NCBI GenBank assembly: GCA_043746615.1
Contig: JAYTQR010000205.1
Span: 1-58,203, forward strand
Direction of reading: 5' to 3'
Source of the DNA: Gammaproteobacteria bacterium
GTDB taxonomy: Bacteria; Pseudomonadota; Gammaproteobacteria; Steroidobacterales; Steroidobacteraceae
Length of the DNA: 58,203 bases
In this document: positions 1 to 58,203 of the stretch, one piece after another
Numbering within the stretch: position 1 is the first letter of the stretch
Layout of the letters: the number at the start of each line of letters is the position of its first letter
Position numbers and translations under genes: made by a program
The notes under the pieces: generated by a model
What the model saw: only the letters and a program-made list of their open reading frames with translations
What the model was told of the DNA's origin: nothing
The model's database searches: none

Positions 1-348
<348 letters not shown>

Positions 349-364
349 CGGCCGAGGGAACATC

Positions 365-784
365 ATGGCGAACACCATTCATGTCGATATCGTCAGCGCC
401 GAAGGACATATCTTTGCGGGCGAGGCCAGCATGGTGTTTGCGCCGGCCTCCCTGGGTGATATCGGCATTGCGCCGCGCCACGCGCCGCTGTTGACGAAAC
501 TGAGGCCGGGCGAAATCCGTGTCCAGACCGAGGGCCACGCCGAGCAGTCGTTTTTCATCGGCGGCGGCACCCTGGAGATTCAGCCGCATGTCGTGACCGT
601 ACTTGCCGATACCGCGGTACGCGCCCATGATCTCGACGAAGCTGCGGCCCTGCAGGCGCGGCAGCGCGCGCAAGAGGCCGCCAAGGGCAAGACGGACAAG
701 ATCGAACTCGCGGAAGCGCAAGCGGAGCTCGCGCGCGCAGTAGCGCAACTGCGTGTCATCGAACGACTGCGCAAGACGCGTTAA
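365..784 (+). CDS. atpC: F0F1 ATP synthase subunit epsilon
   Basis: ATG at 365 lies inside track ORF 266..784. MANTIHVDIVSAEGHIFAGEASMVFAPASLGDIGIAPRHAPLLTKLRPGEIRV is a typical AtpC N-terminus. Position after atpD fits. Confidence 0.93.
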   Translation: MANTIHVDIVSAEGHIFAGEASMVFAPASLGDIGIAPRHAPLLTKLRPGEIRVQTEGHAEQSFFIGGGTLEIQPHVVTVLADTAVRAHDLDEAAALQARQRAQEAAKGKTDKIELAEAQAELARAVAQLRVIERLRKTR

Positions 785-811
785 CGGATCCAGGCAGCGC
801 TCGGCCCAGAC

Positions 812-2233
812 ATGCCGCTCGACATCGTCATACTGGCAGCGGGACAGGGGCAGCGGATGAATTCCGACCTGCCAAAAGTGCTGCAACCGCTCGCCGGGCG
901 GCCGTTGTTGGCACACGTCATCGAGACGGCTGCGCGTCTCGCGCCGCAGGGCATTTATGTCGTCTACGGCTACGGCGGGGCCGCCGTGCAGGCGGCGCTC
1001 GCCGATGCGCCGGTCGATTGGGTATTGCAGGCCGAACAGTTGGGCACGGGTCACGCCGTCATGCAGGCCATGCCGTTGATACCCGACGGTCACCGCGTGT
1101 TGGTGCTCTACGGCGACGTGCCGCTGCTGCGCGCCGGCAGTTTGCGTGAACTCGTCGACGGCGACGGCGCGACGCTTGCCCTGCTGACCGCGCGGCTGAC
1201 GGATCCCACCGGCTACGGACGCATCATCCGCGATCGGCACGGCAGTGTCGCCGCGATCGTCGAACACCGCGATGCGACCGCGGAGCAGCGTCTGATTCAG
1301 GAGGTCAATACCGGCCTGCTCGCCGCGCCCGCGAAAAAACTGCGGGAATGGCTCTTGGGCTTGCGCAACGACAATACGCAGCGCGAGTACTATCTGACGG
1401 ACGTGATCGCTGCGGCCGTGGCCGCTGGCCACCGCGTCGATACAGTGCTCGCTGCGAGCGCAGCCGAAATCGCCGGCGTCAATGACAAGGTGCAGCTCGC
1501 GGAAGCGGAAGCCGCGTATCGGCGCGAACGGACCCGGGAGCTGTTGCTTGCGGGCGCGACGCTCGCCGACCCTCTGCGCGTCGATGTGCGGGGCGAGGTG
1601 GAGGTCGGCCGCGACGTGTTCATCGACGTCAACGTCGTGTTGACCGGCAAGGTCAAGCTCGGTGCGCGCGTGAAGATCGGTCCGAATTGCCTAATCGGCG
1701 ACGCGGTCATCGGCGACGGCACCGAGGTGTGTGCTAATTGCGTTATCGATCAGGTGTCGGTCGGCGCGGACTGTGTAGTAGGGCCGTACGCGCGTCTGCG
1801 CCCCGGCACCCAACTGCACGCGCGTGTCCACGTCGGCAATTTCGTCGAGGTCAAGAACAGCGAGCTCGGGCAGGGCAGCAAGGCAAACCATTTGAGCTAC
1901 GTGGGAGACGCTTCGATCGGACGCGACGTCAACGTGGGTGCCGGCAGCATCACCTGTAATTACGACGGCGCGAACAAGTGGCCGACGAAGATCGGCGACG
2001 GTGCCTTCATCGGTTCGGGCAGCATGCTCGTCGCGCCGGTGCGGATCGGCGCCTACGCGACGATCGGCGCCGGCTCGACGATCTCGCAGGATGCGCCCGA
2101 CGGCAAGCTGACGCTGACGCGTGCGAAACAGACGACCGTCGACGCCTGGAGCCGGCCGCCGAAGCTCGACGAGCAGCAAAAGGCGGCGGCGATCGACGCG
2201 TCGCTGCACAAACCGAAAGGTTCCAAGCGCTGA
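812..2233 (+). CDS. glmU: bifunctional UDP-N-acetylglucosamine pyrophosphorylase / glucosamine-1-phosphate N-acetyltransferase
   Basis: 473 aa. N-terminal LAAGQGQRM nucleotidyltransferase motif, C-terminal left-handed beta-helix hexapeptide repeats, and atpC-glmU-glmS synteny. Confidence 0.95.
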
Positions 2234-2588
2234 GCCGCGGGCGCCGATCGTAAGCGTTGCCATATGCCGTCGCATGATTATGCCGTCCAGCTCCGGCGCT
2301 GAGCCTGCTGCTGCTGCCCGAATAATTGTCCGCGCGCGAGACATTGATGGCCCGCGGCCCGCAGCGAGTGTACCAACCGTCCCTCTAGGTCGTGCTCGCC
2401 AACCGGATTATGACGTTCGGCGCGCCGAGTGCCGGAGATCTGTACGAAGCCGGCAGCGATCGCCATTTCCCGATGGCGCCCGCGCACTGACGGCCGGAGC
2501 GCCGGCCAGCCGGTGTGGTCCGGACCCATCGGTCCGGTTCATGCGGTACCATGGGGCAATATTTCCCATGGGCTTGCGGAGCCGGTGC

Positions 2589-4424
2589 ATGTGCGGAATC
2601 GTCGGAGTCGTCGCGGAGCGAAACGTGGTGCCGATCCTGCTGGAGGGACTGCGGCGCCTCGAATACCGCGGCTATGATTCGGCCGGCTTGGCGGTCTTGA
2701 GCGCCGACGCGAACCTGCAACGCCTGCGCACGGTCGGCAAGGTCAAAGTCCTGCAAGAGGCTGTCGATGCCGCGCCGATTGCCGGGCACGTAGGTATTGC
2801 CCACACGCGCTGGGCGACCCACGGCGTGCCGTCGACGCGCAACGCACATCCGCACATTTCGCGCGACGGCATCGCCATCGTCCACAACGGCATCATCGAG
2901 AACCACGAGCACTTACGCGCCGATCTGACGGAGCTCGGCTACAGCTTCAGCTCCGACACCGACACGGAGGTGATCGCGCATCGCATCCATCATCACATGA
3001 TGAAGTCGCCGGGTCTGCTCGGCGCGGTCCGCATGACGGTCGGCGAGCTGCGCGGCGCCTATGCGCTCGCGGTCGTCAGTGAACACGACCCAGAATGCAT
3101 CGTGCTCGCCCGGCAGGGTTGCCCGGTCGTCATCGGTCTCGGCATCGACGAGAACTTCGTCGCTTCGGACGTTGCCGCATTGCTGCCGGTGACGCGCCGC
3201 TTCATGTTCCTGAACGAAGGCGACGTCGGCGAGATCCGCCGCAAGTCGATCACGATTATCGATGCGGCCGGCCGCAATGCGCAACGCGAGGTGCGCGCAA
3301 GCGAGTTGCCGGCCGACGCCGTCGAGCGAGGTCAATACCGGCATTTCATGTTAAAGGAAATCCACGAGCAGCCGCGGGCGATCGCGCAGACGCTCGAGGA
3401 GCGCGTCGCCGGTGGACGCTTGCTGGACGCCGCGTTCGGGCCGGCCGCGCCGTCGGTGTTCGCGCGGGTCAAGGCCGTGCACATCGCCGCTTGCGGAACC
3501 AGTTATCACGCCGGTCTCGCGGCCTGTTATTTCCTGGAAAATATTTGCCGCATTCCGGCAAGAATAGAGTTCGCGAGCGAGTACCGCTACCGCAACCCGG
3601 TCGTCACCGCGGATACGCTATTCGTGACGATCTCGCAGTCCGGCGAGACGGCCGACACCTTGGCGGCCCTGCGTGCCGCACGGGAATCCGGCTATTTATC
3701 CACACTGACGATCTGCAACGTTGCCGAGAGTTCGATGGTGCGCGATTCGCAGCTCGTGCTGCTGACGCGCGCCGGACCGGAAATCGGCGTCGCCTCGACG
3801 AAGGCGTTCACGACACAGCTGACGGCCCTCGGCATGTTGACCATCGCGCTCGCGAAGCATCGGCTGATGGACGCCCCGCGAGAGCACGAGCTGGTCGCGC
3901 AGTTGCTGCAGTTGCCGGGGCTCGTCGAGAAAATCTTGAAATTGGATCCGCTGATCGAGAAGCTGGCCGAAACTTTCGCCGAGAAGCAGCATGCGCTGTT
4001 CGTGGGCCGCGGAGCGCTGCATGCGATCGCGATGGAAGGAGCCTTGAAGCTCAAGGAGATTTCCTACATACACGCAGAGGCGTATGCGGCCGCTGAACTG
4101 AAGCACGGCCCGCTTGCCCTCGTCGACGAAGACATGCCGGTCGTCGCCGTGGCGCCGAACAATGAGCTGCTCGAGAAATTGAAGTCCAATCTGCAGGAAG
4201 TGCGCGCCCGCGGCGGCAGGCTGTTCGTCTTCGCCGATTCGGATGCGGGCATGCATAGCGGCGACGGCTTGACGGTCATCGAAATGCCGGTCGCCGCGAC
4301 CGCGATACAAGCACCGGTCCTGTATACCATCCCGCTGCAATTGCTCGCGTATCATGTCGCCGTGCTGAAGGGCACCGACGTCGATCAGCCGCGCAACCTG
4401 GCCAAGAGCCTGACGGTCGAGTAG
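2589..4424 (+). CDS. glmS: glutamine--fructose-6-phosphate aminotransferase (isomerizing)
   Basis: The internal ATG at 2589 gives the canonical MCGIVG N-terminal nucleophile start. Two SIS domains and a C-terminal ...[15 protein letters not shown] are present. The 156-codon upstream extension in track ORF 2121..4424 is Arg/Ala-rich filler. Confidence 0.95.
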
Positions 4425-4465
4425 CGGCGTGAGTACCGCGCAGCTAGGCTGAGGGTTTGCCACAC

Positions 4466-5125
4466 ATGGACGTCACTGCGTTCGGCCCGGCGTATTTCCG
4501 CAAGTACTATTTGGACCATCGGACCCGCGTCGTCACGCCGGTGGAGATGAGCACCAGAGCGGCGCTGATTGCGGCGATATTGCGCCAAGGGCAAATTCCG
4601 GTCGCGCGCATTCTCGACGCCGGCTGCGGCATCGGGCTGCTCAAGGAGCCGTTCGCAGCGCTCTGGCCGAGGGCGCGCTACACGGGCCTCGAACTCAGCG
4701 GCTACCTCTGCGATCGCTACGGCTGGGTTTTAGGCTCGGTCGCGGATTTCAGCCCGCGCCGCCCGTACGACCTGGTCGTCTGCTACGACGTTCTACAATA
4801 TCTGCCGGATCGCGATGCCGCGCGGGCGATAGGTAATTTATCGCGCCTCAGCCGGGCCGCCGTGTACGTATCGGCATTGACGTGCGAAGACTGGCGGAAC
4901 AATTGCGACCGCAGGCGAACCGATCGCGCCGTGCACTTACGTGTGGCGGCCTGGTACCGGCGGCGCCTGGCGCGCGGCTTTCGCTACCTCGGCTTCGGCG
5001 TTTGGCTTCGCAAGAACGTGACGGCGATCTGGTGGGAAATGGAACGTTCGCCGGCGAGAGTCAAAGCGTCGCGAGGATCCACTGCACGAGCGCGGCATGC
5101 ACCGGCTCGCCGGCGCCCGAATTGA
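4466..5125 (+). CDS. class I SAM-dependent methyltransferase
   Basis: ILDAGCGIGLL (motif I) and DLVVCYDVLQYL motifs. ATG at 4466 is preferred over TTG at 4457. The basic low-complexity tail overlaps the convergent dacB by 65 nt. Confidence 0.7.
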   Translation: MDVTAFGPAYFRKYYLDHRTRVVTPVEMSTRAALIAAILRQGQIPVARILDAGCGIGLLKEPFAALWPRARYTGLELSGYLCDRYGWVLGSVADFSPRRPYDLVVCYDVLQYLPDRDAARAIGNLSRLSRAAVYVSALTCEDWRNNCDRRRTDRAVHLRVAAWYRRRLARGFRYLGFGVWLRKNVTAIWWEMERSPARVKASRGSTARARHAPARRRPN

Positions 5126-6473
5126 CGCGTGAATCGTTGAGTAGAGAGACGAGAATGTACGTGCGTCCGCCCGGCACCAAGACATAGCCGGCGACGGCGC
5201 TGACTCCGTCGATGTGGCCTGTCTTGAGGCGCACGGCGCCGGGGGGCACGTCCCGCATGCGTGTGCGCAGCGTGCCGTCGACTCCGGCGAGGGGCAGCGA
5301 GGCGAGAAACTCGGGCGCGTAGCGGCTGTGAAAGGCGGCGCGCAACACGGCGGCGAGCGCCGTTGCCGACACGCGCGCCGTCCGCGACAAACCGGCACCG
5401 TTGTCGAGCACGACCTCGCGTAAATCGAGGCCTTGCCGCTGGCCCCACTCACGCATCGCGGCGATGCCTTTGTCCGGCGTCGCCGGCTCGCCGAAACGAT
5501 TCGCGCCGAGCGTCAGAAACAGATCGCGCGCCATCAGATTATTGCTGAATTTGTTCGTCAGCTTGATGATCTCGCCGAGGGGCAGCGAGGCAAAACTCAA
5601 CAGCAACTTCGCATCGGGCGGCGCCGCACCGATGCGCAGCCCGCCTGTGAATTCACCGCCCAATTCGCGCCACAGCGCGGTGAAAGTTCCAAAGGCGTAC
5701 TGCGCCGGCTGCAGCAGTACGCGCGTGAATTCCTGCGGCGCACAATGCGCAGCCATCGCTCCTTTGAGCACGACGTGATCCCAGGTCTGCGAGGGAACTT
5801 CGAAATCGATCCGGTCGGTGCGTTCGGTGCAGCGGCCGGCGACGAAGCGCACGAGGTTGTCGATCCGCAGATTGACCGGCGCCGGATCCGCAATGATCTC
5901 GATTCTGCGGGCGCGCACATCCGGCTGTACGCGGATATCGACCGCTTGAAAATTCACCGACAAGGCATCCGGAACCGCGTTATAAGGGCGGTGCGGATGG
6001 CTGTCGAAGGCGCCCGGGTCCACCTGCGGCAGCGCGAAAGCCCGGTCGTCGATGATGATGTTGCCCCGGATCGCATCGAGTCCCTGTCGGCGCAGTTCGC
6101 CGGCGAAGCGCCACCAGCGGTCCAAAGTCATGTACGGGTCGCCGCCGCCTTGCAGGATCAGATCGCCGCGCAAGACGCCTTTTTCGGGCGCAACGCTCGC
6201 GAGCGCCCGCGTATGCCACGTGTAGGCGGGACCGAGCGTGTCCAGGATCGCGTATGTCGTCAGCAGCTTGATCGTCGACCCTGGACTGCGCAGGGTGTCG
6301 GGATTTTCGCTCAAGGCCACGTGCCCCGTGTCGACGTCGACGACGAGAAAGCTGGCGGCGCTGAGCGGCAAATGCGCAACGTCCAGCGCCCGGACGATTT
6401 GTGGGGGTAGCGAGCCGAGGCCGAACGCCACGGCAGGCACGCCGGCCAGAATTGCAAGAAACACGTGCCGCAT
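5061..6473 (-). CDS. dacB: D-alanyl-D-alanine carboxypeptidase/endopeptidase (PBP4 family)
   Basis: Start trimmed to the ATG at 6473, giving MRHVFLAILAGVPAVAFG (signal peptide). STIKLLT (SxxK) active-site motif and S13 peptidase-like sequence throughout. The upstream 168 codons of the track ORF are rejected. Confidence 0.88.
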   Translation of the reverse strand: MRHVFLAILAGVPAVAFGLGSLPPQIVRALDVAHLPLSAASFLVVDVDTGHVALSENPDTLRSPGSTIKLLTTYAILDTLGPAYTWHTRALASVAPEKGVLRGDLILQGGGDPYMTLDRWWRFAGELRRQGLDAIRGNIIIDDRAFALPQVDPGAFDSHPHRPYNAVPDALSVNFQAVDIRVQPDVRARRIEIIADPAPVNLRIDNLVRFVAGRCTERTDRIDFEVPSQTWDHVVLKGAMAAHCAPQEFTRVLLQPAQYAFGTFTALWRELGGEFTGGLRIGAAPPDAKLLLSFASLPLGEIIKLTNKFSNNLMARDLFLTLGANRFGEPATPDKGIAAMREWGQRQGLDLREVVLDNGAGLSRTARVSATALAAVLRAAFHSRYAPEFLASLPLAGVDGTLRTRMRDVPPGAVRLKTGHIDGVSAVAGYVLVPGGRTYILVSLLNDSRVNSGAGEPVHAALVQWILATL

Positions 6474-6726
6474 CGCGAAATCCCCCGAAACCACGGCGCG
6501 ATGCACAGCCGACCGCCGGAGCGCCGACGCCGTAACCGCAACACGCCCAAACAACAAAAAAACAACGGCAGCCAGCCGAGCGCCGACAGCACTGCGCCCG
6601 AGCCGCAGCGGCCAGTCTAACCACCCTTCGCCCGATGTAAACGATAGGATAGACGCGCGCGGCACGAATAGCAGCCGCGATAGCGCGATGATCGAGCCGG
6701 CGAGCATGACGAGCCGCCGCAAAGGA

Positions 6727-7158
6727 ATGAATCCGACGATGCAGCGGACTTTACTGGGCGGCTTCAAAGTCGAGGTCTTGGGCGGCGACGCGTGGCGCGT
6801 CAGCGGCACGGATTCGGCCGTGCTGCTGCATCTGCGCGCGGTGCGGCCCCTGGGTGGCATCGCGCCAGCGCCGGATTCACCGCCGCCCGCCGGCTGCGCC
6901 GCGGTGGGGATCGAGTGGCCGGCCGCGGCGGACGTCCGGCTGAGCTTGCACGCGCCGGCCGCAATCGCTTCGTTCACGGCCGCGAGCGCGTTGCTGCACG
7001 AACCGCAACCGCATCTCTACGAAGTTTTGCCGTTGGCGCGTTTCGACGCCGCCGCGCAGCGCTTTTGGCGCCGCGTATTCGCCACGGTGCGGATTCCGGG
7101 CGGCCGGATGTTGTTGCGCTTGCTGGCGCGATGCAACCGCGCCCGCGCCCGCGGTTGA
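6727..7158 (+). CDS. hypothetical protein
   Basis: ATG at 6727 within ORF 6238..7158. Strong GC3 bias in this frame and divergent from dacB. No recognisable domain. Confidence 0.4.
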   Translation: MNPTMQRTLLGGFKVEVLGGDAWRVSGTDSAVLLHLRAVRPLGGIAPAPDSPPPAGCAAVGIEWPAAADVRLSLHAPAAIASFTAASALLHEPQPHLYEVLPLARFDAAAQRFWRRVFATVRIPGGRMLLRLLARCNRARARG

Positions 7159-7255
7159 AGTCACAGCTTGGCCCACGGCAGCGCCGCCGACGGCGTCCGC
7201 AAATGCAATTTGCGACCCGCGTAAAAGACACGATTGGGGGATTTCCGCAATTTAG

Positions 7256-7474
7256 CGGCCGTTATCGATACGGCCGCACCGCCAATCCGAACCTTTCGGA
7301 TCGAAGGCAACCTCGGGTTTGTGCCAGGCGATTATCGCCCTGATGCCGCCCCATGACACCTACATCGAGACCCACCTGGTGGGCGGGGCGATCATGCAGC
7401 GCAAGCGGCCGGCGCTGCGTAACATCGGCATCGACCTGAATCCGCGGGCGCTGCAGAGATTCCAATCGAGGTAG
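7256..7474 (+). pseudogene. N-terminal fragment of a D12-class (Dam-like) DNA N6-adenine methyltransferase, truncated
   Basis: Frame translation ...SEPFGSKATSGLCQAIIALMPPHDTYIETHLVGGAIMQRKRPALRNIGIDLNPRALQRF* resembles the PxGSK...P.H..Y.E.F.GGGA...ND N-terminus of these methylases. There is no start codon and it stops after about 70 codons. Confidence 0.45.
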
Positions 7475-7564
7475 TGGCCGAACTGGCACTTGGCACCTTG
7501 CAGCCCGAGCGCCTCCAGATAGGTGCCCTGGTGCCTTGAACGTATAGTCTAGTTCCTAACCCCG

Positions 7565-7618
7565 CCGGAGATAGCATCTCCGGCCCGACGCCTCCCTCGC
7601 GGAGGCGTCTCTTTTTGA
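7565..7618 (+). terminator. two consecutive perfect hairpins, the second followed by a T-run (intrinsic-terminator-like)
   Basis: CCGGAGAT-agc-ATCTCCGG (7565-7583), then GACGCCTCC-ctcgc-GGAGGCGTC (7587-7609) followed by TCTCTTTTT. No intact gene lies upstream. Confidence 0.6.
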
Positions 7619-7639
7619 GGCGGCGATCCGATCGGCCGC

Positions 7640-7886
7640 GCTGGAATGCGCCAGCCGCGCTCCCGCTTTGCTGCTCACCAGGATGTCGGTATTCGGGGTA
7701 TTGCCGAGCGTGACCACCGCGAGCCATCCACGTCGGCATAATTCGCCGGCCACAATGAATCCCAAGCCGTTTGTTTGGACCGCCACGGTCAAGGACATCA
7801 TTGAAAAGATCGCTCGGGCACGCGCCAAGGCGGAGCAGATCAAGCCCGGATCCACACTTCCCCGGGGGAAAAAGCAAGCCGCCTGA
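7640..7886 (+). mobile_element. decayed C-terminal remnant of an IS630-family transposase
   Basis: ...NPKPFVWTATVKDIIEKIARARAK... matches the conserved IS630 transposase C-terminus (HN.NPKPFVWT). The preceding FAGHN lies in another frame behind a stop codon. No DDE core or inverted repeats remain. Confidence 0.6.
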
Positions 7887-7998
7887 GTGCATAGTCATTT
7901 ATGAGTCACTGCACTAGCAAGATCGCCACCTTGCCGGTTGCGCAAGTGCGGCCCGCTAGTGTATTTGCGCGCGCCGAACGACAGGAAACGAAGCCCGC

Positions 7999-8325
7999 TT
8001 GGGGAGACAATGCTGGTTGCGTCGCACTAACCGCGCCAACCAGCATCGCGTGCGCGTCGGCTCTGTTGAGGACGTGCAAAATCTGTTCGCCGTATCGGCC
8101 GAAGGCCGGCCGCTCGGCGTCGCCCTGTTCGTCCGCCCCGCGCCCAACCGCATCGTCGTGCTGCATCTTGGCGTCCAACCGCGCTCTCTGGGCGGTCGGT
8201 ACGCGAACACGCCGGTGTTGATCCGCTTGATGCACGGCATCCGCACAGCGGCGCGAGCTGCTGAGGGCGCCGAGCGCATCGAGTTGGTGTATAAGGACCG
8301 GCAACCCATGCGCTTGCACGGCTGA
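7999..8325 (+). pseudogene. possible GNAT-like acetyltransferase fragment (very uncertain)
   Basis: GC3 is about 95% in this frame. AEGRPLGVALFVRPAPNRIVVLHLGVQP...LIRLMHGIRTAARAAEGAERIEL loosely resembles GNAT beta3-beta4-alpha3-beta5. There is no proper N-terminus, and the opposite-strand ORF 7906..8382 cannot be excluded. Confidence 0.2.
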
Positions 8326-8338
8326 CACAGAGGTGTCC

Positions 8339-8980
8339 ATGGCGGATTTGACCGAAACGGTACGCGGCAAAACGGTGGTCATTCATTTTGACGGCAGCAA
8401 GTGCATTCACTCGCGTCACTGTGTGCTCGACCGGCCGGACGTGTTCGTGTCGAATGTCGATGGCGCATGGATACATCCGGATAGCGCGACCGCCGACGAA
8501 GTCGCCGAACTCGCACACAATTGCCCTTCCGGCGCCATTCGTTTCGAGCCCCTTGAGGGGGGTGCCGGTGAACGGCCGCCACTGGTCAATGTCGTGCGCA
8601 TTCGAGAAAACGGCCCGTTGGCATTCCGCGCACCGCTGACCGTGGGCGCCACCGACGCGGGTATGCGGGCGACCTTGTGCCGCTGCGGCGCATCGAAGCA
8701 CAAGCCTTATTGCGACAACAGTCACGCGGCGGCCAATTTCAATGCGAGCGGCGAACCGCCGGCGCTCGAATCCCAGCCTCTCCTCATGCGTGATGGGCCG
8801 TTGCAGATCACGCCGCTGCCGAACGGCCCGTTGCAGGTGTCCGGATCGCTGGAAATAGTCAGCGGCACCGGCCGCACGCTATTGCGGTGCACGGAAACCT
8901 ATTTGTGCCGCTGCGGCGGGTCGGCGAACAAGCCGTATTGCGATGGGTCGCACGCGAAACTGGGTTTCAAATCCGGCTGA
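8339..8980 (+). CDS. iron-sulfur protein: divergent 4Fe-4S mono-cluster domain fused to two CDGSH-type domains
   Basis: N-terminal GSKCIHSRHCV...NCPSGAI. Two CDGSH motifs are present: CRCGASKHKPYCDNSH and CRCGGSANKPYCDGSH. ATG at 8339 (GTG at 8333 also possible). Confidence 0.85.
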   Translation: MADLTETVRGKTVVIHFDGSKCIHSRHCVLDRPDVFVSNVDGAWIHPDSATADEVAELAHNCPSGAIRFEPLEGGAGERPPLVNVVRIRENGPLAFRAPLTVGATDAGMRATLCRCGASKHKPYCDNSHAAANFNASGEPPALESQPLLMRDGPLQITPLPNGPLQVSGSLEIVSGTGRTLLRCTETYLCRCGGSANKPYCDGSHAKLGFKSG

Positions 8981-9026
8981 TGCCGAATGATGCTCTTTTT
9001 CGACGTCGCCGGGCGGCGCCAGCGCG

Positions 9027-9797
9027 CTAGATTGCGTTGATCCGCGTGGCGGCGATCGCCAAAGCGTCGGCCAGGCGCCGCGCCCACGCTCTTTGCCCGG
9101 CCGCATCCGCGATCAGGTCCTGGCGGATCTCGACTTCGACGTGTACCAGGCCGCGCTTCTCGCCGTATTCGGGAATCGCATAATCGCTGGTATCACTGAC
9201 CGCGTACGGCTCGTTCTCGCCGACGATCAGTTCTGCGTCCCGTCGCAGCACCTCGAGCAGCACGACCGCAAGGCGCGCGTCGCGCTGGTAGAGGATGCCG
9301 GCATGCCATGGCCGCGACCGGCCGAGGAACACCGGCGTGAAGCTGTGCATCGAGACTAACACCGTGGGGCGGCGCTGCGTCCGGCGCGCATCGAGCAATC
9401 CGCGGATGCGTGCATGATAGGGCGTGAATACCTCGCGCTCGCGACGCTCGCGGTCGGCAGCGCCCACCGCCTCGTTGCCGGGAATCCGCGTCCCCTCGCT
9501 CGCGCTAACGATCGATCCGGCGCTGCCAGGCGGACGATTGCAGTCAATGACCAAACGAGAGTAATTCTGCATAACCACGCATGCGTCGAGGATCTCCGCC
9601 AGCTCGCGCGCGACGTCGGCGGCACCGATGTCCCAGGCGATATGCCGGTCGAGATCCGCAGCGATCAAGCCGAGAGTGCCCAACGCGCGCGGAATCCGCG
9701 CGCCGGCATGATCGCAAACGAGGAAGAACGGCGATACGCCGAGGGGCCGTTCCACTTGCACGGCGGCGGGTTCGTCGGCGGCGATCAGCGCAGGCAT
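9027..9797 (-). CDS. N-formylglutamate amidohydrolase family protein
   Basis: FFLVCDHAGARIP...RHIAWDIGA...NYSRLVIDCNRPP...VSMHSFTP motifs of the FGase family. Start trimmed to the ATG at 9797; the ORF extends to the ATG at 9881. Confidence 0.8.
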   Translation of the reverse strand: MPALIAADEPAAVQVERPLGVSPFFLVCDHAGARIPRALGTLGLIAADLDRHIAWDIGAADVARELAEILDACVVMQNYSRLVIDCNRPPGSAGSIVSASEGTRIPGNEAVGAADRERREREVFTPYHARIRGLLDARRTQRRPTVLVSMHSFTPVFLGRSRPWHAGILYQRDARLAVVLLEVLRRDAELIVGENEPYAVSDTSDYAIPEYGEKRGLVHVEVEIRQDLIADAAGQRAWARRLADALAIAATRINAI

Positions 9798-9956
9798 AAG
9801 TTGGCATACTAGCGCGGCGAGCAGCGAAAACCAGCCATGCCGCCGACTATTGAACTGCAAAATCGTGGCGCTCTGCTGCATGCGGACGGCAAGCGCCGCC
9901 GCGCCGCGCTAGGCGGCGGCGACACGCGCCCGGCGGCCGGGACCGCCGCCGTGCCG

Positions 9957-11024
9957 TCAGGGCAGCTGCATATGCAGCGGTTCGGGCGGCGGCGGCGGTT
10001 GCGGAGGCGGGGGCGGTGGGGGCGGCGGATCTAGAGGCACGCCGCGCTCCCGCAAGATCGCGACGTTGACATCCTCCTGCCGGCGCAACGTGCGCATGTG
10101 CGCGAGCCGCCAGCGCGCGTGCGCGCTCCGTAGCCAGGGCAGCAGCGGCCGATCGAATTGCGCAGCAGACCTCCTGCGCCATTCCAACACGCGTCGGCGC
10201 TCGGCGAGCGCGCGGGCATCCTTGCCGTCCGCCGGCGCAAAGCGCCTCTCGAGCGCGATACCGATTAATTGTGCGCTGATCGTGTCGCTGTTGCGCAGGA
10301 TGCGTGCGACCGTCACGCAGGATGCGCGCCGCTCCGTGCCTGTCTTGGAATCCCGGCACGCGTCGACCAGCGTGGAGAAATGCACCAAGATTTCGGCGCC
10401 TGCGATCCGCTCGACAAAGGCGAGGCGCGTCGCGTCGGAATCGGCGAACGAACCCGGCAGACTTTTCGACACCGCTCGCAACGCGTCGAACATCAGCACG
10501 ACGACGTGGTTCCAATAAAAGTCGACCCGCGTACCCTCTGCCATGTGCCGAAGTACGCGGTCGATCTCCATCGCGTCCTGTTCCTTTTGCGCTGCCGCGA
10601 GCGTCGGCAGCCAAGCCGCGGCGTTGTCCGGATCCAACCAGCGCAACTCGGTCGCGGCGCCGCGGATGTCGCACAGGGGCGTCAATGCGCAGACGCGCAG
10701 CCGGATCCAGCCGATCGCCGTATCGTCCGGCGCCATGTCGGACGCGCGGCTCGCCAGGCTGAGGGCCGTCGGATCCGCGGTGGCCGCACTCGCCGTGGTT
10801 TTCGGCGTAGCTTTGCCGTCGATGGGCTCAGCACGCAGAATTGCTGCCGTTGCCAAGGAGTTCTGGTTGCCCCGCTGTATCAGTGCATGGATCGCGGCAG
10901 CGCGCCAGATTCGGTACGCGTCGGCTCCGCGGTGCACGGCGGTCAGCGGCGCGGCACGCGCGTAGATACCCGCGGCCGAGTTCAAAACCAGAAATGCGAA
11001 CAGCGGCAGGCTACGCGTGAACAT
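9957..11024 (-). CDS. hypothetical secreted protein with C-terminal poly-proline tail
   Basis: ATG start and signal-peptide-like MFTRSLPLFAFLVLNSAAGIYARA. Non-repetitive 355-aa body, ending ...DPPPPPPPPPQPPPPPEPLHMQLP. Confidence 0.6.
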   Translation of the reverse strand: MFTRSLPLFAFLVLNSAAGIYARAAPLTAVHRGADAYRIWRAAAIHALIQRGNQNSLATAAILRAEPIDGKATPKTTASAATADPTALSLASRASDMAPDDTAIGWIRLRVCALTPLCDIRGAATELRWLDPDNAAAWLPTLAAAQKEQDAMEIDRVLRHMAEGTRVDFYWNHVVVLMFDALRAVSKSLPGSFADSDATRLAFVERIAGAEILVHFSTLVDACRDSKTGTERRASCVTVARILRNSDTISAQLIGIALERRFAPADGKDARALAERRRVLEWRRRSAAQFDRPLLPWLRSAHARWRLAHMRTLRRQEDVNVAILRERGVPLDPPPPPPPPPQPPPPPEPLHMQLP

Positions 11025-11046
11025 CGTGACCGCAGCTGCGCGTCCG

Positions 11047-11658
11047 CTAGGCGCTCTTTGCCTGATTGGCGACCGCGGTCAGCCCCGCGGTGATTGCGAG
11101 GCGCATCGCATCCTCGACCGAGATGTCGAGCGGTTCGACGAGGTTGCGCGGCAAATAAACCGTGTAGCCGCCGAACGCATAGCTCATCGGGAAATACACG
11201 GTGACCCAATCGTGGCCGCCATGGGCGTGCAAAGCCGCGGGCACGTCCTCGCGCGTGACGAAACCGATCGCATGTACTTCGCCGAACCGCGCGACGACGA
11301 CGCGCTGCAAATCCCGCTTTTCGCCGCTACCGGAGGGCAGCAGACTGACGACGTCGCGAAAGCCGCCGTAAAGGGTTTTCACGAACGGAATCCGTCCGAG
11401 GAAGTCGTCCGAATATTTGAGCACCAAGCGGCCCGCATAGGCGTTGACCATGCTGCCGACGATCAGCAAAAGCACGAATCCCGCGAGCAAACCGAGGCCC
11501 GGCCAATAATGCGCCGGACTGACGAGGTGCAGCGCGATTAACACGCGGCGCAGCGTCGCCTCGAGGGAATTCACGACCCACCAAATCACGTAGACGGTCA
11601 GTGCGACGGGCAAGACCGTTACCAACCCGCTCATCGTCAACATCAATATCTTGCGCAT
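11047..11658 (-). CDS. DUF502 domain-containing membrane protein
   Basis: MRKILMLTMSGLVTVLPVALTVYVIWWVV... with two N-terminal TM helices and a conserved DUF502-like body. ATG start. Confidence 0.8.
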   Translation of the reverse strand: MRKILMLTMSGLVTVLPVALTVYVIWWVVNSLEATLRRVLIALHLVSPAHYWPGLGLLAGFVLLLIVGSMVNAYAGRLVLKYSDDFLGRIPFVKTLYGGFRDVVSLLPSGSGEKRDLQRVVVARFGEVHAIGFVTREDVPAALHAHGGHDWVTVYFPMSYAFGGYTVYLPRNLVEPLDISVEDAMRLAITAGLTAVANQAKSA

Positions 11659-11682
11659 AGCCGCATGATCGCACGATCCCGC

Positions 11683-11937
11683 TCAATGCGGGTCAATCGC
11701 GCAAAATCGTTGCACATCGCGCGGAAATTGCGCCAGCAACTCGATCGATGCTGTCTCGGGTTTCCATAGAAAATAATGCGGCATTATCGCCGCGCCGCGC
11801 ATGCGCGTCACGCTGAGCAGCCGGCTGTCGGGCCGGAAATGCACGGCCTCCGCGGACCGGCAGGGCAGCGTCTCTTCAATGGCAGCCAGTGCCGGCGTTC
11901 GTGAGATCTTGCCGCTGCGCCAATCGAGCAGCAGCAT
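11683..11937 (-). CDS. hypothetical protein (84 aa)
   Basis: The ORF ends 25 nt upstream of the DUF502 gene. Composition is protein-like and GC3 support is modest. No recognisable domain, and it occupies the place where the GNAT N-terminus should be. Confidence 0.3.
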   Translation of the reverse strand: MLLLDWRSGKISRTPALAAIEETLPCRSAEAVHFRPDSRLLSVTRMRGAAIMPHYFLWKPETASIELLAQFPRDVQRFCAIDPH

Positions 11938-11969
11938 AACCGCGCAGGCGGGCCGCGCCGATCTCGTAG

Positions 11970-12390
11970 GCGTATGCGGTCATAGCGCGCTGCGCCGGAC
12001 AGCCGGCCGGGTTCGCGCTGCACTTTTATAATTTCTCGACCGTCGTGGGCAAGCACGGGCTGTATCTCGAAGACTTGTTCGTCCGTGCGGATTTCCGCGG
12101 CCGAGAGATCGACACCAGTCTCTTGGCCTATTTGGCGAAACTCGCGATTCTAAAGGGACTGTGGACGATTCGAGTGGGCCGTGCTCGATTGGAACCGACG
12201 GGCGCGGGACTTCTACGAGGCGCTCGGCGCCGAAGTCAACTCAGCTTGGATCAATTATCGTATCAGCGGCGAAACGTTGCGCCGCCTCGCCGCCGGCACG
12301 ATGGCCGCTGCTGGCGTCACTGCCGCGGCAACAGGAAGCGCCGACCGTGAAAGCGTAACACCACCCCGTCCCGCCGGATGCGCTCGATGA
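11970..12390 (+). pseudogene. GNAT family (diamine/spermidine N-acetyltransferase-like) pseudogene: N-terminally truncated and frameshifted
   Basis: Frame A reads ...QPAGFALHFYNFSTVVGKHGLYLEDLFVRADFRGREIDTSLLAYLAKLAILKG. After a 1-nt shift near 12159, frame B continues CGRFEWAVLDWNRRARDFYEALGAEVNSAWINYRISGETLRRLAAG. An in-frame TAG at 11967 removes about 60-70 N-terminal residues. Confidence 0.8.
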
Positions 12391-13006
12391 CCGGGCCTTC
12401 CTGCAGCGTCGAACCCTCGACGTATTTTTGCCCATTGATGAAGACGAAGCGCCCGGCCGGTTTCGCCGCGTAGACGTGAACGTCCAAGTGCAACGGCGGG
12501 AGCTTGTCGGCGCCGGTGAGGTTTAGTTCGCCGAGCGTCGGCAGTACCTCTTCGTCGTCCACCGTCGCAACGGTCGCCGCCGATTCCCGCCGCGCTGCCG
12601 CCGATACCTGACGCGCCGGTGGATATGCCGCTCGCGGCCGTGCGGCCGCAGCAGTCCCTGTGGTGGTGGCCAGCGGAATTTCGGGCGCGTATTGCGCCGT
12701 ATTGTCCATCGGACTGAACGGCGCGGTCGCGACGGGATTCGGCGCTGCCGCCGACGGCGCGGATCTGCCGATCTGCGCAAATGCCGCCGGTGGCGATGCG
12801 GCCGCGCGGTTGGGCGCGGGCGCGAGGCGTCGCAGCAGCACCGCGCTCAGGACGAGCAAGTTGATCCCGAGCAGCACCAACACCGCAATGACCCATGGGG
12901 GCAGACCGGCGCGCGGCGCAATAAACCCCGGATCGATGACGCCGGGCGCGATTTGCCGCTGCCGTTCACTTTCGGATTTCTTCAGCGCATCGAGAATGAA
13001 AGACAC
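12317..13006 (-). CDS. gspB: GspB/ExeB-like type II secretion assembly factor
   Basis: GTG start with a GGAGA RBS. MSFILDALKKSESERQ N-terminus, one TM segment, a Pro/Ala-rich linker and a conserved C-terminal ...VFINGQKYVEGSTLQEGPVIERI. Located directly after the exeA-like gene. Confidence 0.75.
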   Translation of the reverse strand: MSFILDALKKSESERQRQIAPGVIDPGFIAPRAGLPPWVIAVLVLLGINLLVLSAVLLRRLAPAPNRAAASPPAAFAQIGRSAPSAAAPNPVATAPFSPMDNTAQYAPEIPLATTTGTAAAARPRAAYPPARQVSAAARRESAATVATVDDEEVLPTLGELNLTGADKLPPLHLDVHVYAAKPAGRFVFINGQKYVEGSTLQEGPVIERIRRDGVVLRFHGRRFLLPRQ

Positions 13007-13014
13007 CGGATCTC

Positions 13015-14697
13015 CTAGCCGCCGCGTCGCGTCGCCGTGCGCAGCAACGGCGATCCAGGGTCCGCCACCGCCGCGTCCAGCACGACCAGGGTCTGTATGC
13101 CGGCGATGCCGTCCACGTTCAGGCGGTGGGCGCGTTGAAATTCGCGGACCGCCGCCGTCAGCTCGTGATCATACAGATCGGCGCGCACGGGATTGTCGGC
13201 CGTACCGCGCAAAGCGTTCAGGCTGCGCCGCAGCCAGCCCACATCCGCTCCGCTCATGCCCTCTGACAACTGCCGCACGCCCCCCGCCTGCGGCTTCCAG
13301 ACGATCGTGAATTGACCAAACCAATCGTGCGACAACTCGTCGAGCGGCAGCCGCTCGGTGCGCGCGCCAAACGCGAGCGTCGCGAAGCGTTCGTTCATGG
13401 CGATCAGCAGCACTTGATGTGTGCCTCCGGCATCGTCGGTCAATGTGAGTACGGCCGGCCGGTTCAGCATCCGCACCTCGGCCCAGGATCCGCGCAGAGT
13501 AAGACAGGCGAGCCCGGATTTCGCCGCCTGTCCGCAGGGATCCTCGTCCGCCGTCAGCCTGACACCCCACAGGGCCAACAGTCGGCGATAGGCATTCGCG
13601 TCGCCAGCGGCGCCGCCCACCGATTGCAGCAGGGCATCGATCGGTTCGGTGCGCAAGTCGCCGCCCGTCGTTGCCGCCGCCGAGCCCGCCGGTGCGTTAT
13701 GCGGTACGCGCAGCGCCGCCGTATGCGTCGCTGTCGCCGCGCTTGCGGAGAACGCCGCCGGCCGTGCCGCGAGCGGCGCCGGCGCTAGCGGCTTGGGCCA
13801 CAACTGCCAGGTGGCGCCTACGGCGCCCAAGATCACGCAGCCGGTGATCGCAGCGGCGAGCCACGCCAACCAGCGTGGCGCGAAGCGCCGGCCGTAAACC
13901 TCCGCGGCTGCACGCCGTATCAGGCGTGCCGTCACCTTGCGTGTGTCGCGCGTGTAGGCGCCGAGCAATGCGCGGTCGCAGCAAACGTTGATCACCCGCG
14001 GAATTCCCTTGGCGAGCCGGTAGACTTCGTGCAATGCGCCCGCGGTGAAGATCTCGCCGGAACCGCCGGCCACGCGCATGCGGTGGCGCACATAGCCCTT
14101 GGTTTCTTCCAGACGCAGCGGGCTCAAGTGGTACCGGCCGGTGACGCGCTGCGCAAGCTGGCGCAATTCCGTGCGGTCCAGCATTTCACGCAGTTCCGGT
14201 TGGCCGATCAGGATGATCTGCAGGAGTTTCTGCGTCGGTGTCTCGAGGTTCGTCAGCAGGCGCACCTGCTCGAGCACCTCGGCCGACAGATTTTGCGCCT
14301 CGTCGACTATCAGGATGACGCGGCGACCCTCAGCATGGGCTGTCAACAAACGCCGATTCAATGCGTCGACCAATTGTTTGACGCTGCCGCGGTCCGCTTC
14401 GGCGACGGTCACCCCCAGTTCTTCGCAGATGCTGAGCAGAAACTCCGCGGGCGTTATGCGCGGGTTCAGCACCACCGCGACGTCGGCGTGCTGCGGCACG
14501 CGCGACAGCAGCGTACGCACCACCGTCGTCTTGCCGGTGCCCACTTCCCCGGTCAGCTGCACGAAGCCGCCGGTTTCGTTGACGCCGTAGAGAAGATGGG
14601 CCAACGCTTCCGTATGCCGCTCGCTCATATAGAGGTAGCGCGGATCGGGGGTAATCGCGAACGGCCGTTCGCTGAGACCGAAAAAGCTCGTGTACAT
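13015..14697 (-). CDS. exeA: ExeA/GspA family AAA ATPase with C-terminal peptidoglycan-binding domain
   Basis: ATG at 14697 gives MYTSFFGLSERPFAITPDPRYLYMSERH. Walker A GEVGTGKT, Walker B ILIVDEAQ, one TM segment, and a C-terminal PG-binding-like LTAAVREFQRAHRLNVDGIAG. Confidence 0.88.
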   Translation of the reverse strand: MYTSFFGLSERPFAITPDPRYLYMSERHTEALAHLLYGVNETGGFVQLTGEVGTGKTTVVRTLLSRVPQHADVAVVLNPRITPAEFLLSICEELGVTVAEADRGSVKQLVDALNRRLLTAHAEGRRVILIVDEAQNLSAEVLEQVRLLTNLETPTQKLLQIILIGQPELREMLDRTELRQLAQRVTGRYHLSPLRLEETKGYVRHRMRVAGGSGEIFTAGALHEVYRLAKGIPRVINVCCDRALLGAYTRDTRKVTARLIRRAAAEVYGRRFAPRWLAWLAAAITGCVILGAVGATWQLWPKPLAPAPLAARPAAFSASAATATHTAALRVPHNAPAGSAAATTGGDLRTEPIDALLQSVGGAAGDANAYRRLLALWGVRLTADEDPCGQAAKSGLACLTLRGSWAEVRMLNRPAVLTLTDDAGGTHQVLLIAMNERFATLAFGARTERLPLDELSHDWFGQFTIVWKPQAGGVRQLSEGMSGADVGWLRRSLNALRGTADNPVRADLYDHELTAAVREFQRAHRLNVDGIAGIQTLVVLDAAVADPGSPLLRTATRRGG

Positions 14698-14714
14698 GGC
14701 GGCCTGCGATGATA

Positions 14715-15911
14715 TCAAGCGCGGCCGCGTTGCGGTCCGGGTTTGCCCGCAGCGCCCGGTAAATTGCTGGCATGCGTCAATAAATCGGCACCGAAGCGTC
14801 GGCGGATATCATCGACAAGGGCGTCCAGCCGCGATGCGCATTGCGCCTCAGGTGCGAATAAATCGCGCTGCCGCACCGCGTGCAAACCGCCGACGCCGAC
14901 CCCAAGCAGGCGCACCGGAGCGGCGGCGGGCGATCGCCACCAAGAACCGAGCAGATCCGCGGCGATAGCATAAAGCACCGCCGTCTCCTGCGTGGCGGGT
15001 TCGAACGAGCGCCGACGGCTGTAAGTCGCAAAATCGCCGCGGCGGATCTTGACGATGACGCTCGTCGCGGCCCGGCCGATCGACCGCAGCCGGCCCGCGG
15101 TACGATCGACCAGACGCAGCAGTTCCGCCTGCAATTCGTTGATGGCGTCGACATCGATATCGAAGGTGTTTTCGGCGCTGATCGACCGCTCCTCGCGATC
15201 CGGCACCACCGGCCGCTCGTCGATCCCAGCCGCGCGAGCCCGCATGGTTTTGCCATCCTTGCCGAATGCGCGCCACAGCACCGCATCGCTCGCTGCGCGC
15301 AGCTCGCCGAAACAACGAATTCCAGCGGCGTGCACCACCGGCAGGGTCTTTGGGCCGACACCCAGTAGGCGCTCGATCGGCAGCGGATCGAGGATCTCGT
15401 GCAGCTCGGCCGGTCCGATGCGGCACAGCCCGTCGGGCTTGTTCAGGTCGGAGGCGATTTTTGCGACGAGCTTGTTCGAGGCGATACCGACCGATGCGGT
15501 GAGCCCCGTGCTCTCGCGGATGCGCCGGCGGATCTCGACGCCGATCTGCTCCGGTCCGCCCCACAATTGCCGGCTCGCCGTCACGTCGAGAAACGCCTCG
15601 TCCAACGACAAGCCTTCGACGAGCGGCGTCAGCTCGTGAAAAATCTCGAAGACGCGGGTGGAGATTTGTCGATAGCGCGCCATGCGCGGCGGTACGCAAA
15701 CCGCCTCGGGGCAACGGCGCAAGGCCTCGCGCAGCGGCATCGCCGAGCGCACGCCAAAGCGGCGTATCGCGTAATTGGCCGCGACGACGACGCTGCGGCC
15801 GCCGCCGGCGCCGACGATCAGCGGTTTGCCCTGCAGCAGCGGTTGATCCAACTCCTCAACGGACGCATAGAACGCATCCATGTCGACGTGCAGGATCGCC
15901 CGGTTACTCAT
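14715..15911 (-). CDS. dinB: DNA polymerase IV (Y-family)
   Basis: ILHVDMDAFYASVEE...PLIVG... canonical UmuC/DinB N-terminus. 398 aa, ATG start. Confidence 0.93.
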   Translation of the reverse strand: MSNRAILHVDMDAFYASVEELDQPLLQGKPLIVGAGGGRSVVVAANYAIRRFGVRSAMPLREALRRCPEAVCVPPRMARYRQISTRVFEIFHELTPLVEGLSLDEAFLDVTASRQLWGGPEQIGVEIRRRIRESTGLTASVGIASNKLVAKIASDLNKPDGLCRIGPAELHEILDPLPIERLLGVGPKTLPVVHAAGIRCFGELRAASDAVLWRAFGKDGKTMRARAAGIDERPVVPDREERSISAENTFDIDVDAINELQAELLRLVDRTAGRLRSIGRAATSVIVKIRRGDFATYSRRRSFEPATQETAVLYAIAADLLGSWWRSPAAAPVRLLGVGVGGLHAVRQRDLFAPEAQCASRLDALVDDIRRRFGADLLTHASNLPGAAGKPGPQRGRA

Positions 15912-15924
15912 CGCCGCACGACGG

Positions 15925-16902
15925 CTAGATCAGCGCTTTGACGCCGTCGCGTTCTGCGCATAATTCCTGGTACGTGGCCGTCATTTTATCGCGGCTGAAT
16001 TCGTCGACGCCGAGCCCCGCGACGATGCGGTACTCGCCGGCGGCGCAGGTCACGGGGTACGAGTACACGACGCCCTCGGGAATGCCGTAGCTGCCGTCGG
16101 ACGGCACCGCCATACTGACCCAATCGCCGGCCGGCGTGCCCAACACCCAATCGCGTATGTGGTCCATCGCCGCCGACGCGGCTGATGCCGCCGACGAGCT
16201 GCCGCGTGCCTTGATGATCGCGGCGCCGCGCTGCTGCACGGTCGGAATGAACGTTGCCTTGAACCAGCTTTCTTCCACCAAAGACAGCGCCGCCTTGCCG
16301 ATCACGGTCGCGTGACGCAGATCCGGATATTGCGTGGCGGAATGGTTTCCCCAGATCGTCATCCGGGCGACATCGGCTACCGCAGCCCCGGTCCGTTCGG
16401 CAAGCTGAGCGCGGCCACGGTTGTGATCGAGACGCGTCATCGCGGTAAAGCGCGCGGGCGGCAGCGATGGCGCATTGCGCTGCGCGATCAGCGCATTCGT
16501 GTTCGCCGGATTGCCGACGACGAGAACCCTGACGTCGCGGCTCGCCACTGCGTCCAAGGCTTTGCCCTGCGCCGAGAAGATCTTCGCGTTTTCGAGCAGC
16601 AAGTCCTTCCGCTCCATACCGGGACCACGCGGCCGAGCGCCTACCAACATCGCCAACTGGCAGTCGCGAAACGCCACCTCGGCGTCGTCCGAAGCAGCGA
16701 CAGTATGGAGCGCCGGAAAAGCGCAATCGGTGATTTCCATGACCACGCCCCGAGCCGCTCCAAGTGCCGCCGGGATCTCCAGAAGATGTAAATTGACCGG
16801 CTGATCCGCACCCAGCATTTGCCCCGATGCCACGCGAAAGGCAAGCGCGTAGCCAATGTTGCCGGCCGCGCCGGTGATCGTGACCGTGACTGGTTTTTTC
16901 AA
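15925..16902 (-). CDS. mdh: malate dehydrogenase
   Basis: [31 protein letters not shown] Rossmann start, ...[11 protein letters not shown]..., 325 aa. TTG start with a GGGAG RBS. Confidence 0.93.
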
Positions 16903-16950
16903 GATTGGCTCCCGGCGCGAAAGTCCGGGATCTTAGCCGATATCAATCGC

Positions 16951-17418
16951 CTAAAGTGGCGCCGTCTGATGGCCGGCGGCGCCGTTCGCGGGCAGAGGCG
17001 GCGGTCGCGGCGACGATGGCCGGGTAGGCCGCGTGAAAGCGCCGTAATTCGGCGTCCGCCTCAGCGGCGCGGCCGGCGCCCTTTTCAGCGTCTGGTAGAC
17101 GAGATGCATGCCGGCAGCGTCGCCGCCGCGCACGGCGGCCTGCAAAAAGCGCGGACTCTCATCGGCGCGGCGGATTGTTCTCGGCAGCATCGCGAGCGCG
17201 ATTAGAACTCCGAGGGTGAGTAAAACGGCCGCCGCTAGTGCGGCGATGTTGCGGTACCGGGACGGACGCCGCGCCGCGCGCGCGCGGTCGAGGACGCACC
17301 GATCCAGCGCCGGCGGCGGCGCGTGCTGCGCTGTGCGCCGATACACGCGCGACAGGTCGCTGGCTCCGCGCAGGTATTCCTCCAGGCCGTCATCATCCCT
17401 TGGATTCATCGGCGGCAT
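16951..17418 (-). CDS. putative anti-sigma factor (single TM)
   Basis: Starts 7 nt after the stop of the ECF sigma gene. It has one central TM helix (IAALAAAVLLTLGVLIALA). No catalytic motifs. Confidence 0.55.
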   Translation of the reverse strand: MPPMNPRDDDGLEEYLRGASDLSRVYRRTAQHAPPPALDRCVLDRARAARRPSRYRNIAALAAAVLLTLGVLIALAMLPRTIRRADESPRFLQAAVRGGDAAGMHLVYQTLKRAPAAPLRRTPNYGAFTRPTRPSSPRPPPLPANGAAGHQTAPL

Positions 17419-17424
17419 GGCTCC

Positions 17425-18036
17425 TTAGACCGCACCGGCGCGAACCCGCGCCGGCGGCACCAGCTCCTCACCCAGCGATCTCTTCAGTTTGCGGACCGCA
17501 TAACGCAGGCGGCTCTTCGCCGTCTCCACGCCGACGCTCGTGATCTTGGCGATCTCCTCGACGCCGAGACCGCTTTCCTCGCGCAGCAGGAAGGCTTCGC
17601 GCTGCTCGGCTGGCAGTGCGGCCAAGGCCGACAGCAGCGCCGCCTGTTGTTGGTCGTATTCGGCGCGGCGATCGGGCCGCTCGTGGTCCGGCCCCGCTGC
17701 CTCGCCGATCGGCTCGGCAGACGTATCCGCGGCGAACCGGATCGGCGTGGCGAGCTGGCGGCGGTGATAATCGATCGTGCAGTTATGCGCTATGTGAAAT
17801 AAAAACGTCGTGAATTTCGCGCGCGCGGTGTAGCGGGCGCGTGCCGCGATCACTCGCGACCAGACCTCTTGAAACAAGTCACTGGCCACTGCCGCATTGC
17901 GAACGTGCCGCAGTAGGTACCGGTACAGACCGTCCTTGTGCCGTGCGTACAAGGCCTCGAATGCGCGGATGTCGCCATGGCCGTAGCGCAACATCAGCTG
18001 CCCATCGTAATCGACGCACTCCATGGCGCCTAGCAT
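17425..18036 (-). CDS. ECF-type RNA polymerase sigma-70 family factor
   Basis: Region 2 (FEALYARHKDGLYRYLLRHV...DLFQEVW) and region 4 (LPAEQREAFLLREESGLGVEEIAKITSVGVETAKSRLRYA). Start trimmed to the ATG at 18036; the track ORF begins with TTG at 18153. Confidence 0.88.
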   Translation of the reverse strand: MLGAMECVDYDGQLMLRYGHGDIRAFEALYARHKDGLYRYLLRHVRNAAVASDLFQEVWSRVIAARARYTARAKFTTFLFHIAHNCTIDYHRRQLATPIRFAADTSAEPIGEAAGPDHERPDRRAEYDQQQAALLSALAALPAEQREAFLLREESGLGVEEIAKITSVGVETAKSRLRYAVRKLKRSLGEELVPPARVRAGAV

Positions 18037-18179
18037 ACGGGTCCGGCGCTGGAACGTGCCATAGACGCTGGAAAGTAGGGTATCGGCTGAACGATGCATG
18101 CAACGAGTCAAACGCGCGGGGTTCGGTGCTCGGGTTAACGGCCGCGGCGACAATTTTTAACAAAGTGCTTGTATGTTGT

Positions 18180-18211
18180 AGTGACATACATTAGTATAAC
18201 ACTATGTCACT
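18180..18211. promoter_or_regulatory. perfect 9-bp inverted repeat AGTGACATA-N14-TATGTCACT in a divergent promoter region
   Basis: Seen directly in the AT-rich spacer between the ECF sigma gene (minus) and the small-peptide/GntR/ABC genes (plus). Confidence 0.5.
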
Positions 18212-18257
18212 GGAACACCGCAGGGACAGAATTTTACTATCTCAACTGGAGAGCCTC

Positions 18258-18392
18258 ATGCATACCAATTTCGATCGCAAGTTTACCGCTCTGATCCTCG
18301 CTCTCATGATCAATACTCTGCTCATCGGTGGCGTTGCGCTGCTATTTGATGGCTTACCCGGTCATTCGCGATCGGCTATGGTGTCGATCTGA
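18258..18392 (+). CDS. small hydrophobic membrane peptide (44 aa), hypothetical
   Basis: ATG at 18258 preceded by GGAGAG at -13 to -8. MHTNFDRKFTALILALMINTLLIGGVALLF has one predicted TM helix. It lies immediately upstream of the YtrA-type GntR gene. Codon usage is AT-rich and atypical for the window. Confidence 0.4.
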   Translation: MHTNFDRKFTALILALMINTLLIGGVALLFDGLPGHSRSAMVSI

Positions 18393-18463
18393 GGTCGGCG
18401 TCATGGTATTATACTACGCTATATAACCAATACACATGGCCGATCAGCCGCGCGAGTGGAACG

Positions 18464-18868
18464 ATGGATCCGAAGTGGAACGACAATCAGCCGATTTATC
18501 GCCAATTGCGCGATCGTATGATTGCTCTGATCCTCGAGGGCGCCCTGCGGGAGGACGAACAATTACCGTCCGTGCGGGCGGTCGCTGCCGACTACCGCCT
18601 GAATCCGTTGACGGTGCTCAAGGCCTATCAGTGCCTCGTCGAGGAAAATCTGGTCGAGAAGCGTCGTGGCCGCGGTATGTACGTCAATACCGGCGCACGG
18701 CATGCGTTGCTCGCCGGCGAGCGCGTGCGATTCGTGCGCGACGAGTGGCCACAGATCCTCGCCGTCATCCGCCGGCTGGGATTTTCCGCCGAGGAACTCT
18801 TCGCGCAGGCGCCTGAACTGACCCATCCGGTCCCGCCGCCTCGCGGTGAGGACCTCAACGAACCCTGA
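18464..18868 (+). CDS. GntR family transcriptional regulator (YtrA subfamily, short C-terminal domain)
   Basis: PIYRQLRDRMIALILEGALREDEQLPSVRAVAADYRLNPLTVLKAYQCLVEENLVEKRRGRGMYV winged-HTH. 134 aa, followed by ABC genes. Confidence 0.9.
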   Translation: MDPKWNDNQPIYRQLRDRMIALILEGALREDEQLPSVRAVAADYRLNPLTVLKAYQCLVEENLVEKRRGRGMYVNTGARHALLAGERVRFVRDEWPQILAVIRRLGFSAEELFAQAPELTHPVPPPRGEDLNEP

Positions 18869-18877
18869 GCTGCCGTC

Positions 18878-19735
18878 ATGTCCACATTGATCGAAGCACG
18901 CGATTTGACCAAGAAATATGGCTCCCATCTGGCCGTCGATCACGCCAATTTTGCGGTCCAGTCCGGACGGATCGTCGGGCTTGTCGGCCCGAACGGCGCC
19001 GGCAAGACCACGGTTTTGCGGGCGCTGCTCGGCCTCGCGCCGTATCAAGGACATTTGCGCGTCTTGGGTCTGGAACCGTTCCGCGCTCGCGCCGCGCTGA
19101 TGCGCGACACCTGTTTCATTGCCGATGTTGCGGTGCTGCCAGCGTGGCTGCGCGTCGGTCAGGCGATCGATTTCGTCGCCGGCGTGCATCCTCGGTTTCG
19201 CCGTGAACGCGCCCGCGCGTTGCTCGAAAAAACCCAAATCAAACCCGCGCATCGCCTGCGCGAATTATCCAAGGGCATGAAGACCCAGGTACATCTAGCC
19301 CTGACGATGGCGATCGATGCGAAACTGCTGGTTCTCGACGAGCCGACACTGGGGCTGGATATACTAGCCCGGAGCGGCTTCTACGACGCCCTGGTCAATG
19401 ACTACATGGATGATGCGCGGACGATCCTGGTCACCACACATCAGGTCGAGGAGGTGCAAAACCTGCTGACCGACGTTCTGTTCATCGACAAGGGCCGTAT
19501 CGTACTCGATGCCTCGCGCGACGAAATCTCGGCCAGCTACGCCGCCGTCGCGGTCAGTAAGGAACAACTCCCCGCGGCCCGCGCTCTGCAGCCTTTCCAC
19601 GAACGCCGCGCGCTCGGCAAAACGCTGCTGTACTTCGAGAAAGCGGACTTCAATGCGCTGACCGCTTTCGGCGAGGTGCTCACGCCGAGCGTCGCCGACT
19701 TGTTCGTTGCAAAACTTTCCGGGAGCGCCCCATGA
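18878..19735 (+). CDS. ABC transporter ATP-binding protein
   Basis: Walker A GPNGAGKTT, signature LSKGMK, Walker B LLVLDEPT. Confidence 0.92.
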   Translation: MSTLIEARDLTKKYGSHLAVDHANFAVQSGRIVGLVGPNGAGKTTVLRALLGLAPYQGHLRVLGLEPFRARAALMRDTCFIADVAVLPAWLRVGQAIDFVAGVHPRFRRERARALLEKTQIKPAHRLRELSKGMKTQVHLALTMAIDAKLLVLDEPTLGLDILARSGFYDALVNDYMDDARTILVTTHQVEEVQNLLTDVLFIDKGRIVLDASRDEISASYAAVAVSKEQLPAARALQPFHERRALGKTLLYFEKADFNALTAFGEVLTPSVADLFVAKLSGSAP

Positions 19736-20610
19736 AAGCGTTTCGTTGGCTGCTGCGCCGGGAGTTTTGGGAAAACCGCGCGATTTGGTGCGTTCCCGCG
19801 GCGATCGCCTGCGTGTTGGTGCTCGCGGCATTGTTCGGACGCGTCGATGTGGAACTCGGCGCGTTCGGCCCGCAAAGCCGCGGCGGCGGCTTGCTGCTGT
19901 TCGCATTCGGCATCGTCTTTGTCTTGGTGATGTCGATTTACACCAGCTGGTACCTGCTCGACTGCTTGCACGCAGAGCGCAAGGATCGCAGCATCCTGTT
20001 CTGGAAATCGCTGCCGGTATCGGACGCCGCGTCCGTGCTGTCTAAGCTTGCAACAGCGCTGCTGGTAATTCCGCTGGTGTACTTCGCCGCCACCGATATG
20101 ACGACGCTGTTGATGGCTTTCATCCTGTCGATTCGCGCCGGATCCCGGCTCGGCAACAGTCTGTGGCGGCCGGATACTTGGCTGCAGCTGCAGGCTTTTT
20201 GGCTTTACTTGATCGCGACGATCGCCATTTGGTTCTTGCCAGTCGCGGGTTGGCTGATGCTGGTGTCGGCTTGGGCAAAACGCGCAGTGATGCTGTGGTC
20301 GATTCTGCCGCCGCTCGCGTTGATTTGGGCCGAACGGATGTTTCTCGGCAGCCGTGTGCTCGCCGACTGGCTGTCGAGCCGATTGTTCATCGGCTACGTA
20401 AGCACGGCATTTCATGGATACCCTGCATCCAATCGGATGGCCGCCGCGATTGCCCGCGACGAAAGCTTCGCGGCGCCGGCGAGCGTTTGGCACCTGATGA
20501 ATCCGCTAGGCTTCTTGGCGAGTTCCGCGACCTGGATCGGTGCGGCGCTCGGCATTGCGCTCGTCGTCGCCGCGATTCAAGTGCGGTCGCGCAGCACCGA
20601 GATCCAGTAG
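19732..20610 (+). CDS. ABC-2 type transporter permease (multi-pass membrane protein)
   Basis: ATGA overlap with the ATPase gene. At least 6 hydrophobic segments. Confidence 0.75.
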   Translation: MKAFRWLLRREFWENRAIWCVPAAIACVLVLAALFGRVDVELGAFGPQSRGGGLLLFAFGIVFVLVMSIYTSWYLLDCLHAERKDRSILFWKSLPVSDAASVLSKLATALLVIPLVYFAATDMTTLLMAFILSIRAGSRLGNSLWRPDTWLQLQAFWLYLIATIAIWFLPVAGWLMLVSAWAKRAVMLWSILPPLALIWAERMFLGSRVLADWLSSRLFIGYVSTAFHGYPASNRMAAAIARDESFAAPASVWHLMNPLGFLASSATWIGAALGIALVVAAIQVRSRSTEIQ

Positions 20611-20671
20611 CCGTGCGATCGACACGGCGCGCGGCGATCGACGCTACGGCGAAACTCGGCACCGCCCCGCG

Positions 20672-22030
20672 TCATCCCAATAGATGCGCGAAGTAGCTGT
20701 TGCGCAGCCGGTTCAGCGGATCGGATCTCTTGCGCAGTGCGCCGAATAAACGAGCCCGCTCGCCGAACGCCTTGACGACGTGTTCCGGCTGCAGTGCGCG
20801 GGTTTGATTGAAGGTCGGCGTGCCGTTCTGCGTGGACGCAAAGTCGTTGAAGTCGATCAGGAAATCTTCCCAGCCGTGTTCGGCCGACGACGACGGCTCC
20901 AGTGTCACCATGTTGCCGGAATAGCTCGCGCTGAAAAGCGAATTCCGGTCTTTGTGCAGGCGCGCGGCGCCGGTGACGATGTTGCAGCGATACTGGTATT
21001 GCTTGTAGTACGCCCGGCAGAACGCGAAATACTCCGTCAACACCCGCGGATAATCAGCTTGTGGGAACGCCCATAGACTGTACGTATAGCGTGCCTTCCA
21101 GGCTTCGGCGGGCAAATCCCGCATCCATTCTTGTGCATAAACGATGACGCCGCGTCCCGCGCGTCCCTGCGTCGCATTGAGAGCGCGATGCACGCCCGAC
21201 AGCACCGCGCTGCGCAAGCCCGGCGTGGCGAGCACGCTGCCGACCGACGCTCCGAACGCCGGCAGCACGTTGCGCAGGACGGAATTGCGAATCTGCCAAA
21301 TGCCCGAGCGGCCTGTGCTCGCCTCTTCGTCGACGACGCGCTGTTCGACGGTCACGCGGTCATTGAACGGCGATAGATGTAGCCGCAGCGCGCCGGGCGC
21401 GGCGACGATTTTCGCGTAACGGGCGCAGAATTCGGCGAGCGTGTAAGCCTGATATTCGATCTTGACCGGCTTGACCGGACCGACGCGCAGCACGACCTCA
21501 TGGACGATGCCGAGCAGCCCGAAGCTGGATCGCAGGACCCGCATCAGGTCGCGTTCGCGTTCCGTCACGGTCAGTTGTTTGCCCTGCGGCGTGACGATCT
21601 TCATTTCGGTCACGCACGAGGCCATTTGCGCGAGGCCCTCCTGATACGAGGCCTGCGGCAGCGTCGCGACAGCGAGCGCGCCCACGGTGATATTGCCGAT
21701 TTCGGGCGTCAGCGGCAGTTCCAAGCCGCGTTCGCTGAGCGCACGCACCAAAGTACCAACGCGCACGCCGGCCTGCGCGCGCACGCAACCGTCGTCGATT
21801 TTCAAGATCTTGTTCAACTCGCCGGTACAGAGCGCGGTGCCGTCGTCGCTGCCGCCACAGCGAGTCTGCGAATAATCGGCACCGACCGGCCGAATTGGCG
21901 ATGGATACGCTTTTGGCTTGCCTAAAATAACCGCGATATCGTCGATGCGCCGCGGACTCAGCATGAGTCGCGGACGGCGATGAACGCCGGAACGTTCCGC
22001 ACGCGGCGATCGTGTCACTTTCAGTACCAT
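20672..22030 (-). CDS. FAD-binding (PCMH-type) oxidoreductase, substrate unknown
   Basis: ATG at 22030. N-terminal FAD-binding-4-like segment (...PIRPVGADYSQTRC...LNKILKIDDGCVRAQAGVRVGTLVRALSERGLELPLTPEIGNITVGALA) and a C-terminal oxidase-like domain. Preceded by the GEMM-I riboswitch. Confidence 0.8.
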   Translation of the reverse strand: MVLKVTRSPRAERSGVHRRPRLMLSPRRIDDIAVILGKPKAYPSPIRPVGADYSQTRCGGSDDGTALCTGELNKILKIDDGCVRAQAGVRVGTLVRALSERGLELPLTPEIGNITVGALAVATLPQASYQEGLAQMASCVTEMKIVTPQGKQLTVTERERDLMRVLRSSFGLLGIVHEVVLRVGPVKPVKIEYQAYTLAEFCARYAKIVAAPGALRLHLSPFNDRVTVEQRVVDEEASTGRSGIWQIRNSVLRNVLPAFGASVGSVLATPGLRSAVLSGVHRALNATQGRAGRGVIVYAQEWMRDLPAEAWKARYTYSLWAFPQADYPRVLTEYFAFCRAYYKQYQYRCNIVTGAARLHKDRNSLFSASYSGNMVTLEPSSSAEHGWEDFLIDFNDFASTQNGTPTFNQTRALQPEHVVKAFGERARLFGALRKRSDPLNRLRNSYFAHLLG

Positions 22031-22127
22031 GGCTTCCCCCCGGAAGATTGCAACGCTAGAACGACGCAAACCTACTGTTGGGGGTGCAGACCGCGCGTCA
22101 TTCAGGCAGCGCGGATAGCGAGTCGAG

Positions 22128-22230
22128 AGACTGGCAACCCCGCTGTCGTCAGGCGTCCTAGCGGATGCCTCTTAGACCGGTGGCTTTGCGTCCCCGCCTT
22201 TCAGCGGGTTTGCCCTTAAAACAGTGCGGT
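22128..22230 (-). promoter_or_regulatory. cyclic-di-GMP class I (GEMM) riboswitch aptamer
   Basis: Minus-strand RNA: GCACUGUUUUAAGGGCAAACCCGCUGAAAGGCGGGGACGCAAAGCCACCGGUCUAAGAGGCAUCCGCUAGGACGCCUGACGACAGCGGGGUUGCCAGU. It shares the conserved blocks of V. cholerae Vc2 (AGGGCAAACC / GAAA tetraloop hairpin / GGGACGCAAAGCC..CCGG..CUAA / AGCGGGGUU.CC). The P2 hairpin CCCGCU-GAAA-GGCGGG and a closing ACUG/CAGU P1 are visible. It lies about 100 nt upstream of the FAD oxidoreductase ATG. Confidence 0.85.
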
Positions 22231-22405
22231 CACTATGCGGTGAACCCACGCGTCTGTAAAGAGTCGCGTGCGACGGCCTCCAAAAAACTCATGAATTCAT
22301 GCAGTTACCCGTTTAGCAAGGGTATTTCGGCATGCTCGGCGGCGTCCGGCGTGCCGCCGGGGACGTCGGCTATGCGCAGCCGCGTTGTGTGCGCAAGTGC
22401 GGGGT

Positions 22406-23326
22406 TCAGCGCAGGGTGGAATTCAGTAGGGCGAGCCTACCCTCGAAATCGCCAAACCCGGCCATATGAATGCTGCCGGCCGGAAACTGCGACGGCTCCG
22501 CGTAGAAGGATGCAGCGCCGCCGATCCAGATTTCAATGTCTTGCCGCAGACCGGCGCGCAGCGCGGCCAGTTGCCGCAGCGAAAGTTCCAGGTTGTCGGG
22601 CATGACCATGCTGATCGCGACGGCCGCGGCGCTGACGCGTTGTGCGAAATTCGCAATCGCTGCGGGTGGCAAGTCGGGACCGAGATAGCAGGTGCGCAGT
22701 TTGTGACTGGCCGCCACCGCCGCGAACATCAGGATGCCGAGCTCATGCAATTCGCCGCTGATCGTCGCGAACACGATGGTCGCGCCCTTCGCGGCCGCGC
22801 TGTACGCCTGCAAAATACCGCTGATCTGACGCCGCATGGCGCTCGAGACCATCCGCTCCTGACCGACGGTGAATTCCCCCCGATGCCAACGGTCGCCGAC
22901 TTCACGCAGTACCGGTGATAGTACGTCGCCGAGGACCGTGCTCAGCGGCAATAGCGCGAAGGCCATCGCGATCACCTGATCGCACTCGCCGGTTTCGTAA
23001 TTCTCGATCGCATGCAGCAATTTGCCGCCAAGCGCGTGCGCCGCCGCGCCGTTGGTCCCGTCGCCGGCCCGATCTGCGAGCAGCAGCATCAATTCGGCGT
23101 CGGACAGGCGCGCAATCTTGCTGATCGAGTGTCCGCGATTGGTCGTTTCGCGCAGCCGCCGCAGCCGCGCAACGTCGCATGCCGTGTAGAGCCGGTGACC
23201 ATCGCAGCCGCGTTTCGGCTCGACGATGCTGTAACGGCGCTCCCAGGCACGCAAGGTCTCGACGCTCAGGCCCGTGGCGATGGACACCGCCTTGATCGAA
23301 TAATGCGTGCCGTCGTTATTCGACAC
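22406..23326 (-). CDS. MerR family transcriptional regulator with C-terminal cobalamin (B12)-binding domain (CarH/LitR-like)
   Basis: MerR HTH YSIKAVSIATGLSVETLRAWERRYSIVEPKRGCDGHRLYTACDVARLRRL. B12-binding Rossmann domain with ATISGELHELGILMFAAVAA (E-x-H-x-x-G lower-ligand His motif). GTG at 23326 with an upstream GAGG is preferred; the track ORF runs to GTG at 23449, which would overlap the upstream gene. Confidence 0.85.
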   Translation of the reverse strand: MSNNDGTHYSIKAVSIATGLSVETLRAWERRYSIVEPKRGCDGHRLYTACDVARLRRLRETTNRGHSISKIARLSDAELMLLLADRAGDGTNGAAAHALGGKLLHAIENYETGECDQVIAMAFALLPLSTVLGDVLSPVLREVGDRWHRGEFTVGQERMVSSAMRRQISGILQAYSAAAKGATIVFATISGELHELGILMFAAVAASHKLRTCYLGPDLPPAAIANFAQRVSAAAVAISMVMPDNLELSLRQLAALRAGLRQDIEIWIGGAASFYAEPSQFPAGSIHMAGFGDFEGRLALLNSTLR

Positions 23327-23406
23327 GCTGCGCCTCGATCGCGCGCAGGGTGAGATCCCGGGCAGATAACATAGCGGGTCATTGTAACCCGCGATACCGT
23401 ACCCGC

Positions 23407-25893
23407 CTACGAAGAGGCCGTGCGCGGCGGCCGCACCGTGGGTGCGCACAAGACCGCGTGATGGGCGACTCCGCCGCCGCGGCTCTGACTGGCCAGAATC
23501 TCGAGGAAGCTGTCTTTTTCCATGGCGTCGCCGAAGAGGCGGCCCTGCGCAAAGTGGCAGCCGTGCCGCCGCAGAAATTCCAATTGTTCGGCGGACTCGA
23601 CGCCTTCGGCGACGACTTCGAGATTGAGGCTCTTGCCCATATCGATGATCGTGCGGACGATCGCGGCGTCGTCGGAATCCACGGCGACGTCGCAGACGAA
23701 CGATTGATCGATCTTCAAGGTGCCAATCGGGAATTGCTGCAACGCTGAAAGCGACGAATATCCGGTGCCGAAGTCGTCGATCGCCAGGTGCAATCCCATG
23801 CCGTACAACTCGTTCAGCAGGAAAATTGTGCGCTTCGGATCGGTCATCAACGTCGTCTCGGTGACCTCCAGCTCGAATGACGTCGGCGAGACTTCATGCT
23901 TGCGGAAAATGGCGCGCGCGCGCGCGATGAAGCTCGATTGCTTCAGCTGCCGCAACGACAGATTGATGGCGACACGGCCGGGTTGCGGCACGACGCGTTG
24001 CCACTCCCGGTAATCGGCGCAAACTCTGTTCATGACCCATTCGCCGATTTCCGCGATCAAACTGGTTTCCTCGGCGAGCGGAATGAAGTGCGCGGGCGAA
24101 ATATCCCCGTGGCCCGGCAGCCGCCAGCGCAGCAGCGCCTCGGCGCCGACGACACGCCCGTCGCGCAAATCGACCTTCGATTGATACAGGATGACCAGTT
24201 CGTCTCTTTCCATCGCGCGCCGCAGCTTGCTCTTCAGCATCAAACGCTCCACCGCCACGGCGTTCATCTCGGGGACGTAGAACGCGCTCGAGTTGCCGCC
24301 GTTTTGCTTGGAGTGATACATCGCCGCATCGGCGTTGCGGATCAGGTCGATGACGTTTTCGGCATCGTTCGGGCACAGCGCGATGCCCACGCTCGCCGTC
24401 AGATACACCTCTTCCTGATTGACGTAAAAAGTCCGGCTGATCTCGTCGAGCAACGTCCGCGCCAGTGCGCCGATGCCGGCGCGATTGTCCGCATCGGGCG
24501 GCAGGTCGTCGATGAACATCGCGAATTCGTCTCCGGCCAGACGGCCGATGATCGTATCCTTGCTCAAGTTCCGCGTCAGGCGCTCGCTAAGGATCTCCAG
24601 CGTGCGATCGCCGGCCGCATGCCCGAACGTGTCGTTTACTTCCTTGAAGCGATCCAAATCCAGATACAGCAGCGCGAGCGAGCGCTGGTTGCGGCGCGAG
24701 CGGGCGATGGCCTGCTGCAGCAAATGCTGGAATTGCATTCTGTTCGGCATCTTCGTCAGCGTGTCGTAGCGCGCCAAATAGCGAATGCGCCGCTCCGCGC
24801 GCTTGCGCTCGGTAATGTTGCGCGCGACGTATATAGTGCCCTGGAACTGCGGGTCGGCGGTGCTGATCGGCGAACTCGCCATCGACACGGGGATCGTCTG
24901 TCCGCTAGCGGTACGCAACACCGTCTCGCGGGCCTCCGACGCGCCGGGCGCCGGATCGAATCCTGGACGGTGCGGCTCGTCGATGAAACCGACCAAGGGC
25001 TTGCCGAACAGCTCGTCGTCCTGGTAACCGAGCAGCAGATGCGCGGCCTCGTTGCAGCTCTTGACTGTGCCGTCGGGCGAGGTGACCAACACCGCGTCGC
25101 TGAGGCTGTTCAGCACCGTGTTCAGATAATTCTTCGTTATCGTCGTTTCCCGCAATTTTTGCCGCATGCGTTCCAGCGCCGATTGCAGTTCGCCGATTTC
25201 GTCGCGGCGCACGACGGCAAGCGGCCGCGTGTAATCACCCTCGCCGATTCGGTCGGCGGTCTTCACCAATGCCGCGATCGGGCGCGCCAATTGCCGGGCG
25301 ATGAACCACGCCCCCGTCAATCCCACGAGCAACAGCAGCCCGCAGAGACCCGCGAGGCGGCCGACCACCCGGGCGGCCTGGCGCTGCTGCTGATGCTCGA
25401 GTTCCGCGCGCAGTTCAGCGAGCGTCCCTTCGAGATTGGCCCTACTCATCCAGATACGCAGCTCGCCGACGCGCCGCGGCACGTTGCCGCGCAGGGTAGC
25501 TAGAATCTTGGTTTGCAGAACGAAGGGTCCGCTCACCGACCGCGGCACGCGTGCGGCGGTGTTGCCGTAGACGACATTGCCGGCGGCGTCCGATACCTCG
25601 ACGCGTTCGACGTCGTTTTGCCGGAGCAGCCGTGCGGCGACCGCGGCGATCGCCGCGGTATTCCCCGACCTTAGCGACGTCGCCAGCGAAGAGGCAGAAA
25701 TTCTGCTGAGATTGTGCGCCCGAGCTTCGAGATCCGACTCGATCTTGCTGCCGACGGTAGCGTTCGCAAGCTCGGTGATTTTTGTGGCGTCGGTGCGGTT
25801 TGCATAGTAGACCAGGTCGCAGAGCAGGCCGGATAGCACAACGACGACCACAAAGGCCATCAGCGTATAGTTTGTTTTAAGGCTCCGTGCCAT
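23407..25893 (-). CDS. membrane sensor, HAMP-PAS-GGDEF-EAL c-di-GMP turnover protein
   Basis: Two TM helices flank a periplasmic region of about 150 aa. HAMP (ARPIAALVKTADRIGEGDY), then PAS. The GGDEF domain carries the variant AGDEF signature. The EAL domain has ELVILYQSK, EALLRW, ELEVTE, DDFGTGYSSL, KIDQSF and EGVE motifs. Confidence 0.92.
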   Translation of the reverse strand: MARSLKTNYTLMAFVVVVVLSGLLCDLVYYANRTDATKITELANATVGSKIESDLEARAHNLSRISASSLATSLRSGNTAAIAAVAARLLRQNDVERVEVSDAAGNVVYGNTAARVPRSVSGPFVLQTKILATLRGNVPRRVGELRIWMSRANLEGTLAELRAELEHQQQRQAARVVGRLAGLCGLLLLVGLTGAWFIARQLARPIAALVKTADRIGEGDYTRPLAVVRRDEIGELQSALERMRQKLRETTITKNYLNTVLNSLSDAVLVTSPDGTVKSCNEAAHLLLGYQDDELFGKPLVGFIDEPHRPGFDPAPGASEARETVLRTASGQTIPVSMASSPISTADPQFQGTIYVARNITERKRAERRIRYLARYDTLTKMPNRMQFQHLLQQAIARSRRNQRSLALLYLDLDRFKEVNDTFGHAAGDRTLEILSERLTRNLSKDTIIGRLAGDEFAMFIDDLPPDADNRAGIGALARTLLDEISRTFYVNQEEVYLTASVGIALCPNDAENVIDLIRNADAAMYHSKQNGGNSSAFYVPEMNAVAVERLMLKSKLRRAMERDELVILYQSKVDLRDGRVVGAEALLRWRLPGHGDISPAHFIPLAEETSLIAEIGEWVMNRVCADYREWQRVVPQPGRVAINLSLRQLKQSSFIARARAIFRKHEVSPTSFELEVTETTLMTDPKRTIFLLNELYGMGLHLAIDDFGTGYSSLSALQQFPIGTLKIDQSFVCDVAVDSDDAAIVRTIIDMGKSLNLEVVAEGVESAEQLEFLRRHGCHFAQGRLFGDAMEKDSFLEILASQSRGGGVAHHAVLCAPTVRPPRTASS

Positions 25894-25996
25894 GGTTCAC
25901 ACCAGCCGCGGCTGCGGCCGCCAACGCCGCAATGATACTCGCTCGCGCCAAAGCTCATAAGGGGCCGCGTACAATCGGCATCGTATGGGCGCGAAC

Positions 25997-26641
25997 ATGC
26001 GGATCGACATCTATTCCGACACGGTTTGTCCGTGGTGCTTTCTCGGCAAGCGGCGCTTCGAGTCGGCACTTGCGATGCGTCCCCAATACGAGCCGCACGT
26101 CCGCTGGCGCCCGTTCGAACTGAATCCGGATCTACCCGCCGAAGGTGTCGACCGGGCTTCGTTCCTCGCGACGCGGAGCGCGGATCAGGAGCGCTTCAAG
26201 CAGGGCGAAATCGCGCTCATGGATCTCGGCAAGGCAGCGGGCATCAATTTCCGTTTCGACTTAATCCAACGCCTGCCGAACACGCGGCGCTCGCATTTGT
26301 TGATCGCTCACGCTGCGTGGCAGGGTCGGCAAGGAGAAGTCAAGGAGCGCATCATGCGCGCGTATTTTCAGGAGGGCTGCGACATCGGCGACATCGACGA
26401 ACTCGTCCGCCTCGGGGCCGAGGCGGGTCTCGACGCGGCCGACTGCCGCCAGGCACTCGTGCTGCGATCCGGCCAAAACGCGATCGTCGCCGCCGAACGG
26501 CACGCGGCGGCGGTCGGGCTGACGGCGGTACCGGCCTTCATCTTCAACGGCGAATATGCCGTTGCCGGCGCCCAGGAATCGGACAGGTTTATTGTCGCGA
26601 TGGACCAAGTCGCCAAATCCGACGCAAACCGCGAGCGCTGA
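25997..26641 (+). CDS. DsbA family oxidoreductase (FrnE/HCCA-isomerase-like thioredoxin fold)
   Basis: MRIDIYSDTVCPWCFLGKRRFE with a CPWC active site. ATG at 25997 (alternative ATG at 25985). Confidence 0.85.
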   Translation: MRIDIYSDTVCPWCFLGKRRFESALAMRPQYEPHVRWRPFELNPDLPAEGVDRASFLATRSADQERFKQGEIALMDLGKAAGINFRFDLIQRLPNTRRSHLLIAHAAWQGRQGEVKERIMRAYFQEGCDIGDIDELVRLGAEAGLDAADCRQALVLRSGQNAIVAAERHAAAVGLTAVPAFIFNGEYAVAGAQESDRFIVAMDQVAKSDANRER

Positions 26642-26644
26642 GCT

Positions 26645-27319
26645 GTGAACGGCGCTGAGTTGACCGGCAGAGCCCGCACGCACGTCGCCGATGTCGCCGA
26701 GATCGGTCGCGCGCTGCATCTCGATGCGATCGCGCCGTTCTTGAATTTGCGGCGCGCCGCGGCGGCCGGCGGCATCGATCTGGTGCCGTTGAGCAGCTTT
26801 CGGGATTTCGACCATCAACTGGCGATCTGGAACGGCAAATTCAGCGGTGAACGTCCGCTGTACGACGCAAAAGGGGGCCGCATCGAGGCCGGCGCTCTAC
26901 CGCCGGCGGCACGCGTCGAGGCCATTCTGCGCTGGTCCGCGCTGCCCGGCGCCAGCCGCCACCATTGGGGGACGGACGTGGATTTGATCGATCGAAATGC
27001 GGTTGGCTCGCACTACCGCGTGCAGTTGACGGCGGCCGAATACGAGGACGGCGGACCGTTCGCGCGGCTCGCCGCATGGCTCGAAGAGAATGCCGGCCGC
27101 TTCGGATTCTCCCGGCCGTACCGGGGCATTCTATCCGGCGTACAGGCGGAACCCTGGCACTACAGTTTCGCACCGGTAGCCGAACCGGCTCGCCGCCGCT
27201 TGAGCCCGGCTTTACTCGGAGCCGCGATCGCCGGCGCGCCGATGCTCGGCAAGGACCAGGTTTTGGCCACGCTCGATGCGCTGCACGCTCGCTTCGTCGC
27301 GCGAGTCGATCTCGCCTAG
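26645..27319 (+). CDS. M15 family metallopeptidase (VanY/LdcB-like D-alanyl-D-alanine carboxypeptidase)
   Basis: SSFRDFDHQ, SRHHWGTDVDL (SxHxxGxAxD-type) and EPWHY zinc-ligand motifs. GTG start. Confidence 0.8.
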   Translation: MNGAELTGRARTHVADVAEIGRALHLDAIAPFLNLRRAAAAGGIDLVPLSSFRDFDHQLAIWNGKFSGERPLYDAKGGRIEAGALPPAARVEAILRWSALPGASRHHWGTDVDLIDRNAVGSHYRVQLTAAEYEDGGPFARLAAWLEENAGRFGFSRPYRGILSGVQAEPWHYSFAPVAEPARRRLSPALLGAAIAGAPMLGKDQVLATLDALHARFVARVDLA

Positions 27320-28389
27320 CCCCAAAGGGACTTAAGCCGATCCAGCATCAAGCCGCGGACTTGCGGTAATTGATTGGCTCCGGCCGTAAACAGCGGCGGA
27401 TTGCGGCGCAGCATCGGCCATCGTTCGGTGCGCAACACGCGGTCCAAATAGCGCAGATTGCGGTCGATCGCCTCGATGTACGGATTTCTTCCGTAAAACA
27501 GCGGCTCGACATAGCGGTAAGCGTGCTCGAACTCGCCTTCCAGGCGATCAACCCGGGTGTTGTGCACGAACAGCGGCGTTTGCCGCAGCAAATCCACGCC
27601 CGAACTGTACTTGACCCACATCGCGCCGTCGCTGCCCGCGGCGGCCGCAATTCCGCCCAACACGAACTCCGGATAGAGCCGGTCACGGCATTTTTCGAGA
27701 TAGCAGCGATCCGCCATTTGCGCGATCAGATCGGCCGTGCCGAGCAGCTGGCCAAGCTTGCGATCGCGGCCGTCGGCTAAGCGGATCTCCGCGATCTTCA
27801 TCTCGTAGCCCGTAAAATGCACGATGCGGGTCGCGATCGGCACCCAGCTGTCCATGCCCACGCTAGGTAAGTAACGTGCGAGGAATCTAGCGCTGCGGGT
27901 CACGTGATACAGCGTGAACTCGGCGCCGTTCAAATGTTCGCGATCGTCGCACTCGCGTATGTAGCCGGCATCGTGAAACAATGAGGTGATCAGGGCCATG
28001 ACTGCGCGTTCGCCGCCCAGGCGCATCGCCGCATCCGCCACCCGCTCGTACCCCACCATCAGGCGCGCCATCGCCAGCGTCATGTCGAGCGAGTGCTGAC
28101 GGTCATGATAAACCGTGTCGACGCCGTGATATCCAGGCATGTTCCCGGTGAATAGCCGGTCGAATTCCTCGAAGGTCCGGGCGACGCGGTCGAAGGATGT
28201 GTCCCGCCACGTCGACTGGAACAATTCTCGGACTGCCGCGCAAACGGCCGCCGTGGAACTCACTTGGACGGAATTCGTGACGTCGTAATCGTTACGCCGA
28301 AGCTCGTGCATCTTGAAATTGTAAGCTGTTGACGCGTCCCGCGCCACGACCAGCACTCTCTTTGCGAGGCGACTCGCAGCGCCGCTCAA
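27316..28389 (-). CDS. HD domain-containing protein (putative metal-dependent phosphohydrolase)
   Basis: YHDRQHSLDM and SLFHDAGYI (H...HD) motifs. The TTG at 28389 overlaps the xthA stop (TTGA); an alternative ATG is at 28311. Confidence 0.7.
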   Translation of the reverse strand: MSGAASRLAKRVLVVARDASTAYNFKMHELRRNDYDVTNSVQVSSTAAVCAAVRELFQSTWRDTSFDRVARTFEEFDRLFTGNMPGYHGVDTVYHDRQHSLDMTLAMARLMVGYERVADAAMRLGGERAVMALITSLFHDAGYIRECDDREHLNGAEFTLYHVTRSARFLARYLPSVGMDSWVPIATRIVHFTGYEMKIAEIRLADGRDRKLGQLLGTADLIAQMADRCYLEKCRDRLYPEFVLGGIAAAAGSDGAMWVKYSSGVDLLRQTPLFVHNTRVDRLEGEFEHAYRYVEPLFYGRNPYIEAIDRNLRYLDRVLRTERWPMLRRNPPLFTAGANQLPQVRGLMLDRLKSLWG

Positions 28390-29159
28390 ATTAAGTCAAA
28401 GCCGGCGGCGCAAGGCGCATGATCCGATGGTCGCTGCCACGCGCGCGGCTCGCGATCGATGCGACAATATCTGCACCGCGCGGCCAACGCGCTCGAGGCG
28501 AGCAATAAGTCGATGCGCAGGCCATGATTGCGCCGGTAGGCGCCCTGTCGGTAATCCCACCACGTGAAGGACTGCGGTGGCTGCTGAAACAGCCGAAACA
28601 GGTCAATCAGGCCGAGCGCAGTCAGCTGCCCAAGCGCCGCACGCTCCGCCTGGCTCACGAGAACCCCTCCGGCCCAAGCCTGCGGGTCATGCACGTCGCG
28701 GTCCTCCGGGGCGACGTTGAAATCGCCCAACACGAGGACGCGCGGGTGCGTGGCTAGTTCGCCCAGAAGAAAGGCCGCTAATGCCTGCAGCCAAGCAAGT
28801 TTGTAGGCGTACTTTTCCGAGCCGAGCGCCTGGCCGTTCGGCACGTAGACGTTGATGACCCGCACACCGGCAACGGATGCCGCGAGTATACGCCGTTGAG
28901 GATCCGCCCAATTGGGCAGATCCGCGACCGCATCTTCGATCGGCGTGCGCGCCAGAATCGCCACGCCGTTGTAAGTCTTCTGCCCGCTGTACGCCACGCG
29001 GTAGCCCAAGGCCTCGATCTCGGCGCGGGGAAATTCGCTGTCGCTCGTTTTGGTTTCCTGGAGCGCGACGACGTCGATCTCGTTCGCGGCGAGCCACTGG
29101 CCAAGTTGCGGCTGGCGCACCCGCAGCGAATTGACATTCCAGGTCGCGATGCTGATCAT
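28386..29159 (-). CDS. xthA: exodeoxyribonuclease III
   Basis: MISIATWNVNSLRVR...DVVALQETK...GDFNVAP...SDHAP, canonical EEP/ExoIII motifs. Confidence 0.93.
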   Translation of the reverse strand: MISIATWNVNSLRVRQPQLGQWLAANEIDVVALQETKTSDSEFPRAEIEALGYRVAYSGQKTYNGVAILARTPIEDAVADLPNWADPQRRILAASVAGVRVINVYVPNGQALGSEKYAYKLAWLQALAAFLLGELATHPRVLVLGDFNVAPEDRDVHDPQAWAGGVLVSQAERAALGQLTALGLIDLFRLFQQPPQSFTWWDYRQGAYRRNHGLRIDLLLASSALAARCRYCRIDREPRAWQRPSDHAPCAAGFDLI

Positions 29160-29205
29160 CGATCAGCAGACCCTCACGCCGCTGGCGCCGGTGCGAGCGC
29201 GAGTC

Positions 29206-31224
29206 TCATGCGGCAATGCCGGTTTGCCGCAACAACGGGCGGATGTCCGGCCGCCGGCCGCGGAAACGGATGAATGCGTCCATCGCGTCGAGACTGCCGC
29301 CGCGCGCCAGGATCGAGTCGAGAAAGCGTGCGGCGGTCGCCGGATCGAAAACGCCGGCCGTCGCGAACGCCTCGAACGCATCCGCGGCCAGCACCTCGGC
29401 CCACTTATAGCTGTAATAGCCGGCCGCGTAGCCGCCGGCGAATATATGCGAAAAGCTCGCAGCCATCCGGTTGAATTCCGCCGCAGGAACGACCGCAACG
29501 CGCCGGCGAACGGCGGCGAGCGTATCGGCGACTCTGGTCTTCTGGGCGGGATCGTAGTTCGCATGCAATTGGAAATCGAAGGCCGCCAGTTCGATTTGCC
29601 GCAGCGTCGCGAGTGCCGCGTTGAACGTGCGCGTGCCGAGTAATTGTTGCAATAGCGGTGCCGGCAAGGGGTCGCCGCTGTCGACGTGTGCCGAAATGAG
29701 CGGCAGGACCTCCGGACGCCAAACGAAGTTCTCCATGAATTGGCTCGGTAGTTCCACCGCGTCCCAAGCGACGCCGTTGATGCCCGCAATGCTGGGATAG
29801 GCCACGCGCGTCAACATGTGATGCAGACCGTGACCGAATTCATGGAACAGCGTCGTCACCTCCTCGTGGGTCAACAGCGACGGCGCCGCTCCGACCGGCT
29901 TGGAAAAATTACAGACCAGGTACGCGATCGGCAGCGAACATTCCAGCGGCAACGTCTTGCCGATAACGCACTCGTCCATCCACGCGCCGCTGCGCTTTTC
30001 GGCGCGTGAGTAGGGATCGAGGTAGAAGCCGGCGACGGTTCGGCCGGTACTATCCTCCAGGTCGTAATAGCGGACGCCGGCTTGCCAAACGGGAACATCC
30101 GCACGTTCGCGCGCACTGATGCCGTACAGCCGCTCGGTCAGCGTGAACAATCCGCCAAGCACCTTCGGTAACGGAAAATATGGCCGCAGTTCCTCTTGCG
30201 AGACGTGGAAACGACTCTCCTTGAGCTTTTCCGCGAAGAAGGCCAGATCCCAGGCGTTCAGAGCGCGGGCCGCGAATTGTTCAAGTTCGGCGAACTCGCG
30301 CAGTGCGGCTGCGCGGCAATGGCGTGCCAAGTCGTCCAAAAAACCGAATACTTCGCGCGCATCCTTCGCCATGCGCGTTGCGAGCGCGTAGTCCGCAAAC
30401 GTTTTGTAACCCAGCAGTTGTGCCTGCTCGTGGCGCAGGTCCAGGATCTTTGCAATCAACGGCGTGTTGTCGAAGCGGCCCGCGCTCGGGCCCAGCTCCG
30501 ATGCGCGGGTGATCCAGGCTTCGTAAATATCGCGCCGCAGTTGGGCGTTCTCGGCCGACGACATGACCGCGAGGTACGTGGGCTGATCCAGCTTGAACAG
30601 CCACCCCTGCTGCCGCGCCTCGCTCGCGTCGGCCGCGGCGCGCGCGACGACTTGCGGCGGCAATCCGCCGAGCTCCGTTACCGCGCTCACGGTGCGTGTA
30701 TAGGCGCGTGCCGCGTCCAGCACATTTTCGGAAAATTTCGAGCCAAGACGGGCGAGCTGCTGCAGCACCTCGCGCAAGCGCGCCTGGCGTTCGCCCGGCA
30801 AACCGACGCCGGCTAGGCGGAAATCCCGCAGCGCATTCTCGACCAGTTTGCGCTGCTCCGCATCCAGCGTGTGTTCCTCCTTCTCCAGGACAAGAGCGTA
30901 CGCCGCGTATAACGCTGCGTTCTGTCCCAGCTCGGCGCTGTAGGCCGTCAGCAACGGAATGCATTCGTTGTATGCCGCACGCATTTCAGCCGAGTTCGCG
31001 ACGCCATTCAGGTGTGCGATGGGACTCCATACCCGCGCCAGCCGATGGCTCAACTCCTCGGCCGGCACGACCAGAGTCGCGAAAGTCGGCGCGGTTTGCG
31101 CCGCCAAGGACGCGAGGGCCGTCCGGCTTTCGGCGAGCACTTGCTCGAGCGCCGGCCGCGCATGCTCGGCCTTGATGCGGTCAAACGCGGGCTGGGCGCC
31201 AGCTTCCAACAGGGGATTGTTCAC
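29206..31224 (-). CDS. prlC: oligopeptidase A (M3 family metallopeptidase)
   Basis: 672 aa. HEFGHGLHH zinc motif and M3 family similarity throughout. Confidence 0.92.
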   Translation of the reverse strand: MNNPLLEAGAQPAFDRIKAEHARPALEQVLAESRTALASLAAQTAPTFATLVVPAEELSHRLARVWSPIAHLNGVANSAEMRAAYNECIPLLTAYSAELGQNAALYAAYALVLEKEEHTLDAEQRKLVENALRDFRLAGVGLPGERQARLREVLQQLARLGSKFSENVLDAARAYTRTVSAVTELGGLPPQVVARAAADASEARQQGWLFKLDQPTYLAVMSSAENAQLRRDIYEAWITRASELGPSAGRFDNTPLIAKILDLRHEQAQLLGYKTFADYALATRMAKDAREVFGFLDDLARHCRAAALREFAELEQFAARALNAWDLAFFAEKLKESRFHVSQEELRPYFPLPKVLGGLFTLTERLYGISARERADVPVWQAGVRYYDLEDSTGRTVAGFYLDPYSRAEKRSGAWMDECVIGKTLPLECSLPIAYLVCNFSKPVGAAPSLLTHEEVTTLFHEFGHGLHHMLTRVAYPSIAGINGVAWDAVELPSQFMENFVWRPEVLPLISAHVDSGDPLPAPLLQQLLGTRTFNAALATLRQIELAAFDFQLHANYDPAQKTRVADTLAAVRRRVAVVPAAEFNRMAASFSHIFAGGYAAGYYSYKWAEVLAADAFEAFATAGVFDPATAARFLDSILARGGSLDAMDAFIRFRGRRPDIRPLLRQTGIAA

Positions 31225-31414
31225 TGTCGCATTCTAACAGACACGCTGCGCGCAGCCGGCGCGGCGGAACCCGCCGCTCGTTGGCGCGCTCGGCGGTTGT
31301 CCGCGGCGCTCGCCGCGCTGTACGTGGCGCCCGCGCGCCTTGAGCTGCACGCCGCCGTCCGACCAGGCGACCTTGACGGTCCGCGCAGCGACATGAACTC
31401 GTTGCGGTATATCA

Positions 31415-31440
31415 TCGAGCATTCACGTCGAGCATTCACG
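31415..31440. repeat. perfect tandem duplication of a 13-bp unit TCGAGCATTCACG x2
   Basis: Read directly: 31415-31427 and 31428-31440 are identical. It lies 23 nt upstream of the gor GTG start. Confidence 0.9.
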
Positions 31441-31462
31441 CACTTTTAGCACGAGGTTTACC

Positions 31463-32812
31463 GTGTCGGAACAATCCTTCGATCTGATCGCCGTTGGCGG
31501 CGGTAGCGGCGGCCTCGCCTGCGCCCAGCGTGCGGCGGAGTGCGGCGCCAAGGCGGCGGTGATCGAAGTGCATCGGTTGGGCGGAACGTGCGTCAATGTG
31601 GGCTGCGTCCCGAAGAAGGTGATGTGGAACGCGGCCGGTATTGCCGGCGCGCTGGAAGACGCCGCCAACTACGGTTTTGAGGCCGCACGCGGCGCGCACG
31701 ATTGGCAGACCTTGAAGGGCAAGCGCGACGGCTATGTGGCCCGTCTCAACGCGATCTACGAGCGCAATCTCGCGGCCAGAGGCGTCGAATACGTGGCCGG
31801 ATCGGCGCGATTTCTCGATGCCCGCACGGTCGAGGTGAACGGGCGTCCGTTGACGGCACGTCACATCGTCATCGCGACCGGCGCGAAACCTAAGTTGCCG
31901 GCGCTTCCCGGGGCCGAATACGGCATCACGTCGGACGGCTTTTTCGCGCTCGATGTGCGACCGCGGCGCGTGGCCGTCGTCGGTGGCGGCTACGTCGCCT
32001 GCGAACTTGCTGGTGCATTTCATCGCTTGGGCTGCGAGGTGCAGATATTCATTCGCAAAGCCCAAGTATTGAGCCTGTTCGATGCGATGCTGGGGGAATC
32101 CTTGATGCGGGAAATGCGGGCCGAGGGCATCGTCATTCACGAACAGGTGATACCCGCCGCGGTCCGCCAACAGGACGGATCGGCGACGCTGCTGGCGGCC
32201 GACGGGCGCAGCTTCGCAGGATTCGATTGTTTGCTGTGGGCGGTTGGGCGCAGCGCCAATCTGGATGGTCTCGGGGTGGAGCGAACCGGCGTCGCGATCG
32301 ATAAAAACGGCTTCGTCGTCACCGACGCGTTTCAAGACACCAGCGTGGCGGGCGTGCATGCAGTCGGCGACGTCACCGGACGCGCCGCACTGACGCCGGT
32401 GGCGATCGCCGCCGGCCGGCGCCTCAGCGACCGCCTGTTCGGCGGCCAGCACGGCCGGTACCTGGATTACAAGCTGATCCCGACCGTCGTCTTCACCCAT
32501 CCGCCGATCGCCACCGTCGGATCGAGCGAAGCCGAGGCGCGCGCGCGCTACGGCGACGCCGTCAAGGCGTATGTGAGCGATTTCGTCGGAATGTATCACG
32601 CCGTGACGGATCGCAAGCCGCGTACCGACATGAAACTCGTCTGTTTAGGGGCGCAGGAGAAGGTCATTGGCTGTCATGTCATCGGCGACGGCGCGGATGA
32701 GATGCTGCAGGGCTTCGCGGTCGCGATGCGTATGGGTGCGACCAAACGCGATTTCGACGACACTGTGGCAATCCATCCGACCAGCGCCGAAGAACTCGTC
32801 ACGATGCGTTGA
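31463..32812 (+). CDS. gor: glutathione-disulfide reductase
   Basis: [30 protein letters not shown]...[14 protein letters not shown] redox-active disulfide motif and C-terminal HPTSAEE dimerisation motif. 449 aa. Confidence 0.92.
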
Positions 32813-32936
32813 AGGCGCAGCACGAACCGCGGCTATCGAGGCGAAAGTCGGCGGCTCGGTGACCGCGGCCCAGTTGATCTGGTCGAGGTCGACGCGCGCA
32901 GCAATATTCAAGACGGCGGCGTGCCGCAGGCCGCGC

Positions 32937-34900
<1,964 letters not shown>

Positions 34901-34928
34901 TTATATTACGCCGGGTGCGAATTTAATC

Positions 34929-35459
34929 ATGAACGACCAGATCGGCGGAAACCATGAGCGCGCACGCTTTGATGCGCTGTGCCGATCGTTGCGGCCGGAT
35001 CTGCTGCGTTTCGCACTTTGGCTGTCCCGCGATCGGGCCGTGGCGGAGGATGTGGTGCAGGAGACGCTGTTGCGCGCCTGGAAAGCACACGCTGCGCTGC
35101 AGGACCAAGCGGCAGCGAAACCCTGGTTATTGACGATCGTCCGCCGTGAGTACGCGCGTACCTTCGAGCGCAAGCGCTTCGCGACCGTGAATATCGACGA
35201 GCTGATCGCCAGCGAAAACCAAAGTCTGACAGCCGCCGCCGCCGATGCCGATCTCGCGCAGTTGCGCCGCGCGCTGTTCAAAATGCCCGACGAGTACCGC
35301 GAACCGCTCGTACTGCAAGTGCTGATGGGCTGTTCGACCGCGGAGATCGCCCGCCAAATGGGGCTGTCGAAAGCGGCGGTGCTGACGCGCCTGTTCCGTG
35401 CACGCCGGCAATTGCGCGTCCTGTGCGGCGAAGACACATCGATGGACCCGGACGAATGA
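34929..35459 (+). CDS. ECF-type RNA polymerase sigma factor
   Basis: ATG at 34929. Region 2 DVVQETLLRAW and region 4 REPLVLQVLMGCSTAEIARQMGLSKAAVLTRLFRARRQL. Confidence 0.88.
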   Translation: MNDQIGGNHERARFDALCRSLRPDLLRFALWLSRDRAVAEDVVQETLLRAWKAHAALQDQAAAKPWLLTIVRREYARTFERKRFATVNIDELIASENQSLTAAAADADLAQLRRALFKMPDEYREPLVLQVLMGCSTAEIARQMGLSKAAVLTRLFRARRQLRVLCGEDTSMDPDE

Positions 35460-36166
35460 TCGATTGCACGCAATACCGACGCTCGCAGCTGGCTGCTCCG
35501 CAGGAGATGCCGGTCGATGTGCGTGCCCACGGCGAACAATGTCCGGAGTGCACCGAGTTCACACGGCGTCTGCTGGGCTTCGAAGCGCGGCTCGCGCGTG
35601 CCGTGCGCTTGACCGCCGAGGCGGCACCGATCCGCCGCTCGCGGCGGCCGCGGCCGCTGCGGCACTTGCGCGGCGATCGCGGCTGGCTGGCGCTCGCCGC
35701 GAGCATGCTGCTCGGCGTCGGATTTGCCGCGGTGCTCTGGCTTGCCGCGCCGCGCCCGACGCTCGCCGAGGCCCTCGTCGCGCACATGGCCGGAGAGCCG
35801 CAGGCTTGGCGGCGTACCGACGTGCCGGTGCCGGAGCCGAGACTGAGCGGGGTCTTGCGCGACGCGCACGTGCAACTGTCGTCGCGCGCCGGGCTGGTGA
35901 CGTATGCCAACAGCTGCCGGTTCCGCGGACACCGGGTGCCGCATTTCGTCGTACAGAGCGACCGCGGACCGGTGACGGTCATGGTTCTGGTGCACGAGTC
36001 GGTAAGAGCTGCGGTGCATTTCGACGAGCAGGGCTATCGCGGCGTCATCGTGCCGGTGCCGGGTCATGGCGCGATCGCCGTGTTGACCCACGGCGGCGCC
36101 GACGACGCGAAGACGGTTGCGCAAATTGCCGAGCGGCTTGTGAACGCTATCGTTTGGACGGCCTGA
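35456..36166 (+). CDS. putative anti-sigma factor (zinc-finger-like N-terminus, one TM; DUF3379-like)
   Basis: ATGA overlap with the sigma gene. N-terminal C...H...C..C (MIDCTQYRR...HGEQCPEC), a central TM segment (LALAASMLLGVGFAAVLWLAA) and a C-terminal domain. Confidence 0.65.
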   Translation: MIDCTQYRRSQLAAPQEMPVDVRAHGEQCPECTEFTRRLLGFEARLARAVRLTAEAAPIRRSRRPRPLRHLRGDRGWLALAASMLLGVGFAAVLWLAAPRPTLAEALVAHMAGEPQAWRRTDVPVPEPRLSGVLRDAHVQLSSRAGLVTYANSCRFRGHRVPHFVVQSDRGPVTVMVLVHESVRAAVHFDEQGYRGVIVPVPGHGAIAVLTHGGADDAKTVAQIAERLVNAIVWTA

Positions 36167-36174
36167 CCGCCCGG

Positions 36175-36465
36175 CTAAAGCCCGACATTGCCGAGCAAAT
36201 CGACGAACCGGCGAATGCTTGCCGCGAGCGACTGATGCTCGGCTTCGAAGCGCACGGCGATCTCCTCGAGCCGATCGGCAACGGCTGCGCCGGCGGCCGC
36301 GTCCGTCGCCGCGCCGCCGGCCGCGGCTGCCGGCTCATCGATCAGCCGCCGGATGTCGTTCATCACGTCGCCCAGCCGCTCGCGGACTTGCGGGTCGACC
36401 TGACGCGCATCCGCAAGTTCCGTATGCAGCTTCGCCAATTGGTGTTGCAACATTTTTAAATCCAT
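36175..36465 (-). CDS. DUF4404 family protein
   Basis: 96 aa. ...LHTELADARQVDPQVRERLGDVMNDIRRLI...HQSLAASIRRFVDLLGNVGL resembles DUF4404. Confidence 0.6.
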   Translation of the reverse strand: MDLKMLQHQLAKLHTELADARQVDPQVRERLGDVMNDIRRLIDEPAAAAGGAATDAAAGAAVADRLEEIAVRFEAEHQSLAASIRRFVDLLGNVGL

Positions 36466-36510
36466 GCATCGTTCCTCGAGCGAGCGTGTCAGCGCGGGCC
36501 GGCGCCCTCC

Positions 36511-37359
36511 TCATTGTGCCATTCGTTCCGGCGTCAGGCGGGCGACTTCTACGTAGCCGGCTCCGGGCGTCGCGATGCGGCGGTGAACCGCCACATAGGC
36601 CTCGCGCAGGTAGTCGTCAGCTCCGTAAGGCGGATTCGCGATTATGAGCCCGCTGCCGGCAAGGCCGACGCCCGCATCGTCGGGGTGAATCGCCAGATCG
36701 GCAACGAGCAATTTCGGAATGTCCAAGGCCACAAAGCGCGCGTGCACGCTGCGGCGCTGCGCGGCGCTGCGAATCGGATACCAGATCAGAAAGATCCCGT
36801 TCGGCCAACGCCGATAGGCGTCGCCGAAGGCCTGCAGCATCGTCTTCAATTCATCGAGGCTTTCATAGGGCGGGTCGATCAACACCAGCCCGCGGCGCTC
36901 CTGCGGCGGCAAGTGCGCCTTCAGCGCCGTGTAACCGTCGCCGATTTCGCAGCGAATCCGTCCGATGGAATCGATGTCGCGCCCCGCGGCGCGGGCCTCG
37001 GCCGGCATCAGTTCCACGAGAACCGCGCGGTCTTGCGCGCGCAGCGCCGCGGCGATCAGCGCCGGCGACCCCGGGTAGCGCGGCAGACGCTTATTCTTGC
37101 GGGCTCGAATCGCCGCGAAGTATTCGCGCAGCGCCGCCTCCTCCAGACCGTTGGCGAGGAGCCGCTGCACGCCGCGTTCCGCCTCGCCGGATTGCCGCGC
37201 TTCCGGCGCCTGCAGATCGTAGCAGCCGCGTCCGGCATGGCTGTCCAGGGAAAAAAAGCCGCTTTCCTTGCGTTTCAGCGCGTTCAGGCAAAAAACCAAT
37301 CCGACGTGCTTCGCAACATCCGCAAAATTACCGGCGTGATAGATGTGCTTGTAGTTCAT
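36511..37359 (-). CDS. rlmJ: 23S rRNA (adenine2030-N6)-methyltransferase
   Basis: MNYKHIYHAGNFADVAKH... and IDPPYE motif. 282 aa. Confidence 0.9.
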   Translation of the reverse strand: MNYKHIYHAGNFADVAKHVGLVFCLNALKRKESGFFSLDSHAGRGCYDLQAPEARQSGEAERGVQRLLANGLEEAALREYFAAIRARKNKRLPRYPGSPALIAAALRAQDRAVLVELMPAEARAAGRDIDSIGRIRCEIGDGYTALKAHLPPQERRGLVLIDPPYESLDELKTMLQAFGDAYRRWPNGIFLIWYPIRSAAQRRSVHARFVALDIPKLLVADLAIHPDDAGVGLAGSGLIIANPPYGADDYLREAYVAVHRRIATPGAGYVEVARLTPERMAQ

Positions 37360-37415
37360 GCCGGCCGGTATTGTGCGCCGATTGCGACCGACGCGCCGCG
37401 GGCGGCGCCACGGTT

Positions 37416-38363
37416 TCAGACAAGCTCGGTCAGGTAGTCCCTGGGCTTCAGAAAACCCTCATACAGGCGCGCCTCGGGCGTGCCCGCCTGGGGCTGCCAG
37501 TCGTACTCCCAGCGCACTCGCGGCGGCAGGGACATCAAGATCGATTCGGTTCGGCCTTTGGACTGCAGTCCGAACAGCGTGCCGCGGTCGTAAAGCAGAT
37601 TGAACTCCACGTAGCGGCCGCGCCGAAAAAGCTGAAACTCGCGTTGCCGTTCGCCGTAAGGATGGGATTTCCGCCGCTCCAAGATCGGCATGTAGGCCGG
37701 CATGAAATGATCGCCGACGCTTTGCAACAGGCCGAAGCAATGGTCGAAGCCGCCTGCGTTTAGATCGTCGAAAAACAAGCCGCCGACACCGCGCGTTTCG
37801 GCCCGGTGCGGCAGGAAAAAATAGCGGTCGCACCAGTCCTTGTATTTTTGATAGACGCCGGCGCCGAACGGCAGACAGGCGGCACGCGCCGTTCTGTGCC
37901 AATGCAAGACGTCCGCGTCGAACGGGTAATAAGGGGTGAGGTCGAAACCGCCGCCGAACCACCAGACCGCCGGGCCTCCGGCCGGCGCGGCGATCAGAAA
38001 GCGCACGTTCGCATGCGTCGTCGGTGCGTACGGATTGCGCGGATGGAACACGGCAGACAATCCCATCGCCTCGTACGGCGCACCGGCGACCTGCGGGTGC
38101 GCATGCGAGGCGGACGGCGGCATTTGGTCGCCGAAGACGTGCGAAAAGCCGATGCCCGCGCGCTCGAACACGCTGCCGTCGCTGAGGATGCGGCTTTCGC
38201 CGCCGCCGCCTTCCGGCCGCTGCCAGGTGTCGCGCACGATTTTCGCCGTATCCACCGCCGCCACGGCGGCCGTGATGCGATCGTGCAAATCATTCAGGTA
38301 AGTTTTGACGGCGGCCCCGGCAGCCCTAGCATCCCGAATGACGGAACTGCTTAGTACATTCAT
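37416..38363 (-). CDS. hemF: oxygen-dependent coproporphyrinogen III oxidase
   Basis: ATG at 38363. GGGESR, FEKAGIGFS-like ([11 protein letters not shown]), [14 protein letters not shown] and [16 protein letters not shown] motifs. Confidence 0.93.
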
Positions 38364-38398
38364 GGACGGTTTTGCACGCAGCTGCCTGGTCACGCCGG

Positions 38399-40987
38399 CT
38401 AATTTGCGGACCGCTTCCTCGGTACCGGGGCGACCGCCCACTTCGCCCCCGCCCCGGCCTTCACGACCGGTCGGGGTTTCTTCACGACCGCCTTGCGCTT
38501 TCCGGCCGGCTCGGACTTTGCGATCTTTTTAGGCTTTGAGGCCGTCTTGATCAGGATGCGCTTTTTCGCCGCCGCCGTGGCAAGTGTGCGTGCCGAGCTG
38601 AGCGGACGCGGCGCGGCGCGGCCTGCTGCTGCCGTTACTGCCGCAGAACCGGCGACGGCCGGCGCTTTCGCCCCTTTGCGGCCCCATTTGCTGAACGTGC
38701 GCACCGGTGCGGCGGCTAGTAGGGCCTGACAGTCGGCAAGCGACAGGCTCTTTGGCTCGCGATCCTTCGGGATCTTCGCATTGCGCGCTTTGTCGGTGAT
38801 GTACGGTCCGAAACGGCCGTTCAGCACTTGGATGCCGGCCTCCGCAAAGTCCAGGATCAGGCGGCTCGCATCGGCGTTTTCCTTTTCGCGTATCACCTCG
38901 AGCGCGCGTTCCAGCGAAACCGTGTACGGGTCGTCGGTTTTCAGTGAGGCGTACTTGGCGCCGTATTTGACGTACGGACCGAAGCGGCCGACGTTTGCCG
39001 TGATCTCGACGCCGTCCGGCGTCATGCCGAGCTTGCGCGGCAGCTTGAACAGCTCCAACGCGTCCGCACGTGTGATCGCATCCATTTTCTGCCCTGGCCG
39101 CAGACCCGCGAAGCGCGGCTTGTCGGCGTCATCCTTGGTGCCGATTTGCACGAACGGACCGAAACGACCCATGCGTACGCTCATCGGCTTGCCGCTCGCG
39201 GGATCCGCCCCTAAGTCGCGGGCCTGCGCCACCTCTTCGCGGCTCACCGACGTTTCAGTGTGATTGACCAGATTGATGAACGGTTTCCAAAACCGCTCGA
39301 GCAGCGGCACCCACTCCTGGTCGCCCGAGGCGACGGCGTCCAGCGAGTCCTCCATCTTGGCGGTAAAGTCGTAGTCGACGTAGGTCGTGAAGTATTGCGT
39401 CAAAAAGCGGCTGACGATCTTGCCGATGTCGGTTGCCGTAAAACGCCGGTTCTCGATCTCGACGTAACCGCGATCGCGCAGCGTGGAAATGATCGACGCA
39501 TAGGTCGACGGTCTGCCTATCCCATATTCCTCCAGGGCCTTGACGAGGGAAGCCTCGGAGAAGCGCGGCGGCGGTTCGGTGAAGTGCTGGGCCGGGACGA
39601 GGCTGCGCAGCGCGACGCGATCGCCCGCTTGCATCGGCGGCAGCACATGGTCCGAGTCGTCCTGCACGTCGTCATCCGTACCCTCCTGGTACACGGATAT
39701 GTACCCGGGCTTGACGAGGGTTGAGCCGTTGGCGCGTAACAGGTTGCGCCGCGGCCCATTCTCGCCCGCGAGCATCTCGACCGCCACCGTATCGAAGACG
39801 GCGGGAGCCATCTGGCAGGCGACGGTGCGCTTCCAGATCAATGCGTACAAACGGTATTGATCTGCATCGATTTTCTTTTCAATATCGGCGGGCAGCACGG
39901 CCGCGGCGGTGGGGCGGATCGCCTCATGCGCCTCCTGCGCGTTCTTGGCTTTGGTGCGATAGGCCCGCGGCTCATCCGAAAGTCCTTCGGCGCCGTACAA
40001 ATTGACGATCACATCGCGAATTTGTCCGACCGCTTCCTGCGCAAGGTTCAGCGAGTCGGTGCGCATGTAGCTGATTAAACCGACCGCGCCCTCGCCGATA
40101 TCGACGCCCTCGTAGAGCTGCTGTGCGACGCGCATCGTTTTCTGCGCGCTGAAGCCGAGTTTGCGCGCGGCCTCCTGCTGCAACGTCGACGTCGTGAACG
40201 GCGGCGCCGGGTTGCGGCGCCGTTGTTTTCGGTCTACCGCCAGCACGATGAGTTCGCCACGCGCGGCGCTATTGACCTTACGCTCCACCTCGCGGGCCTG
40301 GGTCTCGCTGGTGAAGCTGAACTGCTCGACTTTGGCGCCGGAGTATTCGACCAGTTTGCCAGCGAATTGCTGCTGCGTATGTGCCAGTTCGGCGTCGATC
40401 GTCCAGTATTCGCGTGGAACGAATGCAGCGATTTCGTCCTCGCGTTCGCAAATCATCCGCAGCGCCGGGCTCTGCACGCGGCCGGCCGACAAGCCCGGGC
40501 GCACCTTTTTCCACAGCAGCGGCGATAGATTGAACCCCACCAGGTAATCGAGTGCGCGCCGCGCCTGCTGCGCATTAACCAAATCGACCGATAGCCGGCG
40601 CGGATGCTGCATCGCATCCCGCACGGCGCTTTTTGTGATCTCGTAGAACACGACGCGCTGCACCTCCTTGCCCCGCAGTTCTCCCTGCGCCTTCAGCAAC
40701 TCGTGCAAGTGCCAGGAAATCGCCTCGCCCTCGCGGTCCGGATCGGTGGCGAGGTAGAGCGCATCGGCTTTCTTCAGAGCCTTGGAGATCGCGTTGACAT
40801 GCTTCTGGTTGCGCTCGACGACCTGATATTTCATCGCAAAGCCATGCGCCGGGTCGACCGCACCCTCTTTCGGCACCAAATCGCGAACGTGACCGTACGA
40901 GGCCAGCACCGCGAAGTCTTTGCCGAGGTACTTCTGGATGGTCTTCGCCTTGGCCGGCGATTCAACGATAACGAGATTGCTGCTCAA
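38399..40987 (-). CDS. topA: DNA topoisomerase I
   Basis: [22 protein letters not shown] Toprim start, with type IA core motifs throughout. 862 aa with a Lys/Ala-rich basic C-terminal tail. TTG start. Confidence 0.94.
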
Positions 40988-40993
40988 AGCCGT

Positions 40994-41467
40994 CTAATGC
41001 AATGCGTCGCGGCGCTCTTCGAAGACCAGGTCTTCCATCTGCGCATAAGCCGATTCTTGTCCGGGCTGACTGAACAGTACCATCAGAACCACCCATTTCA
41101 CCTGTTCGATATCGATCTCGTCGGCGTCCAACGCCATTAAACGGTCGATGACGAGTTCGCGCTCCCCGACGGACAGAATCCGCAGGTTTTCCAGATACAT
41201 CAAATAGCCGCGCACGTCGGTGTCGAGGCGCAGCAGCTCATGGCCGCTGAACACGCGCACCGCGCGCGCGGTCGCCTCGGCCACCTTGCCGAGTTGTTCG
41301 CCGGACAATCCGTCGAGCCACTCCAGCGCCCGGTCGATGTCCGGTTCGGCGAATCCGGCTTTATTCAGTTCCATTTTCAAGTTGCTGCGGTCAGGCCGCG
41401 GCGCATCGTCCGCACTCATGTAATTCTCGAACAGATAGATGAGCAGATCGAGAACGTTGTCTTTCAC
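40994..41467 (-). CDS. smg: Smg protein (DUF494)
   Basis: MKDNVLDLLIYLFENYM... and conserved dprA-smg-topA synteny. Confidence 0.88.
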   Translation of the reverse strand: MKDNVLDLLIYLFENYMSADDAPRPDRSNLKMELNKAGFAEPDIDRALEWLDGLSGEQLGKVAEATARAVRVFSGHELLRLDTDVRGYLMYLENLRILSVGERELVIDRLMALDADEIDIEQVKWVVLMVLFSQPGQESAYAQMEDLVFEERRDALH

Positions 41468-41471
41468 CTCA

Positions 41472-42593
41472 TCAGCTCCTGGCGACTCGGGAGTAGCGGC
41501 CCCCGGGAGCGGCCTGAACGTGGCCTTCGAGCTCGAGGATCAGCATCATCGAGGACACGGCATCTGCCTTGAAGCCGGTACGAACGACCAAGGTGTCGAT
41601 GTCCGTAGGATCAAAGCCGAGCGCATCTAACAAGATTTTATGTTCCTTGTCCATTCCCGCCGCCGGCGCGCTTGACGCGCCGGCGGCGGGGCGGACCGGC
41701 GCGAGGAACCCGGAAAAGTTCAATTCGCTCAATATGTCATCGGCCGTTTCGGTCAATTTAGCGCCCTGGCGAATCAGCTGATGACAGCCGCGAGTCAAGG
41801 GATTATGGATCGAGCCGGGAATCGCGAACACCTCGCGGCCCTGCTCGCCGGCGAGCCGCGCCGTGATCAGCGAGCCGCTGCGGCGCGCGGCTTCGACCAC
41901 GAGGGTGCCTAGCGCGAGGCCGGCGATGATACGGTTTCGCCGCGGAAAATTGCCGCGGCTAACCGGCGTTCCCAACGGGAATTCGCTGACCAACGCGCCG
42001 TGGCACGCGATTTCCTCGCCAAGTTCGCGGTTGCCGGCAGGGTAGATCACGTCGATGCCCGAGCCGAGTACGGCGATCGTCATGCCCTTGCCGGCGAGAG
42101 CGCCACGATGCGCTTCTGTGTCGATCCCGGTCGCAAGCCCGCTCGTGATGGCAAGTCCCCGTTGTGCAAGATATTCCGCAAACGCAAAGGCGGTTTCTCG
42201 GCCCTGCCTGGTCGGATTGCGGCTGCCGACGACGGCGAGCTGCGGATCATTCAGTGCGCCGCTGTTGCCGGCCACGTAGATCGCGACCGGGCAATCGGCC
42301 GCTGTGCGCAATAACTGCGGGAATCGCGGGTCGGTAAACGGCACGACATCGTGACCGGGAACGGCGAGCCACGAGCGCTCGGCCATGGACGGCGCGGCGG
42401 CGGGGCTTTGCAGAAACGCGCGCGCGGCAGGCGGCAGCCCGGCCCGTGCGCGCAAGTGATCGGGAGCGGCGAGGATACCGGCGGCCTGACCCAACGTGTC
42501 GAGCGCGGTCGCCAGCAGCGGCACATTGAGCTGCGGCGTACGGGTCAACGTCACCCAAGCTAATCGGTCGTCGTGGAGCGGCATGTACGGCAT
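41472..42593 (-). CDS. dprA: DNA-processing protein DprA
   Basis: LAVVGSRNPT..G...A..LA..L...GL.I.SGLA.GID..AH and the C-terminal DprA winged-helix. 373 aa. Confidence 0.92.
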   Translation of the reverse strand: MPYMPLHDDRLAWVTLTRTPQLNVPLLATALDTLGQAAGILAAPDHLRARAGLPPAARAFLQSPAAAPSMAERSWLAVPGHDVVPFTDPRFPQLLRTAADCPVAIYVAGNSGALNDPQLAVVGSRNPTRQGRETAFAFAEYLAQRGLAITSGLATGIDTEAHRGALAGKGMTIAVLGSGIDVIYPAGNRELGEEIACHGALVSEFPLGTPVSRGNFPRRNRIIAGLALGTLVVEAARRSGSLITARLAGEQGREVFAIPGSIHNPLTRGCHQLIRQGAKLTETADDILSELNFSGFLAPVRPAAGASSAPAAGMDKEHKILLDALGFDPTDIDTLVVRTGFKADAVSSMMLILELEGHVQAAPGGRYSRVARS

Positions 42594-42687
42594 TATCGCC
42601 GATCAGCACCGCGCACACCGCCCGCAAGCCGGCCGCGTCACGCCGGTCGGCGTGGTCGAACGGGCCGTGCGATGCCCTCTGTGTACC

Positions 42688-43950
42688 CTATTGAGGGCTC
42701 TCGACCTTGTCCTGGACGCTGATGATGTTCTGCGCCTCCATGATCAAACCGTAGCTGATGCGATCGAACGCCTTGAAGACCATGAAGGTGCCGGTGGGTT
42801 CGTCCGGCAGCCGCACCTTCCTCGAAAAGACGGTCCGCGACCCGGACAGATAGCCGTGCTTTTCGTTGTCGCGGACGACTTCTCCGGTCTTGTACACCGC
42901 CAGCACGTTGCCGGCGACGAGGCCGTCGCGCGCACCGCGATCGATGACCACCACTTCGTATTGGCCGATGACGGTCGCCCCGTCGGTGACCGCGATGATG
43001 CGTCCATCGATCTTCGACTTCGGCGCACTCGGAATGAAGTCGAGCGGTACGTCGGCCTCGGCAGCTATGACTTTGTCGCCGGGTTCGGACTCCCTGTTCG
43101 ACTCGGTCAGCACCAGTGTGGCTGGGCTGCCGCTGCGCGTGACGCGGGCGGTGCCGGTTAAAATGCCGTCATATCCGAGGATTTTGCGGCTGCCGGGGTC
43201 GTGCAAGGCGTCGCCCACGCGCACGATGTTGTAGCTCGTGCCGATTTCCGGCGGATGCGCGAAGCCCATCGCATAGACGGTGTTGCCTGCGGCGATCGCC
43301 GCGTGATCGTTCAGCGAGGCAACCAAGTATGGGGCGCCCCTGATTTGTTCCCGCGACAACACGGAAGGTTTCGACATGAATGCCGCAACCGTCGCGTACG
43401 GTATCGTCGTCACGGCCGCCTGCAACGGTTCGCTGCGCACGCGCGGCAGCACGCGCACGTCGATACCGCGCTGCGCCGCCCCACTCGAGCGTTCGGCGCG
43501 CTGCAACATGAGCTGCGGCCGCCCCCCGACATAAATCAGCCGCAGCGTGTCGCCCGGATATATCAGGTGGGGATTGCGGATGTGCGGATTCTCTTGCCAG
43601 ATTTCCGGCCAATGCCATGGATCGCGCAAGAACACCTGGGCGATCCCCCACAAGGTGTCGCCGCGCTTGACGACGTAGGAATCCGGTGCGTTCGGCGCCA
43701 ATAGGGCGCTGCTCGTCGCCGGCGAGGCGAGCGCTGTGACCGTCGCTCCGGCCGACGCCGCGCTATCCGCGGACTGGTCAGCAGCGGCTTGCATCGCCGT
43801 GCGATCAGCGCGCGCCGGCGTGCCCGGCGGCACGGTGACCGGCGCTGCGTCCGCCATCGACGCCGTGTCGAGCGGGCGCTCCGACCGGCACCCCGCGACC
43901 AGTGCGACCGCTACTAATAGGGCACCTAAGTGTCTTTGTTTACTCGACAT
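42688..43950 (-). CDS. LysM peptidoglycan-binding domain-containing lipoprotein
   Basis: ATG at 43950 gives MSSKQRHLGALLVAVALVAGC (lipobox). LysM motif YVVKRGDTLWGIAQ. Conserved position between dprA and def. The ORF could extend to the ATG at 43974. Confidence 0.85.
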   Translation of the reverse strand: MSSKQRHLGALLVAVALVAGCRSERPLDTASMADAAPVTVPPGTPARADRTAMQAAADQSADSAASAGATVTALASPATSSALLAPNAPDSYVVKRGDTLWGIAQVFLRDPWHWPEIWQENPHIRNPHLIYPGDTLRLIYVGGRPQLMLQRAERSSGAAQRGIDVRVLPRVRSEPLQAAVTTIPYATVAAFMSKPSVLSREQIRGAPYLVASLNDHAAIAAGNTVYAMGFAHPPEIGTSYNIVRVGDALHDPGSRKILGYDGILTGTARVTRSGSPATLVLTESNRESEPGDKVIAAEADVPLDFIPSAPKSKIDGRIIAVTDGATVIGQYEVVVIDRGARDGLVAGNVLAVYKTGEVVRDNEKHGYLSGSRTVFSRKVRLPDEPTGTFMVFKAFDRISYGLIMEAQNIISVQDKVESPQ

Positions 43951-44178
43951 CGGCTGAATCTTCTGCGGCTGCATGCGCGTTGCTCCATTGCGTCGCCTGT
44001 CGGTCGGTGATGGGCTGACTGATATACTTCCTGCCCGCCGCCGAAGACTGGGACGTATCGCTCCATTTTTCGGTTCGGCGGCGTATTTGACGCCGCCGCA
44101 GCTTGTATTAAGTTAAGCAGTGGCGGAACTTTAGCAACATTCTTCAGCCAAAAACACGATATTGCTCTCATAACTCCC

Positions 44179-44718
44179 ATGCCAAAGTTAGTAATTCTCG
44201 AGTATCCCGATCCGCGGCTGCGGACCAAGGCCGTGCCGGTCGCCGGCGTCGATCAGGAAATGCGTCAATTGGTCGACGACATGCTGGAGACTATGTATGC
44301 ATCCAATGGCCTCGGGCTAGCGGCCACCCAAGTGAACGTCCATAAGCGGCTGCTGGTCATCGACGTCAGCGAAGCGCGCGATGAGCCCCGGGTGTTCATC
44401 AACCCACAACTCGCCAGTGCCGCGGGCGAATGCATGATCGAAGAGGGCTGCCTGTCTCTGCCTGGCATTTACGCGCGAGTCAAGCGCGCGCCGCAGATCC
44501 GTGTGCGCGCGCTAGGACGCGACGGGTTGCCGTTCGAAATGGACGCCGACGGCTTGGTTGCGGTCTGTATCCAGCACGAAATGGACCATTTGGAGGGGCG
44601 GCTGTTCGTCGATTATCTGTCGGACCTGAAGCGTCAACTGATCCGCAGGCGTCTGGTGAAAGAACGCCGCCAGCGCGAGGCGGCGAGCGAGATTCACGCC
44701 GTCGCCCCGGCCCTTTGA
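44179..44718 (+). CDS. def: peptide deformylase
   Basis: [14 protein letters not shown] and HEMDH motifs. Confidence 0.95.
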
Positions 44719-44721
44719 GCC

Positions 44722-45681
44722 TTGAATCACGAACCGGCGCCGCTGCGGCTCGCCTTCGCCGGCACGCCGCCGTTCGCGGTTGCCGCGTTCAACGCTCTTG
44801 CCGCGACGCGGCATGAGATTCGCGGCGTCTTCACGCAGGCAGACCGGCCCGCCGGCCGCGGCCGCATGCCGCAGCGCAGCGCAGTCAAGGTACGTGCGGC
44901 CGAACTTGGCATCCCCGTGCATCAGCCCGCGAGTTTCCAGTCACCCGAGGCCGCGGCGCTGCTGCACAGCCTCGCAGTGGATGCATTCGTCGTCGTTGCC
45001 TATGGCTTGATTCTGCCGGCGCCGGTGCTGGCGGTGCCGGCACTCGGCTGCTTCAATATCCATGCCTCTTTATTGCCGCGCTGGCGCGGCGCCGCGCCGA
45101 TCCAGCGGGCGATTCTCGCCGGCGACCGCACGACCGGCGTATCGATCATGCGGATGGCGGCCGGGCTCGATACGGGCTCCGTGCTGTTGCGCCGCGCGGT
45201 CGAGATCACGGCGCACGATACGGCGCAAACCCTGCACGACCGGCTGGCCGTGCTCGGCGGCGAACTGATTTGCGCAGCACTCGAGCAAGTCGCCCGAGGC
45301 GCGGCCGTCGACGAGCCGCAAGCCGACCAGGGCGCGACGTACGCCGCGAAAATCGACAAATCCGAGGCACTGATCGACTGGAGCATGGATGCCGACGCGA
45401 TCGTCCGCAAGGTCCGCGCCTTCAATCCACGGCCGGTCGCGGAGACGCGCTGGGGCGGCGTACAGTTGCGCATTTGGGACGCCGAAGCCGCCGCGCCACC
45501 CGCGGCCGGCGGTGCGCCGCCCGGCACGGTGCTCGGCGTCGCGGACGGCGGCATCGAAGTCGCTTGCGGGCTCGGTATCGTGCGAATCAAGCGGCTGCAG
45601 CTGCCGGGGCGCAAGCCGCAGGAGGCGCGTGAATTCGCGCATGCGGAGCCGCTCGCCGGCGCAAGCCTGCGCAGCCCATGA
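44722..45681 (+). CDS. fmt: methionyl-tRNA formyltransferase
   Basis: LRLAFAGTPPFAV..., NIHASLLPRWRGAAPIQRAI, def-fmt synteny. TTG start. Confidence 0.93.
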   Translation: MNHEPAPLRLAFAGTPPFAVAAFNALAATRHEIRGVFTQADRPAGRGRMPQRSAVKVRAAELGIPVHQPASFQSPEAAALLHSLAVDAFVVVAYGLILPAPVLAVPALGCFNIHASLLPRWRGAAPIQRAILAGDRTTGVSIMRMAAGLDTGSVLLRRAVEITAHDTAQTLHDRLAVLGGELICAALEQVARGAAVDEPQADQGATYAAKIDKSEALIDWSMDADAIVRKVRAFNPRPVAETRWGGVQLRIWDAEAAAPPAAGGAPPGTVLGVADGGIEVACGLGIVRIKRLQLPGRKPQEAREFAHAEPLAGASLRSP

Positions 45682-47000
45682 ACGCCGCCGCGGGCGCGCG
45701 CGCCGTCGGCGCCTACGCGTTGGCGCGGATCCTGCGCGAGGGTGTCACGCTCGACGCCGCGCTGCGCGACGCGCTCGCTGCGGCGCGGCCCGAACTCGTA
45801 CCGGCAGTGCGATCCTTGACCTACGGTGCGGTGCGCGGCTATCACCGTCATCAGGCGATTCTGGGTTCACTGTTGTCGCAACCGGTCGGCTCTCTCGAGC
45901 CACTGGTGCGCGCCTTGTTGTCCGTGGCGCTGTTCGAACTGGAAGATGCGCGCACGCCAGCGTATGCGGTGGTCGATGCGGCCGTGGAATGTGCGAAGGC
46001 GAGCGACGCGGCCCGTGCCTGCGGATTGATCAACGCCGTGCTGCGCCGCTATTTGCGCGAACGAGCAGGCGTAGACGCCGGGATCGCGCGTGACGAAGCG
46101 GCGCGCTACGCCGCGCCGGCGTGGCTCGCGCGGCGGATACGCGCCGATTGGCCGGACGAGGCCACGCAGATTCTCGAGGCTCTCGACGCGCACGCGCCGA
46201 TGTGGCTGCGCGTCGACGCGCGGCGTGCGACTGCCGCGGAATATATCGAACGCCTCGAGGCCGCGGGTATCGCCGCCCGTGCCGAACCGCGCGTGCCGCT
46301 GTCCGTCGTGCTGGCCTCGCCCCGCGACGTGCAGCAGCTGCCCGGGTTCGAGCAAGGTTTGGTGTCCGTCCAAGACTTGAGTGCGCAGTGCGCCGTGTTT
46401 CCGTTGGCCCTGGCCGCAGGCCAACGCGTCCTCGATGCCTGCGCGGCGCCGGGCGGCAAGACGGCATTGATGGGGGAGCGTGAACCGCATTTGGCGCAAC
46501 TGGTCGCCGTCGACATTGACCCCCACCGCCTGGCGCGCGTAAGGGAAAATCTCTTGCGCGGCCGGCTTGCGGCGGAACTCGTGCGCGCCGATGTCGCGCG
46601 GCCCGAGACCTGGTGGGACGGCTCGCCGTTCGATCGGGTGCTGCTCGACGCGCCCTGCTCCGCGCTCGGCGTGATCCGCCGCCACCCGGATATTCGTCTA
46701 CGTAAGTCCATGGTTGATATGGATAAATTGCCTCAGCTGCAAGGCCGCCTGCTGGCCGCCGCGTGGCGTATGGTGAGCCCCGGAGGCCGCTTGGTTTATG
46801 CTACCTGCACGTTCTCACGCAGCGAAAATCGGGATGTCGTGGAGGCATTCGTGAGGGCGACACCGGACGCCATCGTCGTACCGGCCGACGCGTGGCCGGA
46901 TTGGCCGGGTTTCGGCCAAGGCGACGGCTTCGGTCGGCAAATCCTACCTGGAGAGGCGGGCGCCGATGGCTTCTATTATGCTGCCTTAAACAAAAGATGA
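45678..47000 (+). CDS. rsmB: 16S rRNA (cytosine967-C5)-methyltransferase
   Basis: ATGA overlap with fmt. NusB-like N-terminus, DACAAPGGKT SAM motif, and DAPCS and TCT(F)S catalytic Cys motifs. Confidence 0.92.
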   Translation: MNAAAGARAVGAYALARILREGVTLDAALRDALAAARPELVPAVRSLTYGAVRGYHRHQAILGSLLSQPVGSLEPLVRALLSVALFELEDARTPAYAVVDAAVECAKASDAARACGLINAVLRRYLRERAGVDAGIARDEAARYAAPAWLARRIRADWPDEATQILEALDAHAPMWLRVDARRATAAEYIERLEAAGIAARAEPRVPLSVVLASPRDVQQLPGFEQGLVSVQDLSAQCAVFPLALAAGQRVLDACAAPGGKTALMGEREPHLAQLVAVDIDPHRLARVRENLLRGRLAAELVRADVARPETWWDGSPFDRVLLDAPCSALGVIRRHPDIRLRKSMVDMDKLPQLQGRLLAAAWRMVSPGGRLVYATCTFSRSENRDVVEAFVRATPDAIVVPADAWPDWPGFGQGDGFGRQILPGEAGADGFYYAALNKR

Positions 47001-47623
47001 ACGACCATTACTCGAAGACGGTGCACCGGCAGCGAGCCGCGATATCGCGGCGCGGCGGGCGGAGCGCGTCTTGGCACGCACTGCTCGCTTGCCTGGGTTT
47101 CTGTGCGTTTGCGGCGGCGGCGGCCGGCCTCGATGGATCTTTCGAAGTGCGCTCGGCCGATCTTGAGCTCAAGGACGGGGTCTATCGGCTGAACGCCAGC
47201 TTCGATCTGCCGATCGGAGAGGCGGTCAAGCGCGGTCTCGACGACGGGGTGCCGTTGACGCTCGAAGTCGATCTGGTCGTCGAACGAGTCCGTCGTCTAC
47301 TGCCGAATACCGACGTCGCTGCGTTGACGCAGCGCTACCATTTGCAATACAACACCGTCAGCGCCCGCTACGTCCTGCGTAACGACAACAGCGGACAGCA
47401 GCAGTCGTTCCCGACGGTGGATTCCGCCCTGGCAGAACTCTCCGAGGTACGCGGCGTGCCGGTGCTGGATCGGTCTTTGCTTTCCGCGGATCTACAGTAT
47501 GTGGTCAACGTACGTGCCAAAGTGGACTACGGCACGGTGCCGCTGACGCTGCGCGTGCTCATGTTCTGGGTCAGCGAATGGCACCGCGAAAGCGATTGGT
47601 ATACGTGGACGCTGCAGCCGTAG
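46997..47623 (+). CDS. DUF4390 domain-containing protein
   Basis: ATGA overlap with rsmB. Signal/TM segment, then FEVRSADLELKDGVYRLNASFDL... Usual partner located upstream of ntrY. Confidence 0.75.
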   Translation: MNDHYSKTVHRQRAAISRRGGRSASWHALLACLGFCAFAAAAAGLDGSFEVRSADLELKDGVYRLNASFDLPIGEAVKRGLDDGVPLTLEVDLVVERVRRLLPNTDVAALTQRYHLQYNTVSARYVLRNDNSGQQQSFPTVDSALAELSEVRGVPVLDRSLLSADLQYVVNVRAKVDYGTVPLTLRVLMFWVSEWHRESDWYTWTLQP

Positions 47624-49833
47624 CACGCAAATACGGCGCAACGGCGCTCGCTGGCGTCGGCGTGGCGCTGTGGCTGGCCGCGCTGTTGCTATTGGCGTCG
47701 GCAGCGCAGAATTCCGAGAAGTTCGATCAATGGCTGCCGTGGATACTGCTGATCAACATCGCCGGCCTGCTGACGCTGTTGGTGCTCCTGGTCGGCAAGC
47801 TGATGGGGCTGGTGGGGGAATACCGACGCCATGTACCGGGCTCGCGGCTCAAAGCGCGCACGGTCGCCGTCTTCAGTCTGCTGGCGGTCGCGCCGATTTT
47901 GGTCGTCTACTATTTCGCGCTGCAATTCCTCAATCGCGGCATCGACTCTTGGTTCGAAGGGGAGGTCAGCCAGGGGTTGAAGGACACGCGCGACCTGTCG
48001 CGCGCCGCGCTCGACTTGCGGGTCCGCGACTTTGAACAAAACACCGTGGCCGTTGCCCACTCGCTCGCCGGTTTGTCCGATTTTGATCTGATCGCGAGTT
48101 TGGACCGCGCACGACACGAAAGCTCGGCGCTGGAATTCACGGTTGTGGGCCCGAGGACGCGGATACTCGCGACCAGCTCCGACCGGCCGATCGATTCGCT
48201 GCCGCTGCCGGCGAGCGACGAAATGATGCTGCAGGTGCGGCGCGGTCGGCCGTTCGCGAGTCTCGACACGGATTCGGCCGGGGGCTATGTGATTCGTGCC
48301 GCGGCGCCGATCGATGCCAGGGGCGATCCGACCTCGCGCGTATTGATTGCGCTTTACCCGGTGCCGGAACAGCTCAGCGAACTGGCCGACACCGTACAGC
48401 GTTCCTACGCCCAGTACGCCAACCTCGTGCAGTTGCGCGAGCCGTTGAAATCGACGTTCGTGCTCATTTTGACGTTCGTCGTGCTGCTGTCCTTGATCGC
48501 GGCGGTCTACGGCGCCTTTTTTGCCGCCCAGCGCCTCGTGCAGCCCGTGCAGGATTTGATAGCTGGCACGCGCGCGGTGGCGCGCGGCGATTACGATACG
48601 AAATTGCCGCTGCCGTCGCGCGACGAGCTGGGGTTTCTGGTGACCTCGTTCAACGACATGACCAAGCGGCTCGCGCGGGCCCGGATCGAGACGCGGCACA
48701 GTCAGCAGGCGGTCGAGGCGCAACGCGCCGGACTCGCGGTGATCCTCGCGCGTTTGTCGACCGGCGTGGTCTCGCTCGAGGCGGATCTGACCGTGCGCAC
48801 CGCCAATCAAGCTGCCAGCGCGATTCTCGGGGTGGATCTCGACGGCGTGATCGGCAAGCGTTTCGACGAAGCGATTAGCGACCTACCGTTATTCCGGCAG
48901 TTCCTCAACGCCGTCAAGCAGCGCCTCGGCGCGGCACATCAGGATTGGCGCGAGCAGATCGAATTGATCTCGGACACCGGCAGGCGCGTATTGATGTGCG
49001 CGTGCACGGCGCTGCCGAACGATATCGGCGCGGAGGCCGGCGTCGTCCTGGTCTTCGACGACATCACGACGCTGCTGCAAGCGCAGCGCGATGCGGCCTG
49101 GGGCGAAGTCGCGCGCCGCTTGGCGCACGAGATCAAGAATCCGCTGACCCCGATTCAATTGTCCGCCGAACGCATGCGCCGCAAATTCCTGACCAGCATG
49201 AATGCCGGTGATGCGCAGGTACTGGAACGTGCGACGCACACCATCATCGCTCAGGTCGATGCGATGAAGCAGATGGTCAACGCGTTCAGCGAGTACGCGC
49301 GGGCGCCGGATTTGCACTTCGCGCGTTTCGATCTGAACCAGCTGATCACCGAAGTCGTAGACCTGTATCGCGCGCAAGCGAGCAACGTCGATCTCAAATT
49401 GACGCTCGAAGAGCACTTGCCGCCGCTGTCGGCCGACCGCGTGCGCATTCGGCAGATCCTGAACAACCTGATCACCAATTCGCTGGAAGCTCTCGAAGGC
49501 CGGGACGGCGCGGCCATCGGCATCGAAACGCGCAGCGCCGAGGACGGTGGCAAGCCCGCCGCGGCAATCGTCGTCGGCGATAACGGCCCCGGGTTCCAAA
49601 GGGACCTGATCGGTACTGTTTTCGATCCATACGTGACCAGCAAGCCGAAGGGCACGGGGCTGGGCCTCGCGATCGTCAAAAAGATCGTTGAAGAACACGG
49701 TGGGCGAATAGAAGCGGATAATCGGTCCACGGGCGGTGCGCGGGTCCGGGTTCTATTGCCGTTGGGCGAAAGCGGCCGCGGGCTCGGCGCCCGCGAACCG
49801 CGAAAAAGCGAACACAGGAGAGAACGCGTATGA
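47578..49833 (+). CDS. ntrY: NtrY-like sensor histidine kinase (TM-HAMP-PAS-HisKA-HATPase)
   Basis: Multiple N-terminal TM helices, HAMP, PAS, H-box RLAHEIKNPLTPI, N-box and G-boxes (GDNGPGF, GTGLGLAIVKKIVEEHGG). Start uncertain (ATG at 47578 overlaps the previous gene by 46 nt). Confidence 0.88.
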   Translation: MAPRKRLVYVDAAAVARKYGATALAGVGVALWLAALLLLASAAQNSEKFDQWLPWILLINIAGLLTLLVLLVGKLMGLVGEYRRHVPGSRLKARTVAVFSLLAVAPILVVYYFALQFLNRGIDSWFEGEVSQGLKDTRDLSRAALDLRVRDFEQNTVAVAHSLAGLSDFDLIASLDRARHESSALEFTVVGPRTRILATSSDRPIDSLPLPASDEMMLQVRRGRPFASLDTDSAGGYVIRAAAPIDARGDPTSRVLIALYPVPEQLSELADTVQRSYAQYANLVQLREPLKSTFVLILTFVVLLSLIAAVYGAFFAAQRLVQPVQDLIAGTRAVARGDYDTKLPLPSRDELGFLVTSFNDMTKRLARARIETRHSQQAVEAQRAGLAVILARLSTGVVSLEADLTVRTANQAASAILGVDLDGVIGKRFDEAISDLPLFRQFLNAVKQRLGAAHQDWREQIELISDTGRRVLMCACTALPNDIGAEAGVVLVFDDITTLLQAQRDAAWGEVARRLAHEIKNPLTPIQLSAERMRRKFLTSMNAGDAQVLERATHTIIAQVDAMKQMVNAFSEYARAPDLHFARFDLNQLITEVVDLYRAQASNVDLKLTLEEHLPPLSADRVRIRQILNNLITNSLEALEGRDGAAIGIETRSAEDGGKPAAAIVVGDNGPGFQRDLIGTVFDPYVTSKPKGTGLGLAIVKKIVEEHGGRIEADNRSTGGARVRVLLPLGESGRGLGAREPRKSEHRRERV

Positions 49834-51191
49834 CCGCGTCGAGAATATTGGTCGTCGATGACGAAGCGGATATCCGCGAACTGGTACGCGAGATCCTCAC
49901 GGAGGAGGGTTACGACGTGGAGGTCGCGGCGGACGCGGCCGCGGCGCGCGCGTCGCGCGCGGCAAGAATACCCGAGCTGGTGCTTCTGGACATCTGGATG
50001 CCGGACACGGACGGCATCACGCTGCTGCGCGAGTGGTCCGAGACGGCCGGCCACGATTGTCCGGTCGTCATGATGTCCGGACACGGCACGGTCGAGACCG
50101 CAGTCGAAGCGACCCGCCTGGGCGCATTCGATTACGTCGAAAAACCGCTGTCGCTCACCAAACTGCTGCGCACCGTCGAGCGCGCGCTCGACGCCGGACG
50201 TCGCAAACGCATGGCGATGCGCGCCCAAGGCGGGTCGCTGGCGGTGCCGATCGGCAAGGGGCGGGCGACCCAGGCCTTGCGCGAGCAAATTCAACAGGCG
50301 GCGCCGAGCAATTCGGCCGTCCTGTTGGTCGGTGAATTGGGCAGCGGACGCGAGGCTTATGCGCGCTATTTGCATTCGTCGAGCGCACGCGCCTCGCGGC
50401 CGTTTTCGATGATCGTGGCGGCCAGTCTCGGCGCTGAACCCGCTGCCGCGTTGTTCGGGACCGAGCGCGACGGCCGCATCGAAGCGGGTGCGCTCGAGCG
50501 GGCGGCCGGTGGCACCCTGTTCCTCAACGGTCTCGAGGACTTGAGCGGCGAGGCGCAGCGCGCCCTGATAGGCGTCATGGAACAGCGGGGATACACGCGC
50601 GTCGGCGGACGCGAGCCGCTGCCGCTCGACGTGCGCTGGGTCAGCTCCGCGCAGGAGAGCTTCGAACCCGCCGCGTCGCCCGATGGGTTTCGCCGCGATC
50701 TGCTCGCGCGATTGAACGTCATTACGCTGAAAGTTCCGCCGTTGCGCGATTATGCCGAGGATGTTCCCGATTTATTGCGCTATTACGTCGACCGCCTGGT
50801 CGACGAGCAGCACTTGCAGCTGCGCCGATTCAGCGTTGCCGCGCAGAACCGTCTGCGCAATTATCCGTGGCCGGGAAACATCGGCGAACTGAAGAATCTG
50901 GTGCAGCGCGTATTGATCCTCGGCACCGGCGAGGAAATCGGCCTCGAAGAAGTGGAGCGCGAACTGGCGGAGAAAATGGCCGTCGGCGAACCACTCGTCA
51001 AGCAAGATCTGCTCGCGCTGCCGTTGCGCGAGGCGCGCGAGCAGTTCGAACGCGCCTATTTGCAGCAACAGCTCCTGTTGTGCAACGGCAAGGTCGGCCA
51101 ACTGGCCAAGCGCGTCGGCATGGAGCGCACGCATCTATACCGCAAGCTGCGCGCGTTGGGCGTCGATTTCCGGCAGCTCGGCGACGACTGA
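49830..51191 (+). CDS. ntrX: NtrX-like response regulator (REC - degenerate AAA+ - Fis-type HTH)
   Basis: ATGA overlap with ntrY. REC ILVVDDE...LLDIWMPDTDG...MSGHG. The central domain has GELGSGRE and LFLNGLEDL and no GAFTGA. C-terminal HTH GKVGQLAKRVGMERTHLYRKLRALG. Confidence 0.88.
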   Translation: MTASRILVVDDEADIRELVREILTEEGYDVEVAADAAAARASRAARIPELVLLDIWMPDTDGITLLREWSETAGHDCPVVMMSGHGTVETAVEATRLGAFDYVEKPLSLTKLLRTVERALDAGRRKRMAMRAQGGSLAVPIGKGRATQALREQIQQAAPSNSAVLLVGELGSGREAYARYLHSSSARASRPFSMIVAASLGAEPAAALFGTERDGRIEAGALERAAGGTLFLNGLEDLSGEAQRALIGVMEQRGYTRVGGREPLPLDVRWVSSAQESFEPAASPDGFRRDLLARLNVITLKVPPLRDYAEDVPDLLRYYVDRLVDEQHLQLRRFSVAAQNRLRNYPWPGNIGELKNLVQRVLILGTGEEIGLEEVERELAEKMAVGEPLVKQDLLALPLREAREQFERAYLQQQLLLCNGKVGQLAKRVGMERTHLYRKLRALGVDFRQLGDD

Positions 51192-51255
51192 GCGAGCGGC
51201 GAACGCGCACGCGCGTTGCGTGAGGCCCGCGTGGCGCCCGCTCGCCGCGCGGGGT

Positions 51256-51843
51256 TCAGTCGCCGACGCGGATCACGAGCACCTCGACATTGGCTTTGCG
51301 CAGGATTTGCCGCATGCGATTCAGCTCGGCGAGATTCGACACGGGACCGATACGGATCCGGTTCCAGGTATCGTTGTCGACGGAAACCTTTTGGACCTTG
51401 GATTCGATGCCCTGCAGCGCGAGCTGAGCGCGGACGCGGTCTGCGTCGGCAAAATGCTTGTAAGCGCCGGCTTGCAGCACGTAACTCCCGGGGCGGGTTT
51501 CCGCCGCCGGGCGGATATCCGGTTTTACGTCTTTGCCGTTTTTCGGCACGGCGACTTCGAAGCTCGGCAACATCTTGTAGAAGTCGTAGGACTTGGCCGG
51601 CATCGCCGCGGATGCCGCGTCGCTCGCATCGGCATCGGCGGCATCCTGGGTCCGCCGCGCGCCGCGGGATCCGGGCTTCTGCGCCGCCGCGTTGACCGTC
51701 CGCGCCGCGGCAGGTTCGGACCGGTGCTCCCGCAGGTAGACGATGCCGGCCACGGCGAGGCCGAACATCAAGCCGAGCGCCATCCCGCTCCAACCGGAAA
51801 AGCCGACCGGCCGGCCCCGTTTCGGTTTGTAATCGTGCGCCAT
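51256..51843 (-). CDS. SPOR domain-containing protein (FtsN-like, single TM)
   Basis: N-terminal TM segment (GMALGLMFGLAVAGIVYL) and C-terminal SPOR YVLQAGAYKHFADADRVRAQLALQGIESKVQKV...WNRIRIGPV. Located downstream of argS. Confidence 0.8.
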   Translation of the reverse strand: MAHDYKPKRGRPVGFSGWSGMALGLMFGLAVAGIVYLREHRSEPAAARTVNAAAQKPGSRGARRTQDAADADASDAASAAMPAKSYDFYKMLPSFEVAVPKNGKDVKPDIRPAAETRPGSYVLQAGAYKHFADADRVRAQLALQGIESKVQKVSVDNDTWNRIRIGPVSNLAELNRMRQILRKANVEVLVIRVGD

Positions 51844-51854
51844 TGCCGCCGCCG

Positions 51855-53636
51855 CTACATCGTCTCGGGCGTCGAGACGCCCAAGATTTCAAGACCGTTG
51901 CGGATCACGACTCGAGTCGCCAACGCGAGGGTCAAGCGTGCGTCGCGCAATGCCGCTGCATCGACGATGAGCTGATGCGCGCTGTAATTCGTGTGGAAAT
52001 CGTGCGCCAAGTCGCGCAAGTAATGCACCAGCGCGTGCGGCGCGCGCTGCAGTGCACTTTGCTCGACGATTTCCGGATACTGGCACAAGCGCCTGATCAA
52101 ATTCTGCTCCTGCGCGTTGTGCAGCAAATGCAAATGCGCCAAACCGCTGCCGGCGTCATGCTCCAAGCCGCGGTCTCGCAGCTGACGCATCACGCTCGCG
52201 ATGCGGGCGTGGGCATATTGTATGTAATAGACGGGATTCTCGTTCGAGCGCGTCGCGGCGAGTTCCAGGTCGAAGTCCAGATGCTGGTCGTTGCTGCGCA
52301 TGACGTAAAACAGCCGCGCGGCATCGTTGCCGACCTCCTTGCGCAACTCGCGCAGCGTGACGAATTCACCGGCGCGCGTCGACATCTGGGCTTTTTCGCC
52401 GCCGCGCAACAGCGTGACGAATTGCACGAGCCGAACTTCGAAGCGATCCGGCGGTCCGCCGAGGGCAATCAGTCCCGCTCGTAGTCTGGCGATATAGCCG
52501 TGATGATCGGCGCCCCAGACGTACAGCAGGTGCTCGCAACCGCGCGACAGTTTGTTGAATACATAAGCGATGTCGGACGCGAAGTAGGTCTTCACGCCGT
52601 TCTCGCGCACCATCACGCGGTCCTTCTCGTCGCCGAGTTCGCTGCTCTTGAACCACAGCGCCCCCTCCTTGCGGTAGGCATGGCCGCTGCGCTCGAGAGC
52701 GCCGATCGCGCGGTCTACAGATCCGTCCTCATCGAGCGTCCGCTCGGAGAACCAACGGTCGAATTCGACGCCGAAGCCGCGCAGATCGTCCTGGATGTCG
52801 CGCAATATATCGTCGAGCGCGAGATCCAGTACCCGCCGAAACGCCGCCGCCCCCAGCAGCGCGCGCGCGCGCGCGATCACCGCGTCGATGTAGGCGTCCT
52901 TGTCGCCGCCTTGCGGCTCGTCGGGCGGCAAATCCGCGAAGACCTCGGCACCGCTGCGCCGCAACGCCGTGCCTTCGGCGGCGAGCAGCCGCGCGGCGAT
53001 GGCGCCGATGTAATCACCGCGATAGCCGTTCGCCGGGAACGGTACCCGTTCGCCGCAGGCCTCGAGATACCGTAGCCAGGTGCTGACCGCGAGGATTTCC
53101 ATTTGCCGCCCGGCGTCGTTGACGTAGTATTCGCGCATGACGCGAAAGCCGGTGGCTTCGAGCAGATTGCCGAGCGTCGCCCCGTAGGCAGCGTGGCGAC
53201 CGTGGCCGACATGCAGGGGGCCGGTCGGGTTCGCCGAGACGAATTCCAGGAACACCTGCCGGCCCCGGCCGAGATCGGATCGGCCGTAGCCGTGTCCCTG
53301 CGCGAGGATTGCGGCGATCTCATCGTGGTAGGCGCCGCTGCGCAAAAAGAAATTGATGAAGCCCGCGCCGGCGACTTCAACTTTCGCGACGGCGTCATCT
53401 TCCGGCAGCGCGGCGACGAGCGCGGCGGCCAGCTGGCGCGGGTTCTGGCGCGTGGCCTTGCCGAGCCGCATCGCTAAATTGCTCGCGAAGTCGCCGTGCG
53501 TGGCCTCGCGCGCGCGTTCGACCTCGACGTCCTCGGCTCGCGCCGCCGCCGGCACGAGTTCATCTGGCAGGGAGGCGAGCGCCCGGCGCAACAGGCTTTC
53601 GACCAAATTCTTCACAAGCGTACCGTTCGATGCCAA
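51855..53636 (-). CDS. argS: arginine--tRNA ligase
   Basis: SANPTGPLHVGHGR (HIGH) and MSTR (KMSK-like) motifs, plus a DALR anticodon-binding C-terminus. The track start is TTG at 53636. GTG at 53615 (MKNLVESLL...) is an equally plausible start. Confidence 0.92.
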   Translation of the reverse strand: MASNGTLVKNLVESLLRRALASLPDELVPAAARAEDVEVERAREATHGDFASNLAMRLGKATRQNPRQLAAALVAALPEDDAVAKVEVAGAGFINFFLRSGAYHDEIAAILAQGHGYGRSDLGRGRQVFLEFVSANPTGPLHVGHGRHAAYGATLGNLLEATGFRVMREYYVNDAGRQMEILAVSTWLRYLEACGERVPFPANGYRGDYIGAIAARLLAAEGTALRRSGAEVFADLPPDEPQGGDKDAYIDAVIARARALLGAAAFRRVLDLALDDILRDIQDDLRGFGVEFDRWFSERTLDEDGSVDRAIGALERSGHAYRKEGALWFKSSELGDEKDRVMVRENGVKTYFASDIAYVFNKLSRGCEHLLYVWGADHHGYIARLRAGLIALGGPPDRFEVRLVQFVTLLRGGEKAQMSTRAGEFVTLRELRKEVGNDAARLFYVMRSNDQHLDFDLELAATRSNENPVYYIQYAHARIASVMRQLRDRGLEHDAGSGLAHLHLLHNAQEQNLIRRLCQYPEIVEQSALQRAPHALVHYLRDLAHDFHTNYSAHQLIVDAAALRDARLTLALATRVVIRNGLEILGVSTPETM

Positions 53637-53668
53637 GCGGAAAGGGACGGCAGTTTACCCGAATCCGC

Positions 53669-55900
53669 TCAATCCACTTCGAGCGGATCGACGTCGATTG
53701 ACCAGCGCAGACCGGGCGGGGCGGTCAACGCGTCGACCTGCGGCACCCATTGGCCGAGAAACCGCTGCAGCGCGGGCCGGCCGCCCGCCTCGATCAGCAA
53801 GTGCGCGCGAAAATGGTCGGCCCGTCGCGCAATCAGAGCGCTTGCCGGTCCCAAGACTTCGACTTTGCCGTGCGTCGCTTGCGCGGCGACGATTGCACGG
53901 CCGCAGTCGGCGGCGGCCTGCAGAAAGTTGTCCAGGCGAGCGGCATTCCGTGCCTCTGCACGCAGCAGCGCGAGACGCGAGTACGGTGGCAAGCCGGCGT
54001 CGCGGCGCTCCTGTAAGGCGCTTGCGGCGAAGGCATCGTAGCCCTGCGAAATCAGGCGATTGAGCAATGGGTGCTCGGGGAACTGTGTTTGAATGATTAC
54101 CTCGCCGGCACGCGCCGCGCGCCCGGCGCGGCCCGCAACCTGGATGATCGTTTGCGCCAGACGTTCGGTCGCGCGGTAATCAGTTGCGAACAGCCCCTGG
54201 TCGGCGTCGAGGATCACGACCAAGCTGACATCGGGGAAATGATGTCCCTTGGTCAGCATTTGTGTACCAACGAGGATCCGCGCGTCGCCGCTGTGGACCC
54301 GCTCGAGCACGGCGTCGACGGCGCCGCGCGCGGACGCCGTGTCCCGATCCAACCGGGCCAACGGATACGCCGGATACAGGCGCGCCAAGGTCTCCTCGAC
54401 CCGCTCAGTGCCTTGCCCGACCGGTTCCAGCGCATGACCACAGTTGCCGCAACAGGCGGGCACGGGCCGGTGCGCGCCGCAGTGATGGCAGCGCAACTGC
54501 GTGGCTTGCCGGTGCACGGTCATGCGGGCATCGCAGTGGGCGCATGGCGCCACCCACCCGCAGCGGCTGCAAAACAACGTCGGGGCATAGCCTCGCCGAT
54601 TCAAGAATACGATGACTTGACCGCCGGCCTGCAGGTGGCGTGCGATGGCCTGCAGCGCCGGTTGCGACAATCCTTGGTCGCTCGCATGCTTTCTCAGGTC
54701 GACGAGCGTCATCCGCGGTGCTTGCGCAGCTCCGGGCCGTTGCGGCAACATCTGCGTCGAATAGCGCCCTTGCGCTGCATTTTCCAATGTTTCGAGCGAC
54801 GGCGTTGCCGACCCCAGCACGATCGGCAGCGCGGCTCGCTGTGCCCGCAGCACGGCGAGGTCGCGCGCCGAATAGCGGAAGCCCTCGTGCTGCTTGTACG
54901 ACGGATCGTGTTCCTCGTCGACGATGATCAATTTGAGCTGCGGCGCGGACGCAAACACCGCGGAGCGGGTACCGATGATGATTTTTGCCGTGCCGGCATG
55001 CGCACGGTGCCAGGCGTCGCGCCGCGCCGCGCCGCCGAGTCCCGAGTGCAGGACGGCGAGATTCGCGTCGAAGCGTTGCCGGAACCGGTCGACGAGCTGC
55101 GGCGTCAAGGCGATTTCCGGCACCAACACCAACGCCTGTCCGCCGCCGGCGATTGCCGCAGCAATGACCCGCAGGTAGACCTCGGTTTTGCCGCTGCCGG
55201 TCACGCCGTACAAGAGATGTGCGGCGAATCGCGCTTGCGTCGCGCTGATATGGGCGACGGCTGCGGCTTGCGCCGGGGTCAGTGCGACCCCGGCTGCGGG
55301 CGCGGCCGCTGCGCTGCGCGCGGCATCGTTTGCCGATACTGCGCCGGCCGTGGCGTCGACCCAGCCGCGCGCCGCGGCGCCGCGCACCTGTAACGGTTCG
55401 AAATGCGGGCGCAACGCCGCGGCCGTCTGCTTGCCGTGTTGCGCAAGCCAGGCGAGCAGCGCGCGCTGTTTCGGCGCCCGGCGGCCGCTCGGCGTCTGTA
55501 TTTCCCGGCGTCCCGCAGGTGTCAGGTCCCAGCATTGCTGGTGCAGAGCTCGGCCGTCGCGCAGACTCGCGGGCAATGCGGCCGCAAACACCTCGCCGAT
55601 CGGGTGGTGGTAGTAATCGGCCGCCCAGCGCAGCAAGTCGAACGTAACGGCATCAAAGATCGGCTCTTCGTCGAGCACGGCCAACGCGGCTTTGAGTTTG
55701 GCGCGCGCGATCGGGGATTCGGCGGCGACGCCGACGAGAATCCCTACTAATTGCCGGCGTCCGAACGGCACGCGCACGCGCGCACCGGGGCGCAGCGGCA
55801 CAGGCGCTGTGGCGTCCGCGAGCGGCGGCAGGTAATCGAAAAGGCAGCGCAGCGGCATGTCCAACGCAACCTGCAATATCACGGCGGTCCTTTTGTCCAC
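53669..55900 (-). CDS. priA: primosomal replication-restart helicase PriA
   Basis: GVTGSGKTEVY Walker A, DEEHD (DEAH-like) box, the Cys-rich insertion CSRCGW...CAHCD...CHHCG...CGNCG, and VLDAD...RAGR. GTG start at 55900. Confidence 0.93.
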   Translation of the reverse strand: MDKRTAVILQVALDMPLRCLFDYLPPLADATAPVPLRPGARVRVPFGRRQLVGILVGVAAESPIARAKLKAALAVLDEEPIFDAVTFDLLRWAADYYHHPIGEVFAAALPASLRDGRALHQQCWDLTPAGRREIQTPSGRRAPKQRALLAWLAQHGKQTAAALRPHFEPLQVRGAAARGWVDATAGAVSANDAARSAAAAPAAGVALTPAQAAAVAHISATQARFAAHLLYGVTGSGKTEVYLRVIAAAIAGGGQALVLVPEIALTPQLVDRFRQRFDANLAVLHSGLGGAARRDAWHRAHAGTAKIIIGTRSAVFASAPQLKLIIVDEEHDPSYKQHEGFRYSARDLAVLRAQRAALPIVLGSATPSLETLENAAQGRYSTQMLPQRPGAAQAPRMTLVDLRKHASDQGLSQPALQAIARHLQAGGQVIVFLNRRGYAPTLFCSRCGWVAPCAHCDARMTVHRQATQLRCHHCGAHRPVPACCGNCGHALEPVGQGTERVEETLARLYPAYPLARLDRDTASARGAVDAVLERVHSGDARILVGTQMLTKGHHFPDVSLVVILDADQGLFATDYRATERLAQTIIQVAGRAGRAARAGEVIIQTQFPEHPLLNRLISQGYDAFAASALQERRDAGLPPYSRLALLRAEARNAARLDNFLQAAADCGRAIVAAQATHGKVEVLGPASALIARRADHFRAHLLIEAGGRPALQRFLGQWVPQVDALTAPPGLRWSIDVDPLEVD

Positions 55901-55915
55901 AAATCTTGTGGATAA
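55893..55915. promoter_or_regulatory. pair of head-to-head DnaA-box-like 9-mers
   Basis: TTGTCCACA (55893-55901, one mismatch to TTATCCACA) and TGTGGATAA (55907-55915, exact complement of TTATCCACA) are separated by 5 bp. They straddle the priA start codon. Confidence 0.45.
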
Positions 55916-56199
55916 GTCTGTTGAGAAACGGGGGTCACAAGCCCTAAGTGCCCGCCCCGTTTCGAGTCGCGATCAAATTGGCGAAAAAGTACTCGAAATT
56001 CGTTCAAGTATATTGAATTCAACGTGTTACGGTTTCCTCTGGATCCGGCTCCGAGATGTATTGCGCAAATGTTGCAACGGCAGTCGTCGGCGGTGTGCGT
56101 AAGTCGCTGATCTTGCGGACGCAGCGCAGTCAACCAGCACCGCCGCTGGGCGTTTATACCTGGACAACCAGAGGTTCGTCGACGATCAAGGGACGAGAC

Positions 56200-56817
56200 A
56201 TGCCGCGCTTTGCTACGCTCACGCACGTTTTGATGGTCTGGGACGGTCCAGCCGTCGCACGCGAGGATGCGGTTCTGGACCAGACGAGAGAACTCGATAA
56301 ATTTTTGGCCGGCGTCGAGCGACGTGCGTTTCGGATAGCGCAAGTCGCATTGCGCGACGTCGACGATGCGCTCGATGTCGTGCAGGACGCCATGCTGAAG
56401 CTCGCGCGCAATTATGCGGCCAAGCCGAGCGCCGAATGGCGGCCGCTGTTCTATAGAATATTGGCAAACGCTATTCGCGATTTGCAGCGGCGCCGTGCGG
56501 TGCGCAGGCGCCTGATGGCCTGGTTGCCGGGACCTAAGGACGATCCCGACAACGACGCCGAGGACCCGTTGGAGAACGCCGCGGATCAGGGGCCGGGGGC
56601 GCCGGAGATGCTGATGCAGGCGCAGGCGATGCAGCAATTGGAGCACTCGTTGCGCGCGTTGCCCGCGCGGCAACGCGAGGCGTTCATGCTGCGCAATTTC
56701 GAAGGCTTGGACGTTGGCGACACGGCCAGGGCAATGGGCTGCTCGCAAGGCAGCGTCAAGACGCATTATTCGCGCGCAGTGCACGCGCTGCGCGAGCAAT
56801 TGGGCGAGGTTTGGTGA
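56200..56817 (+). CDS. ECF-type RNA polymerase sigma factor
   Basis: ATG at 56200 with an AAGGGA RBS. Region 2 DALDVVQDAMLKLARNY and region 4 LPARQREAFMLRNFEGLDVGDTARAMGCSQGSVKTHYSRAVHALR. Confidence 0.88.
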   Translation: MPRFATLTHVLMVWDGPAVAREDAVLDQTRELDKFLAGVERRAFRIAQVALRDVDDALDVVQDAMLKLARNYAAKPSAEWRPLFYRILANAIRDLQRRRAVRRRLMAWLPGPKDDPDNDAEDPLENAADQGPGAPEMLMQAQAMQQLEHSLRALPARQREAFMLRNFEGLDVGDTARAMGCSQGSVKTHYSRAVHALREQLGEVW

Positions 56818-57233
56818 TGGACGAGCATTCGGTAACGACTCTGCAGGAGCGCAGCGAAGCGCTGTTCGACGCAAGCGTCGACCACGTCGACATGCGTATC
56901 CGTTCGCGGCTGACACAGGCGCGTCACGCGGCGCTCGCGGCTGCGGCCAGCCCGCAGCGGCGTTTTTTGCGCGCACCCTGGTGGGCCGTCGCGGTCGGCG
57001 CCACCGCGGCCTGTGCACTCGGCGTCACCATTTGGTTCGGTTCATGGTCCGGTCGGCCCGCGGCATCCGCCGGCGAGCAACGGCCGAGCTTCGAGGATTT
57101 GGATCTGATCGCCGCCACCGACGAAGGATCGGGCGATACGATGGAAATGTTGCAGGACGATGTGGCGTTTTATGCGTGGGCCGCCGACAAGACGGCGAGA
57201 GCGGATTCGGGCCACACGGGCCACACGGGATGA
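56817..57233 (+). CDS. DUF3619-like protein (putative anti-sigma/membrane partner)
   Basis: TGATG overlap with the sigma gene. MDEHSVTTLQERSEALFDASVDHVDMRIRSRLTQARHAAL followed by one TM segment (WWAVAVGATAACALGVTIWF). Confidence 0.6.
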   Translation: MDEHSVTTLQERSEALFDASVDHVDMRIRSRLTQARHAALAAAASPQRRFLRAPWWAVAVGATAACALGVTIWFGSWSGRPAASAGEQRPSFEDLDLIAATDEGSGDTMEMLQDDVAFYAWAADKTARADSGHTGHTG

Positions 57234-57240
57234 GGCGCGG

Positions 57241-57498
57241 TTGAAGCTGCGGGCGTTTTGGCTGGTGCTGAGCGCGGCAGTCTGTACGGCCGTCGCCGCC
57301 CCGCCCACGACCTCGACGCCCACGACCCCGCCGCCGTCCGCGCCGCCGGCGGCGGCGCCGGCTCCGCCGCCGGCCGATGAATTGCTGATCGAATTCCTGG
57401 GCGCAGACGACGTGGGAGATGCCGGTTGGTGGGATTTTCTCAAAACTACGGAGCCGCGCGCGGGGCAATCTCCGCCGCAGCAGGATCCATCGCAATGA
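57241..57498 (+). CDS. small secreted Pro/Thr-rich hypothetical protein
   Basis: TTG at 57241. Signal-like KLRAFWLVLSAAVCTAVAA, a PPTTSTPTTPPPSAPPAAAPAPPP linker, then ELLIEFLG...WWDFL. Its stop overlaps the next ATG (ATGA). Confidence 0.4.
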   Translation: MKLRAFWLVLSAAVCTAVAAPPTTSTPTTPPPSAPPAAAPAPPPADELLIEFLGADDVGDAGWWDFLKTTEPRAGQSPPQQDPSQ

Positions 57499-57959
57499 CT
57501 AGGGCGCTGATCGTCTCGTTGCTTCTGGTTCTGGTGGCGGCCGGCAGCAGCTTTGCGCAGACGCCGGCGCCCGCGCCGCGCACGTGGCAGTCGCTGTCGC
57601 CGGCGCAACGGCAATTGCTGCAGAAATTTCAAGGCAACTGGCGCAGCTTGCCCCCGGCACGCCAGCAAGCGCTCGCGCGGGGCAGCAGCCGCTGGTTGTC
57701 GATGACACCGCCGCAGCGCGCGCGCGCCAAACAGCGCTTCGCCCGATGGCGTGCCATGTCGCCCGCGCAGCGTCAGCTGTTGCGGCAACGCTGGCAGCAA
57801 TTCAAGGGCCTGCCGCCGGACCAGCGGCAGCGCATCCGCGCAGCGTACCGGCAGTTTCGCCAGATGCCGCTCGAACAGCGCCGCGCGCTGCGCCGGCAAT
57901 GGCACATGATGGATCCCATGCAGCGCCGCAACGCGATCATGCGGCGCCGTCCGCACTGA
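57495..57959 (+). CDS. DUF3106 domain-containing protein
   Basis: Signal peptide MTRALIVSLLLVLVAAGSSFAQ, then repeated W..L(S/P)P.QR motifs (WQSLSPAQRQ, WRSLPPARQQ, WLSMTPPQRA, WRAMSPAQRQ, FKGLPPDQRQ, FRQMPLEQRR). Confidence 0.75.
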   Translation: MTRALIVSLLLVLVAAGSSFAQTPAPAPRTWQSLSPAQRQLLQKFQGNWRSLPPARQQALARGSSRWLSMTPPQRARAKQRFARWRAMSPAQRQLLRQRWQQFKGLPPDQRQRIRAAYRQFRQMPLEQRRALRRQWHMMDPMQRRNAIMRRRPH

Positions 57960-58000
57960 GCCCGGCCGGCAGCGAACGCGCGGCAAGCCCCGCCGGCGCT

Positions 58001-58203
58001 TCAGCCGGCGGCTTTGACGGCTTGTATCAGCTGGCCGACTGCGGATTGGGCGTCGCCGTACAGCATTCGCGTCTGGTCCAGCACGAACAACGCGTTGTCG
58101 ATCCCCGAGAAGCCTTGGCCCTGGCCGCGTTTGACGACGATGACGTTCTTGGCCTTGTCGGCATTCAAGATAGGCATGCCGTATATCGGACTTTGACGGT
58201 TGG
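58001..58203 (-). CDS. pntB: NAD(P) transhydrogenase subunit beta, C-terminal part (5' end outside the window)
   Basis: Minus-strand translation ...PIYGMPILNADKAKNVIVVKRGQGQGFSGIDNALFVLDQTRMLYGDAQSAVGQLIQAVKAAG* matches the PntB C-terminus (GMPVLEVWKA..VIV.KRS...GYAG..N.LF...T.MLFGDAK). Confidence 0.8.
   Translation of the reverse strand, partial: NRQSPIYGMPILNADKAKNVIVVKRGQGQGFSGIDNALFVLDQTRMLYGDAQSAVGQLIQAVKAAG

Follow-up and report, generated by a model that had tools for sequence, protein, structure and literature searches.

Riboswitches of the c-di-GMP-I (GEMM-I) class, RF01051, of which Vc2 of Vibrio cholerae is an example (Sudarsan et al. 2008, reviewed in PMC7266159), lie in the 5' UTR, on the same strand as and directly ahead of one gene, and many of them control genes without an obvious tie to motility or biofilm. 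Links between B12 and c-di-GMP have also been described. In Desulfobacca acetoxidans, tandem AdoCbl and c-di-GMP-I riboswitches form logic gates (Sherlock et al. 2022, PMC9481103), a known case in which the two signals jointly gate one transcript; a single leader carries both RNA sensors, and three such arrangements lie within 7 kb. Fusions of B12 photoreceptors with diguanylate cyclases, such as the photocobilin AbDPcob (PMC11796333, PMC10979010), are a natural link of cobalamin sensing with c-di-GMP metabolism within single polypeptides. The CarH/LitR photoreceptor repressors, represented by TtCarH (PDB 5C8D/3WHP), are AdoCbl dependent.

The window analyzed here is a 58-kb stretch (58,203 nucleotides) of a soil Steroidobacteraceae MAG, and it holds four elements on the minus strand within at most 5.2 kb: a HAMP-PAS-GGDEF-EAL membrane sensor gene, a CarH-like MerR/B12-binding regulator gene (MerR-B12), a c-di-GMP-I aptamer, and a FAD_binding_4 flavoenzyme gene. 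Pfam, Rfam, and ORF coordinates bear out the same-strand arrangement given in a preliminary description of this DNA, each element being detected at or close to the position first assigned to it. That description proposed a self-contained circuit with the same logic as that of D. acetoxidans, B12 (or light) and c-di-GMP jointly controlling one enzyme. Among the four elements, only the c-di-GMP RNA and the flavoenzyme gene make up a conserved unit in the comparison of loci, and it is probable, in our judgment, that they make up a stand-alone mRNA set by cellular c-di-GMP, with both upstream neighbors separate.

The aptamer (22224-22130, minus strand) matches RF01051 at 80.2 bits (gathering score, 35; E = 3e-14), is the sole Rfam match within the window, and shares the fold and the ligand-contact nucleotides of the class. 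A covariance model built in this analysis and used to search the orthologous leaders found an aptamer upstream of the orthologous flavoenzyme gene in 87 of 90 sources, with 98.4% of cells in the hits able to pair and compensatory changes at 8 pairs. Because the aptamer recurs in so many sources with its pairing maintained, the match is not, on this sequence evidence, due to chance, and the riboswitch call on which the preliminary description depended holds. The leaders of L001-L004, L034, L095, and L096 were assigned by clan competition to the c-di-GMP-I-GGC class, RF03167, at 59 to 69 bits against a cut-off of 59, as might be expected if the RNA were a specificity variant, of that class or of the cGAMP type, sensing a ligand other than c-di-GMP. 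Such a variant is extremely improbable: the diagnostic position in these RNAs is A, not G (GACGC-A-AA versus the RF03167 consensus GACGC-G-AA), the equivalents of G20 (G), A47 (A), and C92 are invariant and the 3' junction reads CC in 84/84 complete aptamers, and the window RNA itself matches RF01051 at 80 bits.

Upstream of this c-di-GMP aptamer, a promoter scan found a sigma-70-type promoter (TTTACA-17 nt-CATAGT; 22232..22260, minus strand), with transcription predicted to start at the aptamer's 5' edge. Neither hexamer varies among the aligned orthologous leaders, including those of loci without MerR-B12, and the promoter is predicted to be dedicated to the riboswitch-flavoenzyme mRNA. The expression platform (22031..22129, minus strand), defined by alignment of 68 distinct leaders, consists in order of a hairpin (22114-22091), a C-run (22084-22080), a variable hairpin, and a G-rich Shine-Dalgarno sequence (SD; GGGGGGAAG, 22041-22033) 2 nt ahead of the ATG. 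In the RNAalifold consensus helix, GUUU..CCCCCCG pairs with CGGGGGGAAGC, and the pairing probability of the C-run with the G-run of the SD is 0.80 in the window, with a mean of 0.48 over 60 leaders. The platform, including this helix, is conserved across the 68 distinct leaders; the C-run/SD complementarity is its most conserved feature and is flanked by compensatory changes. A C-run:G-run helix that sequesters the SD is a difference from RF01051 examples.

From this arrangement we infer translational control by the riboswitch, and c-di-GMP would most likely tune translation initiation by tipping the SD-sequestering helix toward its paired or its open state. In thermodynamic modeling, SD accessibility did not differ (0.38 in the aptamer-constrained ensemble versus 0.37 in the free one), so the switching mechanism and its direction remain proposals; since the sequestering helix can form alongside the folded aptamer, we lean slightly toward c-di-GMP switching flavoenzyme expression OFF rather than ON. 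Equilibrium folding without a ligand-dependent shift would also suit a riboswitch that works on transcription, by Rho-dependent or intrinsic termination in the leader, as would the conserved covarying hairpin followed by GGUUUUG that precedes the C-run in most leaders. We regard transcriptional control as unlikely, however: a terminator scan found no intrinsic-terminator-like site in the window leader, the U-rich tract of relatives sits within the stem rather than trailing it, and it is the C-run:SD complementarity, with its flanking compensatory changes, that is best conserved in the platform.

The gene under this presumably translational control (22030-20672, minus strand; 452 aa) is monocistronic, the downstream genes being convergent on the opposite strand. 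Its orthologs are 447 to 454 aa long, mostly 452, with a conserved N-terminus, and for this reason we take the ATG at 22030 as the right start; the public gene call P0001 (430 aa) spans just 95% of the ORF, so a later start was probably chosen for it. The protein matches PF01565 (FAD_binding_4) at 62 bits and TIGR01679 end to end, although sub-threshold, and falls below every equivalog cut-off. Its nearest solved relatives are GLDH (8QMY), xylitol oxidase (2VFR), and DprE1 (4FDN), with which it has the N-terminal FAD_binding_4 domain in common at an identity over that domain of about 20 to 25%, estimated by eye; an ALO-type C-terminal domain was detected in its orthologs and distant homologs. 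The enzyme belongs to the VAO/PCMH superfamily, in the aldonolactone/alditol oxidoreductase and DprE1-like group, and its chemistry is presumably of that kind. The position of the covalent His is non-His, as in GLDH (VGADYS versus VGSGLS), and FAD is probably bound non-covalently. An AlphaFold model of the protein (pLDDT, 47.6) was of too low confidence for use. Some distant homologs are fused to SDR, GMC, or MpaB/Lcp domains. Like the targets of many c-di-GMP-I riboswitches, the gene is not evidently tied to motility or biofilm. As a target, an uncharacterized ALO/GLDH/DprE1-like flavoenzyme is unlike the known c-di-GMP-I cases, and our literature search found no publication on a c-di-GMP-I riboswitch paired with this flavoenzyme type.

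The comparison set comprised 81 distinct orthologous loci, 21 of them with 10 kb of upstream DNA. What is conserved as a unit across the 81 is the flavoenzyme gene together with its private promoter, the aptamer, and the SD-sequestering platform. In most loci the riboswitch and the enzyme occur without MerR-B12, and at L011 and L012 GGDEF-EAL and MerR-B12 are intact and the aptamer is absent. A c-di-GMP-I-clan aptamer also lies directly upstream of the enzyme in the P0130 clade (34 to 37% identity; L094, L095) and in P0393 (41% identity; L096), in unrelated neighborhoods from which GGDEF, EAL, and MerR-B12 genes are absent. Three other clades of the flavoenzyme family are without the aptamer, and the association is therefore recurrent, not universal. 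Its presence in essentially all orthologous loci and in two distant clades supports the earlier proposal that a c-di-GMP RNA gates the oxidoreductase. The four-part arrangement itself failed the gene-neighborhood comparison, the compact layout being unique to the window among the 81 loci.

Judged from the sequence, that compact layout is a deletion scar. Between the MerR-B12 gene and the riboswitch promoter lies a remnant of kef (22305..22355, minus strand), a gene for a Na+/H+ exchanger with TrkA domains. The remnant is 17 codons long (16 plus the stop), and 22355-22305 translates to GTPDAAEHAEIPLLNG and a stop, versus GTPEAVEHAETLLLMG and a stop in the same register at the Kef C-terminus of relatives. 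At the DNA level it matches L003 at 42/60 positions, compared with about 36 to 40% identity in the preceding 50 nt. Where the genes of relatives were listed, unrelated genes (kef, CDGSH, ABC-F, or PLD) occupy the interval between GGDEF-EAL and the flavoenzyme gene, several loci also having an opposite-strand Mla operon; no Mla, Kef, or PLD ortholog was found in the whole window. The deletion took kef and probably other genes, for example CDGSH, Mla, or PLD, and GGDEF-EAL and MerR-B12 adjoin the riboswitch because the genes that separate them in relatives were removed.

The MerR-B12 gene (23326-22406, minus strand) encodes 306 aa, as in the public gene call, with the Pfam domains MerR_1, B12-binding_2, and B12-binding. 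The best solved relative is Thermus thermophilus CarH (E = 1e-29), with which the protein has in common the MerR HTH, the four-helix B12-binding_2 domain, and the Rossmann B12-binding domain, and like CarH/LitR proteins it has the His lower-ligand motif GELHELG along with GxxW and GxxxP. Unlike them, it scores 148 bits against the 400-bit cut-off of the NCBIfam CarH equivalog, no carotenoid or photolyase genes were found near it, and it and its orthologs all carry ER where the published light-response signature includes an EH element (PMC11796333). The light attribute of the earlier CarH/LitR-type assignment is doubtful because ER replaces EH. MerR-B12 occurs in 9 of the 21 loci for which 10 kb upstream was available, always lies at least 2.35 kb from the flavoenzyme gene in orthologous loci, and is decayed in L007-L010 and L046, where the HTH and the His loop are lost. 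In several relatives it comes after an ABC-F gene, the two nearly abutting or overlapping at start and stop. A search for CarH-type direct repeats near MerR-B12 gave none, and no operator-like repeat is shared between the two promoter regions. The regulator is an accessory neighbor, not demonstrably linked to the flavoenzyme gene: unlike the RNA sensors of D. acetoxidans, the B12 sensor of the window is a protein gene set upstream by deletion, with no sign of action on the riboswitch promoter.

The reading of the locus as one module, in which the CarH-like regulator (B12/light), GGDEF-EAL, and the riboswitch jointly gate the flavoenzyme, draws on the close same-strand spacing within 5.2 kb and on GGDEF-EAL followed by MerR-B12 being a recurrent adjacent pair (window, L011, L023, L026). 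No terminator-like site was found between the MerR stop and the riboswitch promoter either, so read-through from the MerR promoter is possible in this genome. We nevertheless consider joint gating very improbable, given that the layout was made by deletion and is seen once, that most loci have no MerR-B12 while one lineage has a decayed copy and another has the gene without the riboswitch, that the distant riboswitch-enzyme pairs have neither neighbor, and that neither the repeats nor the EH light signature were found. An invariant promoter of its own precedes the enzyme gene with or without MerR-B12, which argues against joint B12/light control of transcription, and with parts that vary independently, the self-contained circuit is unsupported.

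The GGDEF-EAL gene (25893-23407, minus strand; 828 aa) encodes, by Pfam and NCBIfam, HAMP, PAS, GGDEF (146 bits), and EAL (242 bits) domains, with two hydrophobic segments around a stretch of about 145 aa that is presumably periplasmic. On inspection, the GGDEF motif reads AGDEF and the RxxD I-site is absent, whereas the EAL domain keeps EALLR, DDFGTGYSS, and EGVE intact; for these reasons the protein is probably a c-di-GMP phosphodiesterase, and of the two activities first ascribed to it, making or degrading c-di-GMP, we lean toward the second. Directly past its stop codon lies a terminator-like hairpin (GCGGGT-TACAATG-ACCCGC; 23374..23392, minus strand), the stem of which covaries among loci that have MerR next after GGDEF-EAL (evident in L011 and L023, less so in L026), with a loop that keeps TA(C/G)A(A/G)T. 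The hairpin could be a terminator-like element, or the -10 box of the MerR-B12 promoter could lie in its loop. A PDB search with the MerR-B12 protein retrieved a chain of the B12-photoreceptor/cyclase fusion kind, 8J2Y, a "GGDEF domain-containing protein"; in the window, unlike in the AbDPcob-type fusions, the B12-binding and GGDEF-EAL proteins are encoded by separate genes, which are adjacent only in some lineages.

A GGDEF-EAL ortholog lies 3.3 to 9.5 kb from the flavoenzyme gene in relatives, and 20 of the 21 loci with enough flanking DNA have it in synteny no more than 10 kb upstream, the pattern expected if it were a dedicated, separately transcribed c-di-GMP sink or source for the riboswitch in Steroidobacteraceae. 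The whole block is syntenic, however (HD, VanY, and DsbA; GntR-ABC, Ldh, and DinB on the opposite flank), so GGDEF-EAL is not alone in this co-occurrence. Spacing and intervening genes vary and include opposite-strand operons, L001 has no GGDEF-EAL ortholog within 8 kb, L011 and L012 retain the enzyme and GGDEF-EAL with the riboswitch missing, and no GGDEF or EAL gene lies near the riboswitch-enzyme pairs of other clades. Moreover, c-di-GMP is a diffusible small molecule, and no way is known for an mRNA leader to dock to one enzyme. A dedicated role thus seems decidedly unlikely, although a preferential functional link between GGDEF-EAL and the riboswitch may exist, because the synteny holds in 20/21 family loci.

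With the riboswitch-flavoenzyme mRNA standing alone, the private sigma-70-type promoter would start a monocistronic message at the 5' edge of the aptamer, and in the leader of about 100 nt past the aptamer the conserved C-run could pair with the G-rich SD. The riboswitch would then read overall cellular c-di-GMP, the product of all cyclases and phosphodiesterases, and GGDEF-EAL and MerR-B12 would be separate transcription units in a long syntenic block of Steroidobacteraceae chromosomes.

All four elements of the locus were present on the minus strand, as open reading frames, domain profiles and an Rfam scan showed. They are a GGDEF-EAL gene (25893-23407) encoding 828 amino acids with HAMP, PAS, GGDEF and EAL domains; a gene for the CarH-like regulator MerR-B12 (23326-22406, 306 amino acids) with MerR_1, B12-binding_2 and B12-binding domains; a c-di-GMP-I aptamer (RF01051, 22224-22130); and a flavoenzyme gene (22030-20672, 452 amino acids) with an N-terminal FAD_binding_4 domain. 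ABC-transporter genes on the plus strand converge on the flavoenzyme gene from its downstream side, so the gene is monocistronic. The public call of the flavoenzyme, P0001, has 430 amino acids, 95% of the 452-amino-acid reading frame, and its start was probably placed about 22 codons late; the longer frame, starting at 22030 just past the Shine-Dalgarno (SD) sequence, is backed by all orthologues. These orthologues are 69 to 83% identical and 447 to 454 amino acids long (mostly 452); their sources are soil and peat metagenomes as well as metagenome-assembled genomes labelled Steroidobacteraceae. The locus set consisted of 4 genome loci, 8 that were found via exact protein sequence, and 80 from metagenomes, giving 81 distinct orthologous genes.

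Judged by its sequence, the aptamer is an ordinary, canonical member of the c-di-GMP-I class and is predicted to bind c-di-GMP. It matched RF01051 over the full length of the model (positions 1 to 87) at 80.2 bits, where the gathering score is 35, and was the sole Rfam match across the whole 58-kb window. The ligand contacts of this class in the Vc2 structures, G20, A47 and C92 (Vc2 numbering), have G, A and C as their equivalents in the window and in 84 of 84 complete homologous aptamers. In these RNAs the G is 5' of the GC pair, the A is 3' of that pair, and the 3' junction carries CC. A covariance model of our own, built from seven leaders and run on the sequence sources of the enzyme gene, placed an aptamer upstream of the gene in 87 of 90 sources. 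In the aptamer helices 98.4% of cells were paired and 8 pairs, most of them in the distal helix, varied on both sides; none of 500 shuffles matched the observed values, and slid controls paired only 33 to 53%. With this score, these contact nucleotides and this covariation, the original riboswitch call holds.

Rfam clan competition labelled the leaders of several relatives (loci L001 to L004, L034, L095, and L096) as RF03167, the c-di-GMP-I-GGC family, with scores of 59 to 69 bits against a cut-off of 59. By the Rfam consensus, RF03167 reads GACGC-G-AA where the canonical class reads GACGC-A-AA. Every sequence had an A at this diagnostic, A47-equivalent position, so we rejected a GGC identity and regard the labels as marginal artefacts of clan competition. 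Labelling canonical A47 aptamers as "GGC" in this way could mislead automated ligand assignment.

A promoter scan found a promoter-like site (TTTACA-17 nt-CATAGT, 22260-22232, minus strand) that stops 8 nt short of the aptamer. Both hexamers are invariant across the orthologous leaders, including those of loci without MerR-B12, and transcription presumably starts at this promoter 5' of the aptamer. An AT-rich element is kept about 25 to 35 nt upstream of the -35 hexamer whether or not MerR-B12 is present; it forms a TGAATTCA palindrome in the window (22270-22300, minus strand), reads TTGAATT(T/A)A in L001, L003, and L004, and could be an UP element or a site for some regulator.

Downstream of the aptamer, an alignment revealed one layout common to 68 distinct leaders. 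It opens with one or two covarying hairpins, continues through a C-run and a variable hairpin, and ends with a G-rich SD sequence (CUUCCGGGGGGAAGC) lying 2 to 7 nt ahead of the ATG. The RNAalifold consensus contained a helix of GUUU..CCCCCCG with CGGGGGGAAGC, and in the equilibrium ensembles of the leaders the probability of pairing between the C-run and the G-run of the SD sequence was 0.80 in the window, with a mean of 0.48. We read this modelled pairing as pointing to translational control via SD sequestration. A scan of the window found no intrinsic terminator in the leader or between MerR-B12 and the riboswitch. Forcing the aptamer fold in thermodynamic modelling left SD accessibility unchanged (0.38 versus 0.37), which favours neither an ON nor an OFF switch, and the C-run never paired with the 3' G-run of the aptamer at equilibrium in ensemble modelling of the leaders.

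The preliminary description had joined the four elements into a self-contained circuit in which B12 or light and c-di-GMP together control one redox enzyme. The neighbourhoods of relatives argue against this. Their fullest gene order reads HD - VanY<- DsbA<- GGDEF-EAL-> [ABC-F->] MerR-B12-> [PLD->] <-Mla operon <-CDGSH Kef-> riboswitch-enzyme-> <-bPH <-ferritin ... <-ABC-2 <-GntR, with kef, a Na+/H+ exchanger gene, directly upstream of the riboswitch. Upstream DNA of 10 kb was available for 21 distinct loci; a GGDEF-EAL orthologue occurred in 20 of them and a MerR-B12 orthologue in 9. The distance to the start codon of the enzyme was 3,320 to 9,481 nt for GGDEF-EAL and 2,353 to 7,501 nt for MerR-B12 in the relatives, compared with 1,380 and 379 nt, respectively, in the window. 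Between MerR-B12 and the riboswitch, the window carries a remnant of kef (22355-22305, minus strand). It translates as GTPDAAEHAEIPLLNG followed by a stop codon; in relatives the C-terminal sequence of Kef is GTPEAVEHAETLLLMG, and the register of the stop codon is the same. The DNA of this scar is identical to that of locus L003 at 42 of 60 nt, whereas the preceding 50 nt are only about 36 to 40% identical. No Kef, Mla or PLD orthologue was found anywhere in the window when relocation was looked for. The in-register remnant and the lack of these genes in the window therefore indicate that the compact layout arose by lineage-specific gene loss; the four-part arrangement is not conserved in relatives.

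MerR-B12 and the riboswitch have also been lost separately. In L007 to L010 and L046 (6738-7457), MerR-B12 is decayed, with its helix-turn-helix frameshifted and about 15 residues deleted at the His-ligand loop; public calls list this remnant as a protein of 178 to 230 amino acids with a B12-binding_2 domain only. In L011 and L012, GGDEF-EAL and MerR-B12 are intact, the enzyme is present, and its leader region (9840-10000) retains a similar promoter-like sequence (TTGACA, about 15 nt, CATAGT); neither our covariance model nor Rfam found an aptamer there. These two loci are a natural riboswitch loss in one lineage. In several loci the MerR-B12 start abuts or overlaps the stop codon of the ABC-F gene, which suggests that the two genes are co-transcribed there. 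The region that separates the stop codon of GGDEF-EAL from the start of MerR-B12 (23340-23392, minus strand, in the window; about 1500-1560 in L011; about 6600-6660 in L023; also in L026) holds a hairpin, the stem of which varies in a compensatory way (GCGGGT/ACCCGC, GCCGG/CCGGC, GCGGCG/CGCCGC) and the loop of which retains a -10-like TA(C/G)A(A/G)T. A block of about 30 nt (TATCTGCCCGGGATCTCACCCTGCG) 3' of this hairpin is kept in three lineages. The region could be a terminator, a promoter or operator of MerR-B12, or a leader element.

The two regulatory proteins bear out only part of the roles first given to them. MerR-B12, described as a light- or B12-responsive regulator of the CarH/LitR type, matched PF13411, PF02607 and PF02310, each above its cut-off, and its closest solved relative is Thermus CarH (TtCarH; E = 1e-29, residues 8 to 247). 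The signature of a light response comprises GxxW, GxxH (with the His as lower axial ligand), EH (the adenosyl contact), and GxxxP (PMC11796333). MerR-B12 and its orthologues hold GELH, GDRW and GPDLP in the GxxH, GxxW and GxxxP elements. The EH is replaced by ER in the window protein (QER, residues about 150 to 152) and in 12 of 12 aligned orthologues; orthologues with ER include those of L002, L011, L023, L026, L034, L042, L047, L066, L072, L075, and L089. The NCBIfam CarH equivalog NF052513 has a cut-off of 400 bits, and MerR-B12 reached 148. MerR-B12 likely binds B12; light sensing is uncertain, and the ER-type clade of the Steroidobacteraceae may sense B12 independently of light or with a different tuning. 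The CarH operator consists of tandem direct repeats of nAnnTnnACAn overlapping the target promoter. This consensus, which may not fit the present clade, had 0 matches on either strand of the three intergenic regions; tandem pairs spaced by 11 bp were absent from the whole window. A search for repeats shared by the MerR-B12 upstream region and the enzyme promoter likewise yielded no operator-like element.

The GGDEF-EAL protein had been proposed to make or degrade c-di-GMP, and its sequence favours degradation. The EAL domain scored 242 bits with its active-site motifs intact (EALLR, AIDDFGTGYSS, AEGVES), and the best NCBIfam matches of the protein are phosphodiesterases. The GGDEF motif reads AGDEF, and LSKD occupies the position of the I-site, which lacks RxxD; AGDEF domains have been reported to be active in some proteins. 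The protein is probably a signal-regulated phosphodiesterase, with uncertain cyclase activity, and this syntenic enzyme might conceivably hold a preferential role for the riboswitch. A further possibility is that the deletion of kef itself accidentally rewired regulation in this lineage, which would place the flavoenzyme under both MerR-B12 and the riboswitch, while the neighbouring phosphodiesterase would adjust the signal. Transcripts from the MerR-B12 promoter would then read through into the riboswitch leader, which is conceivable because no terminator was found between MerR-B12 and the riboswitch promoter. We consider such rewiring very improbable; if true, it would amount to a newly evolved version of the circuit first proposed.

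The enzyme behind the riboswitch belongs to an orphan flavoenzyme family, probably of the aldonolactone/alditol oxidoreductase (ALO) and DprE1 group in the VAO/PCMH superfamily. It matched PF01565 (FAD_binding_4) with 62 bits against 26.4, over profile positions 1 to 138 of 139, and it aligned end to end with TIGR01679 (bact_FAD_ox) at 79 bits against a cut-off of 292. The C-terminal cap domain of the ALO type (PF04030) was not reported for the window protein; it is precomputed in the orthologues P0003, P0005, and P0009 and was found in distant homologues as well. Of the solved structures, those of L-galactono-1,4-lactone dehydrogenase (GLDH), xylitol oxidase and DprE1 are the closest. The position of the histidine that binds FAD covalently is a Tyr in the flavoenzyme (VGADYS) and a Leu in GLDH (VGSGLS). 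Some distant homologues are fused to short-chain dehydrogenase (SDR), GMC oxidoreductase or MpaB/Lcp domains. The fusions include P0132, P0133, and P0153, family members without a locus, some with the SDR domain at the N terminus, and an SDR-flavoenzyme fusion resembles the DprE1/DprE2 oxidase-reductase pair for epimerisation. The ALO domain and the fusion partners of the distant homologues hint that the flavoenzyme may oxidise a sugar, a polyol or a lipid-linked alcohol. An AlphaFold2 model, made from a 22-sequence alignment of 70 to 83% identity, had a mean pLDDT of 47.6 and was too poor for fold comparison.

Riboswitch and flavoenzyme also occur together far outside the Steroidobacteraceae neighbourhood. 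An exhaustive HMMER search yielded about 1,400 members of the family and placed the Steroidobacteraceae orthologues in one 50%-identity cluster, with the next full-length relatives at 28 to 38%. The clade of the homologue P0130 is 34 to 37% identical to the window protein, with a MacB/FtsX gene on one side and sulfate-activation genes on the other; an RF01051 or RF03167 match lies 76 to 77 nt upstream of the gene. P0393, 41% identical and in a different context again, has an aptamer 120 nt upstream. Leaders of both groups show the A at the diagnostic position and the arrangement of C-run and SD sequence, and no GGDEF, EAL or MerR-B12 gene lies within 5 to 6 kb in these loci. The homologues P0490, P0420, and P0475, 55 to 60% identical among themselves, have no aptamer, so the pairing is recurrent and not universal. 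The link between riboswitch and flavoenzyme probably predates the Steroidobacteraceae neighbourhood. Two further features were seen at outlying loci. In L096, the locus of P0393, a second aptamer of the c-di-GMP-I clan (1205-1287), at 3.5 kb upstream of the riboswitch and its flavoenzyme gene, precedes a hypothetical gene of 124 amino acids without a Pfam match. In L097, from an 8.8-Mb genome, a homologue lacking the riboswitch is closely preceded (2669-4131) by a group II intron (RF00029), which has its reverse-transcriptase/maturase reading frame, and by a gene for a DDE transposase.

The proposal that a c-di-GMP riboswitch gates the oxidoreductase is strongly supported: promoter, aptamer, platform and gene form a conserved unit, and the pairing of riboswitch and gene recurs in distant clades. 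We think it very probable that the c-di-GMP-I riboswitch, paired with this ALO/GLDH/DprE1-like orphan family in three deep clades (34 to 41% identity), marks an undescribed output of c-di-GMP in redox metabolism or sugar oxidation. A literature search of incomplete coverage returned no link of c-di-GMP riboswitches to FAD oxidases or to this enzyme family, and nothing relevant on c-di-GMP in Steroidobacter. Joint control of one transcript by B12 and c-di-GMP is already known from Desulfobacca, where tandem AdoCbl and c-di-GMP-I riboswitches act together (PMC9481103), although that system is made entirely of RNA. Fusions of B12 photoreceptors to diguanylate cyclases are known as well (PMC11796333). 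The circuit as proposed, with a protein sensor of B12 or light, a c-di-GMP enzyme and a riboswitch acting on one enzyme, would have been a new architecture, a significance that is lost because the comparative data show an accident of gene loss. What remains is of modest value: a c-di-GMP-I riboswitch, highly conserved, whose promoter is clear and whose platform would sequester the SD sequence. It ties an orphan flavoenzyme family of abundant uncultured soil Steroidobacteraceae to the c-di-GMP regulon, and the leader and its gene offer a defined handle on the outputs of c-di-GMP in the Steroidobacteraceae.

Follow-up and report, generated by a model that had tools for sequence, protein, structure and literature searches.

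The GEMM motif, as described by Weinberg et al. 2007 (PMC1950547), comprises stems of 2 and 6 bp, an internal loop of three conserved nucleotides, a GNRA loop and a receptor-like region that occurs when this loop is GAAA, and its two hairpins are joined by a linker that is 'virtually always AAA' (PMC1950547). Many GEMM-I members have been proposed to work via terminators in competition with the second hairpin, such that expression goes up at high ligand, and the recurrent GEMM-associated gene families compiled in Table 2 of the same work include no oxidoreductase (Weinberg et al. 2007, PMC1950547). Here, we compare with these systems a locus from a soil gammaproteobacterium of the family Steroidobacteraceae (class Gammaproteobacteria, order Steroidobacterales) in which an aptamer of this class precedes a flavoenzyme gene; the window referred to throughout is the whole stretch of DNA that was analysed, 58,203 nt in length.

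A cmscan search of the entire 58,203-nt window against Rfam 15 produced a single match at or above the gathering score, to the c-di-GMP-I family (RF01051) at 22224-22130 on the minus strand, with a score of 80.2 bits (gathering score, 35 bits) and an E-value of 3.2e-14. The match is untruncated, covering model positions 1-87 of 87, and a repeat scan of the sub-region agrees with it. This search was the check named in the earlier note, which, from the letters of the sequence, had proposed a class I c-di-GMP (GEMM-I) riboswitch in the leader of a gene for an FAD-binding oxidoreductase, and the minus-strand sequence quoted there indeed lies at 22128-22230. The sequence blocks that it listed, namely AAGGGCAAACC, CCCGCU-GAAA-GGCGGG, GACGC-AAA-GCC, CCGGUCUAAG, AGCGGGGUUGCC and the ACUG/CAGU closure, are real and align with the RF01051 model as claimed, and the distal hairpin is the one that was named, AGGCAUCC-GCUA-GGACGCCU. 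The spacing also holds, with the 3' end of the aptamer (22130) located 99 nt upstream of the ATG at 22030, compared to the claimed 100 nt or so. No second copy of the aptamer was found in the window with a covariance model of our own.

The closest described system is Vc2 of Vibrio cholerae, the prototype of RF01051, with which the element shares a two-hairpin aptamer located in a 5' UTR, a first hairpin of 2+6 bp that has AAA as its internal loop and is capped by a GAAA tetraloop, the AAA linker, a CUAAG-type receptor region in the second hairpin, and the G, A and C contacts (Table 1). The contacts were matched to G20, A47 and C92 of Vc2, the nucleotides that touch the ligand in the crystal structures. 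The base of the second hairpin, below the distal part formed by AGGCAUCC and GGACGCCU, bears the UCUAAG and GACGACAGC blocks; UCUAAG and GACGA(U/C)AGC align with the CUAAg and uAuGacAGC segments of the model and constitute a putative tetraloop-receptor region. The element differs from Vc2 and RF01051 in its host, a member of the Steroidobacteraceae, in its target, which is an FAD_binding_4/ALO-like flavoenzyme gene and not a gene for motility, pili, chitin or GGDEF/EAL proteins, in its apparently purely translational platform (C-box/SD), and in one A.C mismatch in the distal hairpin of the window. In its plain minimum free energy fold, which is no more stable than those of shuffled sequences (z -0.17), the 214-nt leader does not form the aptamer, a result that has no bearing on a ligand-stabilised fold.

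Table 1. Coordinates of the riboswitch, of the other leader elements and of the surrounding genes in the window
Feature	Position	Strand	Evidence
Flavoprotein gene, 452 aa	20672..22030	-	FAD_binding_4 and weak ALO-like C-terminal domain; Pfam, NCBIfam, PDB sequence search
c-di-GMP-I aptamer	22130..22225	-	RF01051, 80.2 bits; own model R1, 113 bits; pair counts (84 sequences); column composition
Aptamer closing helix (P1)	ACUG 22225-22222 with CAGU 22133-22130	-	Model alignment
GAAA-capped first hairpin, GC-AAA-CCCGCU-GAAA-GGCGGG-GAC-GC	22213-22188	-	Model alignment
AAA linker	22187-22185	-	Model alignment
Second hairpin	22185-22136	-	Model alignment
Ligand-contact equivalents	G22214 (G20), A22187 (A47), C22134 (C92)	-	Alignment to Vc2 numbering
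-35 hexamer TTTACA	22255..22260	-	Promoter scan; invariant in 63/63 distinct orthologous upstream regions
-10 hexamer CATAGT	22232..22237	-	Promoter scan; invariant in 63/63 regions
Leader hairpin CCGCGC...GCGCGG	22091..22114	-	Alignment A5; both-side changes in 4/6 pairs
C-box / anti-aptamer segment GCACCCCCAACAGU	22074..22087	-	Conserved block GGUUUUGUGCCCCCCGACAGC; duplex energies; pair counts
Shine-Dalgarno region UCUUCCGGGGGGAAG	22032..22046	-	Conserved in almost all orthologues; G-run 22041-22036, 5 nt before ATG
CarH-like MerR/B12-binding regulator (possible light sensor)	22406-23449	-	Pfam/NCBIfam
PAS-HAMP-GGDEF-EAL protein	23407-25893	-	Pfam/NCBIfam
Malate/lactate dehydrogenase	15925-16902	-	Neighbour gene
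ECF-type sigma-70 factor	17425-18153	-	Neighbour gene
ABC-type ATPase and probable permease (permease ORF without Pfam match)	18878-20610	+	Neighbour genes

To the window we added orthologous loci, 4 from genome contigs and 80 from metagenome contigs, and ran our covariance model, built from five aptamers, over the 85 sources. In 84 of these loci, the model detects exactly one aptamer, on the strand of the gene and immediately 5' of it, at a distance of 88-116 nt from the ATG; the remaining locus (L070) starts inside the gene and has no upstream DNA, so that 84 loci are informative. The three ligand-contact columns are invariant among the rows that cover them (G in 82/82, A in 82/82 and C in 84/84), and the AAA linker (columns 44-46 of alignment A4) is A in 82/82 sequences. 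Standard pairs occupy 95.4% of the aptamer pair cells in the 84 sequences, compared to only 34-51% in slid controls. Eight pairs are changed on both sides, seven of them in the distal helix (that is, 7 of the 8 distal pairs), and the observed covariation score was reached by none of 500 shuffles. Across 71 distinct sequences, the stems of the first hairpin are 99-100% paired, and one pair alternates between G-C, G-U and A-U. In the sole distant genome homologue that was fetched, from Kitasatospora (L005), no aptamer was found.

A match with an E-value of 3e-14 that recurs in 84/84 informative loci is far beyond chance. The notion that it is a fortuitous resemblance or a decayed, non-functional relic is already refuted by the conservation data, given the invariant core, the compensating distal helix and the fixed distance from the promoter in addition to the E-value of the window, and we assign it a negligible probability. 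The class I identity proposed for this element is thus backed by the covariance model score, the canonical G, A and C, the covariation over 84 orthologous loci and the conserved promoter, and a functional c-di-GMP-I riboswitch almost certainly controls this flavoenzyme gene, as judged from comparative sequence data.

The ligand specificity requires a closer look because Rfam clan competition assigns a different family, RF03167 ('c-di-GMP-I-GGC'), to 17 of the 24 orthologues that were scanned (4/4 from genomes and 13/20 from metagenomes; for example, L001-L004, L009:2806-2900 and L029:2751-2848). The scores behind these labels are 59-70 bits (gathering score, 59); the other 7 of the 20 sampled metagenome orthologues are labelled RF01051, with 67-79 bits. 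The RF03167 consensus, GACGCGAA, differs from that of RF01051, GACGCAAA, at one position, directly after GACGC, which is the equivalent of A47. The nucleotide at this position is A, and never G, in 82/82 sequences, which are therefore canonical GAC-type aptamers, and the 'GGC' label was rejected because the diagnostic G is absent from every sequence that covers the column. What the sequences do share with RF03167, apart from a near-identical architecture, is a GC-rich first hairpin (CCCGCCGAAAGGCGGG), and the labels, many of them just over the threshold, reflect this common feature. Accordingly, automated Rfam annotation mislabels many aptamers of this clade as 'GGC' despite the missing diagnostic nucleotide.

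The other candidate for altered specificity is the c-AMP-GMP (GEMM-Ib) group known from Geobacter, which has the same fold and belongs to the same Rfam clan. An A at the position of G20 reportedly marks the cGAMP-selective members; the aptamers described here differ in having G at the equivalent position in 82/82 sequences. The top score of the window, moreover, is to RF01051. Recognition of 3'3'-cGAMP, or of the ligand of the RF03167 class, instead of c-di-GMP thus appears very unlikely, the labels given to the orthologues notwithstanding. Because all testable features of RF01051 are present, and the nucleotides typical of RF03167 and of the cGAMP type are absent, the aptamer is a straightforward member of the class described in 2007-2008, and any Rfam-based annotation would flag it.

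The promoter of the window, TTTACA-N17-CATAGT, spans 22260-22232 on the minus strand. Among the 63 distinct orthologous upstream regions, the spacer between the two hexamers is 17 or 18 nt in 62, and the distance from the end of the -10 hexamer to the C of the P1 CUG is 7 nt in 62 as well. Given this fixed distance from the promoter to P1, the mRNA is predicted to begin at the aptamer, with a transcription start at about 22224-22226, on the P1 5' strand. Just upstream of TTTACA, at about -45 to -38, most orthologues (for example, L019, L021 and L022) carry an A-tract (AAAAAAA) that resembles an UP element; the window has no A-tract. At its other end, the flavoenzyme gene converges on the ABC transporter operon, and therefore the riboswitch controls a single gene. 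The convergent ABC pair is an arrangement kept in most orthologous loci.

A scan of the leader between the aptamer and the ATG found no intrinsic terminator, that is, no hairpin followed by a U-run. Instead, this part of the leader contains two conserved blocks. The first, GGUUUUGUGCCCCCCGACAGC (GGUCUGCACCCCCAACAGU in the window, 22091-22074 on the minus strand), includes a C-box that is complementary to both the Shine-Dalgarno G-run and the 5' half of the aptamer (ACUGUU...GGG); the second, UCUUCCGGGGGGAAGC (22046-22031 on the minus strand in the window), sits 3-6 nt before the AUG and includes the Shine-Dalgarno sequence. The leader hairpin next to the C-box is, in alignment A5, the positional equivalent of a GAAACC/GGUUUU hairpin present in most orthologues.

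With the aptamer helices enforced, nearly all of the 71 leaders pair the Shine-Dalgarno G-run with the C-box, and the mean unpaired probability of the Shine-Dalgarno sequence is 0.09, compared to 0.25 in the free ensemble. In alignment A5, the C-box:SD helix and the leader hairpin next to it are jointly 89% paired and include 8 pairs with changes on both sides; depending on the measure, the observed values were reached by 0-14 of 500 shuffles. Compensation within the C-box:SD helix is exemplified by CCCCCUUG/CAAGGGGG in L049 and by UCCCCU/AGGGGA in L023.

The alternative partner of the C-box is the aptamer itself, the block being the reverse complement of GCUGUU...GGGCA...AAACC in the aptamer 5' half. 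In typical members, this duplex has an energy of about -21 kcal/mol, compared to -11 +/- 3 kcal/mol for background windows of the same locus, and it ranks in the best 1% or so of the locus windows for about two thirds of 66 leaders (mean z -2.7). The helix is 88% paired in register and 35-54% paired when slid. Pair counts on the alignment reveal no covariation of this anti-aptamer helix beyond that of shuffled controls because the aptamer side is invariant; the helix is therefore backed by conservation and complementarity. Lineages with a different box (CCCUUGAAUGGC/CCCUUGAAUAGC, in L042 and L049) retain a continuous 12-bp complement to GCUGUUCAAGGG, and about nine leaders show no aptamer:C-box complementarity, with the box chosen automatically.

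The free ensembles of about twenty leaders are split, with the C-box on the aptamer and a local CUUCC-GGGG-GGAAG hairpin that holds the Shine-Dalgarno sequence in its loop. As a short palindrome, the Shine-Dalgarno region UCUUCCGGGGGGAAG is able to form this CUUCC/GGAAG hairpin on its own, and L009 has a compensatory variant, UUUUCC/GGAAAA, which together suggest that the local hairpin is a real third state of the leader.

The pairing of the C-box with the Shine-Dalgarno sequence, its pairing with the aptamer 5' half, and the split of the free ensembles point to a translational OFF switch of a standard three-element design, in which the C-box, shared between the aptamer and the Shine-Dalgarno sequence, would couple the aptamer to the expression platform. 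In this scheme, the sigma-70-type promoter TTTACA-N17-CATAGT would start a monocistronic mRNA whose first 95 nt or so would fold as a canonical class I c-di-GMP aptamer, followed by a terminator-free leader of about 100 nt that bears the C-rich box and the G-rich Shine-Dalgarno sequence. Without ligand, the C-box region would pair with the aptamer 5' half (the P1 5' strand and the GGGC/AAACC segment), leaving the Shine-Dalgarno sequence available, or engaged only in a weak local hairpin, so that the flavoenzyme would be translated. With c-di-GMP bound, the aptamer would keep its own 5' half, and the released C-box would pair with the Shine-Dalgarno sequence and block initiation. High c-di-GMP would thus result in less of the ALO/DprE1-like flavoenzyme. 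The OFF direction is what we infer from the complementarity and the folding, and we regard the full statement, a functional c-di-GMP-I riboswitch that acts as a translational OFF switch, as reasonably probable.

The same aptamer could also obey a different logic, that is, an ON switch, Rho-dependent termination or control of mRNA stability rather than occlusion of the Shine-Dalgarno sequence. Many GEMM-I members have indeed been proposed to raise expression at high ligand (Weinberg 2007, PMC1950547), the anti-aptamer helix does not covary, and thermodynamic modelling of the window sequence does not separate two states. The aptamer:C-box duplex of the window has an energy of -15.3 kcal/mol, a value that 33 of the 1997 background windows equal or surpass; the constrained minimum free energies are equal (-72.6 with the aptamer forced and -72.7 with the alternative helix forced), with the Shine-Dalgarno sequence in the local hairpin in both; and its unpaired probability is 0.19 in the free ensemble versus 0.31 with the aptamer forced. 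The thermodynamic signal for an OFF switch in the window's own sequence is weak, in a type of equilibrium folding that ignores the ligand energy, tertiary contacts and co-transcriptional kinetics. Against these points, the leader lacks any terminator-like hairpin with a U-run, and the C-box:SD helix covaries and forms in nearly all orthologues once the aptamer is forced. The opposite coupling would be required for an ON switch, so this pairing counts against such a design. On balance, we consider a logic other than Shine-Dalgarno occlusion to be somewhat unlikely, and the translational OFF switch remains the preferred reading.

The regulated gene was correctly recognized in the earlier note as encoding an FAD-binding oxidoreductase: the product matches the FAD_binding_4 domain (PF01565) with an E-value of 5.7e-17 and a score of 62 bits against a cut-off of 26.4. 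The ALO domain (PF04030) is matched end to end, at the sub-threshold score of 16.4 bits (cut-off, 23.1), and some orthologues have a recorded PF04030 match. All NCBIfam matches, to models of bacterial FAD-linked oxidoreductases, sugar-lactone oxidases, GLDH and DprE1, are far below threshold; in particular, the score is 79.3 bits for TIGR01679 (cut-off, 292.25) and 53.6 bits for TIGR01678 (cut-off, 396.8). Given that the PF01565 cut-off is exceeded and the TIGR01678 and TIGR01679 scores are far below theirs, the assignment holds at the superfamily level only: the protein is a flavoenzyme of the VAO superfamily, in the aldonolactone oxidoreductase/DprE1-like branch. PDB sequences match the N-terminal FAD domain only, namely GLDH (8qmy, 9e-19 with the family profile), xylitol oxidase (2vfr) and, weakly, DprE1. 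With this branch (GLDH 8qmy, xylitol oxidase 2vfr, DprE1 4fdn) the protein shares FAD_binding_4 and a weak, full-length ALO-type C-terminal domain; it differs in not coming close to any of the NCBIfam equivalog or subfamily cut-offs and in two residues of the GLDH alignment, Tyr53 where GLDH has Leu, and an invariant Pro109 at the 'gatekeeper' position occupied by Ala113 in GLDH. The position equivalent to Tyr53 is where ALO and alditol oxidase carry the histidine that binds FAD covalently, and Gly or Pro at the gatekeeper position is said to be typical of O2-reactive members. Tyr53 and Pro109 thus weakly suggest non-covalently bound FAD and, possibly, oxidase-type reactivity with O2. An AlphaFold2 model of the enzyme, made with a shallow alignment of 15 close orthologues, is poor (mean pLDDT 47).

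The nearest proteins in the database have 452 aa and 70-83% identity to the window protein, the named ones coming from Steroidobacteraceae MAGs; the range for the 452-aa orthologues in general is 69-83%. The orthologues fall into one cluster at 50% clustering, and the next full-length relatives are 28-38% identical. The database protein of the window itself (P0001) has 430 aa (start at about 21964), versus 452 aa in all orthologues. The conserved N-terminus MVxKVTRSP and the conserved Shine-Dalgarno sequence 5-8 nt upstream fit a start at the ATG at 22030, so that the database gene call probably begins 22 codons too late and the mechanical ORF start, a TTG at 22069, is too early. Several distant full-length relatives, 28-36% identical, are fused to further redox domains, which are an N-terminal short-chain dehydrogenase (SDR) domain (P0132, P0133 and P0153), an MpaB/Lcp oxygenase (P0140) or a GMC oxidoreductase (P0181). 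The SDR fusions are reminiscent of the DprE1/DprE2 oxidase-reductase pair and may provide a hint to the chemistry of the family.

Just upstream of the riboswitch, on the same strand, the CarH-like and GGDEF-EAL genes give the neighbourhood the appearance of a c-di-GMP module. A conserved module consisting of the CarH-like gene, the GGDEF-EAL gene and the riboswitch was rejected because these neighbours are not conserved across loci: in tblastn searches, 10 loci have a CarH-like gene at a distance of about 2.4 kb on the upstream side, and no GGDEF-EAL homologue was found in the other 84 loci. In three loci examined, a KefB-type antiporter is directly upstream of the riboswitch, between it and the CarH-like gene or the position of that gene.

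The earlier note also considered an FAD-linked oxidase to be an unusual member of a GEMM regulon, and this view stands in part. Oxidoreductases are missing from the recurrent gene families tabulated by Weinberg et al. 2007 (PMC1950547, Table 2), and our literature searches found no paper on an association of GEMM-I with such a flavoenzyme, or on GEMM in Steroidobacter, so that the conserved gene association appears to be undescribed. The association is nevertheless unsurprising, since the genes under GEMM control are known to be very diverse.

The element leaves the knowledge of the riboswitch class unchanged, and it adds modestly to what is known, with a single-gene regulon member that is strictly conserved in a soil-dominant family and with a compact translational platform. 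The apparently purely translational GEMM-I leader is suited to simple reporter fusions, and the riboswitch, present in 84/84 informative loci, ties c-di-GMP signalling in the Steroidobacteraceae, a common, little-studied soil family, to one specific enzyme. Prompted by the hint from the SDR fusions in distant full-length relatives, one may go further and speculate that the flavoenzyme is a dedicated c-di-GMP output, a DprE1-like oxidase that would remodel some envelope metabolite, such as a cell-surface or lipid-linked sugar, and would be made only at low c-di-GMP, in the motile or planktonic state. We consider this role improbable; if it is true, a new enzymatic activity controlled by c-di-GMP in a widespread soil lineage would become directly accessible through the leader.
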